Assembly (NCBI GenBank): GCA_964348935.1
Contig: CAYGEJ010000006.1
Coordinates: forward strand, 1 to 63,296
Reading direction: 5' to 3'
DNA: 63,296 nucleotides
Source: an uncultured Candidatus Saccharibacteria bacterium
GTDB lineage: Bacteria; Patescibacteriota; Doudnabacteria; UBA920
Part shown: positions 1 to 63,296 of the stretch, one piece after another
Position numbering within the stretch: the stretch's first letter is position 1
Layout of the letters: each line of letters starts with the position of its first letter
Program-made: the position numbers and the translations under genes
The notes under the pieces: generated by a model
The model's input: the letters and a program-made list of their open reading frames with translations, nothing else
What the model was told of the DNA's origin: nothing
The model's database searches: none

Positions 1-33
1 GTTATACATTAATAATTATCAATTTCTACTACT

Positions 34-312
34 ATGGATCAAGATGATATAAAAACTCTATACGAAGATAAGTATCAAAAAACCTTAGGGCAAACTTACG
101 AACAGTGGTCAGCGGAAGGCCCGCAAAACGAAACAGAGGCCTATGCCAGGCTCCAAGAAATAGACGGAGACTTAAACGCCAGTTATGACGAATGGTATGA
201 AGCCGAAGGCGACAAAAAAGAAGAGCTAGAAGAAGAAAGAGAAAAGTTAAAGGCTGAGTATGATTTTATAGAGGCCTCTTTTGGACTAGAAGCACCGGAT
301 AAAAACTGGTAG
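34..312 (+). CDS. hypothetical highly acidic small protein (92 aa)
   Basis: Clean ORF rich in D/E and predicted helical; no family recognised. Confidence 0.7.
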   Translation: MDQDDIKTLYEDKYQKTLGQTYEQWSAEGPQNETEAYARLQEIDGDLNASYDEWYEAEGDKKEELEEEREKLKAEYDFIEASFGLEAPDKNW

Positions 313-390
313 ATATGGCACCACAGATACGCAGATAGTACCGATTTCGCAGATACTTGTCACTTTTCACTTTTAACTCGTCACTAAAAT

Positions 391-1059
391 ATGCTGTACG
401 TTGTTGCAACACCAATAGGGAATTTGGGGGATATAACTTTAAGAGCCATTGAGACTTTAAAGGCTTGTGATTTTGTCATGGCTGAAAACCCACTTTACTC
501 TAAAAGATTATTAGAACATATTGGCGCTTGGCCAAAAACTATTATTCAGTTTGCTGAACACAACGAACAACAAATTTTAAAAGACACTACCAGGAGACTT
601 TTGAAAGAAGACGGAGCACTTATAACAGACGCTGGCACACCAGGCATTAGCGACCCAGGGTTTCGTTTAGTTAGAGAATGTGTAAAAGAAAATATTACCG
701 TCGTGCCTATTCCTGGAGCTAACGCTGCCATTACCGCACTTTGTGCCAGTGGCCTGCCAACAGACAAATTTTTATTCTTAGGTTTTTTACAAAAAACAGC
801 AGTTAAAACTATTGGGGCACTACAAGATGCCGCCAACGCTGGAGCCACCGCCATTTTTTATGAATCTCCAGAAAGAATTTTAAAAACTTTAAGCTATGTG
901 GCAAATGCATTTCCAACAAGCCAAGTAGTGGCCACAAGAGAAATTACCAAAATGCACGAAGAATTTATTCGTGGAACGCCATACGAAGTTATAGAACACC
1001 TAAAAGGAAAAGCTTCTATTAAGGGCGAGTTTACAGTTTTGGTTAGTTTCAAATCTTAA
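391..1059 (+). CDS. rsmI: 16S rRNA (cytidine1402-2'-O)-methyltransferase
   Basis: Motifs LYVVATPIGNLGDIT, DAGTPGISDPG, VVPIPGANA, FYESPERI. Confidence 0.95.
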   Translation: MLYVVATPIGNLGDITLRAIETLKACDFVMAENPLYSKRLLEHIGAWPKTIIQFAEHNEQQILKDTTRRLLKEDGALITDAGTPGISDPGFRLVRECVKENITVVPIPGANAAITALCASGLPTDKFLFLGFLQKTAVKTIGALQDAANAGATAIFYESPERILKTLSYVANAFPTSQVVATREITKMHEEFIRGTPYEVIEHLKGKASIKGEFTVLVSFKS

Positions 1060-1088
1060 TTCAATATTCATAATTCTTTATTCTAGTC

Positions 1089-1805
1089 ATGTCTGGACAT
1101 AGTAAGTGGTCACAAATAAAAAGAACAAAAGGCGTACTGGACCAAAAAAAAGGTTTAGTGTTTTCCAAGTACGCCAAAAAAATTTCTATCGCTGTTAAAG
1201 AAGGCGGTAATGGTGACCCTGCAATTAATTTTAAATTAAAAACGGTAATAGACTCTGCCAAAGCCCAAGGTATGCCAAATGAAAATGTAGAACGAGCTAT
1301 TAAAGCCGCTACCGGAGCCGTAGCAGGAGAAATGAAGGAAGTAGTGTATGAAGGTTACGGACCTTTTGGAACTGCGTTCCTAGTAGAAGCGGTAACTAAC
1401 AATAGTAACCGCACCTTTAACAACGTTCGTAAAGTATTTACCGACCATGGTGGTAGCGTTGGAGCACAGGGGAGTGTAGCTTGGCAATTTAGCACCAAAG
1501 GGCAAATACTTGTTGAAAGAGACAATAATATAGAGAATCTGGAATTAGTAGCAATAGACGCGGGTGCAGAAGACGTTCGAGAGTCTAACGAGGGTCTTGA
1601 AGTCTACACCGAAGTTGCTAATCTGCAAAAAATTAAAGACGCTCTTAGCAAGGCAGGAGCTAAAATTGCCCAAGCAGACATAATAAAAGAAAGTAGCCAA
1701 GGAACTGATTTAACAGAAGAACAAAAACCAGCAGTAGACAAGCTATTTGCAAGCCTAGAAAATGATGAAGACGTTATAGCAGTACATACTAGTGCGAACC
1801 TTTAG
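1089..1805 (+). CDS. yebC: YebC/PmpR family protein
   Basis: MSGHSKWSQIK N-terminus and YEGYGP motif; upstream of ruvC as usual. Confidence 0.95.
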   Translation: MSGHSKWSQIKRTKGVLDQKKGLVFSKYAKKISIAVKEGGNGDPAINFKLKTVIDSAKAQGMPNENVERAIKAATGAVAGEMKEVVYEGYGPFGTAFLVEAVTNNSNRTFNNVRKVFTDHGGSVGAQGSVAWQFSTKGQILVERDNNIENLELVAIDAGAEDVRESNEGLEVYTEVANLQKIKDALSKAGAKIAQADIIKESSQGTDLTEEQKPAVDKLFASLENDEDVIAVHTSANL

Positions 1806-1881
1806 TCATTAAAACATCTTATCATACTAACATTTTAACAAGATGCAACATGCTAAGTTGTTAGTATGCTAACATGATAGT

Positions 1882-2373
1882 ATGATTATTTTAGGTATCG
1901 ACCCGGGCACAGCCACCACGGGCTTTGGCATTATTAAACAAATAAAAAACCAGCCCGAACTGGTAGATTTTGGTGTTATATCTACAGACAAAAAATTAAA
2001 TGACGCCGAACGATTAGAAATTTTGGCAGATGATATTGCAGAAATAATAAAAAAATATAAACCTGAAGCCATAGGCATAGAAAAACTTTTTTTTACCACC
2101 AACCAAAAAACAGTAATGACAGTAAGTCAGGCTAGGGGAGTAATTATGTTTATTGCCCAACAACACAAAGTTCCGATTATGGAATTTACTCCGTTGCAAG
2201 TTAAAAGTTTTATTTGCGGTTACGGCAAAGCCGAAAAAAAACAAGTCCAGTTTGTTGTCCAAAAAACTTTCAAGTTAAAAACCCCACCCAAACCAGACGA
2301 CGCGGCCGATGCTTTGGCCATTGCCATATGCACCGCACACCATTACAGTAAAAATCTTAGACTCTCACAATAA
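1882..2373 (+). CDS. ruvC: Holliday junction resolvase RuvC
   Basis: ILGIDPGTATTGFG, IEKLFF, GYGKAEKKQV, DDAADALAIA. Confidence 0.96.
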   Translation: MIILGIDPGTATTGFGIIKQIKNQPELVDFGVISTDKKLNDAERLEILADDIAEIIKKYKPEAIGIEKLFFTTNQKTVMTVSQARGVIMFIAQQHKVPIMEFTPLQVKSFICGYGKAEKKQVQFVVQKTFKLKTPPKPDDAADALAIAICTAHHYSKNLRLSQ

Positions 2374-2394
2374 GAGTGTATGGGGATATCTAAT

Positions 2395-2423
2395 TAGACC
2401 CAAAACTCTACATTAGCTATAAT
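2395..2423 (+). promoter_or_regulatory. sigma70-type promoter for the small acidic ORF
   Basis: TAGACC-17 nt-TATAAT. Confidence 0.6.
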
Positions 2424-2499
2424 TTTGGCAAGCTCAAGTTCTTGAGTGCTAATAATAAATACACGTCCTTGCCTATTAAGCGAGGACAAAGGAGCATCT

Positions 2500-2604
2500 A
2501 TGTTTAATGATGATATGGATAGCGATATTGCTGACGGCGGAATGGCAACCATGCCAACCGACGACACCGATGAAGAAAAGGAAACTGACAGTGAAGCAAT
2601 ATAA
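2500..2604 (+). CDS. unannotated 34-aa acidic peptide MFNDDMDSDIADGGMATMPTDDTDEEKETDSEAI
   Basis: SD AAAGGAG at 2488-2494, ATG 2500, TAA 2602-2604; own promoter and terminator; below the ORF-track cutoff. Confidence 0.65.
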   Translation: MFNDDMDSDIADGGMATMPTDDTDEEKETDSEAI

Positions 2605-2606
2605 TT

Positions 2607-2638
2607 AAAAAACCTCTCGTTATAACGAGAGGTTTTTT
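2607..2638. terminator. bidirectional intrinsic terminator
   Basis: Perfect palindrome AAAAAACCTCTCGTTA/TAACGAGAGGTTTTTT between the small ORF and tyrS. Confidence 0.85.
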
Positions 2639-2708
2639 AATTTATTAGCAACACCTAGGTAGGTCTACTATTATTTACAAAAATAAGTAAGCTTGGCACT
2701 AGAGGACT

Positions 2709-3878
2709 TTATTTCAATCTCAAATTTGCAAAACGTCTTTTTCCAACTTGTAACAACTGCGCATGTTTTGTCAGTACAAGCACATCATCCTTCACAACTT
2801 GACCATTCAGCTTAATTCCACCCTGCTCCATAAGCCTTCTCGCTTCCGACTTACTAACGACTAAACCACAAGCTAAAGATGCAGCGGAAATTGTAGTAAT
2901 ATCGGAACCCAATACTACCACCGGAATATTCGCAGGCAGCTCGCCTTTGCTAAACTGAGCGATAAATGCCTCTTTGGCTTCAATTGCTTTTTTTTCTCCG
3001 TGATACAAAACTGTAAGGTTTAGTGCTAACTGCATTTTTTGATCTCGAGGGTTTGTAAGCTCGAGCATAATTCTATCTATTTCTTCCAAGGAAGTTCTAG
3101 TGGCTAAAATAAAATATTTTTGTATTAAGTTATCGGGAATTGACATAACTTTCCCAAACATATTATTTGCGTCATCAGTAATATTTATAACATTCCCCCA
3201 CGAGGAAGACATTTTCCTGCCATCCGTACCTTCCATTAACTGCATAGTTAAAATATTTTGAGACTTTTGCTTATAAGCAGGCTGAATAGTTCTTCCAGCG
3301 AGCAAATTAAAACGCTGATCGGTACCACCTAGTTCAATGTCAGCCTTAACTGCAACAGAGTCATAGCCCTGCATAAGAGGGTAGAGTAATTCACGCAGGG
3401 AAACACGCTTCCCGGCCTTAAGTCGCTTGGCAATATTTTCTCTCGCTTCAAATTCATGCAAGCTAAATAAGTCTGCCAATTTACCAATTTCACCAAAACC
3501 TAATTTCTTAAGCCACTTAGAATTGTAGTGGGTTTCGGTTTTCTTTTTATCTAAAATTTTGTAAGCCTGCTCAAAATAAGTTTTTAAATTCTTTTTAATT
3601 TCTGCTTCACTAAGCATTGGTCTTTCACTTTCTTTATCAGATGTGTCGCCAATAACCCCAGTAAAATCTCCGACTATAAAAACAACCTTGTGTCCTAACT
3701 CCTGAAAAGCTCGAAGTTTCCACAATACAACAGCTCTGCCAATATGGATATTTGGAGAGGTTGGGTCTATGCCAAGCTTAACCCGTAGCTTTTTTTTGGA
3801 TTTTAGTAACTCTTCTAACTGAGTTTTATCTATTACTTCATCTACACCTCGAGTTAACAAATCTTCTATTGGATTCAT
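2709..3878 (-). CDS. tyrS: tyrosine--tRNA ligase
   Basis: GIDPTSPNIHIG (HIGH), QGYD, GGTDQRFN, KMSSS, C-terminal S4 domain. Confidence 0.96.
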   Translation of the reverse strand: MNPIEDLLTRGVDEVIDKTQLEELLKSKKKLRVKLGIDPTSPNIHIGRAVVLWKLRAFQELGHKVVFIVGDFTGVIGDTSDKESERPMLSEAEIKKNLKTYFEQAYKILDKKKTETHYNSKWLKKLGFGEIGKLADLFSLHEFEARENIAKRLKAGKRVSLRELLYPLMQGYDSVAVKADIELGGTDQRFNLLAGRTIQPAYKQKSQNILTMQLMEGTDGRKMSSSWGNVINITDDANNMFGKVMSIPDNLIQKYFILATRTSLEEIDRIMLELTNPRDQKMQLALNLTVLYHGEKKAIEAKEAFIAQFSKGELPANIPVVVLGSDITTISAASLACGLVVSKSEARRLMEQGGIKLNGQVVKDDVLVLTKHAQLLQVGKRRFANLRLK

Positions 3879-4003
3879 AAATATGTCGATTACAATAAAT
3901 ACATTATTTATATTATTTTAACATTAAACATTAAAAAAGAGGAGGGCCGTTTAGCACCCACCCCCTCATTGTCAACGTAAATACAAAAAAGGTATAATAA
4001 AGC

Positions 4004-6841
4004 ATGCGTATATATAACTATCAACCTCCAAAAGAAACTGGCTCCAAGTCGGCCAAACAAAGACGAATATTCAAATTTAAATTTGATAAGAAAAAAATTT
4101 TTACCTGGGCATTTCGATTCTTAGCCCTGGGAATTTTTTGTGCTGCAATTCTCTTTTTATATTATGCCAAAGATCTTCCAGATCCAAACAAGCTTCTGGA
4201 AAGAAACGTACCGGAATCTACAAAAATTTTTGACCGTGAAGGTGGACTGCTTTATGAGATTCATGGAGAATATAAACGCACCTTAGTGGACTTAGAACAA
4301 ATATCGCCTTATTTGAAAAATGCCACCATTGCTGTAGAGGATAAAGATTTTTACAAACACGGCGGAATCTCCTTTACCGGCATTGCACGCGCAATTATTG
4401 TTGATATTCTAAGCGGAAAAAAAGCGCAAGGAGGCAGTACTATTACCCAACAGTTTGTTAAAAAATCTATTTTAACCGACGACAAATCTTGGGATAGAAA
4501 AATTAGAGAAATTATATTAGCTGTTAGTATTGACTCTCGTTTTACCAAAGAACAAATATTAAAACTTTACCTGAACGAAATTCCATACGGTAGAAACGCT
4601 TACGGTATTGAAGCCGCGAGTCTGTCTTATTTTAATAAGTCAGCCAAAGATCTAAGCTTGGCCGAAAGCGCTTATTTAGCAGCTATGCCACAAGCTCCAA
4701 CCTATTACAACCCGTTTGGTCCAAACAGGCAGTCTTTAGAAAACAGAAAAAACACCATCCTCAACTTAATGAAAGAGCAAGGATATATTACCGAAGAATA
4801 TCAACAAAAAGCCAAGGACGAAAAACCTGAATTTAATAAAATCACCACTGGAATAAAAGCTCCGCATTTTGTCTTGTGGGTCCAGGATTATCTTGCTAAT
4901 AAATATGGTGAAAAAACTTTAGAAGAGGGAGGACTAAGAGTTTACACTACCTTAAATTCAAAATTACAAACCATTGCCGAAGAAGCTGTTAAAACCGGAG
5001 TAGAAAAATACAGTATAAAATATAACTCCCACAACGCAGGACTTGTGGCCATAGACCCTAAAACTGGCCAAATATTAGCTATGGTTGGCAGTAAAGATTA
5101 CTTTGGCGATGTTAGTCCTGAAGGCTGTAATCCGGGCAGAAATTGTTTATTCGAACCGAACGTCAATGTTGCCCTGTCACAAAGACAACCGGGTTCGAGT
5201 TTTAAACCTTACGTCTACGTAACTGCATTCAAAAAAGAATTTGGCTTTTCTCCTGCCACAATGTTAATGGACGTAGTTACAAATTTTGGCACTTTCAACG
5301 GAAAATCCTATATTCCTGGCAACTACAACGGTCAAAGTTACGGCCCAGTTTCTATGCGTAAAGCATTGGCGGGAAGCTTAAATATCCCTGCGGTCAAAAC
5401 CCTATCCTTAGTGGGAGTAGAGAATGCCGTACAAACTGCCAGAGACTTAGGCATTACTAGCCCATTGGCAGACTGTGGACTATCTTTGGTGTTAGGTGGT
5501 TGTGAAGTAAGACTTATTGACCACGTGGGTGCTATGTCGGTTATCGCCAATGGGGGAATCAAAAACGAAAAAACTCCAATTTTAAAAATTATTGATAAAG
5601 ACGATAAAACAATTGAAGAATATAAAAATAATCCGCAAACGGTTTTAGATCCTGAAGCGGCTTACGAAGTAATAAGTATAATGACCGACAATGATTCCAG
5701 AAGTTATATTTTTGGAGTCAGCTCACCGCTCACACTGCCAGGTAGAACAGTTGCAGCCAAAACCGGAACCACCAACAACTGGCACGATGGCTGGACCATG
5801 GGCTTCACGCCTTCGCTTGCAGCCGGTGTTTGGTCAGGAAACAACGATGGCACACTTCTTAAAAAAGGCGCTGACGGTGTTTTGGTCGCAGCCCCGATTT
5901 GGAATGAATTTATGAAAAGAGCGCTAGAAAGTACGCCTGCGGAAAACTTTACCGTACCTTCAGGAATTCAAAAAATCACTGTGGACGAAGTTTCAGGAAA
6001 ACTCCCAACCGATGCCACCCCAAACACCAAAGAAGAAACGTTCACTAGTTATAACGCACCAACGGATTATGACAACGTTCATATCAGAGTAGCCATGGAC
6101 TCATTAACCGGACTACCGGCCACTAACCTCACCCCACCAAATCAAATAACTTACAAACTATACTCTGTACTCCATAGCGAACGCCGAGATAATCCAAGCT
6201 GGGAAACTCCTGTAGTAGAATGGGCCCTGGCTCATGGCTACAGCTACCCGCCAAGCGACACAATAAGTCCAAACCCAACTTCTGGCGGACAAAATATTTC
6301 GATAACTATTTTGGAACCACAAGAAGGAAAAATTATTTCTAGTAGCCAGTTCCAGGTTACTGTCGGGGTAAACTCCTCCCTTGCTGTTTCCCGAATAGAC
6401 CTTTCTATCGACGGAGAATTTTATCAGAGCATTAATAGTCAACCTTTTGTATTTAATGTAAACAAAAATCTTCAAGATGGTAACCATATTTTAGCTATCC
6501 ATGCTGTAGATACCAACGGCTCATTCGCCGACACTAGCACTACCATTATTTCCGAAGCCACCACACCCTTAAGCCTTACTCAACCACTCAATCAAAGTCT
6601 TGTCCAATTTCCATTAAATATAATTGCAGAGAGCGAGAATCTATATACTACTGTGAATTTTTACTATGTAAACAACAAAGGGCAAAGCAAGCTAATTGGT
6701 CCAGCAGAAAACGTCGACCACATTGGGAAATACAATTATTCTATCAATTGGAAAACCTCTCCGCCAAGTGGCACTTATAAAATTTATGCCCAAACCAATT
6801 CTGGAATTCTAACTCATAAAGTATCTATTACCATCCCTTAA
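4004..6841 (+). CDS. class A penicillin-binding protein (PBP1A family) with C-terminal Ig-like domains
   Basis: Transglycosylase motifs EDKDFYKH and GGSTITQQFVK; transpeptidase SSFK, SLN, KTGT; N-terminal TM. Confidence 0.93.
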   Translation: MRIYNYQPPKETGSKSAKQRRIFKFKFDKKKIFTWAFRFLALGIFCAAILFLYYAKDLPDPNKLLERNVPESTKIFDREGGLLYEIHGEYKRTLVDLEQISPYLKNATIAVEDKDFYKHGGISFTGIARAIIVDILSGKKAQGGSTITQQFVKKSILTDDKSWDRKIREIILAVSIDSRFTKEQILKLYLNEIPYGRNAYGIEAASLSYFNKSAKDLSLAESAYLAAMPQAPTYYNPFGPNRQSLENRKNTILNLMKEQGYITEEYQQKAKDEKPEFNKITTGIKAPHFVLWVQDYLANKYGEKTLEEGGLRVYTTLNSKLQTIAEEAVKTGVEKYSIKYNSHNAGLVAIDPKTGQILAMVGSKDYFGDVSPEGCNPGRNCLFEPNVNVALSQRQPGSSFKPYVYVTAFKKEFGFSPATMLMDVVTNFGTFNGKSYIPGNYNGQSYGPVSMRKALAGSLNIPAVKTLSLVGVENAVQTARDLGITSPLADCGLSLVLGGCEVRLIDHVGAMSVIANGGIKNEKTPILKIIDKDDKTIEEYKNNPQTVLDPEAAYEVISIMTDNDSRSYIFGVSSPLTLPGRTVAAKTGTTNNWHDGWTMGFTPSLAAGVWSGNNDGTLLKKGADGVLVAAPIWNEFMKRALESTPAENFTVPSGIQKITVDEVSGKLPTDATPNTKEETFTSYNAPTDYDNVHIRVAMDSLTGLPATNLTPPNQITYKLYSVLHSERRDNPSWETPVVEWALAHGYSYPPSDTISPNPTSGGQNISITILEPQEGKIISSSQFQVTVGVNSSLAVSRIDLSIDGEFYQSINSQPFVFNVNKNLQDGNHILAIHAVDTNGSFADTSTTIISEATTPLSLTQPLNQSLVQFPLNIIAESENLYTTVNFYYVNNKGQSKLIGPAENVDHIGKYNYSINWKTSPPSGTYKIYAQTNSGILTHKVSITIP

Positions 6842-6847
6842 CTTGCA

Positions 6848-8026
6848 ATGAGAATAATTCTTATACTCACTTTATTACTTACCCCAACCTATACAGCAAG
6901 GTTTGGTTTATTTAATTTTCCAACGAACTTACTAATGGTGTGGGTGGTTTTGTTCTGGTTAATTTTTAGCGCATGGATTATTAAAAATAAAAAAACTGAC
7001 TTACTAATTACCCATCTCAAAAATACTTCAAAAAAGTTCTTAGCACTAATTATTCTATTTTTTATTGCGGGCGTCATTTCCTTAATAATTAATGGCTTCT
7101 CAATTCCCAAACTCGGCCAATTCCTTATATTATTTATTCAGCCAATTTCCGTTTACTTTATTGCAAAATTTATTTACGAACAATACCCAAATGCAAAACA
7201 CGCGGTCTTGCACGCTATATATTATATAGTTGCAGTTTCTGGGCTATATGCCATAATCCAGTACATTACATTGCTTGGTCTTCCAACTGCTTACTGGGGC
7301 AACAGCATAGAACCAAAACGTGCAGTGGCTTTTTTTTCCCACCCAAATTTTTATGCACTTTGGCTAAGCCCATTAATGGCATTATTGATTCCGGATTTGG
7401 GAATTAAAATTACAAGTTTAAAACAAAATTGGTTTTTCATTATCGCTTGGATACTTGGGGGACTTGGTCTAGCGTTATCTTTTTCGCGAGCGGGCTGGTT
7501 GGGCCTCGGAGTTGCTATTGGTGTATACACCTTGATAGCTGGTGACAAAAAAATCCGAAAGATTATTTTTATAACCTTTATACTTACCACATTGACTATA
7601 ATAGCCACTCCAAATCTCCGATATAGATTTTTATTGCCTTTCTATGGCGAAAAATCTGCAGTTTCCAGACTTTCATTATGGAATACCGGCATTAAGGCCA
7701 TACAAGAGTCTCCGGTATTTGGCTTGGGACTAACCGGCTTTTCCAACAATTGGGAAAGGTTAAATACCGACCCAAATCTAGAAACTCACAACTTTCCTCA
7801 TAATATATTTTTAAACTTTTGGGTAGAAACAGGACTTCTAGGACTAGTTAGCTTTGTTGGAATGGTTGTAATGCTTATTTATAAAGGTTTTAAAAATCGA
7901 TCAAATATATTTCTTCTCGGTACGAGCTTGTTTCTAATTACAATAATTACCCAAGGGCAAATTGACAATCCTTATTTTAAAAACGACCTTGCGATGGTAT
8001 TTTGGATTATCTTAGCATTAATATAA
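6848..8026 (+). CDS. O-antigen ligase (Wzy_C/WaaL) family membrane protein
   Basis: Many TM helices; RAVAFFSHPNFYA, LSFSRAGWLG, PHNIFLNFWVETGLLG. Confidence 0.85.
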   Translation: MRIILILTLLLTPTYTARFGLFNFPTNLLMVWVVLFWLIFSAWIIKNKKTDLLITHLKNTSKKFLALIILFFIAGVISLIINGFSIPKLGQFLILFIQPISVYFIAKFIYEQYPNAKHAVLHAIYYIVAVSGLYAIIQYITLLGLPTAYWGNSIEPKRAVAFFSHPNFYALWLSPLMALLIPDLGIKITSLKQNWFFIIAWILGGLGLALSFSRAGWLGLGVAIGVYTLIAGDKKIRKIIFITFILTTLTIIATPNLRYRFLLPFYGEKSAVSRLSLWNTGIKAIQESPVFGLGLTGFSNNWERLNTDPNLETHNFPHNIFLNFWVETGLLGLVSFVGMVVMLIYKGFKNRSNIFLLGTSLFLITIITQGQIDNPYFKNDLAMVFWIILALI

Positions 8027-8039
8027 AAGTATACCTCTA

Positions 8040-8397
8040 TTGGAATCTGAAAGTTTAAAAATGTGCCGGCAGTATTTAGGTAAAAAGGTTAAAATAATTA
8101 TTGACCAACCTTATGGAACTTATTACAAAGACACAAAATATGTACTTAACTACGGATACTTTCCTCATACCAAAGCTCCAGACGGTGAGGGTCTGGACGC
8201 TTATTATTTAAGCTCTAAAGAAGTATTATTTGAAGCAGAAGGAACCTGCATAGCAATAATACACAGGTTTGAGGATGATGACGACAAACTAACTAACCTT
8301 AGCCAAAGAAAATGAAAATTTCACAAACGAAGAAATTGAAAAGTTAGTAAATTTTCGAGAAAAATATTTTAAACATACAATAATCAGATTGCAATAA
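8040..8397 (+). pseudogene. ppa: inorganic pyrophosphatase, frameshifted by a 4-nt CTAA duplication at 8289-8296
   Basis: LNYGYFP, DGEGLDAY and DDDDKL motifs in 8040-8315; the natural C-terminus (ENFTNEEIEKLVNFREKYFKHTIIRLQ) continues in the +1 frame to TAA 8395-8397. Confidence 0.75.
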
Positions 8398-8426
8398 ACC
8401 CTCCGCCTAGGCGGAGGGTTTATTGC
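8391..8426. terminator. bidirectional intrinsic terminator (CCGCC/GGCGG core)
   Basis: 36-bp perfect palindrome GCAATAAACCCTCCGCCT/AGGCGGAGGGTTTATTGC between convergent genes. Confidence 0.85.
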
Positions 8427-8432
8427 ATAGAA

Positions 8433-8915
8433 TTATTTTTTTACCTTTATAACTACTTTTCTGTAAGGCTCGTTATCTACGCTGTAGCTTTCTGCTTCAG
8501 GAAAATGTTCCTGAAGATAGGCATGGACTAAACGTCGTTCATAATTAGGCATTGGCTCCAAGCCTTGTGCTCGCCCTGTTATCTTTGCTTTTTCAAACGC
8601 ACCTTTAGCTGTTTCTTTTAAATACCATTCTCTTTTCTGTTTATAATCGTCAACATCTATGGTAAACCAGAATGGTTGCTCATTAGCATTCTGTGAGTAT
8701 AATTTTTTGGAAACTAAAGCTTGAACTAAAATTTGAAATGCGTGCAAAGTGGCACCTTGCCTACCAATTAACAAATAGGAGTCTGGGGAACTAATGTTGA
8801 ATACCAAACCCTTGGTTAAACTTTCTTCAAACTCCACCTTACCTGACATACCTGACTTATGCAAAAGATCAAGGATTATAACTTTAGTTATTTCAATTTT
8901 GTTGTAATCGGTCAT
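8433..8915 (-). CDS. jag: Jag/EloR-like KH-R3H RNA-binding protein
   Basis: LLIGRQGATLHAFQ (KH), EPMPNYERRLVHAYL (R3H); downstream of yidC. Confidence 0.85.
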   Translation of the reverse strand: MTDYNKIEITKVIILDLLHKSGMSGKVEFEESLTKGLVFNISSPDSYLLIGRQGATLHAFQILVQALVSKKLYSQNANEQPFWFTIDVDDYKQKREWYLKETAKGAFEKAKITGRAQGLEPMPNYERRLVHAYLQEHFPEAESYSVDNEPYRKVVIKVKK

Positions 8916-8959
8916 ACCTTAGTTTTAAATTATATATGAAAAGCTGAGAGGAAATATAA

Positions 8960-9688
8960 TTAAGAATTAACTACCATGCCTTTAGACTGTTGTTTAACAA
9001 TATAGTATTGCTGACCAATCGCAAAGAGCGTGGTAACAATCCAGTAGAGCGGCAACCCTGCTGGCAGTTTAATAGCAATAACCATGCTAACAATCGGCAA
9101 TACATATGTAGTTTGGAAACTCATAGCCTTGGCAGTGGCGTCCTGACCTGCGGTTTTTGGCATCATCATTTTGGATTGCCAAAATTGAGCCGCCCCAGCA
9201 ATTACACCAAAAATAATATTTGGCTGAGATAAATTAATAAATCCTAGAAAAGTAGGATCCAACACTTCAGGACGATGCACAAATGAATAAAGACCCTCAA
9301 GTCTGGTGCTAATATCAATAGTCGAATTTAAAGCCTTATTGAAAACTTGGTACAAAGCAATTAATAATGGCAATTGGAGCAATAAAGGCAAGCACGAAGA
9401 CAATGGGTTAATTTTATGTTCTTTGTAGAGCGCCATCATGGCTTTAGCTTGTGCTTCCTTGTCTTCCTTGTGTTTTTCTCTCATCTCATTAAGCTTTGGC
9501 TGTAAGTCACTCATTGCTTTTTGGCTCTTTAAGGACTTATGGAAACTCGGTGCAAGAGCCAAGCGAATTAAAATAGTCAGTAAAATAATAACAACTCCGA
9601 TATCGTGCCCAGGAATAACATTGTAAAAATAAACTAAAAGGTTTAACAACGGCCTATAAACTATGTCGGTATATAATGTAATAAACAT
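8960..9688 (-). CDS. yidC: membrane protein insertase YidC
   Basis: LTILIRLAL, LQPKLNEMREK, INPLSSCLPLLLQLP, LYWIVTTLF. Confidence 0.95.
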   Translation of the reverse strand: MFITLYTDIVYRPLLNLLVYFYNVIPGHDIGVVIILLTILIRLALAPSFHKSLKSQKAMSDLQPKLNEMREKHKEDKEAQAKAMMALYKEHKINPLSSCLPLLLQLPLLIALYQVFNKALNSTIDISTRLEGLYSFVHRPEVLDPTFLGFINLSQPNIIFGVIAGAAQFWQSKMMMPKTAGQDATAKAMSFQTTYVLPIVSMVIAIKLPAGLPLYWIVTTLFAIGQQYYIVKQQSKGMVVNS

Positions 9689-9698
9689 GTTCTAATAA

Positions 9699-9992
9699 TT
9701 ATTTATGATTGATTAAATCTACTTTGGGCTCAGCCCATGGATTACAGCTGGCAATTCTTTTTGTTGCCAACCAACCTCCTTTTATAATACCAAATTTCTC
9801 GAAAGCTTGTTTGGAATACTCGCTACAGGTTGGAAAATGCCGACAATAACCGTACGGGTATTTGACTTTCAACCAACTATGATCCGGCGACAGAACAACT
9901 TGATACAATCTAATTAATACAATAGCAATATTTCTGGGAAGTTTCCAGAAAAACATCGCGAATTTTTGGATTATTATTTTAGTTTTGAACAT
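9699..9992 (-). CDS. yidD: membrane protein insertion efficiency factor YidD
   Basis: CRHFPTCSEY and RIASCNPW motifs; true start may be slightly downstream. Confidence 0.9.
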   Translation of the reverse strand: MFKTKIIIQKFAMFFWKLPRNIAIVLIRLYQVVLSPDHSWLKVKYPYGYCRHFPTCSEYSKQAFEKFGIIKGGWLATKRIASCNPWAEPKVDLINHK

Positions 9993-10300
9993 AGCTCTGA
10001 AAAACTCTTAAGAACTTCAAATTCCGGCACACTCTTAATTTTAGGCTTAACCATAATAATATAATTGCCTTTTTTAAAATAGCTTAGATTTTTACGAATA
10101 CTTTCACGAATCACTCTTTTAATTCTGTTTCTATCCACTGCATTTTTATAAACTTTAGTCGATACTACTACAGTAAACTTTAAAGAAGCTAAAGCAGGGG
10201 AGTATTTTATAGTAAAAAAATGATTAAAAAAAGACCGCCCTTTGGCAAAGGCATTTTGAATATCCTTGGCTTTAGCTAGACGGTTTTCTTTTTTTAACAT
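9974..10300 (-). CDS. rnpA: ribonuclease P protein component
   Basis: VVVSTKVYKNAVDRNRIKRVIRE (RNR motif). Confidence 0.95.
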   Translation of the reverse strand: MLKKENRLAKAKDIQNAFAKGRSFFNHFFTIKYSPALASLKFTVVVSTKVYKNAVDRNRIKRVIRESIRKNLSYFKKGNYIIMVKPKIKSVPEFEVLKSFSELCSKLK

Positions 10301-10316
10301 ATTTATATCTAATACT

Positions 10317-10451
10317 TTAGACAGAAAGCTTTTTACGACCCTTTGCTCTTCTTCTGGCGAGTACGTTGCGACCGGTTTTAGTAGCCATACGCTTCAAAAA
10401 ACCATGTCTTCGCTTTCTTCTTTTCACCTTTGGCTGGTACGTTCGTTTCAT
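10317..10451 (-). CDS. rpmH: 50S ribosomal protein L34 (44 aa; missing from the ORF track)
   Basis: Manual translation [44 protein letters not shown]. Confidence 0.97.
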
Positions 10452-10552
10452 ATGAATATAAATGCGTCTGAATTAACAGACTAGGATCTTACAGATATTA
10501 CAGACCGAAAAATGTAACCAATCTGTAGCTCCGTACTTAATTATCTTCGCTA

Positions 10553-10581
10553 ATTATAGAGAAAAAGCACAAATAAGTCAA
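10553..10581 (-). promoter_or_regulatory. sigma70 promoter of the rpmH operon
   Basis: TTGACT-17-TATAAT on the minus strand. Confidence 0.75.
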
Positions 10582-10614
10582 CTAGTCTTAAATCGACAGT
10601 TTTTAACGCATTCA

Positions 10615-10702
10615 TTTACCACAACTTGTCCACACGATATAAACATATAAGATACTTTTTCTTTTAAATATGCGGACTTTTGGTCATTTTACATGTTGAT
10701 AA
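10615..10702. promoter_or_regulatory. DnaA boxes upstream of dnaA
   Basis: TTTACCACA 10615-10623, TTGTCCACA 10626-10634, TGTTGATAA 10694-10702 (each one mismatch from TTWTNCACA). Confidence 0.6.
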
Positions 10703-10805
10703 CTCCTTGTTAAAATGAGTTATCTGGATTAGTTGCATAAAGCTGTAATGCTCAGAAACAAAGTAAAAAATTCGAAAAACTTAATTTTTATATAATTAGC
10801 TACTT

Positions 10806-12161
10806 ATGAATAACCAACAGCTCTGGCAGGCAATCTTAGGAAGCCTAGAAATATCATTAAGCAAAGCAAATTTTAACACTTGGTTTAAAAATACTAGTAT
10901 TGCAGAAAGGGGAGCGGATTTCATACTCATAGCCGTTCCAAGTGCTTTTAATCGTGACTGGATAGCTGCTAAATACCACCAAGAAATGCTTAAGGCTTTA
11001 AAAAGCCTAGCTCCGGAAATTAAAGAAATTAAATATCAACTTGGCAACAACCAACCAGCTACATCCCAAAACTCACACACCAAAAAAGCTGTTAAAACAA
11101 GCCAAGAAACTCAAACTTCCAGCGATGCTTTTGCCGTAGGCTCTTCTGGGCTCAATCCCAAGTACACCTTCGAAACCCTAATCATCGGTAAAAACAACGA
11201 ATTAGCCCACGCTGCTAGCCAAGCAGTGGCAAAAACCCCAGGGACCCAATACAACCCTTTATTTATTTACGGTGGGGTTGGGTTGGGCAAAACTCACTTA
11301 ATGCACGCTGTTGGTCACAGACTCATCCAAAACAACCTCAAAACCCGAATTTTGTACGTCACAAGTGAAAAATTCGCGAATGACTACGTAAACGCCATTG
11401 CTCAAAAGCGAATGGAAGAATTTAAAAAAGAGTACCGCAACGTAGATGCTCTTTTAATTGATGATATTCAGTTTATGGCCGGAAAAGAAGGTTTCCAGGA
11501 AGAGTTTTTTCACACTTTTAACGAGCTCCGAGACAAGGGCAAGCAAATTATTATTACCTCTGACCGACCACCTAAGGAAATACCAGCTGTTGAACAAAGG
11601 CTTGTCTCCCGTTTTGAATGGGGAATGATTGCTGATATACAAGCGCCCGACCTAGAGACCAGAATGGCTATACTTCGTACTAAAATGGAAAAAAAGGGCG
11701 TAAGTATCACCGAAGATATTCTTTTCTATATCGCTGAAAATGTCCAAAGCAACATTCGTGAATTGGAAGGAGCCCTTAACCGACTTGCGGTATACCAACA
11801 AATGGAGAATAGGGGATTAGTCCTAGAACAAGCCAAAACCATTTTAGCAAGTATTGTAGGCACCAAAAAAAGGGTAACCTCTATTAAAAAAATAGCTGAA
11901 TCTGTTGCCACTTTCTACAATATAAGTATGGAGGATTTACTAAAGCAATCTCGCAAGAAAGAATTTGTAAAACCGAGACAAATTGCCATGTTTTTAATCC
12001 GCAAAGAACTAGATAATTCCTTTCCATCCATAGGAGACTTCTTTGGAGGAAGAGACCATACAACTGTTATGCACGCTGTGGAAAAAGTTGGCAAATTGAT
12101 TTCTGAGAAAGATTCATTTAAACAAGAGGTGGATTTAATCCTGGATAAGTTGTTTATATAG
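10806..12161 (+). CDS. dnaA: chromosomal replication initiator DnaA
   Basis: YNPLFIYGGVGLGKTHL, LLIDDIQF, RELEGAL, GGRDHTTVMHA. Confidence 0.98.
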   Translation: MNNQQLWQAILGSLEISLSKANFNTWFKNTSIAERGADFILIAVPSAFNRDWIAAKYHQEMLKALKSLAPEIKEIKYQLGNNQPATSQNSHTKKAVKTSQETQTSSDAFAVGSSGLNPKYTFETLIIGKNNELAHAASQAVAKTPGTQYNPLFIYGGVGLGKTHLMHAVGHRLIQNNLKTRILYVTSEKFANDYVNAIAQKRMEEFKKEYRNVDALLIDDIQFMAGKEGFQEEFFHTFNELRDKGKQIIITSDRPPKEIPAVEQRLVSRFEWGMIADIQAPDLETRMAILRTKMEKKGVSITEDILFYIAENVQSNIRELEGALNRLAVYQQMENRGLVLEQAKTILASIVGTKKRVTSIKKIAESVATFYNISMEDLLKQSRKKEFVKPRQIAMFLIRKELDNSFPSIGDFFGGRDHTTVMHAVEKVGKLISEKDSFKQEVDLILDKLFI

Positions 12162-12373
12162 TCTTGGTAAGAAGGGGTTAATCCAAATCATATAAATGCT
12201 TAACCTACTAAAGCTAATTTATTAATTAAGTTATCCTAAACCACACAAGAGTTATTCACAGTCAAAACAGCTTAATTTGTGAATAGTACTAAGGAATAAT
12301 GGTAATCCACAAATTAACAACCCTTATTATAAATATTACTTCCTTAAAATATATTTATTAAATACACACCTAT
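12162..12373. other. probable oriC (dnaA-dnaN intergenic region)
   Basis: TTATTCACA 12252-12260 (perfect box), TGTGAATAG 12278-12286, TAATCCACA 12303-12311, AT-rich tract ~12320-12365; plus strand switches from C-rich to G-rich here. Confidence 0.75.
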
Positions 12374-13474
12374 ATGAAAGTTATTTGTACACAAGAAAAT
12401 TTAAAACTTGGATTGTCTACCGTAGGTAGAATTATTTCTTCTAGTAACACACTTCCAATTCTTAGCAATCTACTAATTAAAACTGAAAATGGTGTATTGA
12501 AGATATCTTCCACTAATTTGGAAATTGCAATTACTACCCAGGTAAGGTGTAAGGTTGAAGATGATGGTGAAGTAACTGTGGTAGGAAAAACTATTAATGA
12601 TTTAATCAATAATTTGCCAAATAAAAATATAACCCTACAAAGTGGGGTGGGGGAACTTCGAGTGGAGACAGAGAATTACCATACTGTTGTAAAAACCCTA
12701 CCTGTAGAAGAGTTTCCATTGATTCCGAGGGTTGAGGGTGGTATAACGGTTAATGTTGATTCTCAAGAGTTAAAACAATCTTTGGATCAGGTGGTTTTTG
12801 CCGCTTCATTAAACCAAACCCAACCAGAGATTTCCGGGGTGTTGTTTGGGGTTGATGGTGGGGTTTTAAGAATTGTCGCAACTGATAGATATAGACTTGC
12901 AGAAAAAACTTTAAAATTGAGTGAATTAGTTTCTGGTAATTTGGAAGTAATTCTCCCTCAGAAAACCGTGATTGAGCTGTCGAGGGTTATTGGTTCACAG
13001 AAGGGTGTGGTAGAACTGGTGTTTAACGAGACTCAAGTCTCGTTGAGTTTTAACGAGACTCAAATTATTAGTCGGTTGATAGAAGGACAGTATCCGGATT
13101 ACAAACAGATTGTGCCAACAGAGTTTAAAATTATTGTAAAGACAGATAAGATAGCTTTGTCTAGTGCTTTGAAAACCGTGGCGGTTTTTAGTCAGAGTAC
13201 AAAAAGTGTGAAGTTTGATTTTTTAGAAGAAGGACAGAAGATATTATTAACCGCGGAATCTTCCGATTTAGGTAAGAGTAAAGTAGAGTTACCTTCTAAG
13301 ATTGAAGGTGGTAGTGCTTCTTTAATTTTAAATCATCATTATGTTTTGGATTGTTTATCAAGTATAGACTCGAAAGAAATAGTGGTAAAAATAATTGATG
13401 ATAACTCACCTAGTTTAATGGTACCAGAGGAAAAACAGGATTATATGTATTTAGTTATGCCAATTAAATCTTAA
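12374..13474 (+). CDS. dnaN: DNA polymerase III beta sliding clamp
   Basis: LPILSNLLI, STNLEI, VATDRYRLA, SRLIEGQYPDY, LVMPIK. Confidence 0.97.
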   Translation: MKVICTQENLKLGLSTVGRIISSSNTLPILSNLLIKTENGVLKISSTNLEIAITTQVRCKVEDDGEVTVVGKTINDLINNLPNKNITLQSGVGELRVETENYHTVVKTLPVEEFPLIPRVEGGITVNVDSQELKQSLDQVVFAASLNQTQPEISGVLFGVDGGVLRIVATDRYRLAEKTLKLSELVSGNLEVILPQKTVIELSRVIGSQKGVVELVFNETQVSLSFNETQIISRLIEGQYPDYKQIVPTEFKIIVKTDKIALSSALKTVAVFSQSTKSVKFDFLEEGQKILLTAESSDLGKSKVELPSKIEGGSASLILNHHYVLDCLSSIDSKEIVVKIIDDNSPSLMVPEEKQDYMYLVMPIKS

Positions 13475-13504
13475 TTTAATAATAGTTACTAATTAGAAAA
13501 TTAA

Positions 13505-14596
13505 ATGAAAATTAAAAATATTCAAATCAAGAACTTCCGTAATTATCCAAGTTTGGATATCCAGATTACCAGTGATGTGGTGGTGCTTTCTGGACCTAAT
13601 GCGGTAGGGAAAACCAACCTTTTAGAGTCGGTTTATTTTGCTTCTTTGTTTAAATCTTTTAGAGATGACACAGAATTTATTTTTTTGAAGGATACTGCTA
13701 GTTTGGAGTTGAAAATAATTGTTGAAAAGGATTATGAGGACCATGAGTTACAGATATTTTTAGAGAAGCGAGAAAAAATCTACGCTAATTTTTTAATTGA
13801 TGGGGTGAAGAAGAAAAGAAAAGAAGCCCAAGGTTTTATGAGTGTGGTAATTTTTGATCCAACAGATGTTGATATGTTTAGTAAGACTCCGGATTATCGC
13901 AGAAAGTATTTAAACATGGTTTTATCTCAAAAGAATCTGGAATATTTAGAAGCTTTGACCAACTATAAAAAAGCTTTATTTCAAAAAAATAAATTACTTC
14001 AAGATCTTAAAGCGGGAAGGAAGCAGGCTGTGGATTTAGATGCTTGGAATGAACAGTTGGTTACCCTTGGAACTTTTATTATCCTGGAACGAAAGAAATT
14101 GATTAATTATTTAAATACAAGTATTTCAGAAATCTATACTACGATCTCGGGTTTTCATAGACCGGTGGAAGTGGAATATGAAACTTTGCATGGAGATACA
14201 AAAGAGGAGGTTGAATTAAGTTTTAGGGGTAAGTTAGAACAAGTTAGTGCAAAAGAAAAAATGTTGGCAACTTGTTTGGTTGGACCACATAGAGATGATT
14301 TTTCTTTGAAGAGTGAGGGTTTATTTTTATCACCCTTTTCTTCTCGCGGGGAACTTAGAAGTCAAGTGCTTTCATTAAAAATTTTGGAATTGGAATATTT
14401 AAGCAAAGAGGGAGATAAACCAATTTTATTGTTGGATGATGTGCTTTCTGAGCTGGACGAAACACGTAGAACTTTTTTATTAAAATATCTTCAAGGCAAG
14501 TTCCAAACTTTTATTACAACTACGCACCCACTAGAAATGCCAGCACAACATATTACCCTAACTCCCGCAGTTGAAGAAGAAGAGATAGAAAGTTAA
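13505..14596 (+). CDS. recF: DNA replication/repair protein RecF
   Basis: GPNAVGKTNLLES, GPHRDD, SRGELRS, LLLDDVLSELD. Confidence 0.95.
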   Translation: MKIKNIQIKNFRNYPSLDIQITSDVVVLSGPNAVGKTNLLESVYFASLFKSFRDDTEFIFLKDTASLELKIIVEKDYEDHELQIFLEKREKIYANFLIDGVKKKRKEAQGFMSVVIFDPTDVDMFSKTPDYRRKYLNMVLSQKNLEYLEALTNYKKALFQKNKLLQDLKAGRKQAVDLDAWNEQLVTLGTFIILERKKLINYLNTSISEIYTTISGFHRPVEVEYETLHGDTKEEVELSFRGKLEQVSAKEKMLATCLVGPHRDDFSLKSEGLFLSPFSSRGELRSQVLSLKILELEYLSKEGDKPILLLDDVLSELDETRRTFLLKYLQGKFQTFITTTHPLEMPAQHITLTPAVEEEEIES

Positions 14597-14614
14597 AAAT
14601 AATTTGAAATAAAA

Positions 14615-14932
14615 ATGACAAATCAAAAAAATAATTATAATGGCTTTTCTAGGATAGATAAAGTATTGGGAAAAACCGCTAAGGATTATAATTTAGAAAC
14701 AGCACTTTATAAACATAAGACTTTAAAACATTGGCACGAAGTTGCTTCTGGTTTTATTGAGGAAGCTAGGCGTTTGACTCAGGCAATTGACTTTAAAAAA
14801 GGGGTTCTAACTGTTGCCTGTCTCTCCAGTGAAGTTGCTTCCCAGGTTAGGTTGCTTGCTCAACGAATTATTTATGCACTGAATCAAATAATTGGTAAGC
14901 AGATGGTTTATGCTATTTATGTAGAAGTTTAA
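14615..14932 (+). CDS. DUF721/DciA-like protein
   Basis: W..V....IEEAR...AIDFKKGVLTVACLSSEVASQVRL pattern; position after recF. Confidence 0.7.
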   Translation: MTNQKNNYNGFSRIDKVLGKTAKDYNLETALYKHKTLKHWHEVASGFIEEARRLTQAIDFKKGVLTVACLSSEVASQVRLLAQRIIYALNQIIGKQMVYAIYVEV

Positions 14933-14933
14933 A

Positions 14934-15647
14934 ATGCCATATTTTTTAAGCCCTGAAAATTTAATAGGAAATTCTGAAGTTAAAATAACCGGAGATGAGG
15001 TTAGGCATATTTTACTTGCCCACAGATCCAAAAAGGGTGAGGTAATAAAGCTTCAGGGGCCTGATGGTAAGAGGTTTAATTCGGAGTTGGTGGAAATAGC
15101 AAGAAACGAATTAAAATTTAAAGTTTTGGAACAGTTAAGTACCCCTACTGAACCGATAAAAGAAATAACTCTTTTTCAATCCGTTGTAAATGAAAAAGCG
15201 TTAGATTTTATCTTTCAAAAAGGCACTGAGTTGGGACTTAAATCTATTGTTCTGTTTAACTCCCAAAGTACGGCTACAAAGCTTACCATGACGCAATTTT
15301 TGCATAAAAAAGACCGTTGGGAGAGGATCCTTATGGAATCCGCTAAGCAGTGTGAGCGAGTAAAAATTCCAAGCTTGGAATTTATTTCTAATTTAGATGA
15401 AGTGTTAAGTGAGTTAAATGATTTTAAACAAGTCTTACTTGCAGATGTTGCTGGTTTAAAGCTAAAACCTAATGACTATAAGCTAAAAGCTATTGGTATA
15501 CTTGTCGGTCCTGAAGGTGGTTTTACAGAAGAAGAGGTTGAAATACTAAAGAAGCAAAAAAATATTCTGCCCGTAAACCTTGGCTCATTAATACTAAGAG
15601 CCGAAACTGCAGTACTAAAGTTAACCTCTATTTTAAATAATATATAA
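14934..15647 (+). CDS. rsmE: 16S rRNA (uracil1498-N3)-methyltransferase
   Basis: HILLAHR, QKGTELG, SAKQCER, VGPEGGFT, ILRAETA. Confidence 0.93.
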   Translation: MPYFLSPENLIGNSEVKITGDEVRHILLAHRSKKGEVIKLQGPDGKRFNSELVEIARNELKFKVLEQLSTPTEPIKEITLFQSVVNEKALDFIFQKGTELGLKSIVLFNSQSTATKLTMTQFLHKKDRWERILMESAKQCERVKIPSLEFISNLDEVLSELNDFKQVLLADVAGLKLKPNDYKLKAIGILVGPEGGFTEEEVEILKKQKNILPVNLGSLILRAETAVLKLTSILNNI

Positions 15648-15677
15648 AAAACTAAGAGTTAAAACTCTTAGTTTTTT
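15646..15677. terminator. bidirectional intrinsic terminator
   Basis: AAAAAACTAAGAGTT/AACTCTTAGTTTTTT. Confidence 0.8.
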
Positions 15678-16429
15678 ATTGTTTTCCAAATTCCTTTAAA
15701 TACTTCCCTTAAGTTGTGAGCTAAAGCACTGTCGTGAATTTCTACTAGGTAGTGTGGTCTTTGGTTGGTGATTATTATTACTACATAGTCTCCAAGTATC
15801 CAAGTGGTAGAGGTGAAGTTGTGGCTTTCTTTCCAAAAATTTATTTGTCTTCTGTTAAACTTTTTTTTCTTTATTTTTTCCGCTACTTCATTACTAAGTA
15901 ATTTAAGTTGAGTTTGGGGGTTAGAACCTTTTTCCCAGTACCAGTCTATCCATTTTTCATAAGTTTGAACAAAGGTGTGGTCTTGGAAACCCCACCACGT
16001 TCCGTCATACTTTAAAATACTTTTATCCCAAACTGGAGTTTGTTTGTAGAGGTGAGCTTCTACCTCGTCTTGGGCTTTAAAAACAATTTTTGGAATAGTG
16101 TATTGAGTTGCTTTGGTAATGGCCTGTAATTCTTCTACAGCGTTTTTAATAATAGCCCGTTTGTCTTTTATTTTTTTCTCTTCTGTTTCGGCAATAGTGT
16201 CTAACTCTTGTGGAGGCTTGGCAACTAAATACATAGTTGGTCCACCAAGGTCTTCTACTATAACTCCTTTTTCTTTTAACTCTTTAGCAACGCTATAAAC
16301 AGTACTACGGTTTAGGCCAACTATTTTAGCCATTGAAGCAGGGGAGAGTTTGCCATGCTGAAGCAATGTTAAGTAAACTTTAATTTCCTTTTCACCAAAA
16401 CCTAATTGTGTTAAAAGTTCGTTTATCAT
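15668..16429 (-). CDS. TrmB-family transcriptional regulator
   Basis: LGFGEKEIKVYLTLL, wHTH NRSTVYSVAKELKEKG, C-terminal PLD-like effector domain. Confidence 0.85.
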   Translation of the reverse strand: MINELLTQLGFGEKEIKVYLTLLQHGKLSPASMAKIVGLNRSTVYSVAKELKEKGVIVEDLGGPTMYLVAKPPQELDTIAETEEKKIKDKRAIIKNAVEELQAITKATQYTIPKIVFKAQDEVEAHLYKQTPVWDKSILKYDGTWWGFQDHTFVQTYEKWIDWYWEKGSNPQTQLKLLSNEVAEKIKKKKFNRRQINFWKESHNFTSTTWILGDYVVIIITNQRPHYLVEIHDSALAHNLREVFKGIWKTIKN

Positions 16430-16435
16430 GGGTAT

Positions 16436-16466
16436 ATAATAGCATGTTGTTGAGGATTTGTCAACA
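16436..16466 (-). promoter_or_regulatory. promoter of TrmB gene 1 (leaderless), with overlapping inverted repeat
   Basis: TTGACA-17-TATTAT-6-ATG; TGTTGA-N7-TCAACA at 16448-16466. Confidence 0.7.
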
Positions 16467-16527
16467 GTTTTTTATATTGTAAACATTGTGTAAATAAGAT
16501 TTTATTATAGAAATTGTTGTAATAATA

Positions 16528-16556
16528 TTGACAGTTAACTGTTTTCTCAGTATTAT
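16528..16556 (+). promoter_or_regulatory. sigma70 promoter of the orphan gene at 16589
   Basis: TTGACA-17-TATTAT; palindrome ACAGTTAACTGT in the spacer. Confidence 0.7.
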
Positions 16557-16588
16557 CAAATGTTATCTTTAAAGGAGGGTAACAGGAC

Positions 16589-16909
16589 ATGAAAAATACT
16601 TTGATTGCCATCCTTTCTGTGGTGGCCTTGCTTCTGGTAGGTGTGATTTTGTGGCAGGGGGCGCTGAAAGAAGCAAGGGATGCACGGGAAAACCTTATAA
16701 CTGCAAATCAACGCATTGCCGAAGTAGAAAAGGAGGTTGTAGAGCGAAAGCTGTTTTGGTCTCAGGTCTACGGACGGCTTGCTTCTGGTGGAGAGTTGAG
16801 GCAGGTTAAGGCTTCTATATTTGATGGTAATCCTCCCATTTTCATCAAAGGTAAGGATGGGAAAATTATGAAATTCGATAGCGATGGCAAAATCGCTATT
16901 TCTGAGTAA
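16589..16909 (+). CDS. hypothetical membrane-anchored protein with coiled coil
   Basis: SD AAGGAGG 16572-16578; N-terminal hydrophobic helix. Confidence 0.75.
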   Translation: MKNTLIAILSVVALLLVGVILWQGALKEARDARENLITANQRIAEVEKEVVERKLFWSQVYGRLASGGELRQVKASIFDGNPPIFIKGKDGKIMKFDSDGKIAISE

Positions 16910-17010
16910 AAGTTATGTCGATCCCGAGCGACTACGAATTGTATTACTACTCGGGAACTTTCTTTAGCTGACGAAAAGTCGCCGGCTAAAATAAAGTTAA
17001 TTTAACACAT

Positions 17011-18312
17011 ATGAATAATATATTAGATAATTTTTTTGGTATTACAAAGCTAGGCTCAAATATTCGAACGGAAATTTTTGCTGGAGTTTCCACCTTTTTA
17101 GCATTGTCATATATTTTTGTGGTTAACCCAGCCATTCTTTCATCCGCGGGTATGAACAAATCGGGCGTATTTTTTGCCACAGTAGTCGGTTCGGTAATTA
17201 CTACTTTAGCAATGGGGCTTTGGGCAAACAAACCTTTTGCTGTAGCGCCTGGACTTGAAATGAATGCATATATGGCTTATGTAGTTGTTGGGGTGCTTGG
17301 CTTTACATGGCAGGGAGCATTGGGAGCTGTTTTTTGGTCCGGGGTGCTAACGGTGCTTTTAAGTTTTACTTCTTTAAGAGTTGGTATCATAAATGCAATT
17401 CCTAACAAATTAAAATTTGGTCTTTCTGCTGCAGTTGGAGTTTTCTTAATGCTTATAGCATTGAAAGTTTCCAGTTTATTTTTGTATGAGGGAATTAGAC
17501 TGAAGGGTATAGGGGTATTGTTTTCAAATCAAGCTTTTGTATTTTATCTAGGGTTAGTTTTGGCAGCTGTACTAAAATACTTCAAAGTTCGTGGGTCTAT
17601 TTTACTTAGTATTATTGGTGCGTCTATTCTTGCGCACATTTGCGGTTTAAGTAATGCAATTGAACCAATTAAATTTTCTAAGGAAATATTTTCCGGAACC
17701 TTCTCATTAGATTTAGTAATTATTTTAAACCCAAAAATTTGGTCAGTAGTTTTAATACTATTTATTTTAGATTTTTACGGCAGTATCGCTAAATTTATTG
17801 GGTTAACTCAGAATACTCCAATTGTTGATGCACAAGGCAATTTACCTAAACTAAAAGAAGCTTTAATTGTAGACGGTGCAGGTACTGTTTTAGGAGCTAC
17901 TCTCGGTACATCTAACTTAATAACTTACGTAGAAAGCGCGGTGGGTATAGGAGAGGGTGGAAGAACAGGGCTTGTGGCAGTAGTTTGCGCTATATTAATG
18001 AGTTTGTTTTTATTTTTAACCCCACTGCTTAATTTTGTGCCAGCTTTAGCCGCTACTGGGGCGCTGTTCTTTGTGGGTTTAACATTACTCCCTTGGAAAG
18101 AAGTAAATAAACAATATGATTTGGCAGAGTGGTTGAGTATTTTGGTGACTATAGTTGTTACAATTTGGACTTTTGGTTTAGACAAGGCAATGTTTGCAGG
18201 ATTTATTAGTTTTGTGGTTTTAAAATTATTGATTGGTAAATTTAGAGAAATAAATAAGTATTTAATTGTTTCTACCTTGCTTTTGGGTATAAGCATGTGG
18301 CTTTCAAGATAA
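17011..18312 (+). CDS. NCS2/AzgA-family nucleobase permease
   Basis: SYIFVVNPAILS, APGLEMNAY, TYVESAVGIGEGGRTGL. Confidence 0.93.
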   Translation: MNNILDNFFGITKLGSNIRTEIFAGVSTFLALSYIFVVNPAILSSAGMNKSGVFFATVVGSVITTLAMGLWANKPFAVAPGLEMNAYMAYVVVGVLGFTWQGALGAVFWSGVLTVLLSFTSLRVGIINAIPNKLKFGLSAAVGVFLMLIALKVSSLFLYEGIRLKGIGVLFSNQAFVFYLGLVLAAVLKYFKVRGSILLSIIGASILAHICGLSNAIEPIKFSKEIFSGTFSLDLVIILNPKIWSVVLILFILDFYGSIAKFIGLTQNTPIVDAQGNLPKLKEALIVDGAGTVLGATLGTSNLITYVESAVGIGEGGRTGLVAVVCAILMSLFLFLTPLLNFVPALAATGALFFVGLTLLPWKEVNKQYDLAEWLSILVTIVVTIWTFGLDKAMFAGFISFVVLKLLIGKFREINKYLIVSTLLLGISMWLSR

Positions 18313-18316
18313 TCTT

Positions 18317-19003
18317 ATGAACCAATCAATAACCATAATTGAAAAGCAGGACCAGTGGCATTTTGTTGCTAATCAGCTTGAGGCGGAAAATTTAAAGCTG
18401 GCTTCTTATGATCATTCGCTTTTAAGGGAGTTAGGGAGCCTGAATGGTAAAAAAGTTTTGGACTATGGTTGTGGGCCAGGTGTTCTTTTGTTAGCGCTTA
18501 AAAAATTGGGAGCAGAAGTAAAAGGTTTTGATATAAACTCACAAATGGTCGAAAGGGCAAGTTTAGGAATTGGCTCAGAAAATGTAACAGGTAATTTAAA
18601 TAGTTTTTTTGACAATAGCTTCGATATTGTTATTTGTAATTTGGTTTTATGTATTGTCTCTGAAGAAGAAGTTCAAAATATAGTTAGACAGATTAGACGC
18701 CTACTAAAACCCGAAGGCAAAGCCTATATTGGTTTTTGTAATCCAAAAATTCACAACTCCCCAGAATCTCAATTGGATTTTAGATTTTTTTCAGGACAGG
18801 ATTATGATAAAAATCATAGTTATAAAAAAATAAAAAAAGAAGGTACTTATGAAATAGTTGAAAATCACAGGCCGGTGGATTGGTATGGAAAAATATTTTA
18901 TAGGCAAGGTTTAATATTGCTAGATATTTTGTTAACACCTGAATACAAAATACGCAATGAAAAAATAAGTGACTTTGTAATATTTAAATTACAAAAAGAA
19001 TAA
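18317..19003 (+). CDS. class I SAM-dependent methyltransferase
   Basis: VLDYGCGPG, FDIVICNLVLC. Confidence 0.88.
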   Translation: MNQSITIIEKQDQWHFVANQLEAENLKLASYDHSLLRELGSLNGKKVLDYGCGPGVLLLALKKLGAEVKGFDINSQMVERASLGIGSENVTGNLNSFFDNSFDIVICNLVLCIVSEEEVQNIVRQIRRLLKPEGKAYIGFCNPKIHNSPESQLDFRFFSGQDYDKNHSYKKIKKEGTYEIVENHRPVDWYGKIFYRQGLILLDILLTPEYKIRNEKISDFVIFKLQKE

Positions 19004-19032
19004 AAAAATGCTCTCCTTGAGAGCATTTTTTT
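19002..19032. terminator. bidirectional intrinsic terminator
   Basis: AAAAAAATGCTCTC/GAGAGCATTTTTTT. Confidence 0.8.
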
Positions 19033-19474
19033 ATTTACTATTTTCTTTTGCTTTTTGGATAAGCCAACTGGAACTCTGAATTTTTCCACTCTTGCCAATA
19101 TTGTAGACTAATTTAATCCCAAGTTTATTACAAAGTTCTACTTCTGGTACTGGGTCGCCATCTGGTTTGCGGTCTCCGCCGTTAGCAAAAATATCTGGTT
19201 TAATTTCTTCTAGTTCAGCGCAAACCGACATGTCTGTCGGTGAGGGTTTATGTTTTGTTAAAACTACTTCGTCAACATATTTAATAGCTTCAATAATTGC
19301 CTTACGTTCTTGTTCAGGCATGAATGGATGCCCTTTTTTTGCTGTAAGCCAGTTGTCGTTATTTATTATGACAATCAACTTGTCTCCCAGGGCTTTGGCT
19401 TCTTTCATCATTTCTACATGGCCAATGTGAATTGGGTCAAAACCTCCTGATATCGCTACGGTTTTATTGCTCAT
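19031..19474 (-). CDS. cytidylyltransferase-family (HIGH) nucleotidyltransferase
   Basis: SGGFDPIHIGH, ERKAIIEAIKYVDEV, FANGGDR. Confidence 0.88.
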   Translation of the reverse strand: MSNKTVAISGGFDPIHIGHVEMMKEAKALGDKLIVIINNDNWLTAKKGHPFMPEQERKAIIEAIKYVDEVVLTKHKPSPTDMSVCAELEEIKPDIFANGGDRKPDGDPVPEVELCNKLGIKLVYNIGKSGKIQSSSWLIQKAKENSK

Positions 19475-19483
19475 ATATTAAAA

Positions 19484-20017
19484 TTAAGGATGAGGGTTTT
19501 TTGGAAGTCGTTCGTAGAGGTCAAGTAAAAGTTTTTCTATGCCTGCTGGGTGAGGAACGTTTGTAAATTCAAAGCGTTCAACCGCACCGGCAGTTTGAAC
19601 AAAAATATCCCCATAATCAAAAAGTGTTCCAAATACGCCGTTGGTGTGACTAGTAACGTCTTCAATGTTTTCAAGATGAAGTTCGGAGACAACGTGGGAG
19701 AATAACCCAACTTGGTCGATATCTACCAGTCTTAGGTTGGTAATAATTTGAATGTTTAGATAGTGAAAAACAAAAATTAAAAACAGGCTTAGAGTTAAAA
19801 ATAAAGTATAAACCTGGGTGAAAAGTAGGGTAATTTGTCCAAAAATACCCTCAAATAGCACTGGTAGATTGTCTTTGGCGAATTTATTAAATAATACTAA
19901 TGCTAAGGCAAAAAACACCCAAACCAGAACCTTTAAAAATAAATGAAACCAGTGTTCCCTGACTACTAGATATATTTTTTCATTTTCAAGCTGACTTGGA
20001 AAAAGTTTATGAGGCAT
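19484..20017 (-). CDS. membrane protein with bacterial PH domain
   Basis: Two TM helices then ITNLRLVDIDQ..IEDVT..FDYGDIFVQTAG. Confidence 0.75.
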   Translation of the reverse strand: MPHKLFPSQLENEKIYLVVREHWFHLFLKVLVWVFFALALVLFNKFAKDNLPVLFEGIFGQITLLFTQVYTLFLTLSLFLIFVFHYLNIQIITNLRLVDIDQVGLFSHVVSELHLENIEDVTSHTNGVFGTLFDYGDIFVQTAGAVERFEFTNVPHPAGIEKLLLDLYERLPKNPHP

Positions 20018-20018
20018 A

Positions 20019-20228
20019 TTAAACAGTAATATTGCTTAAAGTATTATAACTTTCCAGAAGGATTTTTAAAAAAAATACACTATATACTACTGCTATGGTT
20101 ACGGCGAGTGGTGTGGATTTGCCATACCGTATAAGTATATAAACTCCAAAGACAGAAAAAAAACTAATAACTGCCACAAGTGTGTAATAGACTCCGGAAA
20201 TTAATAAATTATTAAAATTTGGGTTCAT
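20019..20228 (-). CDS. small hypothetical two-TM membrane protein
   Basis: Overlaps the ruvB stop (operonic); hydrophobic. Confidence 0.7.
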
Positions 20229-21262
20229 AGAATTTTTTGTTGAGCTGGGGGTTGGTTTATACCTAAGTGTAGATATGCAGTTTCTGTGGCGACTCTCCCT
20301 TTAGGGGTTTTGGCTAAGAGTCCAAGACGGATTAAGAAAGGTTCATGGATATCAGTTATGGTGTCCTCTTCCTCACCTGTTGCTGCGGATAAGGTGTTTA
20401 ATCCAACAGGACCTCCCGCAAATTTAGAAATCAAAACCTCTAAAATTCTACGATCATTCTTATCTAAGCCCAGGGAGTCTATTTCCATTAAATTTAGAGC
20501 TTTTTGGGCAACGTGCAAATTTATTGTATCATGGCCTTTTACCTGAGCAAAATCCCGTACTCGCTTTAGCAAGCGGTTGGAAATTCTTGGTGTGAACCGG
20601 CTACGCTTTGCTAATTCTGTTGAGGCTTCTGTTTCCAGTTTGGCGTTTAGAATTTTACTGCTCCTGGAAATAATTTGTTCCAACTCTTCTGTGTTGTAAT
20701 ATTCTAATCGGTAAGTTGCTCCGAAACGGTCTCGAAGCGGACTGGAGATTAAACCGATTCGGGTAGTGGCACCAATTAAAGTAAATTTGGGTAGGTCCAT
20801 TCGAATACTTCTGGCTCCTGGGCCTTTGCCTAAAATTATATCCAAAACACTGTCTTCCATGGCTGGGTATAAAACTTCTTCCACGGCTTTGTTTAAACGA
20901 TGAATTTCGTCTATAAATAGTACATCACCTTCGCTGAGGTTGGTGAGTAGGCTTGCTAGGTCTCCAGCTCGTTCAATTGCCGGTCCGGAAGTTACTTTAA
21001 TATTACTTCCCATTTCTTTGGCAACAATGAAGGCTAAGGTTGTCTTGCCAAGTCCTGGGGGGCCGTAAAAAAGTAGGTGCTCTAAAGTTTCATTTCGTTT
21101 TTTGGCTGCCCCTAAAACAATCTTCAGGTTTTCCTTAAGTGTTGTTTGCCCAATGTATTCGTCGAGGTTTTCCGGTCTCAAGCTTTGCTCAATAATTACC
21201 TCTTCTGCCTCGGTCACTGGATTGGTTATCAATTCTAGGTCTTCATTATTTGATTGGATCAT
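20225..21262 (-). CDS. ruvB: Holliday junction branch migration ATPase RuvB
   Basis: [36 protein letters not shown]. Confidence 0.97.
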
Positions 21263-21275
21263 GGAATTTTTCTAG

Positions 21276-22457
21276 TTATTGAACCGAGGTGGGGCTGGTT
21301 GTGGCTGTCACAAACTGTTCGGTTTTGTGAAATAATGCCGGCGGTTGGTAAGTGGATTTAAAATCTTCGGATTTATTTTCGCCGTTCTTGGTAATTGTTC
21401 TGGTCCAAGTGGCCTTCATGGAGCCATCAGGCTTTCTGTCATATTGTACCGGCTTTTCTAAAGTTACCTGTCTGTTATCTTTGGTGCCATAGAAGTCAAA
21501 GACAAGAGTGTTTTTATCTTTAAAATAAGGCCATACTAATATTGCTCCCGGTGTGTCGTTAATAAATTTTAAATCTATAACACCTGGGTAGATGGTGGCA
21601 TCTGTACCTTGTGGGGCGTAGTATTGGACAGCATAGGCATGGTTTCTTCTTTGGGTAATTGGCAAGCCTGCTTCCATGGCCGCACGGAAAGTAGTGGATG
21701 AAACTTGGCAAAGTCCTCCTCCAAACTCCGGAACAGTGCCAGTTTTTTTAATTACTAACTCGGGTAAAAAACCTTGTTCTGCTTCTACTGGACCGAGAAT
21801 TTTGTTGAAACTGAATTCCGTGTCTTTAGGGATAATTATTCCAGTAAATTTTTTTACACCAATGGCGATATTGTGACGCCTGTTGTTTGGACTACCGGAA
21901 AAACTTGAAATACCGGTGGCAATAAGCTCATTAATGCCTAGGTTGTTAGTTTCAGTAAGGTTTTTTTGGGGAGGGCTGCTATGAATTGAAATCTCTAGGT
22001 TTGTTTTACCCTGGTCTAAACTTGTTAAGGTGTTAAGCGCTGTTTTGTAGAGTTCAATTTTTAAACCTTCCTGTGGGGGAGTGAATTTTGTTACTTGGTT
22101 ATTTTCAATTAATAATTCGGGTTCCACAGTCTGGGTGTCAACTTTTGGCTGTAGTGTTTGTAGGAATTTGTAAATGCTACTAATTTTATAGTTATAATTT
22201 TTTGACGGATTGGTTTTTGGTTGTTGACCAGTATAACGTAGTAAACTGGATTTTAAAGATTCCGGCGCTGGTTTTAAGATTTTGCTGGTTGTTAAAATTT
22301 GTTGCCCTTTCCAGGTCTGTAGGGTTTCGCTGGTAACTTCAAACTTTTGTTCTTTATATGTAAAATTGAAACCAGTCTCCGAAGCCATGGCCGAGGAGTT
22401 GATTGCAAAAAATATAAGACTTGTAGCAAAAAAAGTTTTAAAGAGTTTGTTTTTCAT
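21276..22457 (-). CDS. VanW-family protein
   Basis: FSFNKILGP, FGGGLCQVSSTTFRAA, RRNHAY, GTDATIY. Confidence 0.88.
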   Translation of the reverse strand: MKNKLFKTFFATSLIFFAINSSAMASETGFNFTYKEQKFEVTSETLQTWKGQQILTTSKILKPAPESLKSSLLRYTGQQPKTNPSKNYNYKISSIYKFLQTLQPKVDTQTVEPELLIENNQVTKFTPPQEGLKIELYKTALNTLTSLDQGKTNLEISIHSSPPQKNLTETNNLGINELIATGISSFSGSPNNRRHNIAIGVKKFTGIIIPKDTEFSFNKILGPVEAEQGFLPELVIKKTGTVPEFGGGLCQVSSTTFRAAMEAGLPITQRRNHAYAVQYYAPQGTDATIYPGVIDLKFINDTPGAILVWPYFKDKNTLVFDFYGTKDNRQVTLEKPVQYDRKPDGSMKATWTRTITKNGENKSEDFKSTYQPPALFHKTEQFVTATTSPTSVQ

Positions 22458-22461
22458 ATCA

Positions 22462-22851
22462 TTAAAAATTTATCCAGTTGGTATTTTTTGGGAGTTTGGT
22501 TTTGTATTTTTCCGCCCATTCTATAAAAACGACTGCTTGCGGTTTGCCTAGGAACTCCTCAATGCCTAAGGCTTGAATTTCTTTTTTGGTTTTGGTTCTA
22601 TACAAGTCTAAATGGTATAAGTATTTACGATTACCAGCTATGTTACAAGCAAACCTGTTAATAATCGCAAAAGTGGGGCTGGTTATTTGGGTTTTGATTT
22701 TAAGGGCTTTGCCAACCGCTTTGACAAAGGTAGTCTTACCGCTTCCAAGCGGACCACTCAGTCCAAAAACTTCACCACCCTTTAGGGTCTTTGCCAGATT
22801 TCTAGCTAATTCCGGAATGTTTTTTAGGTTAGTTTTTAGAGAGTTACTCAT
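22462..22851 (-). CDS. tsaE: t6A biosynthesis ATPase TsaE
   Basis: LSGPLGSGKTTF, ITSPTF, HLDLYR, FIEWAE. Confidence 0.93.
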   Translation of the reverse strand: MSNSLKTNLKNIPELARNLAKTLKGGEVFGLSGPLGSGKTTFVKAVGKALKIKTQITSPTFAIINRFACNIAGNRKYLYHLDLYRTKTKKEIQALGIEEFLGKPQAVVFIEWAEKYKTKLPKNTNWINF

Positions 22852-23026
22852 AGGTTATTTTAACCATATTAAACTTAGAAATCAATATAATTTACAGATT
22901 TAGAATTGTTCGACTCTGTTATTTTATGGGTATTGCTGACAAAATGCAATTTAAGCAGGAAAGGTTGACCATTTTGCCAAATTTGGATATACTTATAAAT
23001 CTACTTTTGAAAAAATCTATAAATTT

Positions 23027-24175
23027 ATGGAACTTACACCCGAACAACAAATATTTGAACAAATTAAGAAGAGTTCAAAGGTATTAATTTTTTTACCCGA
23101 GTCTGTAAATGCTGATAGTTTGGCTAGTTCGTTGGCGCTTCGCGCTTTTTTATTAAAATTACAAAAGGACGTTACAGTGGTGGGTGGTGGAAAAATTCCC
23201 GATAATTTAAAATTTCTACCCGATATTGGCGAGGTTAAATCTTCTTTGGTTTTGGGTAGGAGTTTCGTAATTACCGTCGATGCTTCTCATAAAAAAGTCG
23301 ATGAGATTAGTTATCATACTACCGCAGACAAAGTGCATATTTACTTAAAATCACAAGGATTGGAGTTTACCCGTGAGGATTTGAGTTTTGCCACCGAAGG
23401 CTTTCCAGCTGATTTGATATTTACTCTGGATTGTAAATCTTTAGATTCTTTAGGTGTGGTTTATGAACAACAGGCGGACCTGCTTTACGAAACTCCAAAA
23501 ATTAACATTGATAACAAGTCGGAGAATGAATATTTTGGAGCTATAAATTTGGTGGATGTAACAGCGAGTTCTGTTGCGGAAATTTTATCTGAACTTTTTC
23601 AAAAATACGAACAGCAGTTAATAGATGCAGACGTTGCCACTTGTTTGCTAACCGGAATTATTTCTAAAACCAATAGCTTTCAACACGCTCAGACCACACC
23701 AAAAGCGTTTATGAAAGCCAGTGAATTAGTTGCCCTAGGTGGGCGTCAACAAGAAGTGGTTAAAAATATTTTTAAAACTAAATCTTTGCCCCTGCTGAAG
23801 CTTTGGGGTCGAGCTTTGGCAAGAATGAAAATAATGGAAGAGCATAAAACCATTTATTCTATATTAAATAGTGTGGATTTTGAAAAAGCCGAAAGCGGTG
23901 AAACTGAAATATTGCCGGTGTTAAAAGAATTTTTGGACAGTATAAGCGGGTATAAAATAGTCGGGTTATTAACTGAGAGCGCTAAAGGAAACCTAGCGGT
24001 GACCGTTGCTATTCATGAGCAGGTGCAGGTAGAAAAATTTTCTCAAATTTTCTCTGGTGGAAAATTTTTAGAATTCAACTTGGGTCGTTATAAAGTTTTT
24101 ACCCTTGCAGACAAAGATGGTAGTTTGGAATTTTTAGAAAATAAATTTTTAGAAGTTTTGAATTCTTTAGTCTAG
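23027..24175 (+). CDS. DHH-family phosphoesterase-like protein, degenerate active site
   Basis: DHH/NrnA-like layout (NADSLASSLAL, INIDNK, ASSVAEI, TCLLTGIISKTNSF) but DHH replaced by DNK. Confidence 0.75.
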   Translation: MELTPEQQIFEQIKKSSKVLIFLPESVNADSLASSLALRAFLLKLQKDVTVVGGGKIPDNLKFLPDIGEVKSSLVLGRSFVITVDASHKKVDEISYHTTADKVHIYLKSQGLEFTREDLSFATEGFPADLIFTLDCKSLDSLGVVYEQQADLLYETPKINIDNKSENEYFGAINLVDVTASSVAEILSELFQKYEQQLIDADVATCLLTGIISKTNSFQHAQTTPKAFMKASELVALGGRQQEVVKNIFKTKSLPLLKLWGRALARMKIMEEHKTIYSILNSVDFEKAESGETEILPVLKEFLDSISGYKIVGLLTESAKGNLAVTVAIHEQVQVEKFSQIFSGGKFLEFNLGRYKVFTLADKDGSLEFLENKFLEVLNSLV

Positions 24176-24291
24176 CTTTTGAATTTGTAAATCCACCCTA
24201 AAGTCTGAGGGGTGGTTTTGTATTTTTATCAGCGAGTTGATATAATAAATTCATAAAGTTCGTCTAAGAAATAAAAATAAATTTTTATAAA

Positions 24292-25944
24292 ATGTCCGGA
24301 AAATTTTTATCAAGTACTCCACAAGAACTGCAATCCTCTCTCGATGAAATTAACCGCAAAATGCAGGAAGAGGAAACTCAGGCTAAGGCTGGGTCTTTGG
24401 GCTTGCCTTATATAGACTTGCATAATTTTCCCGTAGATTTAAGCGTTTTAGGTATGTTTACTGAAGAAGAGGCGAAAACTGCTGAAGCGGTCCCGTTCTA
24501 TAAAGAGTTAAAAGATTTACGAATTGGCGTGGTTAACCCCACACATCCTTTACTCGAAGAAAAAGTTAAGGAGTTGTCGGTAAAAAATAATGTTAAGTTA
24601 TATGTAATTTCCAAAAGAAGCCTGGCACAAACTTTAAAATTTTATAATAAAGTCGTTCGTCCAAAAGCAGTTACCGAAGAGGTGTTAAGAGTTGAAAAAG
24701 AAGAGAATTTTATTGAGACTTTAAAAATGTTAGGTAATGAATCAGAGCAGAAAAAAAAGAACGCCAGTCAGTTGCTGGAAGTGGTTTTTGGTGCCAGTAT
24801 GTACTACAGGGCTTCGGATATACATATGGAGCCGGAAGATCATTTTTTAAAATTACGCTTCAGGATTGACGGAGTATTACAAGATGTTTTGCATATTAGT
24901 AAGGAGTTGCATAGAAGTTTGGTGACAAGGATTAAAATCCTGTCCAAATTAAAATTAAATGTAGAAAATATTCCGCAGGACGGCAGATTAACTTTTTATT
25001 ATTTGGGTAAGGCTATAGACGTTCGTGTTTCCATTTTGCCGTCGGCATATGGCGAAGAGTTAGTCATGCGTCTATTGGGTGCGGGTGCTACAAATTTGAA
25101 ATTAAAAGATTTAGGGTTAAGCGATCAGGCAAAAGAGGTAGTGGAAAGAGTTTTGCAAAAGCCTAATGGGATGGTAATTACCACTGGTCCAACTGGAAGT
25201 GGAAAGACTACCACGCTATATGCTTTTTTAAATGAACTAAATCAACCCGGGGTAAAAATTATCACTCTTGAAGATCCTGTTGAATATAAGTTGGAAGGTG
25301 TTGTCCAAACCCCAATCGATCATACTGTAGATTTTAGTTTTGCCAAAGGGCTCCGTGCCGTGCTAAGACAAGATCCAGATATTGTCATGGTGGGTGAAAT
25401 TCGTGATGAAGAGACTGCAGAGACTGCAATGCAGGCGGCGCTCACTGGGCACTTAGTATTTTCCACTCTTCATACCAATGACGCTGCTGGTGCTATTCCA
25501 AGGTTGATGAATATGGGGGTCAAGCCTTTTGTGGTGGCTCCTGCGCTTTCGGTGGTAATTGCGCAAAGGTTAGTTAGAAGGCTCTGTCAGGCTTGTAAAG
25601 TTCCAGCCAAATTGTCCCCGACTGTTTTAGAAAAAATTCAAAGCATTCTAAAAAAAGTACCTGAAAATTCCGGGATTCAAATAGCTACGGTTTTAAAATT
25701 TTATCATTCTCCGGGTTGTGATCAGTGCCAACACTTGGGATATCAAGGTAGGGTTGGGGTATATGAAGTATTAGAAAATACTGAGGCTATTCAAGCTTTG
25801 ATATTGGCAGAGAAAAGTTCCATGGCTGAATATAAAAAAGTTGCTTTGAGTCAGGGGATGATTACCATGGTGCAAGATGGGTTAATAAAAGCCCTAGCAG
25901 GAATGACAGATGTAGAAGAGGTGTTTAGGGTGGCTGGGGAATAA
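24292..25944 (+). CDS. type II secretion/type IV pilus assembly ATPase (GspE/PilB)
   Basis: ASDIHMEP, RFRIDGVL, TGPTGSGKTTTLY, LRQDPDIVMVGEIRD, CxxC..CxxC. Confidence 0.93.
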   Translation: MSGKFLSSTPQELQSSLDEINRKMQEEETQAKAGSLGLPYIDLHNFPVDLSVLGMFTEEEAKTAEAVPFYKELKDLRIGVVNPTHPLLEEKVKELSVKNNVKLYVISKRSLAQTLKFYNKVVRPKAVTEEVLRVEKEENFIETLKMLGNESEQKKKNASQLLEVVFGASMYYRASDIHMEPEDHFLKLRFRIDGVLQDVLHISKELHRSLVTRIKILSKLKLNVENIPQDGRLTFYYLGKAIDVRVSILPSAYGEELVMRLLGAGATNLKLKDLGLSDQAKEVVERVLQKPNGMVITTGPTGSGKTTTLYAFLNELNQPGVKIITLEDPVEYKLEGVVQTPIDHTVDFSFAKGLRAVLRQDPDIVMVGEIRDEETAETAMQAALTGHLVFSTLHTNDAAGAIPRLMNMGVKPFVVAPALSVVIAQRLVRRLCQACKVPAKLSPTVLEKIQSILKKVPENSGIQIATVLKFYHSPGCDQCQHLGYQGRVGVYEVLENTEAIQALILAEKSSMAEYKKVALSQGMITMVQDGLIKALAGMTDVEEVFRVAGE

Positions 25945-25952
25945 CTGTTAAG

Positions 25953-25980
25953 GTTGTAGGTGTTAGGTTATAGGTTTTAG
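25953..25980. repeat. degenerate heptamer tandem repeat (one of several in the window)
   Basis: GTTGTAG GTGTTAG GTTATAG GTTTTAG. Confidence 0.7.
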
Positions 25981-26025
25981 ATAAAATGAAATCCTCTTAT
26001 ATAAGGGGATTTTTTGTATTTAGAC

Positions 26026-26054
26026 TTGACAAAAGGTCTAAAAAAGCGTATAAT
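26026..26054 (+). promoter_or_regulatory. consensus sigma70 promoter
   Basis: TTGACA-17-TATAAT. Confidence 0.85.
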
Positions 26055-26060
26055 TATTAG

Positions 26061-26266
26061 TTAATATAGGCCTTTTGTGCCTGTATTATTTTATGCACAT
26101 TTCATAGTCTGTAGGAGGACTTATATTTACAGAGAGTTAGTTATTATACTTCCTTGGAAATTTGGCCGTGTTGTGGTTATCTATAAATATGGCCGGTTTT
26201 CCCAGGAAGTATATGGGAAAGTTGTTTAAATCCTCCGGTTAACCCGGCAAAGAAAGGAGTAAGGTT
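26061..26266 (+). promoter_or_regulatory. long structured 5' leader
   Basis: Helices TCTGTA/TACAGA (26108-26133) and TATACTTCCT/AGGAAGTATA (26145-26213, with further inner pairing). Confidence 0.55.
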
Positions 26267-27283
26267 ATGAAAACCCTACCCTCCGTTCTCTTCACGCTGA
26301 CTTTTGCTGTCAGCTCTCTTTTGGTCCAGGTCTTGACTCCTGTGCCCGCTCTTCCGTCTTTTCCCGTGCCGTCGACGTCGACGCAGGCCTGTGGGCCGAT
26401 TATCGATGTGGTGGTTGGTTCCTCCGGGCTCCTGCTTAACACTTGTGATGTAGGCGGGGTTGCATCTGCCCGTTTTAACGGAAGTTTTCGAGGCGGTTAT
26501 GTGGATGCGGTCATACGAAACACAGGCGGTGATGTGGTAGTTCTGATGAATGACGGCCGTATCATAAAGAGCCTTAACGGTGTGGTAAGGGAATGGGAGG
26601 TGGCACAAGCCTCTGCGATCATTTCTGCTACCGGCGACACAGTTACAACAGTGCGACAAAACGCATTCTCCCAAACTGAGTATCGTTTGTACGAAGATGG
26701 AGGCGTTTATTCGCGCAAAATTATGGGCGACGGCGTGTTTCCTTTTACTTGCACTCAGACTTTTGAGGTTAAGGGAGATAAGTATTGTCTTGATCGCAAC
26801 AATGCAAGGATATACCGTGCGTCGGCAGGCTTCTTGTCTTCTGCGAGACCGGCAAACGCGACGCCATACCTTGAACTTGAAGGGCTTGTGTTTGCTAGGC
26901 CATACAAAGAAGGCTTCCTTCTTTTGGTCAGGCCACTATCGGTGTGCCCAGATGAAGCGACAAAGGTTCCCGACTCTGCAGTGTTTTGCTATTTTGCAGG
27001 ACAATGTAAGGAGGCGACTCCTTCACAGCTTCTTTATGTTTCCGGCGCCAAGCCGAACGTTCAGGTGCTGGTCACGGGCTTAAAGGTGGTGTTTTCTTCT
27101 ACATTCACTGTCGCCGGCGACAATGTTTATGTGGTGGAAACTGATTGGGATAAGAATGAGGAGTTTCAGGGTGACTATGTCACCAAGTTGAATCTGTTAA
27201 CGGGGAAGAAAAACTCCTTCCTTTCCCGCGAAGAACTTTCCCGACAGTACGGAGTGGAGTCCCCGTCTATTTGGATCAACTAA
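26267..27283 (+). CDS. orphan secreted beta-rich protein (possibly beta-propeller), GC-rich
   Basis: SD AAGGAG 26254-26259; signal-peptide-like N-terminus; Pro/Ser/Thr linker; short beta strands. Confidence 0.75.
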   Translation: MKTLPSVLFTLTFAVSSLLVQVLTPVPALPSFPVPSTSTQACGPIIDVVVGSSGLLLNTCDVGGVASARFNGSFRGGYVDAVIRNTGGDVVVLMNDGRIIKSLNGVVREWEVAQASAIISATGDTVTTVRQNAFSQTEYRLYEDGGVYSRKIMGDGVFPFTCTQTFEVKGDKYCLDRNNARIYRASAGFLSSARPANATPYLELEGLVFARPYKEGFLLLVRPLSVCPDEATKVPDSAVFCYFAGQCKEATPSQLLYVSGAKPNVQVLVTGLKVVFSSTFTVAGDNVYVVETDWDKNEEFQGDYVTKLNLLTGKKNSFLSREELSRQYGVESPSIWIN

Positions 27284-27322
27284 CTCTCACAAGTTCCAGC
27301 ACTCCCGCGCTGGATGCACGCG

Positions 27323-27376
27323 CCGCGAGTACAATCTTTTCCCTTACCGGGGAACTGGTTGTGCTCGCGGTTTTTT
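27323..27376 (+). terminator. intrinsic terminator
   Basis: CCGCGAGTACAA...TTGTGCTCGCGG followed by a T-run. Confidence 0.75.
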
Positions 27377-27601
27377 ATTTGATAAAGTATTTTATTTTTT
27401 TAAATTTATCCTTGCAATTTTTCGTTAGATGTGCTATAATATATTTACAAGTTAAATATTTGATGCCAAAATTAGCATTAAATACAAATTTGAAACAAAA
27501 ATAAAAATTAATATCTACAAAATTACAAAAATCTTTTTTGATTTTGTATTTGTAGAAGAAAATTTCTCATTAAAACAAAATAATTTAATGAGAGGAAAAA
27601 A

Positions 27602-28399
27602 ATGAATCCACACGTGTATTCAAGGAGAAAACGGGTCGCGGTTGACCCTGAGCCTCCAGTGCCTACACCTTCAGGGTCGCTCCTAAAGGATATAGTGCAC
27701 GCAAAATTAAGCACTGCTGTTGCCTTTGCATTTGTTCTATTTGCGGCCGGATCAGTTGCAAGTATGACAGCTGTTGCTTATACAGAAATCGCTAGCTTTG
27801 ATGAAGTTAGCAATGTTCAAGTTGTAATGACTCATAGTAGAGCCCAGGTTTTGGGGGAAGCGGTAACAATTGAGCCGGTTGTCACAGTTGACGATGAATC
27901 TTTGGAAGTTATTAATCCGGCTGTAAAAATTGAAGCTAAGTCAGTCAGTTTTAATTCCAACGGAAGATGGAATTATAAAATTGGCTATAAAACTAAGAAT
28001 TTCAGCGGATCCGGAAAAATTACAATCGGCACTCATGTTGTCACCGACACAGTGAGTGTGGTTGGTTCAGTAGAGACTGGCGCGATATTGAAACCTGGTA
28101 TGGTTTATCAAGTTTCTTTTTGGGGAATTGATAGTAGCGGGGTCTTACAGAGACTGCAAAGTATTGAGTTTAAAACAGCAAAGGCTAAAAGTAAGAAGGT
28201 CTCGTGTGAAAACGACTTAGAGAAGTGCCCATTAATTAAAGGGCTTGGTGATGATCAAAAGTGTACAGAAGGCAAAGAATGTCGAAGAATAATTCTTCCA
28301 TGTTCAACGACTTCGGGAGTTCCTTGTTTGTCAAAGCCTTGTCCGCCTGGGCAACAGTGTCTTCCACAGGCTACCGGCACACCCTTGCGAACTGAGTAA
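27602..28399 (+). CDS. hypothetical membrane-anchored protein with Cys-rich C-terminus
   Basis: Single TM near the N-terminus; 8 Cys in the last ~65 aa; promoter TTGCAA-17-TATAAT upstream. Confidence 0.75.
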   Translation: MNPHVYSRRKRVAVDPEPPVPTPSGSLLKDIVHAKLSTAVAFAFVLFAAGSVASMTAVAYTEIASFDEVSNVQVVMTHSRAQVLGEAVTIEPVVTVDDESLEVINPAVKIEAKSVSFNSNGRWNYKIGYKTKNFSGSGKITIGTHVVTDTVSVVGSVETGAILKPGMVYQVSFWGIDSSGVLQRLQSIEFKTAKAKSKKVSCENDLEKCPLIKGLGDDQKCTEGKECRRIILPCSTTSGVPCLSKPCPPGQQCLPQATGTPLRTE

Positions 28400-28501
28400 G
28401 AATTTTAAATAACAAACCTCCAGAAAACTAACCCTCCCCGTTGTGAAATGGTTGAGGGTTTTTTGTTGGTTTAGAAACAGGAAATCGTCTATAATTATGT
28501 T

Positions 28502-31261
28502 ATGATACCAAAAAAAGAAATTAAGTATATGTTGGTAGATGGCAACGCTCTTGTGCATAGGGGGTATCATGCCATACCGGTTTTAAATACCAAAAGCGGA
28601 GAGCAAACTAATGCAGTTTATGGGTTCACGGCAATTTTGCTTAAAGCTATTAAAGATATTAAGCCTACTCATATTGCCTGTACTTTTGATTTGGCTGGGC
28701 CAACCTTTCGACATGTTAAGTATAAAGAATACAAAGCGCATAGAGTAAAAGCCGATCAGGAACTTTACAATCAATTCCCAAGAGTAAAAGAGGTGGTGCG
28801 TGCTTTAAATATTCCAATTTATGAAAAAGAAGGTTATGAAGCAGATGACCTGCTTGGTACTCTGGCAAAGCATTTAAATAGGAGTCATCCGGAAGTAGCA
28901 GATGTGATAATTACAACTGGAGATTTGGACACCCTGCAGTTGGTAAATGATAATATTAAGGTTTACACCTTACGAAAAGGGTTGAACGATACGGCAATAT
29001 ATGACGCTAAAGCCGTACGTGCTCGTTATGGGCTAAATCCGGATCAAATGGTGGATTATAAAGCTCTTCGTGGGGATCCTTCAGATAATATTCCAGGGGT
29101 GCATGGTATTGGTGAGAAAACTGCTAGCGGACTAATTAGGGATTTTAAATCTTTGGATGGGCTTTACAAGGCTATTTATGCAGACACAACAGGGGGCAAG
29201 ATTAAGCCAAGGTATTTAGAGTTGTTGAAGTCGCAGGAAGAACAGGCGCGAATGTCTTATGAACTTTCTACAATAGACTGTAGTGTGCCGGTACATATTG
29301 ACGTGCCTAAATATAGTTTGGACGGCGTACATTTGCAAAATACAATTAAACTTTTTCAGGAATTAGAATTTAGAAGTTTAATTAACAAGTTGCCAAAAAC
29401 CGAAACGATGGGCTCGGCGGGCGCAGAAGAAATTACCCCGCAAGAAATTTCATTAGACAACAAAGGTTTTAAACAGAACTATCAATTTATCGATACAGAA
29501 GAAAAATTAGAAAGTCTTTTAGTTACCCTTGCTGATGTTAAAGAAATTTGTATTGACACCGAAACCACAAGTTTGAATATTATTGATGCTGTACTGGTTG
29601 GTATTGGTATTGCTATAAAAGCAGGTGAGGCATTTTATATTCCTGCTAATTTAGCTTTGTCCTCAAATAAACTAAAAAAAATTATAGAAGATGCGGCGAC
29701 AAAAAAAGTCGGACATAATATTAAATACGACCAAGAGGTCTTAGAAGTTAGTGGTTATAAGTTATCAGGGGTAAGTTTTGATACTATGGTGGCATCTTAT
29801 TTATTAAATGCCGGAACTCGCCAGCATAATTTAGACGCTTTGGCTTTTAATGAGTTGGGTTATCAAATGCAACCCATAGAAGATTTAATCGGTAAAGGTA
29901 AAGCTCAAATTACCATGGATAAAGTGGCACCGGAAAAAGTTTCTTGGTATTGCTGTGAAGATGTAGATATGACTTTAAGACTTAAGGAATTATTTGAGCC
30001 CCGCCTAAAATCTGAAGGTCTAGAAAAAGTTTTCCAAGATATTGAGATGCCTTTAATAAGTGTTTTATCTGATATGGAGTTAAATGGCATAAGAGTAGAT
30101 GCTAAATTTTTAAATCGACTTTCTGGTGAGGTGGAAATAGATATTAAAGATTTAGAAACAGAAATTTATAATCTTTCCGGGGAAGAGTTTAATATTAATT
30201 CTCCGAAACAAATGAAAGAAGTTTTGTTTGAAAAAATGAAACTTGAACCAATTGCCAACAAGAAAAATAAAAGCGGGCTTTCTACTGCCGCAGGGGAGTT
30301 GGAAAAAATGCTAGGTCAGCATCCTGTTATAGAAAAAATAATGCAGTATCGTGAATTGTCCAAGCTTCAGTCTACTTACCTGCTTGCTTTGCCAGAATTG
30401 GTGAATAAAAAAACTGGTAGAATACATACAAACTATAACCAAACCATTGCGGCCACCGGCAGACTTTCTTCTACGGATCCAAATTTGCAAAATATTCCAG
30501 TGAAAGGGGAAGGGGTGGGAAATAAGGTTAGACAGGCTTTTGTCGCGGAAAAAGGTTATAAATTACTTTCTATTGATTATAGTCAGATTGAATTAAGAAT
30601 AGTGGCACATTTAGCCAAAGATAAAAAAATGCTAGAAGTCTTTATGAAAAATGAGGATATTCATACCAAGACTGCTATGGAGATTTTTGGAGTTAATAAA
30701 GATGCTCTGACCAAAGACATGAGAAGGGATGCCAAAACTATTAATTTTGGTATTCTGTACGGTCTTTCCTCATTTGGGTTATCTTCCAGGATAGGAGAAA
30801 TTTCTCCCGGAGAAGCCAAGAAGTTTATTCAAAAGTATTTTGAAGCTTATCCAGCAGTGGAGCAGTATATAGAGCAGGTCAAATTTCAGGTGAATCAAGC
30901 TGGCTTTGTAAGAAACGAACTTGGTAGAATTCGAAAGTTCCCGGAAATTAAATCCTCGCAATTTTTTATTCGCTCCGCTGCTGAACGAGCCGCGGTAAAT
31001 TTTCCAATTCAATCGCTCGCTGCCGATGTAATAAAGGTGGCTATGATAAATATTCACCAGCTTATAAGCCGGTCAGCTGACCAGCAAATACGCTTACTGC
31101 TACAAGTACATGACGAATTGGTATTTGAGGTTCGGGAAGATAAAATTGATTATTGGGTAAAACAATTAGTGCCTTTAATGGAAAAGGCGATTGAGCTTTC
31201 GGTGCCGGTTACAGTAGAAGCTAAAGTTGGCGATAATTGGGGAGAGATGACGAAACTGTAA
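28502..31261 (+). CDS. polA: DNA polymerase I
   Basis: 5'-3' exonuclease (LVDGNALVHR), 3'-5' exonuclease (DTETT, HNIKYD), DYSQIELR, KTINFGILYG, LQVHDELVFE. Confidence 0.98.
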   Translation: MIPKKEIKYMLVDGNALVHRGYHAIPVLNTKSGEQTNAVYGFTAILLKAIKDIKPTHIACTFDLAGPTFRHVKYKEYKAHRVKADQELYNQFPRVKEVVRALNIPIYEKEGYEADDLLGTLAKHLNRSHPEVADVIITTGDLDTLQLVNDNIKVYTLRKGLNDTAIYDAKAVRARYGLNPDQMVDYKALRGDPSDNIPGVHGIGEKTASGLIRDFKSLDGLYKAIYADTTGGKIKPRYLELLKSQEEQARMSYELSTIDCSVPVHIDVPKYSLDGVHLQNTIKLFQELEFRSLINKLPKTETMGSAGAEEITPQEISLDNKGFKQNYQFIDTEEKLESLLVTLADVKEICIDTETTSLNIIDAVLVGIGIAIKAGEAFYIPANLALSSNKLKKIIEDAATKKVGHNIKYDQEVLEVSGYKLSGVSFDTMVASYLLNAGTRQHNLDALAFNELGYQMQPIEDLIGKGKAQITMDKVAPEKVSWYCCEDVDMTLRLKELFEPRLKSEGLEKVFQDIEMPLISVLSDMELNGIRVDAKFLNRLSGEVEIDIKDLETEIYNLSGEEFNINSPKQMKEVLFEKMKLEPIANKKNKSGLSTAAGELEKMLGQHPVIEKIMQYRELSKLQSTYLLALPELVNKKTGRIHTNYNQTIAATGRLSSTDPNLQNIPVKGEGVGNKVRQAFVAEKGYKLLSIDYSQIELRIVAHLAKDKKMLEVFMKNEDIHTKTAMEIFGVNKDALTKDMRRDAKTINFGILYGLSSFGLSSRIGEISPGEAKKFIQKYFEAYPAVEQYIEQVKFQVNQAGFVRNELGRIRKFPEIKSSQFFIRSAAERAAVNFPIQSLAADVIKVAMINIHQLISRSADQQIRLLLQVHDELVFEVREDKIDYWVKQLVPLMEKAIELSVPVTVEAKVGDNWGEMTKL

Positions 31262-31275
31262 TCTGTGGTATTGAG

Positions 31276-31321
31276 AAAAATAAAAACACTCTCGCAATTT
31301 TGCGAGAGTGTTTTTATTTTT
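31276..31321. terminator. bidirectional intrinsic terminator
   Basis: AAAAATAAAAACACTCTCGCAA/TTGCGAGAGTGTTTTTATTTTT. Confidence 0.85.
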
Positions 31322-31797
31322 TATTTTTCTATGTTAAGAACCCCGGAACCTCCGCCGTCGCAGGTCATGTTTGGGGAGGCAGCTGTTGGTTCACCTGCGG
31401 TGATAAGTTTTGGGTAAATTATTGCATAGTCTAAGGCGGCAACCTTTATGGTTTGACCATTGGCTTTTATAGTATGGGCAACCTTGTCGCGGTTGTCTAA
31501 CATTAGAGCAGTACCTTTTTTAATTGTCATCGAACCGGGGTTGGCACTGCAATTAATAAATTGGAATCTTGAAGGGTAGGCCTTAATTGCGTCGCCATAG
31601 CTCAGCTTTTTTGAGGTGTTTGATTTGGTGCTTGTCGGAGTAGTGGTGGTCTGAGGTGGTGTGGTTGAAGATATTTGCTGTTCGGAGGTTTGGCTGGCAG
31701 GCAGGTTGTTAGATTTTTGTTTATTGAAATAAATTAAATAAGCTATAATAACAATTACTAATACTCCAACCCCGATATATAAAGATTTTTTATTCAT
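31321..31797 (-). CDS. membrane-anchored hypothetical protein (S/T linker, cupredoxin-like beta domain)
   Basis: N-terminal TM, T/S/P-rich stalk, beta-rich domain with two Cys. Confidence 0.7.
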   Translation of the reverse strand: MNKKSLYIGVGVLVIVIIAYLIYFNKQKSNNLPASQTSEQQISSTTPPQTTTTPTSTKSNTSKKLSYGDAIKAYPSRFQFINCSANPGSMTIKKGTALMLDNRDKVAHTIKANGQTIKVAALDYAIIYPKLITAGEPTAASPNMTCDGGGSGVLNIEK

Positions 31798-31916
31798 TTG
31801 ATTTAAATTAATAGTACTCTCATAGTATAGCCTATTTTAAGGTTTGTAGATGTTGACAAGTAGTGAACGAAGGTATACCCTAATATTAGGCTGTATTTAG
31901 AAATAAATATTTTCAT

Positions 31917-32918
31917 ATGCAGGAAACAAAAAAAGGTGAAATAATAATATATAAAGCAGAGCAGGGGCCTGAGTTAAAAATTCAGGTCGAGGGGGATACT
32001 GTTTGGTTAAGCATGCAACAGATGGCAGAATTGTTTGGCAAAGATAAATCTGTAATATCTAGGCATATAAAAAACGTCTTTAATTCCTTAGAATTAAGCC
32101 CTAATGCAGTTGTTGCAAATTTTGCAACAACTGCAACTGACGGGAAAAGCTATAAAGTGGATTATTATAATTTAGACGTAATAATTTCTGTTGGTTATCG
32201 TGTTAATTCCAAAAGAGGTACCCAATTCCGTATTTGGGCAACTAATAAACTCAGGGATTATTTAGTTAAAGGTTATTCGGTCAATGAAAAGCGCTTGAAA
32301 GAAGATCATGATCTTAAAATGAAAGAGTTGGAAAAAACCGTCGGCTTATTCCAAATGGTTTTGGGAAGTCAGAGGGCGGAAGGGTACGAGAAGGATTTGT
32401 TAAAAATAATTACTGACTATGCGCATACTTGGGCACTTTTAAATAAATACGATAAAGGTGAATTATCAATTGATAGAGCAACTAAGCGAACTCCAGAGAA
32501 TTTAGAATACTCAGATGTGCAAAAAAGTATTTTTATATTTAAGAAAAGGTTAATCTTAAAAAAGGAAGCTGGGAGTTTATTTGGTCAGGAGATTGGGGGA
32601 AAGTTTAAAGCAGTATTAGGTACAATTAACCAGACTTTTGGCGGTAAATTACTTTACCCAACGGTGGAAGAGCGAGCGGCACACTTGTTGTATTTTCTTG
32701 TGAAAGATCATCCATTTGCCGATGGTAATAAACGAATTGGAGCATTAATATTTATGGTTTATCTGATACAGAATAATACTTTATTTAGTCTAAAGACTGG
32801 TGAGAGGAAAATTAATGACAGTGCTTTGGCGGCGTTAACTCTGCTTGTAGCAGAAAGCATCCCTAAGTCTAAAGATGTAATGGTTAAGTTAATTGTAAAT
32901 TTGATAAATCAAAAATAA
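31917..32918 (+). CDS. RhuM-family / Fic-Doc domain fusion protein
   Basis: RhuM N-terminus (YNLDVIISVGYRVNSKRGTQFRIWA); Doc-type motif HPFADGNKRIG. Confidence 0.88.
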   Translation: MQETKKGEIIIYKAEQGPELKIQVEGDTVWLSMQQMAELFGKDKSVISRHIKNVFNSLELSPNAVVANFATTATDGKSYKVDYYNLDVIISVGYRVNSKRGTQFRIWATNKLRDYLVKGYSVNEKRLKEDHDLKMKELEKTVGLFQMVLGSQRAEGYEKDLLKIITDYAHTWALLNKYDKGELSIDRATKRTPENLEYSDVQKSIFIFKKRLILKKEAGSLFGQEIGGKFKAVLGTINQTFGGKLLYPTVEERAAHLLYFLVKDHPFADGNKRIGALIFMVYLIQNNTLFSLKTGERKINDSALAALTLLVAESIPKSKDVMVKLIVNLINQK

Positions 32919-34606
32919 TGTCTGATACAAAATCCAAGAGAAATTTGGAAGAGTTGAGAAAAGAACACCCTAAGGCATTTGCTCGTTGGACAGAAGATGA
33001 GGATAAGGGGTTGATGGAAGAGTATAAAAGATTTTTGTCTAACGAAGGTTTAGACTTTGAAAATTTTCTGTTAGGCATGGGTTATATGTTTGGTAGGAAA
33101 CCAAATGGGATTCGTGGAAGATTGGCCAAATATTATCCAAATATCCCTGGGTGGAATTATGAAGCGCTGGCTAAAAGAGATGCAGAAAGAAAGAGTTCAA
33201 AGGAAAATGAAGAAGGTGGGGGAGTAGAAATGCAAAACACAGAAAAAGTAGTTGAGGAAAAAATTACTTTAGATATTTCTGGAAACCCAGAAGCTCTTTT
33301 GGCATATAAAATTATGGAAGAGACGGGAGAGAATTTATTTTTAACCGGCGAGGCGGGGACTGGTAAATCCACCTTATTGCAATTTTTTAGAAAATCAACA
33401 AAGAAGAATGTTGTGGTTCTTGCGCCGACAGGTGTAGCGGCTTTAAATGTAGAAGGGCAGACAATTCATTCTTTTTGTGGTTTTGGGCCAGATATAACAA
33501 TGCAAAAAGTTAAGAAACTTGGACCTCTTACACCAAAGTTTAAGCTTATGCAAAAACTTCAAACAGTGATTATAGACGAAATTTCTATGGTTCGCGCCGA
33601 CCTTCTAGATTGTGTGGAAAGATTTTTTAAACTAAATGGTCCAGTTCCAAGTTTGCCCTTTGGTGGTATTCAAATGATTTTTATCGGAGATTTGTATCAA
33701 CTGCCACCTGTAGAAAAAGGTTTTGTTTCAGGGGGCGGACTGTTAAAGTTGTACAATAGTGCGTATTTTTTTGACTCGTATGCTTTTAGAAATTCTAAAT
33801 TTAATTTTATAGAATTGAAGACAATTTACAGGCAGAAAGACGAAAAGTTTATAGAAATTTTAAATGCCATTAGAAATAATTTAGCTTCTGAGAATCATCT
33901 TACCGCTCTTAATGAGAGAAGTGATTATGTCGACGAAGAATTTGACGTAGAAAATTTAGCAATATACTTAACTCCAATTAATAGCCGAGCAAAAGAGGTT
34001 AATAATTATTTTTTGCAAAAATTACCGACAGAGAAAAAAATGTTTCAAGGTTGGGCAATGGGTAGTTTTGAAAATAGAGAGCTACCAACAGATTTAAATT
34101 TGGAATTAAAAGTTGGAGCGCAGGTAATGATGTTAACTAATGACGCACGCAGGCGTTGGGTAAACGGCACGATGGGGAAGGTTGTAAGAGTGGAGATGTT
34201 AGAAAAAGAAGCGTTTGGGCAAGAAATAACCGAGCAGGTGGTGGTGGAGTTGGAGAACGGGGAGCGGGTTGGGGTAACGCCTCATACTTGGGAAATGTTT
34301 CAGTTTACTTTAGATAAGAAAACACAAAAAATTAATACTAAAAATACCGGTTCCTTTACCCAATATCCTTTTAAGCTCGCATGGGCAGTAACTATTCACA
34401 AAGCTCAAGGAAAAACTTTTGACAGAGTTTTTATAGATTTGTCTTCTGGTACTTTTGCCCATGGACAGCTTTATGTAGCCTTATCTCGTTGTAGGACTTT
34501 GGAAGGCTTGCAACTTAAGCGCCCCGTTGAGCTGAAAGATATTATTTTAGATACAAGAGTGGTAGAATTTTTAGAAGGTTATAGAACGACAACAAAAACA
34601 TGGTAA
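32918..34606 (+). CDS. PIF1-family (SF1B) helicase with N-terminal Myb-like HTH
   Basis: LTGEAGTGKS, IIDEISMV, GDLYQLPP, PFKLAWAVTIHKAQG, YVALSRC; starts at TAATG overlap with the upstream gene. Confidence 0.9.
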   Translation: MSDTKSKRNLEELRKEHPKAFARWTEDEDKGLMEEYKRFLSNEGLDFENFLLGMGYMFGRKPNGIRGRLAKYYPNIPGWNYEALAKRDAERKSSKENEEGGGVEMQNTEKVVEEKITLDISGNPEALLAYKIMEETGENLFLTGEAGTGKSTLLQFFRKSTKKNVVVLAPTGVAALNVEGQTIHSFCGFGPDITMQKVKKLGPLTPKFKLMQKLQTVIIDEISMVRADLLDCVERFFKLNGPVPSLPFGGIQMIFIGDLYQLPPVEKGFVSGGGLLKLYNSAYFFDSYAFRNSKFNFIELKTIYRQKDEKFIEILNAIRNNLASENHLTALNERSDYVDEEFDVENLAIYLTPINSRAKEVNNYFLQKLPTEKKMFQGWAMGSFENRELPTDLNLELKVGAQVMMLTNDARRRWVNGTMGKVVRVEMLEKEAFGQEITEQVVVELENGERVGVTPHTWEMFQFTLDKKTQKINTKNTGSFTQYPFKLAWAVTIHKAQGKTFDRVFIDLSSGTFAHGQLYVALSRCRTLEGLQLKRPVELKDIILDTRVVEFLEGYRTTTKTW

Positions 34607-34608
34607 AT

Positions 34609-34634
34609 AAAAACCCCGCCAATTGGCGGGGTTT
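34609..34634. terminator. intrinsic terminator (CCGCC/GGCGG core)
   Basis: AAACCCCGCCAA/TTGGCGGGGTTT between convergent genes. Confidence 0.75.
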
Positions 34635-34638
34635 AAAG

Positions 34639-34902
34639 TTATTTTAACTTTGCAATAGCTTTGGCTAAGCGACTCTTTTTTCTGGATGCGGTATTCTTAT
34701 GAATAACATGAGTCTTAGCTGCTTTGTCTAAAGTGGACATGGCTTTTTTAATAGCTTCTACTGCTTCACTTTTTTTTCCGGCTGAGATTAAATTTTTTAC
34801 TTCCTTAACCGCTGCTTTGAAAGTGTCTTTGGATTTTGTGTTGCGGATATTTCTTCTAATGGCCTGGCGCATTGCTTTGCCGGCGGACTTGGTATTTGGC
34901 AT
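34639..34902 (-). CDS. rpsT: 30S ribosomal protein S20
   Basis: MPNTKSAGKAMRQ..IHKNTASRKKSRLAK. Confidence 0.96.
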   Translation of the reverse strand: MPNTKSAGKAMRQAIRRNIRNTKSKDTFKAAVKEVKNLISAGKKSEAVEAIKKAMSTLDKAAKTHVIHKNTASRKKSRLAKAIAKLK

Positions 34903-35006
34903 GAATTAGTAAATATTATTTATTGAATTAGGCTTTAAATTTATTACGCGACACGTAGTAAATTAGTAATGCTTGTATATAGTACCATTTATTTAAGAAA
35001 AAAGCA

Positions 35007-35040
35007 AGAGCGGGGCACGTTGTTGGACGTGCTCCGCTCT
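35007..35040 (-). terminator. intrinsic terminator of barrel-like gene A
   Basis: AGAGCGGGGCACGT/ACGTGCTCCGCTCT with a T-rich tail on the minus strand. Confidence 0.75.
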
Positions 35041-35050
35041 GTGGTTCTTG

Positions 35051-35782
35051 TTAGTGTTTGGCAGGGAAAATTGCCATTCCTACTCGCAAAATTTTGCCGT
35101 TGGGGACGTAGGAGCTAATCCCCTCAGTCTCTTGGTGGGTGATGTGCTTTTTCAGCCACCGGCTGACCGGGTGTCTGGTGTCGAGTTTGACCTGGATACC
35201 GTGGACTTGATCCACGATTTTTCCAAACGGTCCATAGACCCCGAATTCACCAGAGTAGCCCACTCTGAGTTCCCTTAGCCACTCGTTTTGAGATTTTCGA
35301 AATGCGTAGAAATCAACATCTATCGGGTCTCCGATAAATTGAAGTTTCCGGTTGCTGATTGCGTGGAAAGCTCCCACAGTTCCTTCTGTGGACAGGAACC
35401 CTTTGGCGAATTGCCACCTTACTCCAAAACCTGGCCCAGTCTCGTAAGGGCCAAAAACTGTAAGCGCGCCAGGTGCTAAAGTCAGTCCTTTGATCCGAAA
35501 CGGAATTGTGATACTGGCGGCACCGACGGTACCGTGGTGGAAACCGTAGACGTAGCCGTCTATGGCCACCTTTCCAAATTGGTGTGACACGTCAACGTAG
35601 TTGACACCGGTGCTCAGTTTTTTACCATTCTCATCGTGATGCATGGAAAAACTTTGCACCCACTCCAGTTTGGTGGGGATTTTGGATAAGCCCATCGGAT
35701 GGACTTCTTTCTCTTGCCCGTGGCAAACCATCACCACGAACACAAAAACTAACAAAAAAACGAACAACTTGTTCGTGTTCAT
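35051..35782 (-). CDS. secreted beta-barrel-like protein A (paralog of 35939-36511)
   Basis: Signal peptide; alternating hydrophobic beta strands; SD AAGGAG; promoter TTGACA-17-TATTAT at 35826-35854. Confidence 0.75.
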   Translation of the reverse strand: MNTNKLFVFLLVFVFVVMVCHGQEKEVHPMGLSKIPTKLEWVQSFSMHHDENGKKLSTGVNYVDVSHQFGKVAIDGYVYGFHHGTVGAASITIPFRIKGLTLAPGALTVFGPYETGPGFGVRWQFAKGFLSTEGTVGAFHAISNRKLQFIGDPIDVDFYAFRKSQNEWLRELRVGYSGEFGVYGPFGKIVDQVHGIQVKLDTRHPVSRWLKKHITHQETEGISSYVPNGKILRVGMAIFPAKH

Positions 35783-35938
35783 CTCTCACTCCTTGGATTT
35801 TTATTTGGTTATAATACCGTCTAATATAATAATACTTTTACGTCCTGATGTCAACCCCTCTATGACTTGACATGGTAAGTCAGAAATAAAGCTTTACGAC
35901 TTATTAAAAATAAAAAAGCGGGAGATGTTGCCCCCGCG

Positions 35939-36511
35939 TTAGTGTTTAAGAGTGAATGTTCGTATTACTCTTAGTTCGTTTGTACTTCCGGTTCTAAGGC
36001 TTACGCCCCAGTACCCGAATGCATCGTTTCGCCTGACCAATGGCCCGTACTGTGGGTTCCACTTGCCGTCTTGGTGGAAGAACCCTGTAGATATACCGAC
36101 TTCACATTTTTTTGTAATGGAGTAGGTAAGGTTGCCGGCATCCAGAACGTGGTAATTCTGACTGTGAGAGTGGAAAGACTTGAGGTGGGCGTAGTATGCG
36201 TCCGCTTTCCAGGATTTTTTCTCCCAGTAAAAAGCAGTAGCAAATTTTACAGCCTTCACGGAATCTTCTTTGGCAGTAGCGCCACACACAAAGGGAATAA
36301 TTGAGAGTCCCTTTGTTGTGGGTAGAGCGTATCCAGCACATGCAGCTATTTCGTTGTATCCGGGTGTGCCAATATAGTACAGGTCACTTGTAACTTTATT
36401 GCTAAAGGTGTGGGCCCAATCCACATATCGGTATTTGTCTTGGGTACCTCGGACTTCAAAGAAGTCTTGCGAACAAGCGCATAGCGCAAAAACAAAAATA
36501 ACGAATTTCAT
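35939..36511 (-). CDS. secreted beta-barrel-like protein B
   Basis: Short signal peptide; amphipathic aromatic-rich strands; SD AAGGAGG; own terminator at ~35917-35937. Confidence 0.75.
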   Translation of the reverse strand: MKFVIFVFALCACSQDFFEVRGTQDKYRYVDWAHTFSNKVTSDLYYIGTPGYNEIAACAGYALPTTKGLSIIPFVCGATAKEDSVKAVKFATAFYWEKKSWKADAYYAHLKSFHSHSQNYHVLDAGNLTYSITKKCEVGISTGFFHQDGKWNPQYGPLVRRNDAFGYWGVSLRTGSTNELRVIRTFTLKH

Positions 36512-36621
36512 AATTCCTCCTTAGGGAATTTTTACAATTTTGAGCACTCGAATCTATTCAAGTTCTCAAAAATGGAGGGGAGTGCAACGAGAGTGAGTCG
36601 TGCGTTCCCCAAGAGTTGGGT

Positions 36622-36960
36622 TTATTGCCATTGCGGTGGGTGCACGCTGCCGTGGCTAATTCGTGTGCAGTCGGCTGAGATGATTTCAAACTTTTGTTGG
36701 TATTCTTCAGGAGTTATATTGCATTGCTCCAGAAGTTTTTTACCTTCATCGTATAGTTTCACCAGTCGCTTTACTTTTAGCAGTTCGGCTTGGGCCACAA
36801 CACGCGTTGTGCTTGATAGAGTTTCTAGTGCCTGCTCGCGTAGGAATATCTCTCTCTTTTTAACCGACATTGAATGCCGGTGTCTGTTTACGAGCAGAAT
36901 GGCATCTAAAATATTTTTCAGCCCCTCGGCGTACATTACTTGAGCAAAACATTGCGACAT
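36622..36960 (-). CDS. hypothetical helical protein with SHOCT-like C-terminal motif
   Basis: LLEQCNITPEEYQQK resembles SHOCT; the track start (TTG 37023) overlaps the -10 of TTGACT-17-CATAAT (37023-37051), so a downstream start is preferred. Confidence 0.55.
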   Translation of the reverse strand: MSQCFAQVMYAEGLKNILDAILLVNRHRHSMSVKKREIFLREQALETLSSTTRVVAQAELLKVKRLVKLYDEGKKLLEQCNITPEEYQQKFEIISADCTRISHGSVHPPQWQ

Positions 36961-37129
36961 CCTCCTTATGGATTGTTGTTTGCGTATTCCTGCCCCGCCG
37001 GGTGTTTTTGTTTTAACCAACAATTATGCCATAAATATAACATATAGTCAATAATACTGACTATTAAAATAACATAAAAAGCCTATAAAATAAGCTAATT
37101 TGTTGCTATATATTTATTTGTCAAAAAAG

Positions 37130-37158
37130 TTGACAGAATGAGAGAAGGGGAGTATAAT
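37130..37158 (+). promoter_or_regulatory. consensus promoter of TrmB gene 2 (leaderless)
   Basis: TTGACA-17-TATAAT-6-ATG(37165); inverted repeat TGTCAA-N5-TTGACA over the -35. Confidence 0.85.
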
Positions 37159-37164
37159 GAATAT

Positions 37165-37911
37165 ATGGAAATTAATGATGTTTTAAAGCAAATAGGATTA
37201 AACGAAAAAGAGGCGAGTGTATACTTAGCGCTTTTAGAGTTGGGAACTGCATCAGTTCATCCCATTTCAAACAAAGCTGGGATTAAGCGCCCAACAACTT
37301 ATTTAATATTGGAAGACTTACAACGCAAGGGTTTAGTAAGTATTGTTCCAAGAGTAAAAAAGGTTTTATATACAGCTGAAAACCCAGAAAAATTGCTAAG
37401 CGATATGCATAAAAAGCAGGAGCTAATTAAGCGCTTTATGCCTAACATGCTCGCAATGTATAACGCTAAAAAAGATAAACCTCAAATTCAGTTATTTGAA
37501 GGTCGTGAGGGAGTGCTCGAGGTTTATAAAAAAGTGTTTAGTAGTCCGAGTGTGGATTTCTTTTGTACTATTTCAGATGTCTTAGGCTCTTTTCCAGAAC
37601 TACCAAAAGAACTTAAGGAAAAAGCTTTAATGAAAAAAATTAAAGTCAGAGAGCTTATTACTCAGAGCCCAGCTGATATTTTACACGCCAAAAATATGCC
37701 ACAGCATGAATACTATGAAAATAGGTTTGTGCCTAAAAATTTTGAATTTTTAACAGATAATGTATTTTTTCAAAATAGCGTAGCCTTTTTCTCTTATGAA
37801 CCTTATATGTTTGCGGTGGTAATTAAAAGTAAGGGAGTAGTAACTTCCTTAAAGGCTATTTTTGAACTAGCTTGGAGGGGGAGTGAGTTGTATAAGAATA
37901 TAATTAAATAA
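37165..37911 (+). CDS. TrmB-family transcriptional regulator (second copy)
   Basis: IGLNEKEASVYLALLELG, KRPTTYLILEDLQRKGLV, C-terminal effector domain; start corrected from 37138. Confidence 0.87.
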   Translation: MEINDVLKQIGLNEKEASVYLALLELGTASVHPISNKAGIKRPTTYLILEDLQRKGLVSIVPRVKKVLYTAENPEKLLSDMHKKQELIKRFMPNMLAMYNAKKDKPQIQLFEGREGVLEVYKKVFSSPSVDFFCTISDVLGSFPELPKELKEKALMKKIKVRELITQSPADILHAKNMPQHEYYENRFVPKNFEFLTDNVFFQNSVAFFSYEPYMFAVVIKSKGVVTSLKAIFELAWRGSELYKNIIK

Positions 37912-37936
37912 TCCCGACTCTAAGTCGGGATTATTT
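37908..37936. terminator. bidirectional intrinsic terminator
   Basis: ATAATCCCGACT/AGTCGGGATTAT. Confidence 0.8.
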
Positions 37937-37944
37937 AATTATTG

Positions 37945-40056
37945 TTATTTATTTTTTCTTGCTTTTCCAACTAACTTGTTAATTTTCTTAATCTCTTCTA
38001 TTTTATCTCTCAGGCGGGCGGCAAGTTCAAATTCTAGGTTTTGTGCAGCAAGATCCATTTGCTCTTCTAGCTCTGACATATAGAATTTAATTTCTTCTAC
38101 TGTCATTTTACTTGGGTCTACTTTACGTTCTTCTTGGTCTTCTATTTCTTTCTTGCTCCCTGCTAGGCGTGAGTCCGCAATAGCTTTTTGAATACCTTTA
38201 GGGGTTATGCCGTGTTCTTTATTGTAAGCTTTTTGAATTTCTCTACGACGATTGGTTTCTTCTATGGCGCGTTCCATGCTTCCAGTTATTTTGTCTGCAT
38301 ATAAAACTACATGTCCTTCAAGGTGGCGAGCTGCACGACCCATCATTTGCATAAAGAAAGTTTCGCTACGTAAAAAACCTTCTTTATCAGCATCTAAAAT
38401 AGCAACAAGAGAAACTTCTGGTAAGTCCAACCCTTCTCTAAGTAAGTTAATTCCAATTAAAACATCATACACTCCGAGTCTTAAATCTCGCAGGGTCTCC
38501 AAACGGTCGAAAGTGTCTACGTCGCTATGCAGATATTGAACTTTAACCCCTTCTTCTTTTAAGTATTCGGTTAATTCTTCAGCCATGCGTTTGGTAAGCG
38601 TGGCAACAAGGACACGTTGGTGTTTTTTTACTGTTTCTTGTATTTGTTCAATTAGGTCGTCTACTTGGTTTTTAATTGGCTTAATTTTTATTTCTGGGTC
38701 AATAAGTCCAGTTGGGCGAATAATTTGCTCGACAATAGTTGGTGGATTTAATGGTTTTGCTTTTAGGTTGGTAAGGGCAGTTAGGAAGTCTTCTTGCTCG
38801 GTTTCGGATCTTTTAGATTTAGAAATAAACTTGGTATCTTTTTGAGTTAGGCTTCTTTGAATTTCAAATTCTGCTGGTGTTGCAGAGACAAAAATAGCTT
38901 GGTTTATTTTTTTCTCAAATTCTTCAAAGCGTAATGGACGGTTGTCTAGTGCGCTGGGGAGTCTAAACCCATAATCTACTAAAGTTGTTTTGCGGGACTT
39001 GTCTCCTTCATACATAGCTCCGATTTGTGGGATAGTTTGATGGGATTCGTCTATGAATAACAAAAAACCATCTGGAAAGTAGTCGACTAGTGTGGATGGT
39101 GAACTACCAGGTTCGCGACCTTCTATAACTCTGGAATAGTTTTCTATTCCACTTACGAACCCTGTATTTGTAAGCATTTCTAAATCAAAATTAACTCTTT
39201 GTTCAAGTCTGGCTGCTTCTAGGATTTTGTTTTGGAATTTTAATTCGCGAATCCTGTCTCCAAGTTCTTGTCGGATTTCTTCCGAGGCTTTTTTTAAGCG
39301 ATCTTCAGGGGTGACGAAATGCTTAGCAGGAAAAATTGTGAATTCTTCCAGCTCCTCCAATTTATGTCCACTGACCGCATCGAGGCGTTCTATTTTTTCT
39401 AAGCGATCGCCAAAAAAATCCATGCGAATTATAGTGTCCTCGGAAGAAAGAATAATTTCTATAACGTCTCCTTGTACGCGGTAAGTAGCGCGTTGGAGTT
39501 CAGTGTCATTTCTGTGGAATTGGAGGTCAATAAGTCTTCTTAATAATTTGTCGCGTTTAAATTTTTTCCCTTTTTGAATATGGAGTGCGAGTTCTAGGTA
39601 GTTAGCTGGATTACCAAGACCATAAATACAAGAAACACTGGCTACTATTATCACATCTTTTCTAGAAAGCAGGCTCTGTGTTGCAGCATTTCTTAAGCGG
39701 TCTATCTCCTCATTTATTTGAGTTTCTTTTTCTATAAAGGTGTCACTGCGTGGAATATAAGCTTCTGGTTGGTAGTAGTCGTAGTAGGAAACAAAATAAT
39801 GTACAGCATTATCTGGAAAAAATTCTTGAAATTCGCTTGCAAGTTGCGCGGCAAGGGTTTTGTTGTGAGAAATAATTAAAGTAGGTTTTTGAATTTTCTG
39901 AATTACGTTAGCCATAGTAAAAGTCTTGCCACTACCGGTAACTCCAAGAAGAGTTTGGTAACGGTTTTTTGCCTTTAGGCTTTTAAGCAGGCCTTCTATG
40001 GCTTTTGGTTGGTCTCCAGCCGGCTGGAATTTAGAATTTAAATTGAACTTTGACAT
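37945..40056 (-). CDS. uvrB: excinuclease ABC subunit B
   Basis: LLGVTGSGKT, YYDYYQPEAY, IDESH, GINLLREGLDLPEV, C-terminal UVR domain; start set at MSKF (40056). Confidence 0.97.
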   Translation of the reverse strand: MSKFNLNSKFQPAGDQPKAIEGLLKSLKAKNRYQTLLGVTGSGKTFTMANVIQKIQKPTLIISHNKTLAAQLASEFQEFFPDNAVHYFVSYYDYYQPEAYIPRSDTFIEKETQINEEIDRLRNAATQSLLSRKDVIIVASVSCIYGLGNPANYLELALHIQKGKKFKRDKLLRRLIDLQFHRNDTELQRATYRVQGDVIEIILSSEDTIIRMDFFGDRLEKIERLDAVSGHKLEELEEFTIFPAKHFVTPEDRLKKASEEIRQELGDRIRELKFQNKILEAARLEQRVNFDLEMLTNTGFVSGIENYSRVIEGREPGSSPSTLVDYFPDGFLLFIDESHQTIPQIGAMYEGDKSRKTTLVDYGFRLPSALDNRPLRFEEFEKKINQAIFVSATPAEFEIQRSLTQKDTKFISKSKRSETEQEDFLTALTNLKAKPLNPPTIVEQIIRPTGLIDPEIKIKPIKNQVDDLIEQIQETVKKHQRVLVATLTKRMAEELTEYLKEEGVKVQYLHSDVDTFDRLETLRDLRLGVYDVLIGINLLREGLDLPEVSLVAILDADKEGFLRSETFFMQMMGRAARHLEGHVVLYADKITGSMERAIEETNRRREIQKAYNKEHGITPKGIQKAIADSRLAGSKKEIEDQEERKVDPSKMTVEEIKFYMSELEEQMDLAAQNLEFELAARLRDKIEEIKKINKLVGKARKNK

Positions 40057-40117
40057 GTATTTAGTATAAAGTAGAATGTGAAAAGTATAAAGCGAAAACA
40101 AGTTGTAAGTTGTAAGC

Positions 40118-40546
40118 AAAAAAAGAAAAACCCGAACATTTTGAGCGGTTGCTCTAGTGTTCGGGGGTCGAAATACGACCGTAAGGGAGGCTCTCTCGTG
40201 CTATTGCACGGAGATTAAAATTCGAGAGGGGGTGGATATAGCGGATTATCCTCCTCCTCCGAAGTGAAGGGTTGCGCATATGTGCATCCCCGCGCACGTA
40301 GGTGCAAGGTCCTTCACTATTCTAAATCCTCCGATTTATTTTTACAGGGGTAAGCCTTGGTGTCATGGTGTAGAGGTGCTACGACCAAGGCTTTCCCCGT
40401 GTCAGCGCGGGCGCAGCCCCTCGCTGAATTTGTATATTGAATTATTGCTAGGCAACTTGTCTAGTGTGTAAGTTGGTCGCTGGTCAGCGCCTTCCTATTG
40501 CACAGGGGTTGCCTGGACTCTTGGGTTCGGGTAACGAACTTTGAGT
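40118..40546 (-). ncRNA. candidate ~430-nt structured non-coding RNA of unrecognised family
   Basis: Own promoter, about ten stem-loops, terminal hairpin plus U-tract, GC-richer than flanks, no convincing ORF. Confidence 0.7.
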
Positions 40547-40552
40547 AAAGTG

Positions 40553-40581
40553 AGTTTACTTGGTTTTTGGGCTAAAGTCAA
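40553..40581 (-). promoter_or_regulatory. sigma70 promoter driving the candidate ncRNA
   Basis: TTGACT-17-TAAACT on the minus strand; divergent from and overlapping the ruvA promoter region (TG-N-TAAAAT 40595-40603). Confidence 0.75.
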
Positions 40582-40609
40582 TGAATGAAATATATGTTAA
40601 AATAAGAAT

Positions 40610-41167
40610 ATGATCGCATTTATTAAAGGTAGAATTATAGAAAAAGGATTAGGGTATTTATTAGTAGAGAATCAAGGTTTGGGTTATAAGGTTTTTGTGA
40701 CACCTGATGCTTTAGATAATCCAATTGGTAGCGAAGTTCGTTTTTTTACTTATCACAAAGTCTCTGAAGACGGTCAAGCGCTATTTGGTTTGCCAGATTT
40801 TGATGCTTTAAAGTTTTTTGAATTATTAATTACGGTTTCAGGAGTGGGACCTAAGGCGGCGCTGTCTATATTGTCTTCGGCTCCGGTCGAAAGCGTTAAG
40901 CAAGCCATTGCCAGTCAAGATGCCGGAGCCTTTAAGCGTATTTCCGGGATCGGTACCAAAACGGCTGAAAAAATTATTGTTGAGTTAAAAAATAAAATAG
41001 TTGCAAGTTCGTCAGTCGAGCAGTACGGAGGTAGTGACGTGTTTGATGCCTTAAGTGCTTTGGGTTATGGGCAAAAAGAAGTCAGAGAAGTAATTAATAA
41101 GCTGGATAGTAGAAAGACTGAAGCTGAACAATTAAAACAAGCTTTGCAAATGTTGGGAAAGAAATAA
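40610..41167 (+). CDS. ruvA: Holliday junction branch migration protein RuvA
   Basis: MIAFIKG, GLGYKVF, HhH motifs VSGVGPKAAL and ISGIGTKTAEKI, ALSALGY. Confidence 0.96.
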   Translation: MIAFIKGRIIEKGLGYLLVENQGLGYKVFVTPDALDNPIGSEVRFFTYHKVSEDGQALFGLPDFDALKFFELLITVSGVGPKAALSILSSAPVESVKQAIASQDAGAFKRISGIGTKTAEKIIVELKNKIVASSSVEQYGGSDVFDALSALGYGQKEVREVINKLDSRKTEAEQLKQALQMLGKK

Positions 41168-41170
41168 TTT

Positions 41171-42223
41171 ATGGAGTTAGTCCAAGAAGTAAACCAAGAG
41201 TGGTTTAGTAATTTTGTCGCCACTAATTCTGGTGGCAGTTTTTTACAGAGTTGGGAATGGGGTGATTGGCAGGTTCGCTTAGGGCGAACAGTTTTTAGAT
41301 TTAAGATCTTAGATAATAGTGGGCTGCAAATCGCATCGGTTCAGCTAGTTAAAATGTTATTGCCTTTGGGACAATTTTATCTTTATTCTCCATATGGGCC
41401 GGTTTGGGCTAATAATTTCAAATTTCAAATTTCAAATTTTCAAACAATTTTAAATGAATTAATTTCTAAATTTCCAAACGCAGTATTTATTCGTATCGAA
41501 CCGAAGGGTTTAGATCTTGTCACTAGTAACTTGTCACTAGTAACTAAATCTAACAACATTCAGCCTGGAAAAACTTTAGTTATAGATCTTACCAAAACAG
41601 AGGAGCAGTTACTTAGCGAGATGCATCATAAAACCCGCTACAATATTAAAGTCGCCCAAAAGCATGGGGTGGAAATTCAAGATGAGTTTACAATTACAAA
41701 CGGGCACGGGTTATTTTTTGACGAAGCTTTAAAACTTATTTCGGAAACGGCCAACAGGCAAGGGTTTAAAACTTTTACTCCCGAGTATTATAAAAAAATG
41801 GTAGACTTTTTTACCCTGCACCATAGGGAAGAAATTAAACTTCATATTTACAAAGCAATATTTTCCGCCAACGGCGGATCCTCCTCTGGTGGACATAATA
41901 CAATATTAGCCACAGCTTTTATGTTGGATTTTGGTAACACTAGAACGTTTTTATTTGGTGGGTCTGGGGAAAATAATAAGAATGTTATGGCGCCTTACTT
42001 GTTGCATTGGAAGGCCATACAAGATGCTAAAACAGTAGGATTAACTAATTATGACTTTTGGGGTATAGAGACATCCAGTGGAGAAACTCCGGGGTTTGTT
42101 AGGTTTAAGCTGGGTTTTGGTGGTAGGGAAGTGATTTATGGTGGAGCTTATGATGTAGTTGTAAACGCATTTATTTACAAATTATATCAACTAGTACGTA
42201 AAATAAATAAAATTATTCGTTAG
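41171..42223 (+). CDS. FemAB/FemX-family lipid II peptidyltransferase
   Basis: FLQSWEWG, HHKTRYNIKVAQK, YLLHWKAI..YDFWG, RFKLGFGG. Confidence 0.88.
   Translation: MELVQEVNQEWFSNFVATNSGGSFLQSWEWGDWQVRLGRTVFRFKILDNSGLQIASVQLVKMLLPLGQFYLYSPYGPVWANNFKFQISNFQTILNELISKFPNAVFIRIEPKGLDLVTSNLSLVTKSNNIQPGKTLVIDLTKTEEQLLSEMHHKTRYNIKVAQKHGVEIQDEFTITNGHGLFFDEALKLISETANRQGFKTFTPEYYKKMVDFFTLHHREEIKLHIYKAIFSANGGSSSGGHNTILATAFMLDFGNTRTFLFGGSGENNKNVMAPYLLHWKAIQDAKTVGLTNYDFWGIETSSGETPGFVRFKLGFGGREVIYGGAYDVVVNAFIYKLYQLVRKINKIIR
41864..41893. repeat. 30-nt double-hairpin REP-like element inserted in frame in FemAB
   Basis: TCCGCC-AAC-GGCGGA followed by the degenerate copy TCCTCC-TCT-GGTGGA; encodes SANGGSSSGG. 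Confidence 0.6.
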
Positions 42224-42235
42224 AAAATAACAAAG

Positions 42236-42263
42236 CTTGCATCCCGACAACCTGGGATGCAAG
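42236..42263. terminator. intrinsic terminator
   Basis: CTTGCATCCC/GGGATGCAAG 10-bp stem. Confidence 0.75.
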
Positions 42264-42284
42264 AGAAGCGAGAAAGCGCCGAAT

Positions 42285-42515
42285 TTACACATCGTGAAAT
42301 GGTGCGAATTCTTGGGTTGTGGATGAAGGGTCGGGTTCAAGAACCCCGAAGAGAGGGGTTTTGCATTCCTTGTTCGGGTAAATCCTTAACCCTTCCTTCA
42401 TGTCGTTCGTCTCAGCCTGGCATGCCGGACACAAGGCACGACCATATTCGGCACATTTAAAGTGCTTGCGAAAACTGACTTCTTTCGAGCCAATTAGTTC
42501 ACTTACTTTTGACAT
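42285..42515 (-). CDS. small Cys-containing orphan protein (possible Zn-binding)
   Basis: GGAGG upstream; C-x7-CPAC-x18-C; GC-richer than flanks; followed by a terminator. Confidence 0.55.
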   Translation of the reverse strand: MSKVSELIGSKEVSFRKHFKCAEYGRALCPACQAETNDMKEGLRIYPNKECKTPLFGVLEPDPSSTTQEFAPFHDV

Positions 42516-42600
42516 CAACCCTCCAGTTCAGTTGTCATTTTGACAACAATTTAGATTATCAAAGTTTTAATAAGTTTGCAGTTTCTAATTAAATAGGTAA

Positions 42601-42636
42601 TTAAAAAACAGTCTTTTTAAAAAGACTGTTTTTTAA
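42601..42636. terminator. intrinsic terminator
   Basis: Palindrome TTAAAAAACAGTCTTTTT/AAAAAGACTGTTTTTTAA. Confidence 0.75.
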
Positions 42637-42643
42637 TAATTGA

Positions 42644-43489
42644 TTATTTTGATGCTTCGGTTACTAAGTTCTCACCAATTATTTTAGTTTGTTTATTTTT
42701 GGCCAAAGAGGCAGCTTTCACAAGTAATTGCAAAGCTCTTTTATGCTCCAGGTCTTTAAGAGTTTTATTGGCACTTAGGATAACGGCCAGTTCTATTGCT
42801 GGGAGGTCAAAGAAATAACCAAAATGTTGTTCTAACATTTCAGTTTGTTGACAACAGTATAAATATTTAAAGTTTGAAGAGTTTGCTGGGAATTGATAGT
42901 TGAGCCTTAGTTGCCATACTGCAAATAATTCAAGTTTGTCTAGGGTTAGTCCAATATTGGAAAAGATTGCCTGTAGAATTGTATCATTTGGGACAGATTT
43001 CAAAAGTGCGCCAAGAAGCATTAGCGAACCTATTTTATGGTTGTGTAGCTTTACTGAGAGCAAAAAAGATTCAAATGGGATAATTTTAACCGAATTATCT
43101 GTGGTAGAGTGAGTTAGAGTTAAATAATTTTTTATTAACACTTCTGCAGCATGGGTGCTGGCATTTAATCTTAGGAGTAGATTTTTAACAGACTTTTCTT
43201 GGAGTAGGGCAATAAAAATATCTTCCAGTCCCACTTCAGACTTTCTGCTTCGGGCGGAAAGATAAGCATTTTTCCATGCTTGTTTTGCACTGTCGCTGAA
43301 CAGGGTGTAGATATCAATTACACCAGTTTCGTTGCCGACCGATTGTGATTTTAAAATTTGGGGTGTAAAAACACCAGAAAAAATTAACTTATGTTCCTCA
43401 TGGTTCGCCCGAAGACCCCAGCCGGATTTAGTACGGGTATATTTTAACACAGGACTAACAAGATTTTCTTTTTTTATTTTTAATTTCAT
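42644..43489 (-). CDS. ClpA/ClpC-derived protein: Clp N-terminal repeats plus AAA-lid-like tail, no ATPase core
   Basis: FSDSAKQAWKNAY..EVGLEDIFIALL and IGSLMLLGALL (Clp repeats); EQHFGYFFDLPAIELAVILS..KRALQLLVKAA (lid-like); no Walker A/B. Confidence 0.6.
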   Translation of the reverse strand: MKLKIKKENLVSPVLKYTRTKSGWGLRANHEEHKLIFSGVFTPQILKSQSVGNETGVIDIYTLFSDSAKQAWKNAYLSARSRKSEVGLEDIFIALLQEKSVKNLLLRLNASTHAAEVLIKNYLTLTHSTTDNSVKIIPFESFLLSVKLHNHKIGSLMLLGALLKSVPNDTILQAIFSNIGLTLDKLELFAVWQLRLNYQFPANSSNFKYLYCCQQTEMLEQHFGYFFDLPAIELAVILSANKTLKDLEHKRALQLLVKAASLAKNKQTKIIGENLVTEASK

Positions 43490-43608
43490 TTAGCTTTGCT
43501 TGTAAGGAGCTGACCATATATTTTATATATTATACGACAGTTTGTAAGTTTTGGCTATTTTTCTATTTCCGCTATAATACTTATAATCCCAGTAATACAA
43601 CTTCCAAT

Positions 43609-43887
43609 ATGTTCTTTTATGTTTATGTATTAGAAAGTTTAAAAGATGGTAATAAGTATATTGGTTATACTGGAAATTTAAAGCGAAGAATAAAAGAACA
43701 TAATGCAGGGTACAATTTTTCAACAGAATTTAGAAAACCATTTAAACTTATTTACTTTGAAGGCTGTTTGACTGAAAAAGACGCCAAACGCCGTGAACTT
43801 TATTTAAAAACAACGCAAGGTCGAAGGTTTCTAGGCTTGCGATTAATAGAATATCAACGTCAAAAGGCGTTTGGTATTGGAAGATGA
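43609..43887 (+). CDS. standalone GIY-YIG nuclease
   Basis: FYVYVL..KYIGYTGNLKRRIKEHN..AKRRELYLK. Confidence 0.9.
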   Translation: MFFYVYVLESLKDGNKYIGYTGNLKRRIKEHNAGYNFSTEFRKPFKLIYFEGCLTEKDAKRRELYLKTTQGRRFLGLRLIEYQRQKAFGIGR

Positions 43888-43897
43888 TATACTGGGT

Positions 43898-45217
43898 ATG
43901 GAATACATTAAATCTATTTTACCTAAAAGGTTGTTGAGCTTTTTACGTGCTTACTATCATGGGTGCGTAGCATTTGTTGCCAATTTGTATTTTGGAAAAC
44001 CAAGTGAAAAGTTAGTAGTGATTGGCGTTACCGGTACGGCAGGGAAATCTACCACTATAGCTATACTCGCACAAATTTTAAATTTTTCCGGACCCAAGGC
44101 CGGGTATATTACCACGGTTAATTTTTTTGATGGCAATAATAACTTTATAAATAAACACGGACTGTCTATGCCGGGCGGTTGGTTATTACAGAAACAGTTA
44201 AGCGAAATAGTGAAGCAAGGATGTAAGTATGCGGTAGTGGAGTGTACTTCTGAGGGGTTGGCACAGAACAGACATTGGGGTATAAATTTCGATGTGGCTT
44301 TATTAACTAATTTAAGTATGGCGCATATTGAATCTCATGGTGGTTTTGTGAACTATAGTAAGTCCAAACAAAAATTATTCAAAGTTCTGAGTAGGCTTCC
44401 TAAAAAAAGCTTCTTTAACAAAAAGATAATTGGTGTAAATTTTGACGATTTGTATGCCGACGATTTTTTTAAGTATGAGGCGGAGACCAAATTTGGTTTA
44501 AGTTTTAATGGGAAAAGCGAGCCAGGCTTAAAAGTTTATCAGGCTAAAAATTTAAACCAAAAACAATATTCGAAGTTTGTGTTAGAAGGTCAGGAATTTA
44601 ATGTTAATTTAGTTGGAATTTTTAATGCGTATAATTCCGCATTAGCTGCTAGTTGCGCGTATGTGCTTGGTGTAGATTTGGAAAAATCCTCAGAAGCCTT
44701 GAAGTCTTTTTCCGGTATGCCAGGCAGGATGGAAAAGATTGAAAATAATTTGGGTGTTAATATTATTGTGGATTACGGTTGTGAGCCGGCTTCGTTTAAA
44801 TCCGCACTAGTTGCAACCAGTGAGTTACCGTATAATAAATTAATTCACGTATTTGGTTCCACTGGAGGGCATAGGGATGTTAGCAAGCGGTTTATTTTTG
44901 GTAAGACTTCTGCAGAGTATGCAGATCATATAATTATTACTAATGACGATGTGTATGATTCGGATCCTGAAGAAATAGCTAAAGATATAGTTGGTGGAAT
45001 ACAACAGCAAATTAATCAGTCAACAAGTAAAGGTGTAAGTTATGAAATTATTCTAGATAGAAAAGTTGCTATTGCTAAGGCATTACAAAATGCGAAAAAA
45101 GGGGACTTAGTGCTAATTACCGGTAAAGGTAGTGAGCAATTTTTAGTACTTCCCGGAAATAAACGAATAGAATGGGATGATAGATTGGCAGTTAAGCAGG
45201 AGATAAATAATATTTAA
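43898..45217 (+). CDS. murE: UDP-N-acetylmuramoyl-tripeptide synthetase (MurE family)
   Basis: GVTGTAGKSTT, VVECTSEG, GMPGRME, IITNDD, LITGKG; start set at ATG 43898. Confidence 0.9.
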   Translation: MEYIKSILPKRLLSFLRAYYHGCVAFVANLYFGKPSEKLVVIGVTGTAGKSTTIAILAQILNFSGPKAGYITTVNFFDGNNNFINKHGLSMPGGWLLQKQLSEIVKQGCKYAVVECTSEGLAQNRHWGINFDVALLTNLSMAHIESHGGFVNYSKSKQKLFKVLSRLPKKSFFNKKIIGVNFDDLYADDFFKYEAETKFGLSFNGKSEPGLKVYQAKNLNQKQYSKFVLEGQEFNVNLVGIFNAYNSALAASCAYVLGVDLEKSSEALKSFSGMPGRMEKIENNLGVNIIVDYGCEPASFKSALVATSELPYNKLIHVFGSTGGHRDVSKRFIFGKTSAEYADHIIITNDDVYDSDPEEIAKDIVGGIQQQINQSTSKGVSYEIILDRKVAIAKALQNAKKGDLVLITGKGSEQFLVLPGNKRIEWDDRLAVKQEINNI

Positions 45218-45224
45218 ACTTCAA

Positions 45225-45530
45225 ATGATTTTATATATTAACTCTACAGATTTTAATAAAGTAACTTTTGCTCTTAAAGGAGCAAGGGTTATAGTTAAGA
45301 CTTATCAGATAGATCCGCACGAATCTCATAAAATGCTGACTCAGTTGGAAGTTTTTTTAAAAGGTGTAAGGTGTAAGATGAGCGAAATTACACGGATTGT
45401 AATTAATAAAGGACCTGGGAGTTATACCGGGGTTAGGGTGGGGCTCGCTCATTCCATGGCGCTTAGTTTAGCTTTAGATATTCCAGTGAAGGCTCTAAGT
45501 AACGAACAGTTTTTAAAAACCATCGCTTGA
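45225..45530 (+). CDS. tsaB: short TsaB-like protein (N-terminal domain only)
   Basis: IVINKGPGSYTGVRVG, ALSLALDIPV. Confidence 0.85.
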   Translation: MILYINSTDFNKVTFALKGARVIVKTYQIDPHESHKMLTQLEVFLKGVRCKMSEITRIVINKGPGSYTGVRVGLAHSMALSLALDIPVKALSNEQFLKTIA

Positions 45531-45557
45531 TAGCGATGGTTTTTTAGTATTAGCTGA

Positions 45558-46310
45558 CTAATCCTCTCTAAGCTTAAACACTGAAATGGTAATTACCAAC
45601 ATGGCAATTAACCAGAGGAAAAGTATAAGTAAATCTTTACCTAATAAATTAAAACTAAATGGATGAAGATAGGCGTTCCTAAAGCCGTCTGCGAGATAGG
45701 TAATTGGTAATATTTTGGCAAAAATTCTGAGAGCGGTTGGTAGGCTGTCGACAGGAAAGAATATATTGCCTAAGAAAGTTAAGGGTAAGCCAATAGCAGA
45801 AGTAATGGGGGCGGCGGTTTCATAGCTGTTTGCATAGTTAGATATACATAGTCCTAACAGTAAAAATATCCCGCTTCCCATAAGGGTTAATAAAATTATG
45901 GAAATAAAATTTCCAGCGAATTTAGCATGGAAGAGTAATACACCAATTAAAGTTAATATAAACACTTGAACATAAACGACAATTGTTCTGGAGGCGACTA
46001 CGGACAATACCAGTTGCCATTGTTTAAGTGGGGTAACTAAAAAACGTTTTATAACTCCTTTAGCTCTAAGGTCTACCATCCAATATGCTAAGCCGTAAAT
46101 TCCGCCTTGCATAATTGTCATAGCAATAATACCCGGGAGTACATAGTCAGAATATTTAACACCAGCATTTATAGATTTGCCTACTGGTAAGACAGAAAGA
46201 GCAATATAAATAAATGCAGGCATAATGATTGTCCAAAATATTCCGCTGGTGTTGCGGTAAACGATTTTGAGATTTGCAAAAAAAAGTTGTTTTAAGCTAT
46301 TCATTATCAT
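45558..46310 (-). CDS. ABC-2 type exporter permease
   Basis: Six TM helices; LRAKGVIKRFLVTPL, ILPITYLADGFR. Confidence 0.9.
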   Translation of the reverse strand: MIMNSLKQLFFANLKIVYRNTSGIFWTIIMPAFIYIALSVLPVGKSINAGVKYSDYVLPGIIAMTIMQGGIYGLAYWMVDLRAKGVIKRFLVTPLKQWQLVLSVVASRTIVVYVQVFILTLIGVLLFHAKFAGNFISIILLTLMGSGIFLLLGLCISNYANSYETAAPITSAIGLPLTFLGNIFFPVDSLPTALRIFAKILPITYLADGFRNAYLHPFSFNLLGKDLLILFLWLIAMLVITISVFKLRED

Positions 46311-47241
46311 ATTCCTTTCCGGTGAGTTTTAAATACACATCTTCAAGGCTAGCAGTTTTTACCATAAAGCCAGTAAATGGAATATGATTATCTTTAAGCA
46401 CCTTTAAAATTAAGGAGATTTTATCTAAATGAGAAAGTTCAAGTATTATTTTTGGATAACTTTCGTAGATCTTTGTGACTTCTGGAATTCCAGAAAAAAT
46501 TTTAGTATCCAAATGGTCGTCTGAGAAAAAGGATAGTTGAACGGTTTCGGAGAGTTTTTCAATAAGCTTTCTTGGTTCATCAATCTCTAAAATTTTTCCA
46601 CTGTCCATAATTGCTACGCGGTTACATAAAAATTCCGCCTCTTCCATATAGTGAGTGGTAAGCACAACGGTAACTCCTTGGCTATTAATTTTTTTAATTA
46701 ATTTCCACATAGCTCTGCGGGCGTGAGGGTCTAATCCGGTTGTGGGTTCGTCTAGAAATAAGATTTCAGGGTTGTTTACGAGGGAGGTTGAGATGGTAAA
46801 GCGTTGTTGTTGGCCACCCGACAAGTTTTTAACGAACTCATGCTCCTTTTCGTTCAGGTCCACAAGTTTTAAAAGTTCCTGCTTGTTTACAGATGTGTTA
46901 TATAGTGAGGCAAACAAGTCTAGTAGTTCATTCAAGGTTAAATTGGTTAGATATTGGCTGGACTGGAGTTGGGCACCAATTCTTTTTCGTATTTCACCAG
47001 TATTCTCTATATTATCAAGTCCTAATACAGTGACCTTGCCGAAAGTTTGGCGTTTTATACCCTCAATTATTTCAAGGGTTGTGGTTTTTCCGGCACCATT
47101 TGGTCCTAAAATGCCAAAAATTTCCCCTTTTTCTACTGAAAAAGAGGTGCCTTTTATTGCGTCAAAGGTTTTTATGCCGTCTTTGGGTTTGCTTAAATTA
47201 AAAGTTTTAGTTAAATTTTTAACTTCAATTACATGGTTCAT
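46297..47241 (-). CDS. ABC exporter ATP-binding subunit
   Basis: GPNGAGKTT, LSGGQQQR, LDEPTTGLD, TTHYMEEAE. Confidence 0.93.
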   Translation of the reverse strand: MNHVIEVKNLTKTFNLSKPKDGIKTFDAIKGTSFSVEKGEIFGILGPNGAGKTTTLEIIEGIKRQTFGKVTVLGLDNIENTGEIRKRIGAQLQSSQYLTNLTLNELLDLFASLYNTSVNKQELLKLVDLNEKEHEFVKNLSGGQQQRFTISTSLVNNPEILFLDEPTTGLDPHARRAMWKLIKKINSQGVTVVLTTHYMEEAEFLCNRVAIMDSGKILEIDEPRKLIEKLSETVQLSFFSDDHLDTKIFSGIPEVTKIYESYPKIILELSHLDKISLILKVLKDNHIPFTGFMVKTASLEDVYLKLTGKEYDNE

Positions 47242-47515
47242 ATAATGTTATTATAGCAAATATACGGGCAATTTCAGAATTTCTTATTAAAATCATTTTT
47301 TAAATTAAATGGCTTAAATAAGGTAAGTTTGGGATAATATTATTGATAAAGTGATAATAAATATTATTTAGCGGTGCTTAAAAATAAAAGCTGGTAGTTT
47401 AAAATATATTTTGGTGCCGTTCTGGTACTTATTTATTAAAAATTCAATTTATGCTATAATAAGTTTATATAAAGATCGTTCATTTTTGAGTTAAAACTAC
47501 GTCTGATTGCATAGC

Positions 47516-47544
47516 TTGACAAAATTTCAATAGGTACGTACAAT
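47516..47544 (+). promoter_or_regulatory. rpoBC promoter
   Basis: TTGACA-17-TACAAT, followed by a ~210-nt leader with hairpins. Confidence 0.75.
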
Positions 47545-47761
47545 CCAAATATGCACAATTACATTAGCCTATAAGCCTTTTAAGGGTTCGGCCTTTTTTG
47601 CGTTTGCGAAAAAGGTAATATTTTGTGTCCTTTTATCATGAATATTGGTAGATGAAGGATATGAAATATTAGAGCGCTTGTCCCAACTCTCAAGCTTTTG
47701 GTCTTTTGCTTAACTATTATGCCAAATTTTGGTGCGATTTGGCTGAAAGTTTACGTATTTA

Positions 47762-50700
47762 ATGGCAAATAAAGCAAAAACTGAGTCTACCGGAGTCTCA
47801 GTAAAGCCACAAAAGAGTGTATTCCAACCCAGAAAATTTTTTACTGGGCAGAACGAAACAGAATTATTGCCTAACTTAATAGAAGTCCAACTAAATTCCT
47901 ACAAATGGTTTGTAGAGAAAGGTTTGAAGGAACTACTTGGCGAAATAAATCCAATCCGAGATTTCACCGGAAAGAACTTGGAATTGTTTTTTGGTGACTA
48001 TTTTTTTGATAAACCAAAATATGACGAGTTTACCTCTCGCGAAAGAAATACTACTTATGAAGCTCCGTTGTATGTATCTGCAAAGTTAGTGAACAAGGTT
48101 AGTGGTAAAACCAAAACTCAAGACGTTTACTTTGGTGATTTTCCTCTAATGACTCCACGCGGTACTTGTATTATTAACGGTGTAGAGCGTGTTGTTGTAA
48201 ACCAGTTAATAAAATCTCCTGGAGTATTTTTTACTGCAGAAAATTTGCGCAATAGAAATTTTTACGGAGCTAAAATTATTCCAAATCGTGGAGCCTGGTT
48301 AGAATTAGACACCGACGCTGCCGGGGTAATTGGCGTTAAAATAGATAGAAAACGCAGAATTCCAATTACTGCGCTTCTTCGCGTATTCGGCTTTTCTTCC
48401 AATGAAAGTATTTTAGAACAATTCAAAGATGTGGACACCGACCCAGACACTAAATATATTCAAGCAACTTTGGATAAGGATGCTTCTACCAACACCGACG
48501 AAGGTTTCAAAGAAGTTTACAAGAGAATCCGTCCAGGTGATTTGGCTACAGTTGAAAATGCCAAGTCTTTAATTTCCGGAATGTTCTTTAATATTGAACG
48601 TTACGATTTTTCCGCTGTTGGACGTTACAAGTTTAATCAAAGATTAAATGTAAAAGAAAACGAAAGCCCACTTATCACTCCAGAAGATTTAGTTAAAGTA
48701 GTAAGAGAAGTTATTCGCTTAAACAACACCCAAGAAGCAGGGGATGACATTGACCACTTGGCAAACCGCCGTGTTCGCGCAGTTGGTGAACTTATTCAAA
48801 CTCGCTTCCGCGTGGGGCTTGCCCGTATGGCAAGAATTGCAAAAGACAGAATGTCTTTGGCTGACTTAGATACAGTTACTCCAGCTCAATTAATTCATGT
48901 TCGTCCAATTGTAGCAACTATGCAAGAATTCTTTTCTTCATCTCAGTTGTCACAATTCATGGACCAAACAAACCCACTTGCTGAACTTGAACACAAACGC
49001 CGTCTTTCTGCTATGGGTCCTGGTGGTCTTTCCCGTGAACGCGCAGGTTTCGAAGTGCGTGATGTGCACAGAAGTCACTACGGTAGGTTGTGTCCTATTA
49101 CCACTCCTGAAGGACCAAACATTGGTTTGGTGGCGCACTTGGCAACGTATGCTCGTGTTAACGAATTTGGTTTTATTGAAACCCCTTACCGTTTTGTAAA
49201 AAAAGCAGCTAGAAATGACGGCAAGGACACAGTAGATGAAATTTCTTTGTTCGATGTTAAGGATGAAAAAGGAAATATTGTGGTTAAAGCCGGCGAAGTT
49301 ATTACTTCAACAAAGGCTAAAGAGATAGGGAAAATTAACCAACTGTTAGAAGTTAGAATTAAGCCTCGTGTTACCGACAAGATTATATCCCTTGATGCTT
49401 ATGAAGAAGAAAGATTAATTATCGGTCAGAGTAATATTGGTATTGATGAAAATAATTATTTCACCGAACCTCGCTCTTCTGTTAGGGTTCACTCCGTACC
49501 TTCTATTGCTTCCACCGATGAAATAGATGCCTTGGATGTTTCTCCAAAGCAGATTATTTCTGTTACTACTTCATTGATTCCATTCTTAGAACACGATGAT
49601 GCAAACCGTGCGCTTATGGGTAGTAATATGCAACGTCAAGCTGTCTCATGTATTAAACCGGATGCGCCTTTTGTTGGTACCGGTATGGAAAGTAAAGCCG
49701 CTAGAGATTCCGGCACTATGATTTTGGCAGAAGAAGAAGGTGAAGTTACTTCAGTTATGGGTGAGAAGATTGTGGTTGTTGGTGAAAAAGGTAAGAAAAA
49801 AGAATATCCTTTGTTAAAGTTTTTAAGAACTAACTCCGCTACCTCTATAAACCAAATTGCTCGTGTTAACAAAGGGCAAAAGGTTAAGAAGGGTGATGTG
49901 CTTGCAGACGGAGCTTCCACTGAAGGCGGAGAATTAGCACTTGGACAAAACATGGTTATTGCTTTCCTGTCATGGGAAGGTGGTAATTATGAAGATGCTA
50001 TATTGGTTTCTGAGCGCGTGGTTCAGCAAGACCGTTATTCTTCCATTCACATTGACGATTTTAAGATTGATGTTCGTGATACCAAATTGGGACCGGAACA
50101 AATTACCCGTGATATTCCTAATGTTGGTGAAGAAAAATTGAAGGATTTAGACGAAACCGGAGTTATCCGTATTGGAGCTCAGGTTAAAGCCGGAGACATT
50201 TTGGTTGGGAAAATTACTCCAAAAGGTGAAACCGATTTAACTGCCGAAGAAAAATTGCTTCGTGTAATTTTTGGTGAAAAATCGCGCGATGTTAAAGATA
50301 CTTCCTTAACGTTGCCTCACGGTGAATATGGAAAAGTTGTAAACATTCGTGAATTCTCTAGAGCCGCAGGCGACAAGCTTCCTTCCGGAGTGGTGCGTTC
50401 TATTCAAGTTTCAGTCGCTGTTTTACGTAAAATTCAAGTTGGGGACAAGATGGCCGGACGTCACGGAAATAAAGGTGTAATTTCTAAAATTATTCCGGTA
50501 GAAGATTTGCCATTTATGGAAGACGGCACCCCGGTGGATATTATTTTAAATCCTCTTGGTGTTGTATCTCGTATGAACTTAGGTCAGATTTTGGAAACTC
50601 ATTTGGGTATGGCTGCATACAAAATGAAATACAAAGTTGCTTCTCCTGTTTTGGATGGTATTTCCGAAGAAGAAATTAAAGGGGAGTTGGCCAGCGCAGG

Positions 50701-51265
50701 CGTTCCTCAAGACGGTAAGGTTGTTCTTTATGACGGAAAGACTGGTGAGCCTTTTGACGAAAAAGTTACTGTGGGTGTTATGTACTTCTTGAAACTTCAC
50801 CACTTGGTAGATGATAAGATGCATGCACGTTCAACCGGACCCTACTCGCTTATTACTCAGCAACCGCTTGGTGGAAAAGCTCAGTTCGGTGGACAGCGTT
50901 TTGGAGAAATGGAAGTCTGGGCGCTCGAAGGTTATGGAGCAGCTCACACTTTGCAAGAAATGTTAACCATCAAATCCGACGACGTGGTAGGTAGAAGTAA
51001 AACTTACGAAGCTATTGTCAAAGGCGAAGCAATTAAAAAACCAAATATTCCTGAAAGCTTTAGAGTGTTGGTTAAAGAATTGCAGAGTTTGTGTCTCGAT
51101 GTTGAACTCTTGGGACGCGATGGTCAAGTCAGTAGTGCTTCTGAAGAGCCGGAAATAATTGTACCTAATATGCCAAGTGCCAATCCAGCGGTTCCGGATT
51201 CTTCCTTGTTTGAAGATGAGGTAAAAAAGGATAGTAAGAAATATAAGAAAGAGAAGAAAAAATAA
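47762..51265 (+). CDS. rpoB: RNA polymerase beta subunit
   Basis: SQLSQFMDQTNPL, RALMGSNMQRQ, GDKMAGRHGNKG, GGQRFGEME. Confidence 0.99.
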   Translation: MANKAKTESTGVSVKPQKSVFQPRKFFTGQNETELLPNLIEVQLNSYKWFVEKGLKELLGEINPIRDFTGKNLELFFGDYFFDKPKYDEFTSRERNTTYEAPLYVSAKLVNKVSGKTKTQDVYFGDFPLMTPRGTCIINGVERVVVNQLIKSPGVFFTAENLRNRNFYGAKIIPNRGAWLELDTDAAGVIGVKIDRKRRIPITALLRVFGFSSNESILEQFKDVDTDPDTKYIQATLDKDASTNTDEGFKEVYKRIRPGDLATVENAKSLISGMFFNIERYDFSAVGRYKFNQRLNVKENESPLITPEDLVKVVREVIRLNNTQEAGDDIDHLANRRVRAVGELIQTRFRVGLARMARIAKDRMSLADLDTVTPAQLIHVRPIVATMQEFFSSSQLSQFMDQTNPLAELEHKRRLSAMGPGGLSRERAGFEVRDVHRSHYGRLCPITTPEGPNIGLVAHLATYARVNEFGFIETPYRFVKKAARNDGKDTVDEISLFDVKDEKGNIVVKAGEVITSTKAKEIGKINQLLEVRIKPRVTDKIISLDAYEEERLIIGQSNIGIDENNYFTEPRSSVRVHSVPSIASTDEIDALDVSPKQIISVTTSLIPFLEHDDANRALMGSNMQRQAVSCIKPDAPFVGTGMESKAARDSGTMILAEEEGEVTSVMGEKIVVVGEKGKKKEYPLLKFLRTNSATSINQIARVNKGQKVKKGDVLADGASTEGGELALGQNMVIAFLSWEGGNYEDAILVSERVVQQDRYSSIHIDDFKIDVRDTKLGPEQITRDIPNVGEEKLKDLDETGVIRIGAQVKAGDILVGKITPKGETDLTAEEKLLRVIFGEKSRDVKDTSLTLPHGEYGKVVNIREFSRAAGDKLPSGVVRSIQVSVAVLRKIQVGDKMAGRHGNKGVISKIIPVEDLPFMEDGTPVDIILNPLGVVSRMNLGQILETHLGMAAYKMKYKVASPVLDGISEEEIKGELASAGVPQDGKVVLYDGKTGEPFDEKVTVGVMYFLKLHHLVDDKMHARSTGPYSLITQQPLGGKAQFGGQRFGEMEVWALEGYGAAHTLQEMLTIKSDDVVGRSKTYEAIVKGEAIKKPNIPESFRVLVKELQSLCLDVELLGRDGQVSSASEEPEIIVPNMPSANPAVPDSSLFEDEVKKDSKKYKKEKKK

Positions 51266-51317
51266 TTTATAACTTGTTTCTATCAACTTATTAACTTACT
51301 ACTAAATACTATATATT

Positions 51318-54300
51318 ATGTTCACACAAACAGAAGATTTTACAGGTGTTAGGTTAAAACTCGCCAGTCCCGACACAATTCTAAATTGGTCGCATGGTGA
51401 AGTTACCAAGCCTGAAACTATAAACTATAGAACACAACGTCCGGAAAAGGACGGCTTATTCGATGAGAAAATTTTTGGACCAATTAAAGATTGGGAGTGT
51501 TATTGCGGAAAATACAAACGTATTCGTTATAAAGGAATTGTTTGTGACAAGTGTGGTGTGGAGGTGACAAAGTCTTCCGTAAGACGTGAACGTATGGGGC
51601 ACATTAAACTCAGTGTTCCAGTCGCTCATATTTGGTTCTTGCGTGGTGTCCCTTCCCGCTTGGGTTTAATTTTAGACTTGGGTGTTCAGGAATTGGAAAA
51701 AGTAGTTTATTTTGCTGCCTACATTATTAATTCAGTAGACGAAGAAGTTAGAATGTCTACTTTGGATCAAATTGAACGTGAGTTTAAATCTAAGAAAAAA
51801 GAAATTGAAGATAAATACGAAGCTTTAATTGGCAAGGCTAAGTCCGGCGCCGGTGCTAAGCCTGGCAAGGATGCCGATGTAGTACAAGCTAGTATCGATG
51901 GGGAAGTGACCAGGTTGAAAGATGCCTGGAGTAAAGAATTAGATGCTTTGGAAAGTATTCGAGATCAAGCCAGAAGCGAATTGAAATCTATAAAGAAGAA
52001 TTTAATTATCAGCGAATTGCAATACCGTGATCTTTCTTTAAAGTACGGTCCGGTTTTTAATGCCAGTATTGGTGCCGAAGGTATTAAAGGTCTTTTGGAA
52101 GAAGTAAATTTGGAACAGCTCGCTCAAGACCTGCAAACCGAACTTCCAAATGTAGAAGGACAGGCTCAGAGAAAATTATTAAAGCGCTTAAAATTAGTTA
52201 AGTCTTTAATAAATTCCGGACTTAGACCGGAATGGATGTTAATTGGTAGTCTGCCAGTTATTCCGCCAGATCTAAGACCTATGGTTCAGCTGGATGGTGG
52301 ACGTTTTGCCGCAAGTGACTTGAATGATTTATATAGAAGAGTAATTAACAGAAATAACCGTCTAAAGAAGCTTTTAGAAATAAAAGCTCCGGAAGTTATT
52401 ACTCGTAACGAGAAGCGTATGCTACAGGAAGCTGTAGATGCGTTAATTGATAACTCTATAAGGCATGGAAAAGAAGTTACCGCCAGTACCGGTCAGAAGC
52501 GAAAATTACGTTCTTTAGCCGATATGTTAAAAGGTAAGCAAGGTCGTTTTCGTCAAAACTTGCTTGGTAAGCGCGTGGACTATTCTGGGCGTAGTGTTAT
52601 CGTTGTGGGTCCTCATTTAAAATTACACCAATGTGGTATTCCAAAAATGATGGCTTTGGAATTATTTAAGCCCTTTGTAATTTCTAAATTGATTGGTAGA
52701 GAATTTGCACACAATGTCAGAAGCGCCAACAGGTTGATTGAACAAGCCAGAACTGAAGTTTACGATATTTTGGAAGAAGTAACTAAAGACCATTATGTCT
52801 TATTAAACCGCGCTCCAACCTTGCACAGACTTGGTTTTCAGGCTTTTCAGCCAGTACTTATAGAAGGTAAGGCCATGCAGCTTCATCCAATGGTTTGTGC
52901 TGCTTTTAACGCTGACTTTGATGGTGACCAAATGGCTGTTCACGTACCGTTAACCGAAGCTGCACAAAAAGAAGCCAGAGAAATTATGGTTTCTGCTCAT
53001 AACTTGCTAAAGCCGGCTTCCGGCGACCCGGTTATGACTCCGGACAAAGACGTGGTCGTGGGCTGTTACTATATTACCCGTATGCGTGAGGGGGTAAAAG
53101 GTCAGGGTAAGGTTTTTAGTGAGCCAAGTGAAGCTACTCTTGCTTATAACAATGGTCATGTTCACATCCAGGCTAAAATTAAAGTTCGTGTTCCTTCTGA
53201 TGACGGGACTAGTACTCAAATGCTTGAGACTTCCGTAGGACGCTTAATCTTCAACAAGGTTGTTCCGAAAGAAATGGGTTTTAGAAATGAAAATTTTGAC
53301 AAGAAGAAATTACAGGCCTTAGTTAGAGAAGCACATAGGACTTTGGGCAATGACAGAACTGCAGAATTGATTGATGAAATTAAACGCACTGGTTTTTATT
53401 ACATGAAGCGCTCAGGGCTCTCTTGGGGTATGGATGATTTATTAGTACCTCAAACAAAGCACGCTATGATTAAAGACGCCGATACTGAGGTTGAAGGTAC
53501 TTACCAACAGCACAGAGAAGGACTTTTGACAGAGGAAGAAAGAAAAAATCGCGTAGTAGAAATTTGGGCTGATGTGAGCGAAAGGGTTGCAAAGGATGTT
53601 ACGCACACTGTGGCAGAATTCGGTTCTGTTAATTATTTTGTATCTAGCGGTGCTAGAGGGTCTTTTTCTCAGGTTACACAAATGTCCGGTATGAAAGGTT
53701 TAGTGGTAAACCCAGCTGGTGATGTCATTGAGCTTCCGGTAAAAGGTTCTTTTAAAGAAGGTTTGAATATCTTGGAGTATTTCATTTCTACTCACGGTTC
53801 TCGTAAAGGTATGTCCGATACTGCTATGCGTACCGCTGACGCTGGTTATTTAACCAGACGTTTAGTGGATGTCGCTCAAGATATTGTTGTTAACAGCGAG
53901 GACTGTGGTACTCAAGAATTCGACTATATTACTCTTGAAGAGAGTGAAAAAATGAACAAAGCCTTTGACCGTAGACTTTTCGGTAGGGTAACAGCCGAAG
54001 ATGTAAGTGATAAAGCTGGTAATTTGATCGTTGCTAAAAATAATGGTATTGATGACCTTCAAGCCAAGCAAATTGTTGAAGCTGGAATTTTAGAAGTAAA
54101 ATGTAGAAGTGTATTGAAATGTAAGCTTTCCCGCGGAGTTTGTAGGTTGTGCTACGGTTATGATTTAGGTTTTAACGATATGGTTCGTTTGGGGGCTGCG
54201 GTTGGAATTGTGGCTGCTCAGTCTATTGGTGAACCGGGAACACAGCTGACTATGAGAACCTTCCACACTGGGGGTAGTGCTTCCGTTAAAGATATTACTC

Positions 54301-55226
54301 AAGGGCTTCCTAGGGTTGAAGAATTGTTTGAAGCTAGAGAGCCAAAGGGTGTGGCTTACGTTACTGAAATCGACGGGCAAGTATTTATTGCGAAGCCAAA
54401 TAATAAAGAATATATTGTTAGAATCCAAGGTGCAGATGTGGAGAAAGATGTCTATCCGCTTTCCAGCATGCAGTCTGCAATTAAAGATGGTAGTAAGGTA
54501 ACCGCAGGGGAGACTTTGTATATTGATGCAGATGGTAAATCTGTAAAAGCTAAATCTGACGGTTTGGTACGCTTGGAAAAAGACAAGATAATTGTGGTTC
54601 ACGAAAGTGATCAGGTGAAGGAATATGTTATTCCGGCTTCGTTGTCTTTGTTGGTAAAAGACGAGGACTTGATTGCCAAGGGTCAGCAGTTAACTGAAGG
54701 AAATTTAAATCCAACCCAGATTATGAATTTAAAGGGTATGGAAGAAGCCCAGAAATATATTGTCAAAGAAGTTCAGGATATTTATGTTTCTCAGGGTCAA
54801 AATATTCACGACAAACATATTGAAGTTATAGTAAAACAGATGTTCTCTAAAGTTCGCATTGCCGATTCTGGTGAAAGCGAATTAACCTCAGGTGAGATTG
54901 CCGACAAAGCCAAACTTGGTTTTGTAAATGAGCAGATTATTGCCAAGGGTAAACGTCCAGCAACTTATGAGCAGTTACTTATGGGTATTACCAAAGTTTC
55001 TTTAAATACCGACTCTTTCCTAGCCGCCGCTTCCTTCCAAGAAACTACCCGTGTGCTTATTGAGGCTGCTGTAACAGGTAAGACTGACTATTTAAGAGGA
55101 CTTAAAGAAAATGTTATTATTGGTAAGTTGATTCCTGCTGGGACAGGTTTTACCGATGAGATAGCTAAGCAAAACTTGCAATTGGAAGAGGCTGCCGCTT
55201 TGGCTGCTTCGGAAGTAACTGAATAA
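51318..55226 (+). CDS. rpoC: RNA polymerase beta' subunit
   Basis: Zn-finger [40 protein letters not shown]. Confidence 0.99.
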
Positions 55227-55233
55227 TTAGTTT

Positions 55234-55268
55234 AAAAATCCCGCTCTTCTAAAGAGCGGGATTTTTTA
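55234..55268. terminator. bidirectional intrinsic terminator
   Basis: AAAAATCCCGCTCTT/AAGAGCGGGATTTTTT. Confidence 0.85.
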
Positions 55269-55305
55269 TTGCTAACAGTTTAGTTAAAGTTTAGTAGGTG
55301 GTAAG

Positions 55306-56337
55306 CTATTTAATTATATAGTCTGCTTCCTGTCTTGCTTCTTCAGGGATAGATAAGCCAAAGGAGTTTAAGATTGTTTCATTAAGACCTAAATCAAATT
55401 TGATTGGGGTTTGTACAGGTATGGATCCAGGGGCTGTTTTTTTAGTTAAAATTTGGTAGGCTGCATCCGCTGCTTTTGATCCTAAAATTTTATAATCAGG
55501 AGCATAAGATAGTGCTCCGCCTTGTGAAAGTTCTTCACGAGTTAGGGTTATAATTGGTTTATTTATTTTTGATGTAAATTTAAAAATTAAATCCATAGAG
55601 CTGGCCATAAAGGGTCCAGGATATCTGAAGACAGCATCAATAGGTTTAAAATCAAAAGACAAAATAAATTTATTTAATCCCTCCCTGTCTTTAAAACTTT
55701 TATCAATTAGCGTTAAGTTGTATTTACTAGATATATTTTTTAAATCTTCTAGTGGTGTTTCGCTTTCTCCCGGGATAGAAGGATCTCCTCTTAAGATTAA
55801 GATAGTTTTAGCCAACGGGGCGATTCTCATAAAAAAATCCAACCTTTGTCCGGCAGTATTTGTGTTACCACTTTCAACGAAAGCAGCATTGGTTCCACTT
55901 CCTTTCATACTTTTGGCGAAACCAGCCTGAACAACATTTGCCGCTGGTGCTATTACAACTGGGATTTTTAATCCCATTTCTTTCATTATTATAAATTCTG
56001 ATTGACCAGTAATAATAAGGTCAACATTTTGTTTAATAAAGTATTCCGTAGCATTTTCAGTATTTGTTTTACTAAATCCGATATCTAAGGTTTCGTATTT
56101 TATTGTAATATCCTTTTCTTTAACAATGTCTTCCATCTGTGTTTTAAAGCCTTCGAAGACAGTTTTAATGGTTTCGCTTTGTCCTAATAAACCAATAGTA
56201 TAGGTATAGTCCTGGTTTTGAGGTAAGCGTTGTACTTCGCTATTTGAAGAGTTGAACGGATACTGTGAATTGTAGTATAAAATTCCAGTAGCCGAAAACA
56301 TTATTCCTAGTAAAAAAACTATGAAATATTTGTACAT
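55306..56337 (-). CDS. ABC-type substrate-binding protein (ABC_sub_bind-like), orphan
   Basis: N-terminal anchor; IPVVIAPAANVVQAGF, GALSYAPDYKILGSKAA, IPVQTPIKFDLGLN. Confidence 0.8.
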   Translation of the reverse strand: MYKYFIVFLLGIMFSATGILYYNSQYPFNSSNSEVQRLPQNQDYTYTIGLLGQSETIKTVFEGFKTQMEDIVKEKDITIKYETLDIGFSKTNTENATEYFIKQNVDLIITGQSEFIIMKEMGLKIPVVIAPAANVVQAGFAKSMKGSGTNAAFVESGNTNTAGQRLDFFMRIAPLAKTILILRGDPSIPGESETPLEDLKNISSKYNLTLIDKSFKDREGLNKFILSFDFKPIDAVFRYPGPFMASSMDLIFKFTSKINKPIITLTREELSQGGALSYAPDYKILGSKAADAAYQILTKKTAPGSIPVQTPIKFDLGLNETILNSFGLSIPEEARQEADYIIK

Positions 56338-56346
56338 TAAACTAAT

Positions 56347-58377
56347 TTAATTTTGTAATTTTTCCAATTCCCAAATTTCTTGTCCTACAAAATCTTCTAC
56401 TTCAGAAAGGTCTTTTAAGAGTTGTTTTTCTTTTTCTATAACCTCAGTTGAAAGAGGTCCCTTTAACTTTATTTTGTGAACTGTATCAAGCTCTGCTTGG
56501 ATATCACGCTTGATTATGGCAAAACCTCGTTTGAGCGACTCTTCTGCTTTATGGATTTCATTGGAAACGTTTTTTTGTTTTTTTCGGTAGTTTCTAAAGT
56601 GAAATAAATTATAGAAGAGTAAAGCGAAAATTATTATAATAGCTATAACAAGGAGGATTAGGTAAATAAATTCGTAGCTTAGTCTGGTGGATCCAAACTG
56701 AAGTGCGGTAGCGGTGACTACTATTTCTTGTTGAGGGCTTGGTGCGCTTGTTTGATCGGTTATTTTGGTCTGTGCCCAAACAATATATTTGCCACTAGGC
56801 AGAAATTGGTTATGTCTGTAGAACCAGTCGCCTTTTTTATCCGAAGCAATTTCATAACTGTAAGTTTCTCCGGTCTGTAAATTTTGTAAATGCAGAATTA
56901 CCTCGGATTGAATGCTGTCGGTTTTGCCACCGACGTAGAAAATTTCCTGATTTGAAATTCTACTTGAGATAGTTGTTAAATATGGGGGAGAGAGCTCCGA
57001 ACCTTCAGCTTTAACATGTTGCACACCTAAGAAAGATATAAGTATTGACAATAAGAACACGCCAAGTATTTTTCCGTATTTTTCTCGATAGCGATTAAGT
57101 TCTTCTAGTCTGTCTTGAATATGGTCGGGTAATTCTTTACTATTGTGAAGTTCAGCGACAGTATAATGTAATTTTCTAAGTCTTCTTCCAAAGTACCAAA
57201 GCAGAATAACAATTGTCGCCAGTAACAACCAGAACCATTTCCAAGGTATTAAGACATTGCTTAATTGGAAGCCGTCGCTACTAACAAATTCAAATGCCCA
57301 AGTGACAACTGAAATTCTTTGAGTGTGTTCTCGGTAATTTCCAGCTAAATCATAGGATCGAACAATGAAGTCGTAATCTCCTAATTGAAGAGCGCTTGGT
57401 ATATATGGACTGGTTGTTTCTACAAACAGATTTTGATTACCCTTTTCTTGTTTTTGATTGAGTGCGATGAGTTTAGACTCGTAATGATCAATTCCGGATA
57501 AGGCATCTGTTGTTTGAAATTCAAAAATTGGCTGGTTTCTTACCGTTCTTGTGCTTGGGATGACGTTAATTTCAAATTCAGCAGGAGGACTGCTATCTAT
57601 TTTAACAGCAAAGTGCGTTACTCCTCCCCAGCCACCGTTACTGAATGCTTTAATATGAAAATAATGAGTGCCATCAGCTACATTTCTGTAGGTAATAGAA
57701 TTTTTATTTGAGTCAACTATATCATCAGGCGTGTCTATTGGTTCATCTGAGAAGATATAGCTATATCCCTCAACTTTAGATTCGCCGGCCCAGGTTAGTA
57801 ATAAGTTAGTGTTTTGGTACCAGATGTTCTGCTGAGGATGAGTTTCGGAAGAGACAATAGGTCCGGCAGGTGGTGGTAAGGTAAGATTATAAACCCCGCT
57901 ATTTGTACTATTTAAATCATTGGTTCCTTTGCCATCGTGTAGTAAAACTCTGGAGTTGTCAGAAAACTTAATAGCTGCAGTCCCAACAGATTTAACTCTG
58001 AAAGTTAATGTAGTAACAAGTCCGCTGGAAACATTAATTCCACCAGGTATACCTCCTTGGAAGGTAATTTTACCTACTTGATTGTTAATAACAGGTTGCG
58101 CGGTCCAAACTCCAATTACCGATTTGCCTGTTGAAGGGGATACGAGTTGAAGTTCGTCAGGAGGGAAAGATATACCAATATCTAGGGCGTTAACGGGGGT
58201 ATTTTCAGTATCAAGAAAGATAGAAACATCAAAAGTGCTTCCAACTGTAAAAGTACCCGTTGCTGGGCTGACACTAAGAGAAGAAGCATTGGCTGTTGGT
58301 ATTACAGGGGGGTAAAAATATACAAAAGAAAGCAAAAGAGCGCCAATTATCAACTGTATGTTATTTCTTTTTCTCAT
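56347..58377 (-). CDS. cohesin-like domain + Ig-like domains, multi-TM surface protein
   Basis: SLSVSPATGTFTVGSTFDVSIFLDT..GLVTTLTFRVK (cohesin-like); three hydrophobic segments after the signal peptide; C-terminal coiled coil. Confidence 0.75.
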   Translation of the reverse strand: MRKRNNIQLIIGALLLSFVYFYPPVIPTANASSLSVSPATGTFTVGSTFDVSIFLDTENTPVNALDIGISFPPDELQLVSPSTGKSVIGVWTAQPVINNQVGKITFQGGIPGGINVSSGLVTTLTFRVKSVGTAAIKFSDNSRVLLHDGKGTNDLNSTNSGVYNLTLPPPAGPIVSSETHPQQNIWYQNTNLLLTWAGESKVEGYSYIFSDEPIDTPDDIVDSNKNSITYRNVADGTHYFHIKAFSNGGWGGVTHFAVKIDSSPPAEFEINVIPSTRTVRNQPIFEFQTTDALSGIDHYESKLIALNQKQEKGNQNLFVETTSPYIPSALQLGDYDFIVRSYDLAGNYREHTQRISVVTWAFEFVSSDGFQLSNVLIPWKWFWLLLATIVILLWYFGRRLRKLHYTVAELHNSKELPDHIQDRLEELNRYREKYGKILGVFLLSILISFLGVQHVKAEGSELSPPYLTTISSRISNQEIFYVGGKTDSIQSEVILHLQNLQTGETYSYEIASDKKGDWFYRHNQFLPSGKYIVWAQTKITDQTSAPSPQQEIVVTATALQFGSTRLSYEFIYLILLVIAIIIIFALLFYNLFHFRNYRKKQKNVSNEIHKAEESLKRGFAIIKRDIQAELDTVHKIKLKGPLSTEVIEKEKQLLKDLSEVEDFVGQEIWELEKLQN

Positions 58378-58394
58378 TTTTAAAGTTTTAAATT

Positions 58395-59300
58395 TTATTT
58401 TTTATGTCTTCTTAAGTACAGTTCAAAAATTACAGCTAAGAGTACTAAAAATATTAAGATAATTATAACATATATTTTCACTTTCTGCTCAAGTGGTGAG
58501 GTTTTTAGGTTGGGGTTTTTCCAAACTGAAATTCTGGAATTTCCGTTTCTATCAACAGCTTTAATATAGAGGAGTTTTTTCAGGCTCTGATTTTTAAATA
58601 AATAAGGACTTTCTGTTTTCATCCATCCCGTTTGGGATTCTGGGGGCGATTCATCGTCTGTTTCTAGGGCTTCGTGAAACCCTATACCGCTATCTTTATC
58701 TTGTGTGTTAAATACGGCAAACCATTGATTGTTAAACAATTTCGCATCCCTAGCTACAAAAATTTCAAAATCCTCAGGGGATTCTTTGTCTGAATTGAAA
58801 TTTTGGCTAGTGTCACTAGTAGTTGTAGCTTGTGTGGTTGGTTTATGAATAGTAAGAGGTATTTCCTGAGGAGGTAATCCGATTCGAGTACCTTTACCGT
58901 CAGAGAGTAGTATATTTCCTTCAAAAGAGAAAAGCCCAGTACTTGCTTCTTGGCCGGTGAATAGTATAGAGAAAAGTAATCCGTTAATTCCAGAAGGACT
59001 GACAGCTGAGAAGTCGATTAATCCTACACCGTTAGTTATTTCAATTTTGGGTTTTTGAACCCATAAGGATACAGTGGAATTACCATCCTTTATTGTGATA
59101 TCTGAAAATAAACTAATTGGTAAAATAATTCTAGCCTCAATTGCGTTTATTTGGTCAGTTTGTCGGTCAAATACAACATCAAGCTGGTATTGTTGCCCAG
59201 CTATAATTTCATTCGTGTTAAATTTAAAAAGCACATTGGCAGCATTGGCTCCAAGTGGAAATATAATAAGTAGTAGAATAGAAATTAAATATTTTTTCAT
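58395..59300 (-). CDS. membrane-anchored cohesin-like domain protein
   Basis: Signal peptide; INAIEARI..SLWVQKP..LLFSILF..LLSDGKGT; C-terminal TM with basic tail. Confidence 0.72.
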   Translation of the reverse strand: MKKYLISILLLIIFPLGANAANVLFKFNTNEIIAGQQYQLDVVFDRQTDQINAIEARIILPISLFSDITIKDGNSTVSLWVQKPKIEITNGVGLIDFSAVSPSGINGLLFSILFTGQEASTGLFSFEGNILLSDGKGTRIGLPPQEIPLTIHKPTTQATTTSDTSQNFNSDKESPEDFEIFVARDAKLFNNQWFAVFNTQDKDSGIGFHEALETDDESPPESQTGWMKTESPYLFKNQSLKKLLYIKAVDRNGNSRISVWKNPNLKTSPLEQKVKIYVIIILIFLVLLAVIFELYLRRHKK

Positions 59301-59303
59301 AAA

Positions 59304-60611
59304 TTAGCCTGTCCAATTATAAGCGAGTATAGAGAAGTCAATTAAGTCCACTACACCGTCTATATTAAAATCTATTTCAGCTGGAAAGTTAGGTTTCAAA
59401 TACCAGAAGGCTAAAATTGAAAAGTCTATTAGGTCTACTCTACAGTCTCCATTCAAATCGCCTCGGGCAGGGCAGCCGTTGAAGTTGGGGGATTGAATGG
59501 TCTTTTTGCCAACAATGAATTCCAGAAAGGAACTATTAGGACTATTAATATTATTATAAAAAGATTTTGAATATGTAGTGTATCTGCCTAAATTAAGATT
59601 GGCTGTTGGGAGATTAAAATTATAAAAACCATCTTGGTTGGATTGGGTTACGTAAGTCTTTAGATTGGAACCGTCATTTAAATAAATTGTTACAGTGACT
59701 TGTTTTTGAGCGAAGCCGAAAATATTTTGGAATTCTCCTTGCTTAACTTCTAAGTTGTTAGTTGATATGGTAGGTGAGATAACAATATCTTGAATACTTT
59801 TAGTTTCGTTAGGACTGAGACTAGTAGAAGAAAGACTGAGTGCGGATCTTATACCTTGAGGATCTTTTGCGTATAGTGAAAATTCAAATGTTCCGGCACT
59901 GAGACCTGTTGAGCTAATTTGAAAATTTCCTGAAGAATCAGTTTTTACGCTTCCGACTAAAGAGGCATCTTTAAGTAAAAAGATTTCTGAGTTAGGGTAA
60001 GCGGTTCCTTTAAAAATTATCTGTCCTGTTCCGTAATTTCCTGACCCACCACCTCCGCCTCCTGGAGTTGGGCTAGTGCTGGAAGAGGGCGTAGCGGAAG
60101 ATTCATTAGAGTGGGTTAATACTGTTCCACCAAGAGTTTTACTTTTTATTTTAAAATAATATTGTGTAGAGTTTGAAAGTCCTGTTTTTGTAAAGGTGGT
60201 TACGTTCCCTACGTTCTCGTATGTGTAGGTTCCAGAAATTGTACCTACACCCAATTCGTAACTACCAACTGTAATACCTAAAAAAGTTTGAGGTACTGAC
60301 CATGATAAATCTACTTCAGAATCTCCTGCTGTTGTAGTCAGGGTATTTGTGTTAGCTTTGAAAAAATATTGGAAACCGCTCCAAAGCTGAAAGTTAGTAG
60401 AGCTGGCTTTTCCAGTAACAGATTGATAGACAGATTGACCAGCCTTAAAATTGGTAGAAGAACTATTTTGTTGTCCGCTTGAAATGATAGGATTGTTAAT
60501 TTGAAAATTAGTTGAGGAGGAGCTGGCGGCACTTCCAAAATCTACACTGAATACTAAAGTATAAAGTGAAATAAATATTATTAATATAGAGGAGAGTATT
60601 TTTTTCTTCAT
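59304..60611 (-). CDS. secreted FN3 + Ig-like + type I dockerin protein
   Basis: Three SSTNF repeats; FN3 (AGDSEVDLSW..YYFKIKS); tandem dockerin repeats GDLNGDCRVDLIDFSILA / DFNIDGVVDLIDFSILA. Confidence 0.82.
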   Translation of the reverse strand: MKKKILSSILIIFISLYTLVFSVDFGSAASSSSTNFQINNPIISSGQQNSSSTNFKAGQSVYQSVTGKASSTNFQLWSGFQYFFKANTNTLTTTAGDSEVDLSWSVPQTFLGITVGSYELGVGTISGTYTYENVGNVTTFTKTGLSNSTQYYFKIKSKTLGGTVLTHSNESSATPSSSTSPTPGGGGGGSGNYGTGQIIFKGTAYPNSEIFLLKDASLVGSVKTDSSGNFQISSTGLSAGTFEFSLYAKDPQGIRSALSLSSTSLSPNETKSIQDIVISPTISTNNLEVKQGEFQNIFGFAQKQVTVTIYLNDGSNLKTYVTQSNQDGFYNFNLPTANLNLGRYTTYSKSFYNNINSPNSSFLEFIVGKKTIQSPNFNGCPARGDLNGDCRVDLIDFSILAFWYLKPNFPAEIDFNIDGVVDLIDFSILAYNWTG

Positions 60612-61129
60612 GCATAGTAACTATAACAATTAAAAAAAGAATATTCTAGGCTAACTTTTTACCCAACCTTTGAGTTTATATAAAAGAAGTATTTTTTTGA
60701 AAATAGTGTGGAAAACTAGTAGCTAAAATTTTCTAGTCCTATTATTTGGTTTGGCATTTTTGTAGAAGGGGATTGAAATATATTATTTCTAAAATTCACA
60801 ATATTTTTTTGTGAAACTTGTTGCACTTTATGGATTGAATTTTTATAATTTAATTTATTTAATTATAGTCTATCGTTATTTATTAAAAGTTTATAGCATC
60901 TCTTTTGTTTGATGAAACGGATGTGAATTATATAGAGTGCTATGTGTCTAGGATTTGGTAACTAAATATTTTTTATAAAAAAATATTTAGTAAAAGAGTT
61001 ATTTATTCCGTATAATACATATAGATTAATTGACAAAAAACTATAGCAATTTTAGCAAAATACAGGGGCGGAATTGCTAGTAAGTATGCGAAAAATAGAA
61101 TTGAATCATTCGTAAAAAATTGGTGCAAG

Positions 61130-63296
61130 ATGCAAGAAATAAACAATACGAAAACCAAGTTAAATTTTAAGCAATATCTGTCCTCCAAATTCAAGATTGT
61201 AGGTATGGTTTTTGCGTCTTTGGTCTTTATTTTCCCTTTCGTTTCTACAAGTCTTTTGGCAGCGACTGGTGCACCAGCTATTCTCAGCTACCAAGGTCGC
61301 TTAACGGATTCTTCTGGAAATTTATTGGGCGGAAGCGGTACTAATTATTATTTTAAATTTTCTATTTGGAGCAGCTCAACTGTTGGTGGTGGGGTAAAAT
61401 TATGGCCAACCGGGGCTCCTGGAACGACAACTTCAACAGTCACCGATGGTGTGTTTAATGTAAATATTGGCGACACTGTAAATGGCTATCCGGACACACT
61501 AGATTATAATTTTAATGACAGCGATACAGTGTTCTTGCAAGTAGAAGTTTCAGATGATAATTCAACCTTTGAGACTTTGTCTCCAAGACAACAAGTTACC
61601 TCGAGTGGTTACGCAATCAACGCGAACACTCTCGGTGGTTTTGCTCCAAGTCAGCTGGCTACTGGAAACCAGATCCCAGTTTTAAATTCTGGAAATTTAA
61701 TTTTAGGAGGAACTAATCCTCAAATTAATGCTTCGAGTACGAATGCTTTAGTCCTACAAGGAGGAGCTGGTACTGGAGACATAAGATTTTTTTCCTCTAG
61801 TAATAAAATTACTTCAGCTGGTGAATTAACCATTGCCGGAACTTTAACAGTTGGTAGTTATGTCGCTGATCCAGGTGGGTTAGCCGATGGTACTATTTTT
61901 TATAATTCAACATCGGATAAATTTAAGGTTGTTGAAAATGGCACTACTAAAATATTGTGTAACACTACCGATGCAGGTTGTGGTGCCGGAGGGGGAAGCA
62001 CAGCTTGGTCGGCCATTATCGATCCAGTTTCAAATTTGTCTTTAAGCATGGCGTCCTATACAACCAATTTTACTTATGGAAATAATACAGCTTCTGCAAA
62101 CTTATTTAACGTTACCGACTCAGTAAATAATACTGGTACTGGAACATTGCTTTCTTTAACTACTGCAAATGGTTCTGCTCTAAACCCTTTTTCAATAACC
62201 GCTTCTTCTACTTCAGCTCTATATGTTACTAGTGGTGCTAAGGTGGGTATAAATACCACAACCCCTTCTTCAACTTTAACAGTCTCTGGAAGCTTGCTTG
62301 CAACCGGAGCGATTCAATTTTCATCTTTAGGAAGTGGAATTGCTCATAGTGATTCTTTTGGTGTAATTAGCTCCTCTCCGGTTGTATTAACTTCTGAAGT
62401 TAGCGGAATTCTTCCAGTTACGAATGGAGGTACTGGTACCTCTACCTTAATCTCAAACGGAGTATTATACGGAAATGGAAGTTCGGCATTATCAGTTACT
62501 TCTGCTGGAACTAGTGCTCAAATTTTACAAGCTAATGGAAGCTCTGTTCCAACTTTCGTAAATGTTACAGGAGATGCAAGTCTGGCAGTGGGTGGAGCGT
62601 TAACTTTAGCTACTACTTCGGTAACCTCTGGTACTTATGGTTCGTCTACGCAGACTGTTATATTTACTGTTGACACCAAAGGAAGGTTAACTGCTGTTTC
62701 TACAACAACCATTGCCGGAGTTACACCTGGTGGCTCTGCTGGTGGGGACTTGTCAGGTACTTATCCAAATCCAACTGTGTCCAAAATTAACGGGGTATCT
62801 CTTGGTTCTACTGTTGCAACTGCCGGGAATTTATTAATAGGTTCAGGTTCGGATTGGGTTACGCAAAGCATTGTCGGAGATGCGACTATTTCTGCTTCTG
62901 GTATTTTAGGTTTGAAATCAGTTGGAACTGCCGGTTCTTACGGGAGCGCATCTCAAGTTCCGCTTATAACTACCGATGCGCAAGGTAGAGTAACTGCCGT
63001 AACGAATACTTCAATAGCAATTAGTGCAAGTCAAATCACTTCTGGGACTTTGGCTGTTTCAAATGGTGGTACCGGAACAACTACAGCCGGTATTGCAGGA
63101 TCTGTAGCTTATAGTAATGGTAGCGGCTTTAGTTTTACCTCCCCAGGAACCGCATTCCAAATTTTACAGTCTAATGGTTCCGCTACTCCAAGCTTTGCTA
63201 ATATTTCTTCTTTGCTGACTGCTGGATCCAATATCTCTATCTCCGGCACCTCCACCATTGCTGTCAGTTCTACTCCAAGCTTCAGTACTCTAACAG
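61130..63296 (+). CDS. large fibre/adhesin-like surface protein, 5' part only (runs off the window; absent from the ORF track)
   Basis: Manual translation open from ATG 61130 to the end: signal/TM, PAILSYQGRLTDSSG domain, G/S/T-rich repeats (LPVTNGGTG, LAVSNGGTG, GDLSGTYPNPTV). Confidence 0.85.
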   Translation, partial: MQEINNTKTKLNFKQYLSSKFKIVGMVFASLVFIFPFVSTSLLAATGAPAILSYQGRLTDSSGNLLGGSGTNYYFKFSIWSSSTVGGGVKLWPTGAPGTTTSTVTDGVFNVNIGDTVNGYPDTLDYNFNDSDTVFLQVEVSDDNSTFETLSPRQQVTSSGYAINANTLGGFAPSQLATGNQIPVLNSGNLILGGTNPQINASSTNALVLQGGAGTGDIRFFSSSNKITSAGELTIAGTLTVGSYVADPGGLADGTIFYNSTSDKFKVVENGTTKILCNTTDAGCGAGGGSTAWSAIIDPVSNLSLSMASYTTNFTYGNNTASANLFNVTDSVNNTGTGTLLSLTTANGSALNPFSITASSTSALYVTSGAKVGINTTTPSSTLTVSGSLLATGAIQFSSLGSGIAHSDSFGVISSSPVVLTSEVSGILPVTNGGTGTSTLISNGVLYGNGSSALSVTSAGTSAQILQANGSSVPTFVNVTGDASLAVGGALTLATTSVTSGTYGSSTQTVIFTVDTKGRLTAVSTTTIAGVTPGGSAGGDLSGTYPNPTVSKINGVSLGSTVATAGNLLIGSGSDWVTQSIVGDATISASGILGLKSVGTAGSYGSASQVPLITTDAQGRVTAVTNTSIAISASQITSGTLAVSNGGTGTTTAGIAGSVAYSNGSGFSFTSPGTAFQILQSNGSATPSFANISSLLTAGSNISISGTSTIAVSSTPSFSTLT

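Follow-up and report, generated by a model that had tools for sequence, protein, structure and literature searches.

Small monomeric outer-membrane channels of the KdgM/NanC type (PF06178; 4fqe, 4pr7, 2wjq and 8xua) are the best structural match for the two proteins described here, and members of that family act as channels for acidic oligosaccharides. Outer-membrane beta-barrels are held to need an outer membrane to reside in and the Omp85/BamA insertase to place them there. Patescibacteria have been described as a phylum of monoderm bacteria (PMC11665869), and a full-text search of the accessible literature returned no paper describing outer-membrane-type barrels among them.

The two proteins, termed A and B, are encoded side by side in a genome of this group. 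As judged from predicted models, they resemble KdgM and NanC in their twelve strands of antiparallel order, in loops that are very short, in a mature length of about 170-220 residues and in a polar and charged lumen. They differ in that there is no sequence similarity (8-14% identity in structural alignments), that no terminal aromatic beta-signal is present and that their producer is without Omp85. Set against PF06178, the twelve strands are thus recovered on the AF2 models; the sequence profile does not match, and residence in an outer membrane after assembly by BAM finds no counterpart in a 98%-complete genome that lacks Omp85. Our preferred reading, held with moderate confidence, is that A and B are genuine barrels of the outer-membrane, KdgM/NanC-like type, that they are exported through Sec and that they insert in a lipid layer beyond the cytoplasmic membrane of the producer.

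Layout and expression signals of the two genes

The window, that is, the whole stretch of 63,296 nucleotides that was analysed, is a complete contig (C6) of a 1.03-Mb genome, which is assembled in 25 contigs and estimated to be 98% complete. The features of the locus are collected in Table 1. A and B occupy a slot between the gene of a TrmB-like regulator, which is followed by uvrB, and the gene of ribosomal protein S20. A Shine-Dalgarno site precedes each of them, AAGGAG ahead of A and AAGGAGG ahead of B. Rfam and tRNA scans of the window were both empty, and no further copy of A or B was found in the genome.

Table 1. Coordinates of the barrel genes, their expression signals and the neighbouring genes within the window
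Feature	Position	Strand	Description
Ribosomal protein S20 gene (rpsT)	34639-34902	minus	Conserved right border of the slot
A terminator, intrinsic	35007-35040	minus	14-15-bp GC-rich hairpin, then T run
Gene A	35051-35782	minus	243 aa, exported; predicted barrel of 12 strands plus two short helices in loops
A promoter-like site	35826-35854	minus	Sigma-70-like TTGACA-17-TATTAT, 11/12 consensus matches
B terminator, intrinsic	35918-35937	minus	Directly 3' of gene B, then T run
Gene B	35939-36511	minus	190 aa, exported, predicted minimal 12-stranded barrel
112-aa ORF	36622-36960	minus	Helical, non-secreted, 5' of B; Shine-Dalgarno AAGGAGG and ATG at 36960
Promoter-like site for 112-aa ORF and B	37023-37051	minus	TTGACT-17-(TG)CATAAT, divergent from the regulator gene
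TrmB-like HTH regulator gene	37138-37911	plus	PF01978 on orthologues; conserved left border, oriented divergently to the barrel genes

Both families have conserved hydrophobic N-terminal segments, followed in members by ..A-x-A or ..G-Q motifs, and A and B are each predicted to carry a cleavable Sec signal peptide, as outer-membrane-type barrels do; the AF2 models render the N-terminus as helical or disordered, at low confidence. The GC content over positions 34800-37000 is 0.44-0.50 as against about 0.35 in the flanks, and GC3 reaches 0.56 in A and 0.46 in B, compared with 0.29-0.36 in the flanking genes and a genome mean of 0.30 (sd 0.067, 595 long ORFs). Since GC3 is raised, the high GC of the two genes reflects codon choice and not amino-acid content alone. 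The original prediction, made from the letters of the DNA, had described A and B as GC-richer genes, each with its own Shine-Dalgarno site, signal peptide and terminator, and the signals were found for both. It had also remarked that neither protein ends in the canonical terminal aromatic, and indeed A ends in ..FPAKH and B in ..FTLKH. The net charge is +6 on mature A as well as on mature B.

The 112-aa ORF upstream of B had been overlooked at that stage. It probably shares a transcript with B, and a homologue lies in the same slot of a genome of the same genus (L041:4268-4660, E 8e-9); Pfam and NCBIfam gave no usable match, the XseB-like matches being weak.

The continuity of the contig, which the original prediction had proposed to confirm with reads, is supported by independent assemblies. 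A 15,990-nt Logan contig (run X1) covers positions 34000-38300 with zero differences and flat depth, crossing both junctions, and two more samples of the same study contain fragments of the islet and its flanks at similarly low depth. This independent contig, together with the same gene order in contigs of other samples and studies, rules out a chimeric assembly. In comparison with the closest relatives, identity amounts to 91-95% for the flanking proteins, 81-85% for B and 84% for A. The corresponding dN/dS values are 0.076 for A, 0.14-0.16 for B and 0.02-0.05 for the flanking genes, which indicates that A and B are under purifying selection, yet change several times faster than their housekeeping neighbors.

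The slot between TrmB and S20 and the families it carries

The arrangement UvrB-TrmB-[barrels]-S20 recurs in L001, L010, L052, L057, L058 and L060 as well as in relatives at the genus and family level. Its cargo varies. The order is UvrB, TrmB, B, methyltransferase, A, S20, Fic/RhuM and PolA in L001; TrmB ... B, A in L057; TrmB ... B, A-like, S20 and PIF1 in L058; TrmB, C, A, S20 and PolA in L052; and UvrB, TrmB, CheW, B, isochorismatase and S20 in L060. When the TrmB-S20 interval was taken from 14 relatives, it usually contained between one and three ORFs, of which many were rich in GC3, secreted and about 180-250 aa long, with B or C in the first position (regulator side) and A, A-like, D or B-like proteins in the second (rpsT side). 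Members of family C have about 195 aa and the terminus ..GLGVAYTF, those of family D about 223 aa; a further slot protein of 210 aa ends in ..LRLKY, and a B-like protein of 239 aa matches the B profile at E 7e-7. The A-like protein of L058 (208 aa) is about 23% identical to A (hhalign 90.6%), whereas the flanks there are 91-95% identical. Families C and D appear barrel-like to judge by their sequences, with no profile similarity to A or B detectable in the thin alignments at hand, and a Pfam scan of the other slot proteins gave only a PEP-CTERM tag and a methyltransferase.

Among the 61 species genomes of the order, C occurs in 9, B in 6, D in 4 and A in a single one. One or more of these four families is present in at least 16 genomes and 45 carry none, a patchiness which argues that they are accessory cassettes and not core parts of the envelope. 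The GC3 of the slot genes lies 0.15-0.25 above that of the flanks in every low-GC relative and stays high in close relatives, which suggests either that this codon usage is maintained or that the genes are exchanged from a pool of higher GC.

The taxonomic origin of the closest homologues, another point put forward for checking at the outset, differs between the two families. Family A is rare, with 6 proteins among 5.8e9 clusters and 7 representatives among 1.84e9, and it was met only on contigs with the TrmB-S20 slot of CPR (L001, L052 and L057) or on contigs too short to tell. Family B comprises 82 proteins and was found by the species-genome scan in 20 Acidobacteriota, 2 Gemmatimonadota and one short Anaerolineaceae contig, in addition to CPR genomes titled Saccharibacteria or Doudnabacteria. 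The homologues in Acidobacteriota and Gemmatimonadota are unannotated hypothetical proteins with 35-43% identity over the full length and the same invariant residues, and they come from genomes of 4.5-7.1 Mb. Omp85 is present in all 13 of these diderm genomes that were tested, with 3-9 matches each, as opposed to none of the four other CPR genomes carrying B. The C-terminus differs likewise: of 24 diderm copies, 13 have a terminal F, as against 3 of 28 CPR copies, and most of the CPR copies end in a short basic tail. Unlike the CPR copies with their fixed TrmB-S20 slot, the diderm copies showed no conserved neighborhood; in Acidobacteriota the only neighbors that clustered were spurious overlapping ORFs of GC-rich DNA. 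The 13 diderm genomes with B gave no match to family C.

In a maximum likelihood tree of family B, the Acidobacteriota and Gemmatimonadota all lie to one side of a branch (65 rows, SH-aLRT 84). The sequences of CPR split into several deep lineages with longer branches, in clades of their own at 35-54% identity, and at least two of these lineages are located in the TrmB-S20 slot. The topology of this unrooted tree is consistent with a single ancient transfer between the phyla, in either direction, after which the gene would have been inherited vertically, lost or replaced in CPR. A recent import of B is ruled out by the conservation of the slot and by the deep CPR clades. The suggestion in the original prediction that the genes were acquired from a diderm donor, possibly the host, thus stands insofar as B is shared with BamA-positive Acidobacteriota and Gemmatimonadota, but the CPR copies form deep lineages and share one slot, and do not constitute a recently acquired islet.

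Given that GC and GC3 lie well above the genome mean and that B is abundant in Acidobacteriota, the islet could be thought to be a contaminant, a mis-assembly from a diderm genome or a decaying import without function. We consider this very improbable in view of the even depth across both junctions, the recurrence of the gene order in other studies, dN/dS values of 0.08-0.16, the separate CPR clades, and the presence of native Shine-Dalgarno, promoter and terminator signals.

Predicted fold and the two faces of the strands

Searches by sequence were empty for both proteins. Neither A nor B matched Pfam (E<=1) or NCBIfam, and the profiles of the two families matched none of the PDB sequences. 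AF2 models were built from alignments of 79 sequences for family B, among which diderm sequences are dominant, and of 11 sequences for family A. The model of B (mean pLDDT 92.5, pTM 0.83) consists of twelve strands of 8-14 residues that form an up-down meander, with only very short loops between them, and that of A (pLDDT 84.9) likewise has twelve strands, with two short loop helices in addition. With B as the query, Foldseek returned 63 matches in the PDB at E<=1e-3, and all 50 of the matches listed are membrane beta-barrels, nearly all of them outer-membrane proteins. The top matches are KdgM (4fqe and 4pr7; E 3.2e-7, TM 0.63-0.73), NanC (2wjq) and VhGalP, the oligogalacturonate porin of Vibrio (8xua, TM 0.71); for A the list is also headed by KdgM (4fqe, E 2.4e-5) and NanC (2wjq). 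That A and B would be outer-membrane-type beta-barrels had been proposed from their strand-like composition, and it agrees with the twelve strands predicted for each and with the lead of KdgM and NanC among the structural matches.

Any relationship between A and B is a distant one. BLASTP of one against the other is not significant (E 0.014) and shallow profiles give a probability of 1.6%; with deeper family profiles, hhalign reaches a probability of 75.7% (E 2.4e-5, 114 columns, 22% identity) and aligns the blocks NYVDVSHQFG/RYVDWAHTFS, KGLTLAP/KGLSIIP and VGYSGEF/VGISTGF, so that the pairing originally made by eye is recovered. This match and the identical predicted fold suggest that A and B are probably distant members of one superfamily. 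The term tandem paralogues may be kept in the sense of probable remote homologues, at about 22% identity, and not of a recent duplication.

In both proteins successive strand residues point to opposite sides, one hydrophobic or aromatic and the other polar. The polar side is the inward one and bears E, R, D and K positions that are invariant, with faces assigned here and below by residue parity only and not from coordinates. The mean Kyte-Doolittle value of the outward face of B, by residue parity, is 1.15 in Acidobacteriota, 0.70 in CPR and 0.40 in the window protein, and that of the inward face is about -0.5 in all three; for A the corresponding parity-based values are 0.98 outward and -0.45 inward. 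This pattern, within the limits of a parity assignment, suggests a barrel that sits in lipid and encloses a charged lumen filled with water, as opposed to a soluble one whose core is hydrophobic.

The low outward value of B in the window, 0.40 against 1.15 in its diderm relatives by residue parity, is nevertheless an observation that speaks against a membrane channel. It would suit soluble or wall-associated barrels that bind a lipid or sugar ligand and retain only the ancestral membrane fold, as would the loss of the terminal F from most CPR copies and the net charge of +6 on each mature protein. Such a function appears unlikely to us. The outward face, by parity, is clearly more hydrophobic than the inward one in both families, which argues against a soluble protein; the invariant charged residues point inward, as expected of a channel filled with water and not of a hydrophobic pocket for a ligand; and every structural match listed for B (50 out of the 63 with E<=1e-3) is a membrane barrel.

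Predicted export without Omp85 and the possible destination of the barrels

The gene set of the producer bears on where such barrels might go. Omp85/BamA, searched as PF01103, was found in none of 61 genomes of the order (the producer and 60 relatives), with the control search positive in all seven diderm control genomes, and neither LptD nor secretin was found in 21 genomes (the producer and 20 relatives). The absence of BAM assumed in the original prediction agrees with the lack of Omp85 in these genomes, and lptD, which it had proposed to search for, was likewise not found. FemAB and a Mur ligase are encoded in the neighborhood, which indicates that the cell has peptidoglycan.

One could suppose that the CPR cell possesses an unrecognised outer lipid or hydrophobic layer, in which the proteins of the slot, A and B included, would serve as native channels, with no BamA involved in their assembly. 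The barrel genes occupy a conserved chromosomal slot in divergent relatives and are under purifying selection, A, B, C or D is present in no fewer than 16 of the 61 species genomes, and a terminal aromatic is kept in some slot families (..GLGVAYTF and ..GSYKF). Against this stand the consistent absence of Omp85, LptD and secretin from the genomes searched, the 45 species genomes without any of the four families, which make them an accessory trait and not an envelope component, and the description of Patescibacteria as monoderm (PMC11665869). We regard native channels of this kind as distinctly unlikely.

Insertion in a lipid layer outside the producer is ranked first, followed by an unrecognised outer layer of the CPR cell and then by a soluble or wall-bound derivative. 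According to this preferred reading, a cell without BamA, LptD and secretin would export A and B through Sec as accessory cargo of a variable slot between the TrmB-like regulator gene and rpsT. Each exported barrel would insert in a lipid layer outside the cytoplasmic membrane of the producer and form a narrow solute channel with a charged lumen, and the regulator, of a sugar-sensing type, may control the expression of the barrels, as its adjacency suggests. By analogy with the KdgM/NanC fold, a substrate of the sugar type may be inferred. The layer in question would most plausibly be the outer membrane of a diderm cell, either a partner or a host, the alternative being an outer layer of the CPR cell that has gone unrecognised. 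A partner's outer membrane is the most attractive choice because the genes are accessory, fast-evolving and allele-like, as is typical of interaction genes, and because one of the families is shared with a soil diderm phylum. We know of no route by which a monoderm would deliver an unfolded barrel into the outer membrane of another cell, and to our knowledge no host of the lineage has been described. A precedent of sorts for placing a pore-forming barrel in the membrane of another bacterium in order to reach nutrients is offered by Bdellovibrio, for which reports from the 1990s are said to describe transfer of an outer-membrane protein of the predator into prey membranes. This is an analogy only, as Bdellovibrio itself is a diderm with its own BAM machinery, unlike the monoderm producer of A and B.

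A more far-reaching and more tentative proposal, which we consider possible though not probable, is that some CPR epibionts plant minimal porin-type barrels, independently of any BAM machinery of their own, in the outer membrane of a diderm partner as nutrient taps, with Acidobacteriota as a candidate partner. The TrmB-S20 slot would then be a swappable cassette site whose alleles A, A-like, B, C and D track the range of partners and would have been exchanged among CPR and, once, with the partner phylum.

Whatever their destination, two conserved and selected barrel genes are present in a lineage in which Omp85 was found in none of 61 genomes. The occurrence of family B in BamA-positive Acidobacteriota as well as in CPR provides a natural comparison of one family with and without BAM. 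The finding bears on how Patescibacteria get metabolites from partner cells and on whether their envelope is really single-membraned.

Genes occupying the slot

The interval between the TrmB-like regulator gene and rpsT, here called the slot, carries the genes for the predicted beta-barrels A (next to rpsT) and B (towards the regulator), and its contents vary among relatives. In the relative L058, where the proteins flanking the slot share 91-95% identity with those of the window, A's place is taken by a 208-aa A-like barrel (L058:2871-3497) only ~23% identical to A, a pattern resembling allele-type replacement at one slot position. Upstream of B and downstream of a consensus-like promoter lies a 112-aa ORF. 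A homologue occupies the equivalent slot in a genome of the same genus (L041:4268-4660); the ORF's similarity is otherwise limited to a weak XseB-like match.

Other genes also occur in or beside the slot. The regulator-B interval of the closest relative holds a DUF3865/haem-oxygenase-2-like gene (L057:1043-1750) and encodes a 74-aa membrane peptide, and the slot-adjoining uvrB (L060:1-3343) of a divergent CPR contig contains an intein bearing a LAGLIDADG endonuclease domain. Between B and a gene of the barrel-like family D, a close CPR relative encodes a 250-aa secreted protein (L010:7300-8052) whose C-terminal end is a PEP-CTERM sorting signal (PF07589 at E 3.7e-5), a tag usually associated with the exosortase systems of diderm bacteria.

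Copies of the TrmB-like regulator

The regulator has seven matches in its own 1-Mb genome, one of them broken by stop codons; relatives have as many as 12. Extra copies in some of these relatives (L047 and L034) are likewise divergent from adjoining GC-rich cargo genes.

Features in the window and on other contigs (C) of the same genome
Feature	Location	Strand	Remark
GC3-rich ORF	window 26267-27283	+	apparent signal peptide
GC3-rich ORF	C1:146694-147278		apparent signal peptide
GC3-rich ORF	C7:15129-17714		apparent signal peptide
GC3-rich ORF	C3:16206-18410		apparent signal peptide
112-aa ORF	window 36622-36960	-	helical, cytoplasmic; strong SD
TrmB-like regulator	window 37138-37911		slot copy
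TrmB-like regulator	six other places, e.g. C19:16246-16989, C13:124-879		further copies

GC3-rich exported proteins

Third-codon GC (GC3) averages 0.30 across this genome but reaches 0.5-0.75 in about 10 of its ORFs that apparently encode an N-terminal signal peptide. GC-rich codon usage is therefore the mark of a wider exported set that extends beyond A and B.

Follow-up and report, generated by a model that had tools for sequence, protein, structure and literature searches.

Background

Two kinds of bacterial non-coding RNA (ncRNA) lie closest to the one described here. The first is 3'ETS-leuZ, reportedly a sponge from the glyW-cysT-leuZ operon of E. coli, an RNA of about 50 nt that is almost unstructured; RNAs of this type are said to be freed by endonucleolytic cleavage (RNase E) and to base-pair with sRNAs. 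The second comprises the large ornate RNAs GOLLD, ROOL, OLE, raiA and HEARO; adjacency to tRNA genes is said to be typical of GOLLD and ROOL, and multimers have been reported for ROOL, GOLLD and OLE. To our knowledge, almost nothing has been described of RNA biology in CPR/Patescibacteria.

The RNA gene studied here lies between ruvA and uvrB in the window, that is, the whole stretch of DNA analysed (63,296 nt); UvrB relatives put the window in Candidatus Doudnabacteria (CPR/Patescibacteria). This RNA is an orphan, tRNA-linked, large structured bacterial ncRNA that matches none of the known families tested.

A folded, probably separately transcribed RNA between ruvA and uvrB

Minus-strand positions 40546-40118 are best read as a real, separately transcribed and highly folded ncRNA gene of about 430 nt, the parts of which are listed in Table 1. 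The minus strand of 40118-40550 has a minimum free energy (MFE) of -154.9 kcal/mol, whereas 100 dinucleotide shuffles gave -110.9 ± 5.3 and none of them folds as well (z = -8.35); a second, smaller control with 24 shuffles gave z = -5.9. GC content is 0.49-0.55 across 40150-40524 and 0.29-0.40 in the flanks. The RNA stands 12-17 points above the genome (0.50-0.55 against 0.38), and the gap between ruvA and uvrB is the sole GC-rich intergenic gap within the 63-kb window. A sigma-70-like promoter and an intrinsic terminator are both present on the minus strand (sequence scan, MFE). Our terminator scan, which allows loops up to 8 nt, missed this terminator because its loop is larger. From the sigma-70-type promoter, which stands back to back with that of ruvA, transcription would start near 40546 and would end at the terminator (40165-40118).

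Table 1. Elements of the RNA gene and its flanks, with window coordinates.
Feature	Position	Strand	Detail and basis
FemAB-family gene	41171-42223		Pfam
ruvA	40610-41167	+	Pfam
Promoter	40553-40581	-	-35 TTGACT (40581-40576), 17-nt spacer, -10 TAAACT (40558-40553); promoter scan
Lineage-specific 5' module	40429-40546	-	MFE; X4 homology ends at 40428
5' module, hairpin GUUCG/CGAAC	40539-40525	-	flanked by ACUC/GAGU; MFE
5' module, three-way element	40514-40450	-	closed by AGGCAAC/GUUGCCU (40514-08/40456-50); MFE
5' module, A/U-rich linker	40449-40429	-	
Hairpin CAGCG-(GGGC-UGC-GCCC)-CGCUG	40403-40426	-	first core element; MFE
Long hairpin ACA/UGU, GGGG/CCCC, AAGCCUUGGU/ACCAAGGCUU, inner GUAG/CUAC	40344-40402	-	GGGG+AAGCCUUGGU/ACCAAGGCUU+CCCC spans 40398-40347; MFE
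A/U-rich linker with Shine-Dalgarno-like purine tract AAAAAUAAAUCGGAGGAUUUAGAAU	40319-40343	-	GGAGG = 40332-40328; sequence
P1 domain AGUGAAGG/CCUUCACU	40263-40318	-	strands 40318-11/40270-63; encloses one or two small hairpins (UGCAC/GUGCG; AUGC/GCGY); MFE of window and X4 variant
Hairpin of GGAGGAGGAGGA run and CCACCCCCUCUC tract, inner GGAUA/UAUCC	40222-40262	-	MFE
Hairpin UCUC-CGUGC-AAUA-GCACG-A-GAGA	40214-40192	-	CGUGC/GCACG 40210-197; MFE
CCUCC strand	40190-40186	-	closes 147-nt domain via GGAGG; MFE
Hairpin GGUCG-UAUUU-CGACC	40166-40180	-	abuts terminator; MFE; unchanged in X4, X5
Intrinsic terminator CCCGAACA/UGUUCGGG, inner GAGC/GCUC, then UUUUUCUUUUUUU	40118-40165	-	stem 40165-31; MFE
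Spacer outside RNA	40057-40117	-	uvrB promoter-like boxes TTTATA-17-TATACT (40091-40063)
uvrB	37945-40056	-	Pfam

An earlier description made from the letters of the DNA (hereafter the sequence-only reading) had proposed a structured RNA at 40118-40581, and this is confirmed by the z-score, the promoter, the terminator and the rise in GC content over the flanks, which it had also pointed out. Its TTGACT-17-TAAACT promoter at 40581-40553 was recovered by our promoter scan with 9/12 matches. All the helices that it listed recur in the MFE structure where it had placed them, as does the terminal hairpin with its U-rich tail, and the long-range GGAGG/CCUCC pair that it thought possible is present there (40332-28/40190-86). 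It had further drawn attention to a 9-mer, GUGCAAUAG, that occurs twice. The duplication itself stands, with both copies inside the RNA and no third in the window, but is not remarkable: we take it as chance, because any repeated 9-mer is expected about 1 time in 3 within 430 nt and because the second copy is not conserved in the relative X5.

The genome is poor in Shine-Dalgarno sites, which precede only 6/49 ORFs, and many of its start codons stand 6-8 nt behind a TAnnnT box. For uvrB, a -10 box (TATACT) lies 7 nt ahead of the ATG at 40056, and to judge from such boxes uvrB and ruvA each appear to have a promoter of their own and to be transcribed as leaderless mRNAs. As both genes carry promoter-like boxes of their own, the RNA between them is a stand-alone unit; its independent transcription, as claimed in the sequence-only reading, is thus supported by its own promoter and terminator together with the separate boxes of its neighbours.

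These observations also bear on whether the RNA is a cis-acting leader or attenuator of uvrB, dependent on conditional read-through from the promoter at 40581, for example upon DNA damage. Such a reading would account for the position of the RNA, directly upstream of uvrB on the same strand with its terminator 62 nt from the start codon, and for the orientation of the unit, which is that of uvrB in all relatives. We nevertheless consider it quite improbable, given that uvrB has its own -35 and -10 boxes in the leaderless layout typical of this genome and that relatives retain a separate uvrB promoter past the terminator. Moreover, close relatives lack the element or carry something else in its place, other relatives have tRNA genes within the unit, searches with riboswitch and T-box models gave no match, and the MFE structure offers no obvious antiterminator alternative.

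The longest frames over the RNA are of 63 aa on the plus strand and of 47 and 23 aa on the minus strand. None of the three matches Pfam, the gene callers on the source contigs called no ORF over the RNA, and indels of 7, 4 and 1 nt in relatives (X4 and X5) break the longer frames on both strands, which bears out the earlier statement that the region holds no credible ORF. A separate, non-coding, highly folded transcription unit outside every curated family is strongly indicated.

Comparison with curated RNA families

We found no match to Rfam 15 at gathering thresholds anywhere in the window, and at E <= 10 with relaxed filters nothing was found on the RNA strand within 39950-40750. The only match there, to RAGATH-30 at 40596-40643 over the start of ruvA, scored 20 bits (E = 0.3) where the threshold is 59.5, and was set aside as chance. 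ARAGORN, run on the whole window, detected no tRNA and no tmRNA. At the loci of nine relatives, Rfam at E <= 5 gave no large-ncRNA, riboswitch or T-box match, and the models of GOLLD, ROOL, OLE, HEARO and raiA matched neither the window nor 17 + 9 relatives' loci; among the contents of the corresponding gap in relatives (hereafter the slot), Rfam recognises tRNAs only. The Rfam scan proposed in the sequence-only reading therefore yielded no family match, and its view that the RNA is not RNase P RNA, tmRNA, SRP RNA or 6S RNA is upheld by the Rfam and ARAGORN negatives.

The structural hallmarks of these families lead to the same result. In RNase P RNA (RF00010/RF00011), the P4 pseudoknot of CR-I GAGGAAAGUCC and CR-V ACAGAAnCCGGCUUA encloses the body of the RNA. 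Besides giving no Rfam match, the window RNA has a sole AAAGCC/GGCUUA helix (40393-40352) which is superficially P4-like but encloses 22 nt only, and its fold holds no P4-type long-range helix around the body. A tmRNA has a tRNA-like domain formed from both of its ends (acceptor stem, T arm with a 7-nt loop, CCA) and a tag frame; here, ARAGORN and Rfam are blank, the 3' end is a terminator and the loop of GGUCG-UAUUU-CGACC is of 5 nt. 6S RNA is a long irregular duplex with a central bubble and SRP RNA carries the helix 8 motif, while the MFE fold of the window RNA, for which Rfam gives no match to either, is a chain of short domains. A role as CsrA sponge was likewise rejected, with nine GGA triplets in 430 nt against about six expected and no concentration in loops.

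It might still be argued that one of the known families (RNase P RNA, tmRNA, 6S, SRP, GOLLD, ROOL, OLE, HEARO or raiA) includes this RNA as a highly diverged member, beyond the reach of Rfam in CPR: RNase P RNA, tmRNA and the large ornate RNAs are comparable to it in size, GC richness and multi-domain folding, and tRNA adjacency is shared with GOLLD and ROOL. The blank searches, both of the region and of the nine relatives' loci, the tmRNA result and the missing P4-type enclosing helix speak against this, as does the absence of the RNA from close relatives, in which an essential RNA would have to be present. This explanation is largely refuted, and we regard it as exceedingly improbable.

Close relatives and the conserved core

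Searches for homologs found none outside strains that are at least ~87% identical. By nhmmer, the RNA had no homolog among 80 UvrB-anchored genome loci and 18 further loci, and blastn gave no match among phages and plasmids; an exact 21-mer of the RNA is absent from IMG/VR. A covariance model of the 157-nt closed domain of the window RNA matched nothing in 52 sources with default filters or in 14 slot loci with filters off, its best non-self score being 13.7 bits, outside any slot. The UvrB N-terminus, used as the anchor of a metagenome scan, led only to relatives of <= 62% identity. Similar sequence is held by five public runs only, all of them DNA; none of the RNA runs searched holds the stretch, and no further public runs with near-identical variants were found. 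A colinear resemblance between the 5' module and the 5' region of the slot in the relative L003 (GGCAACCC..GCUGAC and UUCAAUAUAC) is weak, the score being reached by 16/500 shuffles.

The close relatives of the window RNA are referred to here as X3, X4 and X5. X3 is identical to it. X4, a single 330-nt contig of 2.9x depth that covers 40166-40428, differs by 10 substitutions and one 7-nt insertion, the latter placed exactly in the apical loop of the first core hairpin. None of the 10 substitutions breaks a pair in the fold of X4 itself. Four of them convert G-C or A-U to G-U, with changes giving G.U at 40358 (A>G), 40274 (C>U) and 40198; A>U at 40394 puts a U-A pair in place of an A.A mismatch, and the cluster at 40229, 40227 and 40226 turns the bulged helix of the hairpin at 40222-40262 into a continuous 10-bp helix.

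In X5, a 2.8-kb contig, the terminator stem is unchanged along with the hairpin that abuts it, and the spacer toward uvrB is heavily altered. The hairpin at 40214-40192 differs in its loop and has an inserted U that pairs with the formerly bulged A, its stem still being of 9 bp; the last C of CCUCC is altered, with 4 nt inserted there, and the P1 domain differs in its 3' strand, the only strand of it seen in X5. Upstream of 40260, identity falls below 80%.

Across the window, X4 and X5, 96% of cells are paired and no pair has double-sided changes. The excess of compatible changes has p ~0.01 under a transitions-only null, a rough estimate of our own. Thus structural selection on the RNA is suggested, short of proof, by these few sequences, whose differences respect the structure and in places improve it.

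The X4 contig also bears on how the gene is built. Upstream of 40428 it reads AGGGUUCGAAUCCCUUAGCCCCUGCCA-AAC, which corresponds to the T arm, acceptor strand and CCA of a tRNA, and the sequence shared with the window starts 3 nt past the CCA. As the contig enters the 3' end of a tRNA at this point, X4 has a tRNA gene where the window RNA has its 5' 120 nt, and the conserved core is therefore about 310 nt (40428-40118). To judge from this arrangement, the core behaves like a tRNA 3' trailer in X4. The window RNA is accordingly best seen as modular: a 5' module of about 120 nt, specific to its lineage, precedes the core, in which the predicted order is two hairpins, an A/U-rich GGAGG linker, a 147-nt domain closed by GGAGG:CCUCC with three sub-helices within, a hairpin and the terminator.

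These comparisons alter the sequence-only reading in two respects. Its unit of about 430 nt is not one conserved unit, given the tRNA gene in place of the 5' 120 nt in X4, which is 93-96% identical. Nor does its RNA of an unrecognised class find support as a conserved class, because distant homologs and double-sided changes are both missing: the two checks that it proposed, homologs in CPR genomes and covariation, gave no homolog beyond close strains by nhmmer or covariance model and no compensatory change among these strains.

The slot in other Doudnabacteria

Relatives share the gene order FemAB-ruvA-gap-uvrB, with a gap of 20 to ~1100 nt. A promoter, a GC-rich RNA of 265-640 nt and a hairpin/U-run terminator occupy this gap in at least 16 other lineages. 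The promoter, TTGACAAAA, adjoins ruvA at the same relative place and has the form TTGACA(AAA)-N-TAnnnT. All 16 units fold far better than their shuffles (z = -4.2 to -12.3).

The contents of the slot are diverse. RNAs of type A are found in L002, L004, L176 and L177, of type B in L015, L039 and L178, and of type C in L007 and L009; L005a, L005b and L011 are singletons. Canonical tRNAs are part of the unit in L162 (Lys), L173 (Tyr) and L013 (Ala), and tRNA-like genes with abnormal anticodon loops in L006, L014 and L172. L003 has an IS-type HTH ORF (116 aa), and the slot is empty in L001, L008, L010, L012 and L174. As judged by sequence comparison, the slot RNAs do not detectably form one family but fall into mutually unalignable types, and the HMMs of types A and B match their own members only, to the exclusion of the window RNA. 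A type A motif, GAGGARATTGGGCRCRC, has 28 matches in IMG/VR, all of them in coding sequence (EEIGR-type) and attributed to chance. Slot contents turn over between genomes with UvrB 75-87% identical, and since the slot is empty in some close relatives, the window RNA is dispensable at that taxonomic depth. The sequence-only reading had placed weight on the DNA-repair neighbourhood; this setting looks incidental, because in relatives the gap between ruvA and uvrB is filled by unrelated RNAs, by tRNAs or tRNA-like genes or by an IS-type ORF, or is left empty. Beside the slot, five relatives carry decayed copies of the uvrB 5' end.

Type B provides the clearest evidence for conserved structure. 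We found that 35 of its pairs have double-sided changes, compared with 16 ± 2.9 in shuffles (0/500 reach 35) and 5-8 in slid controls. By this measure, type B, taken by itself, is a well-supported structured RNA. This covariation indicates that the slot encodes functional folded RNAs, and it makes a function of the window RNA more plausible, short of demonstrating it.

A second regularity is an A/U-flanked GAGG/GGAG tract, present under a strict definition in 11/16 slot RNAs against 1.5 ± 1.2 in shuffles (maximum 6), usually right behind a strong hairpin and right before the next domain or tRNA. The tract is not a consistent ribosome binding site: the spacing to a following start codon is erratic across slot RNAs, a tRNA follows it in L162, L173 and L014, and in type B it is a strand of a covarying helix with the transcript 5' end. 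A CCUCC-like tract further downstream is its predicted partner in the MFE structures of the window RNA (CCUCC at 40190-86) and of several others. We considered and rejected a Shine-Dalgarno/anti-Shine-Dalgarno mimic, as the 12/16 units with CCUCC-like tracts in their last 140 nt are no significant excess over the 8.6 ± 1.8 expected, and the type B purine tract is paired with the 5' end. RNase E is said to prefer RN↓WUU; the tract fits this preference, and on that ground an inter-module processing site seems as likely a candidate as a contact with the ribosome or anti-Shine-Dalgarno sequence.

The same data argue against a structured mRNA for a small peptide, the best example being a 23-codon GUG frame at 40317-40246. 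Its ribosome binding site looks canonical (A-rich, GGAGG, 10-nt spacer, GUG), and real-looking ORFs occur at the same position in the HTH-encoding slot of L003 and in L038, where an ORF of 54 aa follows the purine tract position. However, the two X4 changes within the frame are both non-synonymous, the frame is shifted by 2 nt in X5 and it has no Pfam match; with the inconsistent start spacing, the tRNAs behind the tract and the helical role of the tract in type B, this makes a peptide-coding function very unlikely.

Origin and possible function

We favour the view, with a probability of roughly 0.55, that the window RNA is a stable ncRNA gene that acts in trans and arose from a tRNA-operon trailer, its action and origin forming one package. 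Since the core lies directly behind a tRNA gene in X4, the unit is best seen as a tRNA-operon trailer gone stand-alone: a spacer of the 3' external type may have turned autonomous when the 5' module replaced the tRNA. We further infer that it might act in trans as a folded RNA, either as a scaffold for binding of proteins or ribosomes or as a base-pairing RNA, with the purine tract and its CCUCC partner as candidate interaction sites. It would be neither translated nor a uvrB leader, and would be one of several unrelated slot RNAs that replace each other.

The turnover of slot contents invites a different explanation, namely that the RNA is a decaying or neutral remnant, left by a recombination hot spot at tRNA genes as a leader, trailer or piece of mobile-element debris that is transcribed without function. 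The swap of the 5' module for a tRNA in the near-identical strain X4 fits this explanation, the decayed uvrB copies point to repeated rearrangement, and the window RNA shows no double-sided covariation. Debris, however, is unlikely to hold a z-score of -8 together with the raised GC content; 16/16 slot units are strongly folded, with promoters and terminators intact throughout; the changes seen in X4 and X5 respect the structure and in part improve it; and covariation is strong in the sister type B. CPR/Patescibacteria have tiny genomes with little non-coding DNA, and a strongly folded RNA of 430 nt with a strong promoter of its own is therefore unlikely to be idle. On balance, we consider a functionless remnant unlikely, though worth keeping in view.

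More tentatively, the gap may be a dedicated hypervariable "stable-RNA slot" in which unrelated RNAs, tRNAs and tRNA-like genes interchange under one promoter/terminator frame, an idea to which we would give rather long odds. Nearly all cargoes would then keep the A/U-flanked GAGG tract, and turnover might reflect cassette-like exchange or an arms race acting on functional RNAs, for example nuclease decoys or ribosome- or RNase-binding RNAs, in an episymbiotic host with largely leaderless mRNAs. If this were true, the window RNA would be one cargo, a new functional class by context and architecture, not by sequence.

Comparison with known systems

Returning to our favoured reading of a former tRNA-operon trailer, the likeness to 3'ETS-leuZ is one of position. 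The X4 core lies between the CCA of the last tRNA (+3 nt) and the operon terminator, and is thus a 3' external transcribed spacer; in other slot units, too, tRNAs and additional RNA share a single promoter and terminator. Unlike 3'ETS-leuZ, the window core has about 310 nt and about 100 predicted base pairs, and the window itself has no tRNA (ARAGORN) but its own 5' module of about 120 nt instead.

With GOLLD (RF01998), ROOL (RF03087), OLE, raiA and HEARO, the window RNA shares a length of several hundred nt, a GC-rich multi-domain fold, its own promoter and terminator and a patchy distribution. Like the large ornate ncRNAs it is frequently adjacent to tRNAs or includes them, here in its relatives, and has a variable 5' and a steadier 3' part. 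In contrast to these RNAs it matches none of their models and is far narrower in distribution, being confined to one species-level lineage; unlike GOLLD and ROOL, which are associated with phages, it has no match in phage, plasmid and IMG/VR collections.

Nearer at hand is the type B slot RNA (425-453 nt), which has the same syntenic position, orientation and TTGACAAAA promoter/terminator frame, a similar length, a chain of domains with three-way junctions and an A/U-flanked GAGG tract. The two differ in that no homology is detectable between them (nhmmer; window-core covariance model), in that covariation is found in type B and none in the window RNA, and in the partner of the purine tract, which is the transcript 5' end in type B and a predicted 3' CCUCC in the window RNA.

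If functional, the window RNA adds an orphan large ncRNA to CPR/Patescibacteria. The hypervariable slot is more interesting than this RNA alone, and its pattern, different large folded RNAs and odd tRNA-like genes in one syntenic place, may outweigh any single RNA. It offers a tractable comparative system for the birth, exchange and loss of structured RNAs and for the role of tRNA-linked large RNAs such as GOLLD and ROOL. By analogy, the window RNA resembles 3'ETS-leuZ in position, and GOLLD and ROOL in size and architecture.

Structured RNAs and other genes between ruvA and uvrB

In three relatives of the window genome, all of them other Doudnabacteria, the ruvA-uvrB intergenic gap carries a separate structured RNA of ~440 nt, which we refer to as type B (loci L015, L039 and L178; see table). 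Covariation in type B is strong: 35 pairs are changed on both sides, where shuffles give 16 +/- 2.9. Conservation is high in the blocks CCCCGGGUGGCG...CGCCACCCG and CUUGGGUGYCACACUCC. It has no match in Rfam. Type B is a structured RNA distinct from the window RNA, found in the same gap and so far nameless. The type C RNAs of two further relatives (L007 and L009) are each ~640 nt long and have an overall likeness below 60%, and share an 80-nt block, GCCGAAAAGAUGGUCGGGAAGUACCCGCCGCGGCU...GUUAUGCCGGAGUA, at 85% identity; this block likewise has no match in Rfam.

Table: Coordinates of features in the window and in loci of its relatives (number after the colon, position within that locus)
Feature	Location	Strand
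Type B RNA	L015:2548-2972	
Type B RNA	L039:1608-2060	
Type B RNA	L178:931-1376	
Type C shared block	L007:2352-2422	
Type C shared block	L009, corresponding part	
tRNA-like gene	L006:427-506	
tRNA-like gene	L006:~511-640	
tRNA-like gene	L014:2812-2887	
tRNA-like gene	L172:163-238	
Decayed uvrB 5' copy	L007:~2900-2960	
Decayed uvrB 5' copy	L009:~2900-2960	
Decayed uvrB 5' copy	L012:2895-2950	
Decayed uvrB 5' copy	L176:~700-790	
Decayed uvrB 5' copy	L174, ~110 nt before uvrB ATG	-
Near-consensus TTGACAAAA-type promoter with untranslated stretch	window 26026-26266	+
Near-consensus TTGACAAAA-type promoter with untranslated stretch	window 47516-47761	+

Where the gap of a relative contains tRNA-like genes, these frequently depart from the canonical form. 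ARAGORN assigns them 4-base or 2-base 'anticodons', that is, enlarged or shrunken anticodon loops, and the second L006 cloverleaf has an insertion of ~50 nt in its D region; tRNA-Lys, tRNA-Tyr and tRNA-Ala of normal form lie at the same position in other relatives. In another Patescibacteria genome (L041:200-470, minus strand), the 5' leader and 3' trailer of a tRNA-Arg pair around it in a 10-bp helix (CCCCGCACCA...UGGUGCGGGG), which looks like a precursor processing stem.

In the relative L003, where UvrB shares 84% identity with that of the window, the gap is occupied by an ORF of 116 aa (L003:2546-2896) whose HTH domains are of transposase type (HTH_32/HTH_29/HTH_Tnp_1); a structured 5' region precedes it. 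This region and the 5' module of the window RNA have two short colinear blocks in common, a similarity that is not significant.

Decayed copies of the uvrB 5' end

Five relatives carry a decayed repeat of uvrB codons 1 to 10-12 (M-x-K-F-x-L-K-S-K-F...), 80-110 nt upstream of the true uvrB start, which suggests that the uvrB 5' end is a site of recurrent insertion or recombination. The motif CGCTAAAGCT follows the copy in L007, L009 and L176, and lies within a hairpin loop in the first two. The window has no such copy.

Start sites and promoters in the window

Shine-Dalgarno sites are scarce across the window, where 6 of its 49 ORFs have one. At many start codons a -10-like TAnnnT box stands 6-8 nt upstream, as at uvrB (40056-40091) and ruvA (40585-40612), a spacing which implies that leaderless mRNAs predominate in this genome. 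A direct repeat, CTTTATAC(T)TTATAC, at 40063-40100 overlaps the uvrB promoter region and also occurs right upstream of uvrB in several relatives (L003, L009, L014); it could be an operator, or merely the promoter itself. Each of the two TTGACAAAA-type promoters is separated by ~210 nt of untranslated sequence from the ORF behind it, at 26267 and at 47762 (a 1167-aa ORF and after it one of 1302 aa), and these stretches are candidate regulatory leaders.
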